In this document: positions 1-28,135 of the stretch, piece by piece
Layout of the letters: each line of letters begins with the position of its first letter
Numbering within the stretch: the first letter of the stretch is position 1
Assembly: GCA_016930515.1 (NCBI GenBank)
Contig: JAFGGO010000046.1
Span: 1-28,135 of the forward strand
Source of the DNA: Promethearchaeota archaeon
Lineage (GTDB): Archaea > Asgardarchaeota > Lokiarchaeia > Sigyniarchaeales > SOKP01
Direction: 5' to 3'
Length of the DNA stretch: 28,135 bases
Made by a program: the position numbers and the translations under genes
Notes under the pieces: generated by a model
What the model was told of the DNA's origin: nothing
Seen by the model: the letters and a program-made list of their open reading frames with translations, nothing else
Databases searched by the model: none

Positions 1-8344: not shown

Positions 8345-9244
8345 TTAATTGTCCTTAAGAACGACCTCGTGGTGTTTTGACAGCAAATCGTGCTGGGACA
8401 CGTGCCTTTTTGGGTAATACCGCATGACGCCCATTGCTGCCGTTCGATTGGCGCCAACGTTCGTGAGCTCGCCCAAGGCACAGAGCGTTTCCAACCACCG
8501 GCATTTGTCCAAGTAGTCCTCGTTGACAAATTCGTAATCGTATGTCCTATCCATTTCTTTGAGCAAATGAACATAATACTTCCTGTTGATTTTTGAAACG
8601 CTATAGGAGGCGTTTCCCAAGCCACCAACCACAGGTTTTGGCTTGCCTATATTCGAACTCGCCGTTCGCATTTTATAACTACTCACGAAAACATGAGCGT
8701 TCACCCAATTTTGAAGCTCGCTAACATCGATTTCGCTCTCGTTTAGAACGATTTGATTCCAGATTCGAGCGAGGTTTCCAAAGATCATCACGGGAATCGG
8801 AAAACGGACTGGAAAATCCCCCATGCTCGTGTTAAAATACACGGGTCGCAGGAAATTAAGGCGGAACCTCGAAACGGGTTTAGAATCTACCAGAAATCTC
8901 TTGGGATTTATTCGTTCGAATTGAATGGACGATACATGATAATCTTTTTGGCCAAATGTTAGCTTGGATTTTTCTCCCGAGATTAAATCGTTAATCAATG
9001 CGTCGCTTATGTCGTCTTGATAGGCCACGAGCACGAACGTTAACATTGGCATTTTTTTTGACACGATGTAGTTGATTGAATAGGGCCTCACTTTTTCGTG
9101 AAGGTGGAGCTCGTGAACGAGTTCGGGCTTGATTTCGTGAAGCCATTTCATGATGACCCCTCGGAACACGTATCCGTAAGGGTGATCGTACGGCTTAATT
9201 CTACCGTCTTGAGGACATAGTTCAAATTTTAGCTTTATCATCAT
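8345..9244 (-). CDS. cas6: CRISPR-associated endoribonuclease Cas6
   Basis: VHELH...VRPYSI, LNFLRPVYF, RFPIPVMIFGNLARIWN, VVGGLG, C-terminal G-loop NVGANRTAAMG. Last gene of the I-D effector operon. Confidence 0.92.
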   Translation of the reverse strand: MMIKLKFELCPQDGRIKPYDHPYGYVFRGVIMKWLHEIKPELVHELHLHEKVRPYSINYIVSKKMPMLTFVLVAYQDDISDALINDLISGEKSKLTFGQKDYHVSSIQFERINPKRFLVDSKPVSRFRLNFLRPVYFNTSMGDFPVRFPIPVMIFGNLARIWNQIVLNESEIDVSELQNWVNAHVFVSSYKMRTASSNIGKPKPVVGGLGNASYSVSKINRKYYVHLLKEMDRTYDYEFVNEDYLDKCRWLETLCALGELTNVGANRTAAMGVMRYYPKRHVSQHDLLSKHHEVVLKDN

Positions 9245-9264
9245 CCATCATTGTTTTCCTTTAT

Positions 9265-11484
9265 TTATTGTAGGTAGAAATCGGCAATATAAGACGAATT
9301 TCCCAGATATAATTTCCATTTAAAACCATTTTTTCCACGATAGATAAAATATTTAATTTTCCAATCCAATCTCTTGCTAAAATTGGATAATCGATAAGGC
9401 AAATAATAATTCCTATTCTTTAATAGATCTTCAATGAACTTTTTGCTTTTTGTAGAATTCGCAAGAATCTCACTTTCAACTAGTTTTAATGGAATGTGGG
9501 GTCCTAATTGTTTGAAATAAAAGGTTTCATTTTTCGAATCCTTCGTTGAAAAAGACCATTTTTCTGGTTTCTCTAAAATCTCGTGGACGATAATGACGAC
9601 CTCTGATTCTAAATAAGAAATCCAGCGTGCAGGTATCTCATTAAAGAGATCTTGATCTAAGTCTTGAATGGATTTCAGGGAAAACGAATAAGATTGTAGT
9701 TCGCTCATTTCAATTAGATCCCATGTTTTGTAATTCTCGTAATAAGCGAGAAATGTGATTAAAGTCCCCCTACACGATAGAAAACTGATGGCTTGTTTTA
9801 GCGGATTGGTACTAAAAAATTTAAAAGCGTCGTCAATATCGCGCGATCCTTTCATTAGTTTACCGTGGTATTTTATTTCCGGAAGGCTTCCTATTATGCC
9901 CTTTATTTTTTCTCTTAAAACTTTTCCGCTCACGACGAAGTCTCTTTTGTAATAGTCGTAATAGTCGTGAAAAATGAGCGAACCAAAAAAGGGCACGGAA
10001 AATTTTAAAAATTGCTCAGAGAACAGGAAATCGATCAATAAATCGTCGGCAGGGACGACGTTTTTCAACGCCGCGCCTAATTCCTGAAGGGATTGGCAGC
10101 CTTTCGTTCGTTCAATTTTTGACACGGTTTCAGTAGATACCATCGAATACGCAATGCAGGATTGAAACCTTCCTCCTCTGCCCAAGCGTTGAAAAAACGA
10201 ATTGTATTCGTTCCCTTCGAAGATTAAAAAGGGCACGTTAAAATCAATCCCTATTTCGATCGCTCGCGTTCCAATAAGTATTGCGTTTTTTGATTGATTT
10301 CCATTGGCCCTGATGTCAAAACGCTCCGATTTGGGTAAGAGGCCGTGAATCCGGTACACATTTTCACCCTTATTTTTTGAATCGAGAAATTTCTTTAGTC
10401 CTAAATACAATTTTTCAGAAAACATGACGGAATTTACGATAATCAATAACTTAACCGGGAAATGTGCTCGTCCTGCCTCGTACTCTCTTGAATTAATCAC
10501 GTTCCAGATTAACTCTAGCGTTTTTTTCAGGTCGTCCTCGTCAAATAAAATGTTATTGTGTTCCACGAAATTTAGTTGGGTTGGATGTCGTATTTGAAAC
10601 AGCTCCCTGTCTTTTTTTAAATCGGAGAAAATGTCCGTTTGAATGTTTTCTACCCATCGTGGATCTGGAAAGCTTTCCCTGAAAACTGAAGCCATTTCAG
10701 AAGGCGTGGCACTCAAGAAGCCCATCCAAAAACTAGAATCGATATTCCCGCCAAACATTTGCTTGTGAAAGATTCGAACGATTTGAATGAGATACCCCAA
10801 TAAAGCACCGCCATAAAGATGGAACTCGTCAACAATCAAGGAATTCAAATTAAAAGCTTCCGGAAATAACCTTCGCGACGAATAATACTTGTGGCAAAAT
10901 AACAAGAAAATGAAATCAATATTTGATAAAACGATAAAATTCACGTTTAGATTGATGACATTCGTTATCAACGAAAGCAAGATCCTGCCTTTCGAATACT
11001 TCCTCTTGCCATTATCGAGGTCTGCAAAATCAGATAATGTTCTCGAATTTATTGGAATTAGAAACAAGAGGTCGTCCTTGCCTGCCCGTACGGTTTTTAA
11101 AATCGCCTTGTTAACGTATTCGTCCACGCTTGCTTCGAGGTTGGTGTTGACAGGCATGGAATTTTTAACGCTTTCTGAATCGATGACGAGCGATTTCCAG
11201 CCAATTTTCCTTATCAGGTCTTGAAGCGAGGAAAGCTGGTCCAATATCAACGAATTAGTAGGGTAAACTATCAAGCTTCTAATGCTTTCGTAAGAAAACC
11301 TCGATTCGTCGTGCAATATTTTTGTTAACCCTGCGAGAGTTTTTCCCGAACCCGTGGGCGTTTGCAAGAAGATATACTTTTTTCGCGATTCTAAAAATTT
11401 CTTTTGAAATTCGTGGAGTCTAAGAGTTCCAATGGAAAAATCAGTTCTTTCAATATAGGATGGTTTTATCTCTATAGAATTCAC
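9265..11484 (-). CDS. cas3: type I-D Cas3' SF2 helicase (no HD domain)
   Basis: QTPTGSGKT, YPTNSLILDQ, IVDEFHLY, LSATP, IIVNSV, RIHG, TRAIEIGIDF, FQRLGRGGR. The helicase starts at the N-terminus, so there is no HD domain. GTG start with RBS AAGGTG. Confidence 0.93.
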   Translation of the reverse strand: MNSIEIKPSYIERTDFSIGTLRLHEFQKKFLESRKKYIFLQTPTGSGKTLAGLTKILHDESRFSYESIRSLIVYPTNSLILDQLSSLQDLIRKIGWKSLVIDSESVKNSMPVNTNLEASVDEYVNKAILKTVRAGKDDLLFLIPINSRTLSDFADLDNGKRKYSKGRILLSLITNVINLNVNFIVLSNIDFIFLLFCHKYYSSRRLFPEAFNLNSLIVDEFHLYGGALLGYLIQIVRIFHKQMFGGNIDSSFWMGFLSATPSEMASVFRESFPDPRWVENIQTDIFSDLKKDRELFQIRHPTQLNFVEHNNILFDEDDLKKTLELIWNVINSREYEAGRAHFPVKLLIIVNSVMFSEKLYLGLKKFLDSKNKGENVYRIHGLLPKSERFDIRANGNQSKNAILIGTRAIEIGIDFNVPFLIFEGNEYNSFFQRLGRGGRFQSCIAYSMVSTETVSKIERTKGCQSLQELGAALKNVVPADDLLIDFLFSEQFLKFSVPFFGSLIFHDYYDYYKRDFVVSGKVLREKIKGIIGSLPEIKYHGKLMKGSRDIDDAFKFFSTNPLKQAISFLSCRGTLITFLAYYENYKTWDLIEMSELQSYSFSLKSIQDLDQDLFNEIPARWISYLESEVVIIVHEILEKPEKWSFSTKDSKNETFYFKQLGPHIPLKLVESEILANSTKSKKFIEDLLKNRNYYLPYRLSNFSKRLDWKIKYFIYRGKNGFKWKLYLGNSSYIADFYLQ

Positions 11485-11501
11485 GAATTAAGCACCTTGG
11501 T

Positions 11502-12272
11502 TTAATTACCTCCATAATAGCCTGGTAGGGGTACGACATTAATTGGAATGTCAAAATCCTGGATGGACCCAACGAAATGAGGACCTTTTAAATCGCCTTC
11601 AGTTGCGATTTGTGTTGGCGTGCTATATTGCACGTTTAATTTTTCAATTTCGTAATTTTTCCCTATGCAAGAAAATTCAATGGCGTGATCTAACGAGAAT
11701 TTCGAACTGGAGCGCTTTAGAGCCGTAATTGGAAAATAAACCGCTCGACAAACGCAATGTTTTTTTCCCAAGCGAAAAATCGACGGTCCTTTACTGCCAA
11801 ATAAGACGCAATAATAGACCATTAACGGCACGAACTTTTCTTGGCTTCCAACGTTAGGAAAATTGTTTGAAGCCTTTTCCATTCCAAATAACAAGGATTC
11901 TCCAATGGCGTTGTATTGAAAATTAAGTGCGTGATCCACGAAATTTGCCATACTGTATTGTATCAAGTGGTCGCTTAGCAATGGATTTGATAAGATCTTT
12001 TGTTTATGCCGAAAATCTTTAAATTTTAGCGCGGGAGTCGCGACTCGGCGAATATTTCGAAAGTCTTGGTCATACATGGGTTTATCCGTCCCAATCGTTC
12101 TTTGGATTTCGTGTACTTCGGGATTTAAAGCGTAATTTAACGCATAATTAACGACGTAATCGGCAACGCTAGTCTTGGTGTTGTAATCAAAATGACTAAA
12201 AAATAAAAAATCGTGTGTGTAAAAAATCACGAAATAGATTTCTAACGGCTTTTCTTCGGTCTCAGAATTCAT
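11502..12272 (-). CDS. csc1: type I-D Cas5 (Csc1)
   Basis: HDFLFFS, NYALNYAL, ATPA, FRLGKK motifs; directly follows csc2. Confidence 0.9.
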   Translation of the reverse strand: MNSETEEKPLEIYFVIFYTHDFLFFSHFDYNTKTSVADYVVNYALNYALNPEVHEIQRTIGTDKPMYDQDFRNIRRVATPALKFKDFRHKQKILSNPLLSDHLIQYSMANFVDHALNFQYNAIGESLLFGMEKASNNFPNVGSQEKFVPLMVYYCVLFGSKGPSIFRLGKKHCVCRAVYFPITALKRSSSKFSLDHAIEFSCIGKNYEIEKLNVQYSTPTQIATEGDLKGPHFVGSIQDFDIPINVVPLPGYYGGN

Positions 12273-12309
12273 ATTAATCAGGGAAGTAGGTAATTATTTT
12301 CTCGATTTT

Positions 12310-13242
12310 TTATTCGGTCACCTTTTCAATCAATGCATCCGCTTGAGCTTGCAAGGAATCGATCAGGGTTTTATTCAATTCAACTTGTTGCATTTCTTCG
12401 ATTAGCTTGTTGACATCTTCTCCTGAAATAACGGTAATGGAATTCGGGGTCGATGCTTTTTGCTTGTACTTCTTGAAAACACCGTCTAAATGATCTAGAA
12501 TTTGATTAAAAGTCGCGTTTTCCTCTCCGTTTAGAACGGTATTTAACTCCAATTTTAGTTCTAGCGGCGTCATGATTTCCTCGAATCCCCCAATAATTCC
12601 TAGAATCTCGTTTCGGCAATCCCCTTTAATTCTTGTTTCCGCTCCATAGCTCGTACACGAAAGGATGGTCTTCAAGAATAAAATAAATTCTTCGTATGTA
12701 ACTGATTTTAAAGTAACAATCGATGGAAAAAGAGAGAGCGGCTTAAAGTTGTGCGATATTCCAAGTGCTTGGCCTGTTCTCTGGTCTTGCTCGTCCACGG
12801 CGTTAAAAGTCATGATCTCGTTGATATCGTCAAAATTTTGGATCGAATATGCCGAAGAATATTCTACCCTATGCCTGATGTTGTATTTTCCTTTGGTCTT
12901 CACAGCACCGAATAAGACACATCGAGGACACTTCATGCACAGGTTTCTTGGTAAGAAGCAATTGATATCGCTAAATGTTCTTAAAATTTCCATGTATTTT
13001 CTCGATTCAACCGCTTTTTGCTTGCTTGCTAAAAATAATCCATAAACTTCGCTTTCAGTCGTATTTAGATTAGAAGGTAACTCAACTGTATTTAATTCGC
13101 GAGAATCTTCGGTTCTTAAAATCGTATAATCCAATACCTGGCGAATGAGTACTACTTGAATTGTTCTTGCGGTTAGAAATGGAGACAACTGGTCTACAAA
13201 ATATTTTCCTAATTTCTTCTTAATTATTGATTGGTTGCTCAT
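12310..13242 (-). CDS. csc2: type I-D Cas7 (Csc2)
   Basis: ILRTE, SKQKAVESR, C..CPRCVLFG, RVEYSSAYS, FNAVDE, FPSIVTL, YGAETR. Confidence 0.95.
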   Translation of the reverse strand: MSNQSIIKKKLGKYFVDQLSPFLTARTIQVVLIRQVLDYTILRTEDSRELNTVELPSNLNTTESEVYGLFLASKQKAVESRKYMEILRTFSDINCFLPRNLCMKCPRCVLFGAVKTKGKYNIRHRVEYSSAYSIQNFDDINEIMTFNAVDEQDQRTGQALGISHNFKPLSLFPSIVTLKSVTYEEFILFLKTILSCTSYGAETRIKGDCRNEILGIIGGFEEIMTPLELKLELNTVLNGEENATFNQILDHLDGVFKKYKQKASTPNSITVISGEDVNKLIEEMQQVELNKTLIDSLQAQADALIEKVTE

Positions 13243-13246
13243 TTTT

Positions 13247-13861
13247 TCATTCCTCGTTTTTATTTTTTTTCTTATTGTACGATTTCCAAAATTCGTCTAC
13301 TAATTCCTTATTTGAAACCTCAAAAGGGCTTGGAACATCTTCCATCTTACTTATATCTGAAACGTCTAAAACGTTCTGAATCTCCTCGAAATCTTCCTTA
13401 AACTTTTTCTTCAAGAATTCGCGAAATTTATTGTTAATGAAGTCTCTCTTTCCTTTCACGTCGCTTTTAAACGCCAAGAAAAAGACTTCGTAATCAATAC
13501 CATCAACGATTTTTAACCAAGGCAGTCCCTCGGTCATGTTTCTCAAATCTTCGAGCAAGCCAATGCTCGTATTTAGAGCTTCAATGGTATCAATGCTCAC
13601 GTATTCTTGATTGTTCCTGATGACATTTGTTATGTACCCCTTTACCATCCCCCAATCAATCATTTTTGTGGTCCTGATAAGAGTCAATAACTTGCCAATG
13701 GCATTCATTAACGAGTATTTCGAGGGTCTCGGGCTTGAAGATTGGATCAAGAGACCCGAATGTACTTCTATTAACGAATCTATAATTTCTGCTCTTTTTT
13801 GTTGAACTTCTGGTTTTTTGAGAAGCTGAACTTCGCTTTTATTTTTCATTAAAATTGGCAT
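13247..13861 (-). CDS. probable separately encoded type I-D small subunit (Cas11d-like)
   Basis: All-helical 204 aa between cas10d and csc2 (5- and 4-bp gaps), with its own RBS AGGTGA. PSKYSLMNAI...GYI resembles the Cas10d C-terminal/Cas11d region, which the upstream cas10d appears to lack. Confidence 0.65.
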   Translation of the reverse strand: MPILMKNKSEVQLLKKPEVQQKRAEIIDSLIEVHSGLLIQSSSPRPSKYSLMNAIGKLLTLIRTTKMIDWGMVKGYITNVIRNNQEYVSIDTIEALNTSIGLLEDLRNMTEGLPWLKIVDGIDYEVFFLAFKSDVKGKRDFINNKFREFLKKKFKEDFEEIQNVLDVSDISKMEDVPSPFEVSNKELVDEFWKSYNKKKNKNEE

Positions 13862-13866
13862 CTTTT

Positions 13867-16485
13867 TTATTCACCTAACACGGTTAATACATCATTTATT
13901 CTTTTTCTTCTATTTTCATTTTGGAAAAAATAGTTTAATATATATCCTCTTGATTTGTTAAACATTTTTAAGACAAACCCTTGCTCTGAATCGGGATCCA
14001 TGGATTCTAAGGCAAGTAGTTTCGATATTTTTCGAAAGATTGTCATGCGATTCGAAATAGTAACGATTTCATTAGAACGGTTATTCACGCCCATCGTTGA
14101 AAACAATTCTTGACAAATTTTAGCGAATAATCCTGGTTTTGGAATGTCAACAAGCGTTTGAGATTCGGTGAGTTCGACATGATTGAGCGAATTTATCAAT
14201 TTTATCCTGCTAAAAAATAATTGGCTTAATAAAATCCCGAACCATAATTTTCTAAGATATTTTATTGAAGCAGAATCTTCCTTATTACCTATTTCGTATC
14301 GAAAGAAAATTAACACATAATCAGGAGTGCTGTAACTATAAGTGACGGTACTTTTCTGTGGAATGTGAGATAATAACTCGCGATCGTCTACGTGGTTATT
14401 AAGGATTGCGTCTACTAATTCCGTCGTATTGTCAACCTTTATTTTTATCGATTTTCCCCATAAATCCAAGAAATCTTCGAAATTGTCAAATTTTTCTTGA
14501 ATCCACGATTCTAAACCCTTCTTGATCTGTTTTTTTTTATCCTTACTGACGAGGCGGTTTTCGAGCAAGGTATTTTCTGAAACATACGAAAGATTTTCGA
14601 TTGCTATTTTCTCAATTGCTTTTGCGAGCGTTTTATGGTTTAATATGTTGATCGATTTCATTTTCTCGTTTATAAACACCTCTATTTTGTTCTTCCATTG
14701 GTGTTTTACTGCGGGCGTCATGTTAAGTTCTGGATATATTAAAATGTACGAATTTGGGACGTCTCCCATCATGATATTTCTCAACAACGATTCAAACCTA
14801 CAAGCAGAGCACACTTTTGCGGAATATTTATCCCCAAATCCAACGCCCCCGGGTAGCTTATTGGAAAACGATCGTGGTCCCTTTCCGATCAAACCTTCAA
14901 GTGCAGTTTCGTTGGTGGGAAAATTGCAAAATGAACATAAATATTTTTTTTCGCCTTTAGAATCCAACATGTCTTTCATGGTCTTACAAAATTCCTTTTT
15001 TTTCGAATTCATGGCAGAAAAATTTGGATAAATGATGTCCGTATCTAAAATGTCAAATATTTCCTCGTCTATCAAGGGCGGCGTCTCGTGTTTTTTAAAA
15101 AAGGCAATGGTATTTTCGATCAACCATTCTTGAAATAAATCGTTAAAATCACCTTGTTCAATTAATTGGAAATGATCTTGTTTAGGACGACTTTGAATGT
15201 AACTTTTCCATAATTCTACCATCATTTTTATTTTTGGTAAGCGTTTTGCCCCGTTTGAATAACCACTATCTATGAGTGACTCATCAATACCAAATAGCGC
15301 ACTAATTAATCCCGTGCTGTTAATGCTTGAATCCCATTGCTTGATCTCCTTCAACAACGATCCCCAAAAAACAAGAGGACTTCTCCATCTTTTATATTTC
15401 TTTATCAAAACATTTTGGTTAATGTCAAACAATTCAGTTTGTTCTATAAGATACGGACCTAGATTTTCTGATGATCCTTTTGCTTTTTCAATTTCTTTTT
15501 GAAAAGCTATAATTTCTTTTTTTAAATCTGATTCCTTGACCGCGTATCCTTCTTCTAATTTTCTTCTAATTAATCCTTCGTTCAATAAACACGGCTCTAA
15601 TACGGGAGTAGTTGTAACTGAGCCGTAAATTGCATTATAGATATTATCAAAATATTCTGGATTTGCAATAATTTTTTTACATTTTTTTAAAACAATATCT
15701 TGAAGATTTGCAAATTGAATTTTTTCTGGATTTTCACTATAATATATTACACCATTAGCAAAACTTAGCAATGGGAAATAATTCGCTTGTTTATGAAGCT
15801 CTATCAATGCTTCACTAAGTATAAGTGATAATATTCCTCTGAATTTCGAAATTTCATGGTATGTAAAATGGACATCTTTAATGAATTGTTGTATCATTTG
15901 ATTTCTATTGATTGTATGAAATACACTACTTATTTTTTTATTTGAAACTAAGGAATCAACAAAATTTACTAAATGCGCAACTCTTTGTGGTCCTTTTAAA
16001 CCTTGACAATCGTTTAATACTCTACCAAAATTTGGTACTTCGTGATAACATATACCATTTTTTACTAAAAATATTAATTCCTCCCATTCTGAACCATCCT
16101 CTTGAAATAAATTAGGAAATGATTTTTTAATTTTCGGTTTTAACATGTCTAATATTTCTTCTACTTGGTTTAAAATAGATTTGTTAACATGGTTATAGGA
16201 TTCCTTATGGGATGAATTATTATTCACAGCATTTTGAAATTCATCATCAGATTTCCCAATATCTGAAAAAAAACTACTTATAATTGACGCTATTTTTTCA
16301 ATCTCAGAGATTTTTGCATTAAATGCATCAAGTTTGAAAAATTCAAGGAATATACTTGCTTGATTAATACTATGTATTAATAAACTCTGATCTTTTGTGT
16401 GTTGATGATTCCATTTAGCGTACTTATTTTGCCAATCTAGTTTTATTCCAACATCAATTAGGATTTGAATCAGATTTTGATACAT
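13867..16485 (-). CDS. cas10d: type I-D large subunit Cas10d (Csc3) with N-terminal HD-type domain
   Basis: DQSLLIH, FSDIGK (HD position), YH, FVD; FTYHEISKFRGILS; Zn finger CSFC...SFSNKL...VCSAC; LIYPE. No GGDD motif. Confidence 0.92.
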   Translation of the reverse strand: MYQNLIQILIDVGIKLDWQNKYAKWNHQHTKDQSLLIHSINQASIFLEFFKLDAFNAKISEIEKIASIISSFFSDIGKSDDEFQNAVNNNSSHKESYNHVNKSILNQVEEILDMLKPKIKKSFPNLFQEDGSEWEELIFLVKNGICYHEVPNFGRVLNDCQGLKGPQRVAHLVNFVDSLVSNKKISSVFHTINRNQMIQQFIKDVHFTYHEISKFRGILSLILSEALIELHKQANYFPLLSFANGVIYYSENPEKIQFANLQDIVLKKCKKIIANPEYFDNIYNAIYGSVTTTPVLEPCLLNEGLIRRKLEEGYAVKESDLKKEIIAFQKEIEKAKGSSENLGPYLIEQTELFDINQNVLIKKYKRWRSPLVFWGSLLKEIKQWDSSINSTGLISALFGIDESLIDSGYSNGAKRLPKIKMMVELWKSYIQSRPKQDHFQLIEQGDFNDLFQEWLIENTIAFFKKHETPPLIDEEIFDILDTDIIYPNFSAMNSKKKEFCKTMKDMLDSKGEKKYLCSFCNFPTNETALEGLIGKGPRSFSNKLPGGVGFGDKYSAKVCSACRFESLLRNIMMGDVPNSYILIYPELNMTPAVKHQWKNKIEVFINEKMKSINILNHKTLAKAIEKIAIENLSYVSENTLLENRLVSKDKKKQIKKGLESWIQEKFDNFEDFLDLWGKSIKIKVDNTTELVDAILNNHVDDRELLSHIPQKSTVTYSYSTPDYVLIFFRYEIGNKEDSASIKYLRKLWFGILLSQLFFSRIKLINSLNHVELTESQTLVDIPKPGLFAKICQELFSTMGVNNRSNEIVTISNRMTIFRKISKLLALESMDPDSEQGFVLKMFNKSRGYILNYFFQNENRRKRINDVLTVLGE

Positions 16486-16510
16486 AATTGTAGATTATTA
16501 TTATGAAGTT

Positions 16511-16524
16511 ATATATAAATCTTC
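16511..16524 (-). promoter_or_regulatory. BRE/TATA promoter of the cas10d effector operon (probably leaderless mRNA)
   Basis: Minus strand GAAGATTTATATAT about 27-35 bp upstream of the cas10d ATG. Confidence 0.65.
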
Positions 16525-16542
16525 TTATCCTAAGCTTTATGG

Positions 16543-16564
16543 TGTGTGCGTTTTCCTACACACA
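16543..16564. promoter_or_regulatory. inverted repeat TGTGTG-N10-CACACA, candidate regulator (Csa3) binding site
   Basis: GC-richer palindrome in an otherwise very AT-rich gap, about 25 bp upstream of the cas10d TATA box. Confidence 0.45.
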
Positions 16565-16567
16565 TCC

Positions 16568-17275
16568 TCAATTTTCTTTATATTTACACACATAGTAAAA
16601 CGGAAATGGTTTTATGCTATAGTATATAGTTTTGTGACTGATTTTTTCTTCTTCAATAAATCCACAATCTATCATTTTATGCAATTTTCGATATACAGTA
16701 GATCTGTCTTTTGAGATATTGAATTCTTCTTTTAAATGATGCATTATTTTTTTAATTGAAATTCTTTCCTCTGGATTTTTAAAACATAATAATATTTTAA
16801 ATTCAAAATTGCTTAAATTTAAAGATACTTGTTCCAATGGAATTTTTAATATTTTATCACTATTTTCTAATTTAATAAAAGCTTCTGTTATGGGAAAAAA
16901 TAGACTGGCAGTATATGTTGCTAATACAATATTTTTCATCCCTCCAGAAATATTAAGAAAAACAGGCATATTTTCACCTATTTTATAAATTTCATTCATT
17001 TTTTCAATTAATACTAAAACGGATTTCCAATAGGGATCAATTGGGATAAATAAAAATTGATGGATGATTTCTATCTTAATTGATCGAAATTTTTGTAAAT
17101 AATGATTGATACTTCTTATTTGGGGATATTCAGATTCAATTGGATTAGGAAGAATGATATAAAGATAAATTTGATTGAAATCGACCTTTTTTGAGATTAA
17201 ATCGAAAATTACTTCTGATATAATCAATTCAGGAGAAAACCCTAAAGTCGCAATTAAAACTATTTTTTTTTTCAT
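16568..17275 (-). CDS. csa3: CRISPR-associated CARF + wHTH transcriptional regulator Csa3
   Basis: LIATLGFSPE, FLNISGGMKNIVLA, HTH KDRSTVYRKLHKMIDCGFIEE. Confidence 0.88.
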   Translation of the reverse strand: MKKKIVLIATLGFSPELIISEVIFDLISKKVDFNQIYLYIILPNPIESEYPQIRSINHYLQKFRSIKIEIIHQFLFIPIDPYWKSVLVLIEKMNEIYKIGENMPVFLNISGGMKNIVLATYTASLFFPITEAFIKLENSDKILKIPLEQVSLNLSNFEFKILLCFKNPEERISIKKIMHHLKEEFNISKDRSTVYRKLHKMIDCGFIEEEKISHKTIYYSIKPFPFYYVCKYKEN

Positions 17276-17405
17276 AAAATATTATAATTTCTCCTTTAAT
17301 TTATCTAATATTTAATCTGAATAAATAAATTAACCTAAAATAAATAAGAAAGTGTAAAAAATTCCGTTTTATCAAAAATTTTATTTTTTGTTTTTAAATT
17401 TTCTA

Positions 17406-18542
17406 TTAGTAAATTAGTATTCTTAAATTATTATGAGAAAAGAATGCGAAGGATTTATTAATTTGACCATGTTCTATGTAAATCTCTTGAGATTCACATT
17501 CTCTTACAAATTCTAGTAAAGAATCACTATCAGGATGATCGCTTAGTGATAAATAATAATCTACTGGAAATGCTTTTCGAAATGACGCATCAATTACCTT
17601 TCCAGAAAATATTGCGGTTTGCGCTCCATTCGAAATTAACTGTTCATAGGGCTTTTTAAACATTGTATATGGTGGTGCCAACAGAAGATAATCGTTTCTT
17701 CTTATTAATTCTCTCTTATCGTGATCGCCATAGGGTTCCCATTCGGGAAATAAAATACCGTTTCCCTCTAAAATTTTGACGACACTTGCGATGGTCTTAT
17801 CAAGGAGAATCAATTTATCAGGAGCCTCAATCGCTTGTAATAGAACCTGGCTTTTTCCAAAAGCGTATCCCAAAAGCATCAATGGCGTTCCCTTGAGAAA
17901 TTGATCGCTAATTAATGCGTTTATTTGGTGTAAGCTCTCTCTAAAAAGCGGAAATCGATAGCGTGGAGCACCAAAAGTGCATTCAGTTACGAGAATATCG
18001 CAATGGCGGGGTTTTAATCCCTTGATGATGCCCCTATTCTTTGGCAAGATTCGATCTTCAGTCATAAAATCGCTCGTATAAAAAATCGACTCGGAACCTT
18101 CGATGAAAAGGCTTAGAGAACCGTAAGCATGTCCGTTTTCCATGATCGTTATATCAACGCCATTAATGCTTATCTTTTGACGTCCTGACGAATTGTTACC
18201 TAAAATCCATAATTCTTCTGGGATCGAAAAACGGCCATGGGTCCTCAGTTCGGCAACTTCTTTCGTTATTTTTGATATGATAAATCTTGGAAGGGACGCT
18301 CCCTTTTGATGCAACTTGTCTAAATTTCTAGGGAGAGATGGAACGTGGTCCATGTGAGCGTGTGAGACGAATATAATGTCCGCGTGTGGATTCCAAGAAT
18401 CGACTGCTATTAAAACACAATCGATGTGAATGTATTTTCCAAATCGCTGGTCTTTACCAATATCGATGGAACTCCTTTTTATTTTATGCGATTTCGATAA
18501 TTGTTTCATTTCTTCGCAAAAACTTGCCAGATCGCTAAACAC
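17406..18542 (-). CDS. metallo-beta-lactamase fold, beta-CASP family nuclease
   Basis: SHAHMDH, GHAYGS, YTSDF, TECTFG, YAFGKSQ, LSDHPD, IEHG. Start codon uncertain. Confidence 0.9.
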   Translation of the reverse strand: MFSDLASFCEEMKQLSKSHKIKRSSIDIGKDQRFGKYIHIDCVLIAVDSWNPHADIIFVSHAHMDHVPSLPRNLDKLHQKGASLPRFIISKITKEVAELRTHGRFSIPEELWILGNNSSGRQKISINGVDITIMENGHAYGSLSLFIEGSESIFYTSDFMTEDRILPKNRGIIKGLKPRHCDILVTECTFGAPRYRFPLFRESLHQINALISDQFLKGTPLMLLGYAFGKSQVLLQAIEAPDKLILLDKTIASVVKILEGNGILFPEWEPYGDHDKRELIRRNDYLLLAPPYTMFKKPYEQLISNGAQTAIFSGKVIDASFRKAFPVDYYLSLSDHPDSDSLLEFVRECESQEIYIEHGQINKSFAFFSHNNLRILIY

Positions 18543-18599
18543 GTCAATGTTATAGTCATTACTTTCTCTCGTCTTGCATCAGACCTCGCTTTTTTAAAT

Positions 18600-19307
18600 T
18601 CAGCCGAAGCAATATTTTCGGCACTCGCAATCCACGCACTTTCCCTTATCTTCGGTCGGGAGCGGGATCGCCTCGGATTTCAATAATTTCTGAATTTTCC
18701 TCACGACCTCAATGCAGTCCATCTTGTCGTCAATAGCGAGCTCGTAATCCACGACTTGCTGGTCCTTGATGTAATATATCCGCGCTTTAGTAACGGCGAA
18801 GTCGAAGTTCTTTTCTATCAAGATCGCTTGAGCGACCACTTGCAATTTATGCGAGAAATTCAAGCCGTTTGGAGGCACGTTTCCAGACTTGATTTCGACG
18901 GGAAAGGCCGCGTTTCCGTCGTACTCGAAGTAATCTATCAGGCCTAACAAGCCCAAATCGGCGTCCGTCAGGAACACGTTGTAATATTTTTGAGAATATT
19001 CCTCGCTCGTCGAGTTTTTCATCTTTTGGAGTTCCTCGTGCTTTTTCTGACCGTACTCCATTTTATAAGTCTTTAACATTGGCGCCCTGAGCACGTGCCG
19101 AAAATACAGGATTCGATGGCAATAGGCGTATTGCCGCACGTCTTCCGTGCCAACCAGTGGTTGGTCGTATAAATTAAGTCCCGGATACAACGCTCGCAAC
19201 TCTTGAAATTGATACCTGTTCAATTGGTATTCTTTTAACGGACGCTCGTTTCCTTGGGCCATGTTAATATTCACTTCGGGTAGATTTTCCATTTTCTTTT
19301 TGTTCAT
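18600..19307 (-). CDS. cas4: CRISPR-associated exonuclease Cas4
   Basis: YAYCHR, GLIDY, PVEIKSG, QVVAQ, C-terminal CVDCECRKYC (Fe-S cysteines). Confidence 0.95.
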   Translation of the reverse strand: MNKKKMENLPEVNINMAQGNERPLKEYQLNRYQFQELRALYPGLNLYDQPLVGTEDVRQYAYCHRILYFRHVLRAPMLKTYKMEYGQKKHEELQKMKNSTSEEYSQKYYNVFLTDADLGLLGLIDYFEYDGNAAFPVEIKSGNVPPNGLNFSHKLQVVAQAILIEKNFDFAVTKARIYYIKDQQVVDYELAIDDKMDCIEVVRKIQKLLKSEAIPLPTEDKGKCVDCECRKYCFG

Positions 19308-19333
19308 TTCGTTTTATTTATGACGGGAATCTT

Positions 19334-19618
19334 TCACATCGACAAGAGGTCTTCGACTATCTTGTATCCTTCGCCAAATTTCGACTTGATCGTTACGACA
19401 TTCGCGTGGCATTGCTTGCAAACGGGAATGATCCGCACGTCTCCTGGCACCTTCTTGAGCAATTTTTCCAGCTTGAGGGCTACTTCTTCTGCCAAGTTTT
19501 TCGTGAGTTCTCCGAAGAAAACCGAAAAATTAAGCCGGACGAGGTTGTACGATAGTAAAATGTTTGAGATTTTCGTCCTCATGGGATCGAATTCAACGGG
19601 AATGTCGTATATTACCAA
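19334..19618 (-). CDS. cas2: CRISPR-associated protein Cas2 (true start may be ACG at 19627)
   Basis: VIYDI, RTKISNIL, RLNFSVFFGEL, DVRIIPVCKQC; lies between cas1 and cas4. Confidence 0.95.
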   Translation of the reverse strand: MVIYDIPVEFDPMRTKISNILLSYNLVRLNFSVFFGELTKNLAEEVALKLEKLLKKVPGDVRIIPVCKQCHANVVTIKSKFGEGYKIVEDLLSM

Positions 19619-19649
19619 GAATTTCGTTTTATTATCACCTCGATTTGCC

Positions 19650-20741
19650 TTACCAATTCATTTTAAACGGTTGATATTCGGAGGTCGCTCCAATAAGAAA
19701 GTTCGCCACTTTTCTCGCTTGCTTGACCATTGTTTTCTTGTAATTAATCCTTACTTGACCCTTGGTCGTTTCATTCTCCGTGGGAACTTCGGCTTGGTTT
19801 CCAAACAGCTCTTGAGAAGTGTCGCCTCCCATTATTTCCTTGCGAAGTTCCTTGTAAAATACTTTTCTGGGATCGTCCTTTAATTGATAGCCGCGAAACG
19901 TCTTTTGAAAATCATCTTTCTTGATAACGCCTTTCTGAAGCAACCTAACCACGAACCTATCTACGATGGGTTGCCTGAACTCTTCGAGCAAGTCGAGAGC
20001 GAGCGAAGGTTTTCCCGACCTGTCGCTATGTAGGAAGCCTCCGTAAAGTTCCAGTCCTGCCGCAGCAATGGCGGTCGTCACGTGTCCTTGAAGTAACGTG
20101 TATCCAAGCGAAAGCAACGAGTTCACGGGGTCTTGAGGGGGACGGCGCGTGCGTTCGAAGGTCCTGATATCTTTTGGCAGCGCAATTCCGTAATTCGTGA
20201 AATATATCGCAGCCGCTTTCCCCTCGATACCCATGAGTTCCATTCGGACATTCGCAATTCGCTCTCCTTTAGCCTTCGTCTTGGAGAACTTGAGCAAGGC
20301 GTCGATCATCGCGCCAAGCTTTCGGGCCGCCGCTCTTAAAGTAGCCGATTTGCCTGGTTTCGCTTTTTTTCGGTTTTTAGCCAAGTAGAGCAGCAACCTC
20401 CTCTTGTTTTCGATCGTGGAATACACGAATCTTATCGCCATGTGAAGCCCTCGCCAGTCGTCGTACGCCAGGGTTTGCTGGCGCCTCGTGAACACGGTGC
20501 CCACGCTGGCAAACGGCGTGAAAAGTCCAAACGGCTTTCCGAACGAGGTATAGACGATGTTTACGGCGTTCGAAGCCAAGGCGTATAAGGCTTGAGACGT
20601 GACTTGCACGCTTTTATCAACGATGATACTCTCGATTTCCCTGAGGGGAATCTCCACGGAAGGAGCGTTAAAAACGTCAAGCTTGATGAGTTCCTGCTTT
20701 TTACTTATTCTCGTACCAGGCGTTTCCAATATCACGTCCAT
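19650..20741 (-). CDS. cas1: CRISPR-associated integrase Cas1
   Basis: LMGIEGKAAAIYF, RTRRPPQDPVNSLLSLGY, GFLH, SLALDLLEEFR; RBS GAGGTGA. Confidence 0.98.
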   Translation of the reverse strand: MDVILETPGTRISKKQELIKLDVFNAPSVEIPLREIESIIVDKSVQVTSQALYALASNAVNIVYTSFGKPFGLFTPFASVGTVFTRRQQTLAYDDWRGLHMAIRFVYSTIENKRRLLLYLAKNRKKAKPGKSATLRAAARKLGAMIDALLKFSKTKAKGERIANVRMELMGIEGKAAAIYFTNYGIALPKDIRTFERTRRPPQDPVNSLLSLGYTLLQGHVTTAIAAAGLELYGGFLHSDRSGKPSLALDLLEEFRQPIVDRFVVRLLQKGVIKKDDFQKTFRGYQLKDDPRKVFYKELRKEIMGGDTSQELFGNQAEVPTENETTKGQVRINYKKTMVKQARKVANFLIGATSEYQPFKMNW

Positions 20742-20766
20742 TTTTCATTGTTCACCTCGCATTTTC

Positions 20767-22152
20767 TCAATAAAATTGCCTCCCAATCAATTCTTTCATG
20801 TTCAAGACAACCGGAGCTTCCCTAAAGCGGGTTTTCACGACGAGAAACGATCCCGCAGCCCATAAAACCTTTTGTATTTCCAAGACTTCGGTGCTTTCTT
20901 CCAGCTTCAAGACTTCAAATAGATTCAGGAGGCCAAATCGTTCAAGATATTCAAGATACGACTCGTCTGCACGATTTGCACGATTTGCACGATTTGAAAG
21001 ATTCGCAAGATCCTTGTCGATTAAAATCCGAATAATTTCAAGAACATCTGGCGAACTCGAATTTTTTCTCGAACTAATAGATTCCATCGCATTAAATCCG
21101 TCTTGAAGCGCCGTTTCCAATGTAATCTTGATTTCCTTATCGATGGGGGGAAAGTAATTAATGGTTTCTATTAATTCAATGTCGTCGAACTCAAGTCGTT
21201 GAACGAGCTTCTGAACCATGGTTCTTAACGGTCTTGACATCGCCGTTATTCGAGCTCTCAAGAAAGAAGAAACCTCTCGATTGACACGGTAATTTAGATA
21301 GGCGTGAAATAACCAATAGTGAAACGCTCGATGGATCCAAGCTTCGCTTGCCCGTAATTGCGAGTCAAGGAGCAGGGTAATTTGAGCGCGATTCCTGCCT
21401 GTTTCGTCATCGTCGTAAAATGTTGTTGATAATGCTTCTTGAATTTGTGGAACGATTCTTCGTAATTCTTCCAGGTTTAAAATGCGCTGACGATAACCAA
21501 GAATCACCCCAAAAAGACCCCCTACTTGTATCATCCGATATTTTATAGTGTCCCGCAAGCCAACAAGAATCACGACATGGTCGCCGTCCATTGAAATTAA
21601 ACCAATAGCGTGGTTCTTCAGGCAAGGGTTCGTTACTTCTCCATTGGCTGGAAAACCACAGCTCGGACGGAGAAAATCCTCGCACGGTTCTTTTTCCACA
21701 TCATTTTGGATTTCGCCTTGATGTTCAAGTTCTTTTTGAAATTTGGAGCCCTGAACGGCAATTATTTTTCTTTTTACGCTTTCCTGACATTTAAAATAAT
21801 CGTAATAAAGCCTGGAATGACATTCTTCGCACAGTGCCAACGGAACTCGGTTGTTATCAAAAATATCGTTTCCATCGATTCTTGTTTCGCACGAACCACA
21901 ATATTTTTCGGGAGAAAAACACGCTTGAATCGTGCCATAAAACAATCCCAGTTGAGAGGTATCTTCGCGAGCAGTTGCGTCCACGTGAGGAAAAAATCGG
22001 CCTATAAAAGGTTTATAGACCATTCGCTTTATAAGGTGTCCTGGATGATTTAATTTTAAAGCAGATTCCGCAAATTGGGACATTTTATCGCCCTTAAGTA
22101 CTTCAGATCCCTGAACAAGATCGCCTTCCCTTGATTTAATCGAATTTAACAT
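20767..22152 (-). CDS. Cys-rich hypothetical protein, divergent DUF2797-like
   Basis: KYCGSC...LCEEC...C...PCLKNH...KYRMIQVGG and C-terminal AAGSFLVV...VLNMKELIG parallel the DUF2797 layout as I recall it. Ends 25 bp before cas1. Confidence 0.55.
   Translation of the reverse strand: MLNSIKSREGDLVQGSEVLKGDKMSQFAESALKLNHPGHLIKRMVYKPFIGRFFPHVDATAREDTSQLGLFYGTIQACFSPEKYCGSCETRIDGNDIFDNNRVPLALCEECHSRLYYDYFKCQESVKRKIIAVQGSKFQKELEHQGEIQNDVEKEPCEDFLRPSCGFPANGEVTNPCLKNHAIGLISMDGDHVVILVGLRDTIKYRMIQVGGLFGVILGYRQRILNLEELRRIVPQIQEALSTTFYDDDETGRNRAQITLLLDSQLRASEAWIHRAFHYWLFHAYLNYRVNREVSSFLRARITAMSRPLRTMVQKLVQRLEFDDIELIETINYFPPIDKEIKITLETALQDGFNAMESISSRKNSSSPDVLEIIRILIDKDLANLSNRANRANRADESYLEYLERFGLLNLFEVLKLEESTEVLEIQKVLWAAGSFLVVKTRFREAPVVLNMKELIGRQFY
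20968..20996. repeat. in-frame 9-bp tandem repeat (TGCACGATT x3.2) encoding NRA-NRA-NRA
   Basis: Directly visible; an adjacent TTCAAGATA x2 at 20941-20958 encodes YLE-YLE. Confidence 0.85.
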
Positions 22153-22196
22153 CGTTTTACCCCCACACCGGTTTTTTCACGTCAATTTACACGCTA

Positions 22197-22907
22197 ATTA
22201 TCGACCACGGAAAGGATTTGTCCTTTAAAAGAAACATCAACTCCCCATTTTTCGATATTTTTAGCCGTCTCACGTCTCTTTTATCTTCTGGTTGATGCAT
22301 CGAACGTAATTGCTCACGCAAGACATGGCAGCATTACTTCGAATCCCTATCAATCCTACAAGATTAGTTAGACCCACTTCTTTTTTAAATTCCTGCAAGT
22401 TAACAACCTTAACAACTCGGGACGATTTGATTTTTTTTACCGAAATGACAAGAAAGTCGAGCCCTTGCGTTTTGCATGAGAAATTATCTTCGCATGACGG
22501 TCGAAAATCGTATTTAAATCTTATATATCGGTTCGAGCTTGACAGGGTAAAATTTCATTGATAAGAAAATACGAAAGCGAGCTTTGGTTTTCGCTTGAGA
22601 TCGTCCTCTTTTGGAGCGCCTAAGCTCGACTTGATGCATCGATCTTTGTTAAAATTCTTTATTCACCGGGTAATAATAAAGCAGTTAAAAAATCGTAAAT
22701 CCTCATGTCTCCGAGCAGATACTCAGTTATGTCAAGGTAAACCTCATCCAACTCGTCTTCAGCAGAATTTTCCTCGCACTCGTTTTCTTCGAGTACCTTT
22801 TTAAATATAGACGATACCTTGTAATGCTCGAAACGAGAAAAATTGGGCAATGCTCCATGAAAGGCTTTTTTAAGAGCGATAATAGTTTTCGCTTCGTCCG
22901 AAGCACG
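22197..22907 (-). pseudogene. possible decayed gene of unknown family upstream of the DUF2797-like gene
   Basis: Protein-like fragments in shifting minus frames (RASDEAKTIIALKK...LLLPGE; GLDFLVISVKK...; KEVGLTNLVGLIGIRSN; KNIEKWGVDVSFKGQILSVVDN). Composition resembles the neighbouring coding DNA. Confidence 0.25.
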
Positions 22908-22975
22908 TTATTTCAGGCATTAAATGGGTAGAATATCGCACGAGGATTGAAAAAGACAAGATTCCAAAGTTAGGA

Positions 22976-23044
22976 AAAAAGTCTTGTTAAGTGGTAAAAA
23001 ATTAAATAATACCTCGTCTATTCTTATATTATTATTATATAAGA
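22976..23044 (+). promoter_or_regulatory. leader (proximal part) of CRISPR array 2
   Basis: Homologous to the array-1 leader (54/69). A-tract followed by ATTAAATA at 23001-23008. Confidence 0.75.
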
Positions 23045-26000
23045 GTGGAAAAGTATAAAGCTTCAGAAAGAAGATTGAAATTGCTTAACTATTTCTCTCC
23101 CAAAAATATTTGGTGAAATGTGGAAAAGTATAAAGCTTCAGAAAGAAGATTGAAATATCCCTCGCTATTTAAGCTCGCACGCATCATTTTCTAAAGGTGG
23201 AAAAGTATAAAGCTTCAGAAAGAAGATTGAAATGAAAAATCGATACCAATAACTTTTAGGAGCGGCATTGTGGAAAAGTATAAAGCTTCAGAAAGAAGAT
23301 TGAAATCTTGACGCAGTAGGCGTTCGTGATGTTGATGTTGAGGTAGTGGAAAAGTATAAAGCTTCAGAAAGAAGATTGAAATCCTGCCGAGGCTCTTGAG
23401 TTCCAGCTTGTCAGTGAAGTGGAAAAGTATAAAGCTTCAGAAAGAAGATTGAAATCCTCTGGAATCTCCTCTGTCGCTTCGTCAAAGAGCTCGTGGAAAA
23501 GTATAAAGCTTCAGAAAGAAGATTGAAATGAAAGAACCTTTCCAAATTACCTCATTTCTCTCATCCAGTGGAAAAGTATAAAGCTTCAGAAAGAAGATTG
23601 AAATCAAAAATTTCTTAAAATATTGTCATTATCAAATTCGTGGTGGAAAAGTATAAAGCTTCAGAAAGAAGATTGAAATAACTGGACATGGAACAATTCT
23701 TCCTGATAGGTGACGAGTGGAAAAGTATAAAGCTTCAGAAAGAAGATTGAAATGCAACTGCAAACAAGGAACCAAAACCAAATTGGCTATGTGGAAAAGT
23801 ATAAAGCTTCAGAAAGAAGATTGAAATTTTGGTACGATAAACAGAAAATCTTGATCGCCCCATGTGGAAAAGTATAAAGCTTCAGAAAGAAGATTGAAAT
23901 AGCGCATCTACTAATTTACTCACGGGAATCTTAATTATGTGGAAAAGTATAAAGCTTCAGAAAGAAGATTGAAATCTGATCCCATGACACCTTGAACTTC
24001 TCCAAGCATTATGTGGAAAAGTATAAAGCTTCAGAAAGAAGATTGAAATAAATGCGAACAAGACATGATATTCATGGGATTAATACCAGTGGAAAAGTAT
24101 AAAGCTTCAGAAAGAAGATTGAAATAAACCCAAGAATTGTAGCTCTTCTTTTCTTGACTTCCAGAGGTGGAAAAGTATAAAGCTTCAGAAAGAAGATTGA
24201 AATATAAAATAGGGGATGCCGTCTATAAGAGCGCTGCGGGAGTGGAAAAGTATAAAGCTTCAGAAAGAAGATTGAAATAAAGGAAATACAGACTTACAAA
24301 AAAAAGATCAATTGATGGTGGAAAAGTATAAAGCTTCAGAAAGAAGATTGAAATGGTGAAAAAGCTTGCGATCAAGCGCAAGCCAGGACCGGTGGAAAAG
24401 TATAAAGCTTCAGAAAGAAGATTGAAATGAAATTGAAGAAGATGTGCGAAAAGGAAAGGGAATGAAAGTGGAAAAGTATAAAGCTTCAGAAAGAAGATTG
24501 AAATAGTGGGATTTCATTTACGAGAACCTCATGGGCGAGAGTGGAAAAGTATAAAGCTTCAGAAAGAAGATTGAAATTCCTCTAATTCTAGCGAAATATT
24601 GTCAAATTTTTTATCAAGTGGAAAAGTATAAAGCTTCAGAAAGAAGATTGAAATTGATTTTGACAAAAAGTTTTGAATATCTTTCGTTAATCCATGTGGA
24701 AAAGTATAAAGCTTCAGAAAGAAGATTGAAATCCTAAAACCCCAAACGTGCAACCGTTAAACATTGAGTGGAAAAGTATAAAGCTTCAGAAAGAAGATTG
24801 AAATTATAACCCCCTTTACCAATGGACGGATACGCAATGGAGTGGAAAAGTATAAAGCTTCAGAAAGAAGATTGAAATGAATCGTTTATGATGTGAGTTC
24901 CAAACCTATAATCGATCGTGGAAAAGTATAAAGCTTCAGAAAGAAGATTGAAATATATCGAATTTAACAAATCTTGAACGGAAATTCCGATTTGTGGAAA
25001 AGTATAAAGCTTCAGAAAGAAGATTGAAATTATTAAAGTTTCTTCCCGTAATGCCCGCTTTTAAACTAGTGGAAAAGTATAAAGCTTCAGAAAGAAGATT
25101 GAAATGATCCAGATTTAGCAATTTTAATAAATTTCCATTTTCCAGTGGAAAAGTATAAAGCTTCAGAAAGAAGATTGAAATCCTTCCTTAAACTCGCGTA
25201 AAGTAGGGTATTTCTTGGTGGAAAAGTATAAAGCTTCAGAAAGAAGATTGAAATTTACGGCACGATGTACGAGCATTCGGGAAGGCTCGCTCGTGGAAAA
25301 GTATAAAGCTTCAGAAAGAAGATTGAAATTTTTTATGTAGTTATATTTTCTCATTTTTTTTTACCACGTGGAAAAGTATAAAGCTTCAGAAAGAAGATTG
25401 AAATAATATGCTTTAGGAATTTTTGCCTTGTTTTTTATGGTGGAAAAGTATAAAGCTTCAGAAAGAAGATTGAAATAATCGAGAAACATTCATCCCAAAT
25501 TTATGATCGTCTAAGTGGAAAAGTATAAAGCTTCAGAAAGAAGATTGAAATCCGATTGCGCCCGCAAAACCAGAATATTGTTTGGACGGTGGAAAAGTAT
25601 AAAGCTTCAGAAAGAAGATTGAAATGAGAGTAATTTATAGAATCCAGGTGTCGCCCGAATTGTGGAAAAGTATAAAGCTTCAGAAAGAAGATTGAAATTC
25701 CAGTGCGTTCGTCTTGTAGAGCGTGCCCTCGCGCTTGTGGAAAAGTATAAAGCTTCAGAAAGAAGATTGAAATCAAACAAAAGGAGGAATTAATCCTCCA
25801 CTAATTTCTTTGTGGAAAAGTATAAAGCTTCAGAAAGAAGATTGAAATATACGCAATCACAGAATTCTGGGAGGGCATGAAATAATGCGTGGAAAAGTAT
25901 AAAGCTTCAGAAAGAAGATTGAAATACACAATACCTTGTGCTTGGACGGTTATCGAGACAACGTGGAAAAGTATAAAGCTTCAGAAAGAAGATTGAAATT

Positions 26001-27045
26001 TAGCTGGAATATCTGTACCTTGAACCTCATCGTGAGTGGAAAAGTATAAAGCTTCAGAAAGAAGATTGAAATTTAGCATCCTCTCGATAGTCTCGTCCCA
26101 CGCGGGAACGGTGGAAAAGTATAAAGCTTCAGAAAGAAGATTGAAATCAACGTAATTAAAAGGGAGGTTTAGAACTGCCCGAATGTGGAAAAGTATAAAG
26201 CTTCAGAAAGAAGATTGAAATCTTTTAGCGGTTTGGCGTTAGAGGACTCGGACATCGATGTGGAAAAGTATAAAGCTTCAGAAAGAAGATTGAAATACGA
26301 TACCCATCGTATCGAGGGGTAAAAATAAAGTTTAGGTGGAAAAGTATAAAGCTTCAGAAAGAAGATTGAAATTTTATGGTTTTCCCTTCCTTATTTACTC
26401 GGTCATCGTTTGTGGAAAAGTATAAAGCTTCAGAAAGAAGATTGAAATATACTACTTTCGAAGTCCAAGATTATATACATATTGAAGTGGAAAAGTATAA
26501 AGCTTCAGAAAGAAGATTGAAATCGATCCTGTTCGTGTGTATTGGCATCCAATTAGATTTGTGGAAAAGTATAAAGCTTCAGAAAGAAGATTGAAATCTC
26601 AAAATACGGGTTGCCGTCGTACATGCCACTCACTCGTGGAAAAGTATAAAGCTTCAGAAAGAAGATTGAAATAACAATATCATTAGATATTACACGGGTT
26701 ATACTACTAGTGGAAAAGTATAAAGCTTCAGAAAGAAGATTGAAATAACCGCATACGTGGCTTGTGCGATCGTTGGTCTAGCGTGTGGAAAAGTATAAAG
26801 CTTCAGAAAGAAGATTGAAATTTTAACAATATCCATCCATACGTAAAATTATCCATTTGTGGAAAAGTATAAAGCTTCAGAAAGAAGATTGAAATGAATG
26901 TACGAATGAAAAAACCTGATAAAGTTATCGTACGTGGAAAAGTATAAAGCTTCAGAAAGAAGATTGAAATATCACATAAAATTGTTTTTTAATAAATATC
27001 ATGATTAAGTGGAAAAGTATAAAGCTTCAGAAAGAAGATTAAAAA
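23045..27045 (+). CRISPR. CRISPR array 2: 54 repeats / 53 spacers, repeat GTGGAAAAGTATAAAGCTTCAGAAAGAAGATTGAAAT (37 bp)
   Basis: 53 identical copies plus a terminal copy ending ATTAAAAA at 27009-27045; spacers 35-41 bp; same hairpin as array 1. Confidence 0.98.
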
Positions 27046-27102
27046 TCGAAAGGAAAAAGGATGTATGGCTTTTTCAGAAATGTGAAGGGGAAAATGTCAA
27101 GA

Positions 27103-28068
27103 TTATGTATTTATCATTTTTTGAAGAATGAGGGGCATAGAAATGATATCGAAATAATTATGTTCGATGCAATATTTCATCAAACCACCATTATTTCTTG
27201 GATTTTCCAAATATTTTCTATAATATTTTCCTATAACACTTCCATTAATGTCTCCTTTCCTATATATTTTTAATAATTTTTGCTCGACATTTGTCAATGA
27301 AAATCGATTAATCTCGTTTTTAAACAAGCGTCGACAATTATGATACAAATCCACATGATGGAACAGAAGTGAATTGGCTAGAAATGAACACTCATTGTAA
27401 TCACTTATGGGATCTTCATCAAAATAATACCTAAAGCGATTTTTAATAAATGGAATGTCGAAACTTTTACCATTATAACTAATAAGACACTTGAAATTAG
27501 GAAAAATTTTACTACGCAAATATTCGCAAATCGAGATTTCCTCCTCAAATTCCCTAGCGAAACAAACTCGCACATCAAAATTGGATTGGTTAAAAAATCC
27601 AATCCCAACCATGATAATTGGTTGAAAATATAATCCCAATGTTTCGATGTCAATGAATAATAAGTCTTTTTTTTGGAAACAAAAAAGTAAATCTAAGTCG
27701 TAGATATTATCGTGCTTTAAAAGCTTTTCAAAGTCCTTATTTTCTATTTGATTTAAAATCTCGTTAGCAGGACTTTGGAATCCTAAATGATATTTTAAAT
27801 CTTTAATGGTGTTAATACCCTTATTTCTTAAGGATTTTTCTGTTTTATTCCCAATATTAGAGATTGTCTCAAGCTTATAAAGCAAATTTTTTCTGGTTTG
27901 CTTTAATTGCAAATTATCATCAATTTTTTTTTGCCATCTAAATTGTAAAAACGATCCCATTTGATTTTGGAGGATTTTATTGTTGGGATAAATTTCTTCA
28001 ATTTTTTTTCCCCGATATTTTTCGAGAAAATAAGAAATATTAATATCGTCATTTGGAACCTCGGTCAT
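27103..28068 (-). CDS. YprB-like RNase H-fold (DEDDh) 3'-5' exonuclease with HhH motif
   Basis: FIDIETLGL, SYNGKSFDIPFI, HVDLY, SLTNVE, HNYFDI; HhH ISNIGNKTEKSLRNKGI. ATG at 28068 is preferred over TTG 28101 because of RBS AGGAG 8 nt upstream and TTTATAT near 28110-28116. Confidence 0.88.
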   Translation of the reverse strand: MTEVPNDDINISYFLEKYRGKKIEEIYPNNKILQNQMGSFLQFRWQKKIDDNLQLKQTRKNLLYKLETISNIGNKTEKSLRNKGINTIKDLKYHLGFQSPANEILNQIENKDFEKLLKHDNIYDLDLLFCFQKKDLLFIDIETLGLYFQPIIMVGIGFFNQSNFDVRVCFAREFEEEISICEYLRSKIFPNFKCLISYNGKSFDIPFIKNRFRYYFDEDPISDYNECSFLANSLLFHHVDLYHNCRRLFKNEINRFSLTNVEQKLLKIYRKGDINGSVIGKYYRKYLENPRNNGGLMKYCIEHNYFDIISMPLILQKMINT

Positions 28069-28135
28069 TTGGTCTTCTCCTAAAGGTGAACATTTGTTCA
28101 ATCCTTTAGATATAAATCACATTGAATAAATTTAA

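Follow-up and report, generated by a model that had tools for sequence, protein, structure and literature searches.

We found that the large subunit, Cas10d, of an otherwise complete type I-D CRISPR-Cas locus carries serine in place of the histidine of its HD dyad, and comparison with its homologues showed this residue, Ser74, to be a genuine replacement of a metal-ligand histidine that had a single origin and has since been maintained by selection in a small type I-D clade whose hosts are apparently Asgard archaea. Our best reading of its consequence, to which we assign a probability of about 0.5, is that the HD pocket may be a metal site that has been remodelled but still works, supporting Cas3'-dependent DNA cleavage.

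The locus lies within the window (the whole stretch of DNA analysed, 28,135 nucleotides), in which ORF461, cas1, cas2, cas4, a beta-CASP gene, a csa3-like gene, cas10d, a 204-aa ORF, csc2/cas7d, csc1/cas5d, cas3', cas6 and a CARF-wHTH gene follow one another in this order, all on the minus strand. The effector genes and the regulator next to them have the following positions.

8345–9244, minus strand: cas6 (PF10040)
9265–11484, minus strand: cas3' helicase without an HD domain (TIGR03158, 115.5 bits, cut-off 69.1)
11502–12272, minus strand: csc1/cas5d (TIGR03159, 59.9 bits, above the cut-off)
12310–13242, minus strand: csc2/cas7d (TIGR03157, 120 bits, above the cut-off)
13247–13861, minus strand: ORF204, a putative Cas11d small subunit of 204 aa, immediately after cas10d
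13867–16485, minus strand: cas10d, large subunit of 872 aa with an HD domain at about residues 1–190 (TIGR03174, 62.6 bits, cut-off 60)
16568–17275, minus strand: csa3-like CARF/HTH regulator, between the adaptation and effector cassettes

The assignment of Cas10d, Csc2, Csc1 and Cas3' to type I-D was made with curated NCBIfam cut-offs, all of which were passed. Cas10d was identified as a large subunit of the Csc3 family with a Cas10-like fold by TIGR03174, by the match of its family profile to Synechocystis Cas10d 7SBA (E = 5e-33) and by Foldseek, whose top matches (7SBA_I, 6THH_C and 6YES) were the three solved Cas10d entries; its AF2 model had a pLDDT of 87.7, with values above 90 in the HD domain. 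Csc2 (Cas7d) and Csc1 (Cas5d) provide the backbone of type I-D, and the separately encoded Cas3' has intact GSGKT, DEFH and QRLGRGGR motifs. The initial annotation had described Cas3' as lacking an HD domain, which held: domain searches of Cas3' returned helicase domains only. Apart from the dyad the locus is complete, with cas1, cas2, cas4, Cas6 and two arrays present. The system therefore shares with known type I-D systems Cas7d, Cas5d, Cas6, the HD-less Cas3' helicase, cas1, cas2, cas4 and arrays, and its Cas10d shares with that of Synechocystis (7SBA) the fold, the zinc-finger cysteines and the N-terminal Cas3''-type HD motifs I, III, IV and V, whereas it differs from it in having serine for the dyad histidine (His115) and is only ~14% identical to it.

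A second difference from known type I-D systems is that Cas11d is apparently its own gene and not the product of an internal start in cas10d. ORF204 directly follows cas10d here and in 12 of 12 related loci, and the 872-aa Cas10d stops short of the Cas11 region, which does not fit a Cas11d made from an internal start. By fold, the ORF204 model agreed best with the Cas11 region at the C-terminus of solved Cas10d proteins (Z 9.0, 8.5 and 7.0), which, for a helical bundle, is suggestive but not conclusive evidence; matches by Foldseek alone were weak, and the ORF204 profile searched against PDB sequences gave only a spurious match to cytochrome c555. On the strength of the model and its placement, ORF204 is probably a stand-alone Cas11d, so that in this I-D branch Cas11d seems to have a gene to itself; in reviews, by contrast, its production by internal translation is described as conserved across type I-D.

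The HD-domain residues considered below are encoded at these positions.

16372–16374, minus strand: His38, HD motif I (QSLLIH), counterpart of Synechocystis Cas10d His81
16360–16362, minus strand: Gln42, one helical turn past His38, a candidate co-adaptation
16264–16266, minus strand: Ser74 (codon TCA), in the place of the dyad histidine and aligned to 7SBA Cas10d His115
16252–16272, minus strand: HD motif II, FFSDIGK (residues 72–78), with Asp75, Gly77 and Lys78 retained
16189–16191, minus strand: His99, HD motif III, aligned to the motif III histidine of type I-F Cas3
16042–16044, minus strand: His148, HD motif IV (CYHE), from the family alignment
15943–15957, minus strand: HD motif V, Asp177 to Ser181 (FVDSLVS), counterparts of Asp210 and His214 of Synechocystis Cas10d

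Residues 71–78 of this Cas10d (protein P0001, from the minus-strand ORF 13867–16485) read S-F-F-S-D-I-G-K, and are encoded by the codons AGT TTT TTT TCA GAT ATT GGG AAA at 16275–16252. The initial annotation had reported Ser-Asp where HD is expected, with the other likely metal ligands (in DQSLLIH, CYH and FVD) remaining; its coordinates and codons were correct, and His38, His148 and Asp177 are all present. To place these residues on known structures, a profile of 50 full-length Cas10d family members was aligned to Synechocystis Cas10d 7SBA and to type I-F Cas3. In this alignment QSLLxH fell on QTLAAH (His81) of 7SBA, the family HDxGK fell on its LHDYDK (His115-Asp116) as well as on FHDIGK of type I-F Cas3, and family motif V (Dxxx followed by Ser) fell on GDVAVH (Asp210, His214) of 7SBA. 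In the cryo-EM structure of Synechocystis Cas10d, density runs without a break between His81, His115 and Asp210, enclosing a single divalent cation (PMC9123187). As Ser74 aligns to the cation-contacting His115, it stands in the place of a direct metal ligand. The H...HD...D ligand pattern of HD phosphohydrolases of the Cas3'' type is thus represented here by H38...S74-D75...D177, and the N-terminal Cas3''-type domain of this Cas10d has Asp75 and motifs I, III, IV and V in the absence of a complete dyad.

The initial annotation had raised the possibility that SD was a sequencing or indel artefact and that the true codon was CAT, a suspicion that draws on the overlap of the Ser74 codon with a homopolymer: the run of eight T at 16273–16266 ends with the first base of TCA. 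It had also proposed aligning the closest Cas10d homologues to see whether SD was conserved, and this alignment disposed of the artefact. Among 1.84 billion representative proteins, phmmer identified 108 members of the Cas10d family, and SD is present in six proteins of this family, P0001 and five others that are 30–81% identical to it and come from separate assemblies (NCBI, JGI and Logan). The closest of these, P0002, is an 81% orthologue that aligns without gaps over 872 residues and reads FFSDIGK, and the four further proteins (30–40% identity) read FLSDYGK, FFSDAGK, FLSDSGK and FFSDIGK, so that SD is conserved across all six members. Two of the five homologues have leucine ahead of the serine, and the same T run is therefore impossible in them. 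With serine present in five independently assembled homologues, we regard the artefact as refuted, and the chance that CAT is the real codon as negligible. Frameshifting or transcript slippage at the T run was considered separately and rejected, as loss of one T soon leads to a stop and the run is not conserved among the homologues.

Every other readable family member has histidine at the dyad (44 of 44 in the alignment, 75 overall), and a pattern of serine in six of six clade members against histidine in 75 others exceeds what chance would give. The six SD proteins formed a single clade in a maximum-likelihood tree (SH-aLRT 100), nested among HD-bearing relatives, and their distribution is thus explained by one change. 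The set comprises six sequences, and gene context was read for one of the six, the P0001 locus. When collections were scanned with the SD-clade alignment, the genome contigs held no SD-type locus (a fair negative for the SD clade according to a separate check), the viral contigs likewise held none, and the metagenomes returned HD-type relatives only; searches of 40 close relatives and of 400 genomes from the phylum also revealed no SD-type protein. The HD-type sister lineage (family f31, of the same phylum; metagenome loci L002–L005) has the same gene string cas1-cas2-cas4-cas10d-ORF204-csc2-csc1-cas3'-cas6, with stand-alone ORF204, but it reads F[LF]HDYQK with histidine and has neither beta-CASP nor csa3 between cas4 and cas10d.

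Conservation within the clade allowed us to evaluate whether the altered pocket is still under selection. Branch lengths in the SD clade total ~3.95 substitutions per site, over which an unconstrained site has a probability of ~2% of showing no change, and ten pocket positions (K24, H38, S74, D75, K78, Q84, H99, H148, D177 and S181) were all invariant, against 12.3% of columns overall. Invariant columns made up 14.2% of the HD domain and 11.7% of the remainder, and the ratio of HD-domain identity to that of the rest was 1.09, compared with 1.07–1.22 in four HD-bearing groups; by these measures the HD domain of the SD clade is neither decaying nor evolving faster than the rest of Cas10d. Invariance of the pocket over about four substitutions per site suggests that it still has a function, which need not be cutting. 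No new His, Asp, Glu or Cys has been gained in the HD domain of the clade. Besides Ser74, the only reliably aligned polar residue that is invariant solely in the SD clade is Gln42, which is glutamine in six of six members and in 3 of 44 others (the sister proteins have T, A, T and V), and it may compensate for the loss of the imidazole.

In the remodelled site that we favour, the first metal would be bound by His38, Asp75 and Asp177, and the place vacated by the imidazole would be taken by water, by the hydroxyl group of Ser74 or by Gln42, the residue specific to the clade; Asp75, His99 and His148 would still be available to bind a second metal. Such a complex could, with the intact Cas3' helicase, go on nicking and degrading its target DNA, though possibly less actively or with a preference for other metals. 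The side chain of serine is far shorter than that of histidine, which makes it impossible for it to take the same ligand position without rearrangement. We favour a working site because selection has retained all of the other ligands and the helicase, unlike in known dead systems; the ATPase/helicase motifs of Cas3', the full adaptation module and an array content with no match to the host (below) also speak for it, and a serine hydroxyl has been reported as a metal ligand in the HD domain of T. thermophilus Cas3 (PMC7689449). Against it count the direct contact of His115 with the cation in Synechocystis Cas10d (PMC9123187), as well as the finding that changing the HD dyad of S. islandicus Cas10d to alanines abolishes cleavage of double-stranded DNA (PMC7544194). 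Our literature search found no account of an HD nuclease that is active despite an SD dyad, nor any of degenerate Cas3 HD domains.

The loss of double-stranded cleavage in the dyad mutant equally underlies the main rival reading, a real if lesser possibility, namely that the HD site no longer cuts, that the pocket merely holds the displaced strand, a metal or Cas3', and that immunity proceeds by other routes. One such route would be stepwise cutting of single-stranded targets by Cas7d/Csc2, as Csc2 of S. islandicus cuts single-stranded DNA at 6-nt steps (PMC7544194); another would be a helicase-assisted block of transcription or replication resembling type IV-A, and in a third the crRNAs would be handed over to a type III-B complex whose genes lie in another part of the same genome. 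Biochemical results obtained directly on other Cas10d and Cas3 proteins point towards a dead site, and a search of the whole genome, which is 94% complete, yielded no further Cas3-type HD domain. Degenerate HD-GYP proteins and the nuclease-free interference of type IV-A provide precedents. However, a dead site leaves unexplained why all the other metal ligands, including His99 and His148, have stayed invariant over some four substitutions per site.

Natural changes of conserved Cas10d HD residues have a precedent in the type I-D CRISPR-associated transposons (McCAST, Hsieh and Peters 2023), from which cas3', cas1/2/4 and long arrays have disappeared as well (PMC9881144). This likeness supports a dead site, but the comparison with known nuclease-dead I-D systems also tells against it, because those lost cas3' and the adaptation genes, both of which are kept here. 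Moreover, the McCAST-type systems reside in Tn7-like elements, whereas the present locus retains cas3', cas1/2/4 and long arrays, and its window contains no Tn7-like genes (tnsA/B/C, tniQ) among the ORFs. If the HD site were dead, the arrangement would also resemble type IV-A CRISPR-Cas, which is nuclease-free and interferes in dependence on the DinG helicase, in having a crRNA-guided complex and a helicase with no effector nuclease; this is an analogy only, as there is no sequence relationship, and we know of no type I-D system for which the type IV-A mode has been demonstrated. We consider it less likely than not, though a serious possibility, that this is a chromosomal, non-transposon type I-D system whose HD domain does not cut, yet which keeps Cas3', spacer uptake and large arrays; its protection would then come from blocking with the aid of the helicase, or from the transfer of targets or crRNAs to a different effector.

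The content of the arrays bears on both readings. They flank the cas genes, on the opposite strand.

6123–7284, plus strand: CRISPR array 1, 16 repeats and 15 spacers
23045–27045, plus strand: CRISPR array 2, 54 repeats and 53 spacers

The 68 spacers reported by the initial annotation were recovered from these 16 and 54 repeats; all are unique, 35–41 nt long, and none matched the host genome. The lack of self-targeting spacers is weak evidence against a dead site, since a harmless binder would tolerate them. Megablast of the main array against a phage collection gave no protospacers or PAM. A degenerate repeat at the high-coordinate end of both arrays places the leaders at their low-coordinate ends. 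Repeats of the two arrays are variants with different 5' ends and different last bases (ATTGAAAC and ATTGAAAT). Just past the end of array 2 lies a 332-aa ORF with a domain of the RNase_H_2 superfamily (exonuclease-like; 27103–28101, minus strand), and at the other end of the window (373–4014, minus strand) lies the gene of a 1009-aa protein that has an NYN RNase domain of the Zc3h12a type at its C-terminus, beside a gene for a 201-aa partner.

The same genome (G000) encodes, on contig C89 (L048, 1–11050), a complete type III-B locus (Cmr1-6, Cas6 and a CARF protein) whose repeat, of the 30-nt class, ends in the same 8-nt handle ATTGAAAC as the I-D array repeat. Sharing of crRNA between the type III-B and I-D arrays is thus conceivable, and the shared handle lends some support to a dead site whose crRNAs are handed over; against this, the type III-B locus has flanking arrays of its own. 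A further CARF-wHTH regulator (HFX_2341-like/DUF6293) lies at 7379–8182 on the minus strand, and it and the regulator at 16568–17275 may couple the type I locus to type III-B cyclic-oligoadenylate signalling. A third contig (C79, L043) carries a reverse transcriptase-cas2-cas1-cas4 module with Csx15 and CARF proteins.

The initial annotation had also suggested that interference might borrow the nuclease encoded next to cas4, and had asked whether SD correlates with that beta-CASP gene. The gene forms part of the adaptation cassette.

17406–22152, minus strand: adaptation cassette of five genes
17406–18542, minus strand: beta-CASP nuclease with the full catalytic motif set
18600–19307, minus strand: cas4
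19334–19618, minus strand: cas2
19650–20741, minus strand: cas1
20767–22152, minus strand: ORF461

A takeover of target cleavage from a defective HD domain by this beta-CASP protein would be in keeping with its intact catalytic motifs, with its position in the same gene string as cas10d and with the absence of the gene from HD-type I-D loci, 12 of 12 of which form the compact operon cas1-cas2-cas4-cas10d-ORF204-csc2-csc1-cas3'-cas6. In addition, to judge by contigs that agree in length and source, those of two further SD-type proteins, P0002 and P0003, seem to carry a beta-CASP homologue as well, which would be consistent with the same cassette. However, ORF461-cas1-cas2-cas4-beta-CASP recurs as a fixed cassette in four related genomes (L039–L042) with no I-D effector there, and in the sole relative with a long enough contig (G023) it adjoins a type I-B effector with HD-Cas3, which indicates that the gene tracks the adaptation genes and the lineage of the host rather than the state of the dyad. 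Furthermore, a csa3 gene stands between beta-CASP and cas10d, and the beta-CASP copies of the P0001 and P0002 loci are only 46% identical despite 81% identity of their Cas10d proteins. The borrowing of this nuclease is therefore unsupported and we consider it very improbable; the protein is probably a spacer-capture accessory.

The histidine of the HD dyad is held to be indispensable in Cas3 and Cas10d nucleases and is the usual target of mutations made for dead controls. Here serine has been naturally fixed at this position, with the whole pocket long preserved, within an otherwise complete immune system. If the site cuts, as we favour, it would reveal that HD-type metal centres can be built in a manner not recognised before and might yield a type I-D effector with different metal needs, and type I-D is already in use for genome editing. 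If instead it does not cut, a complete type I system free of any transposon would for the first time have been found to lack its nuclease; it would constitute a natural nuclease-free defence in Asgard archaea and would bear on the origin of nuclease-free CRISPR systems, both type IV and transposon-borne.
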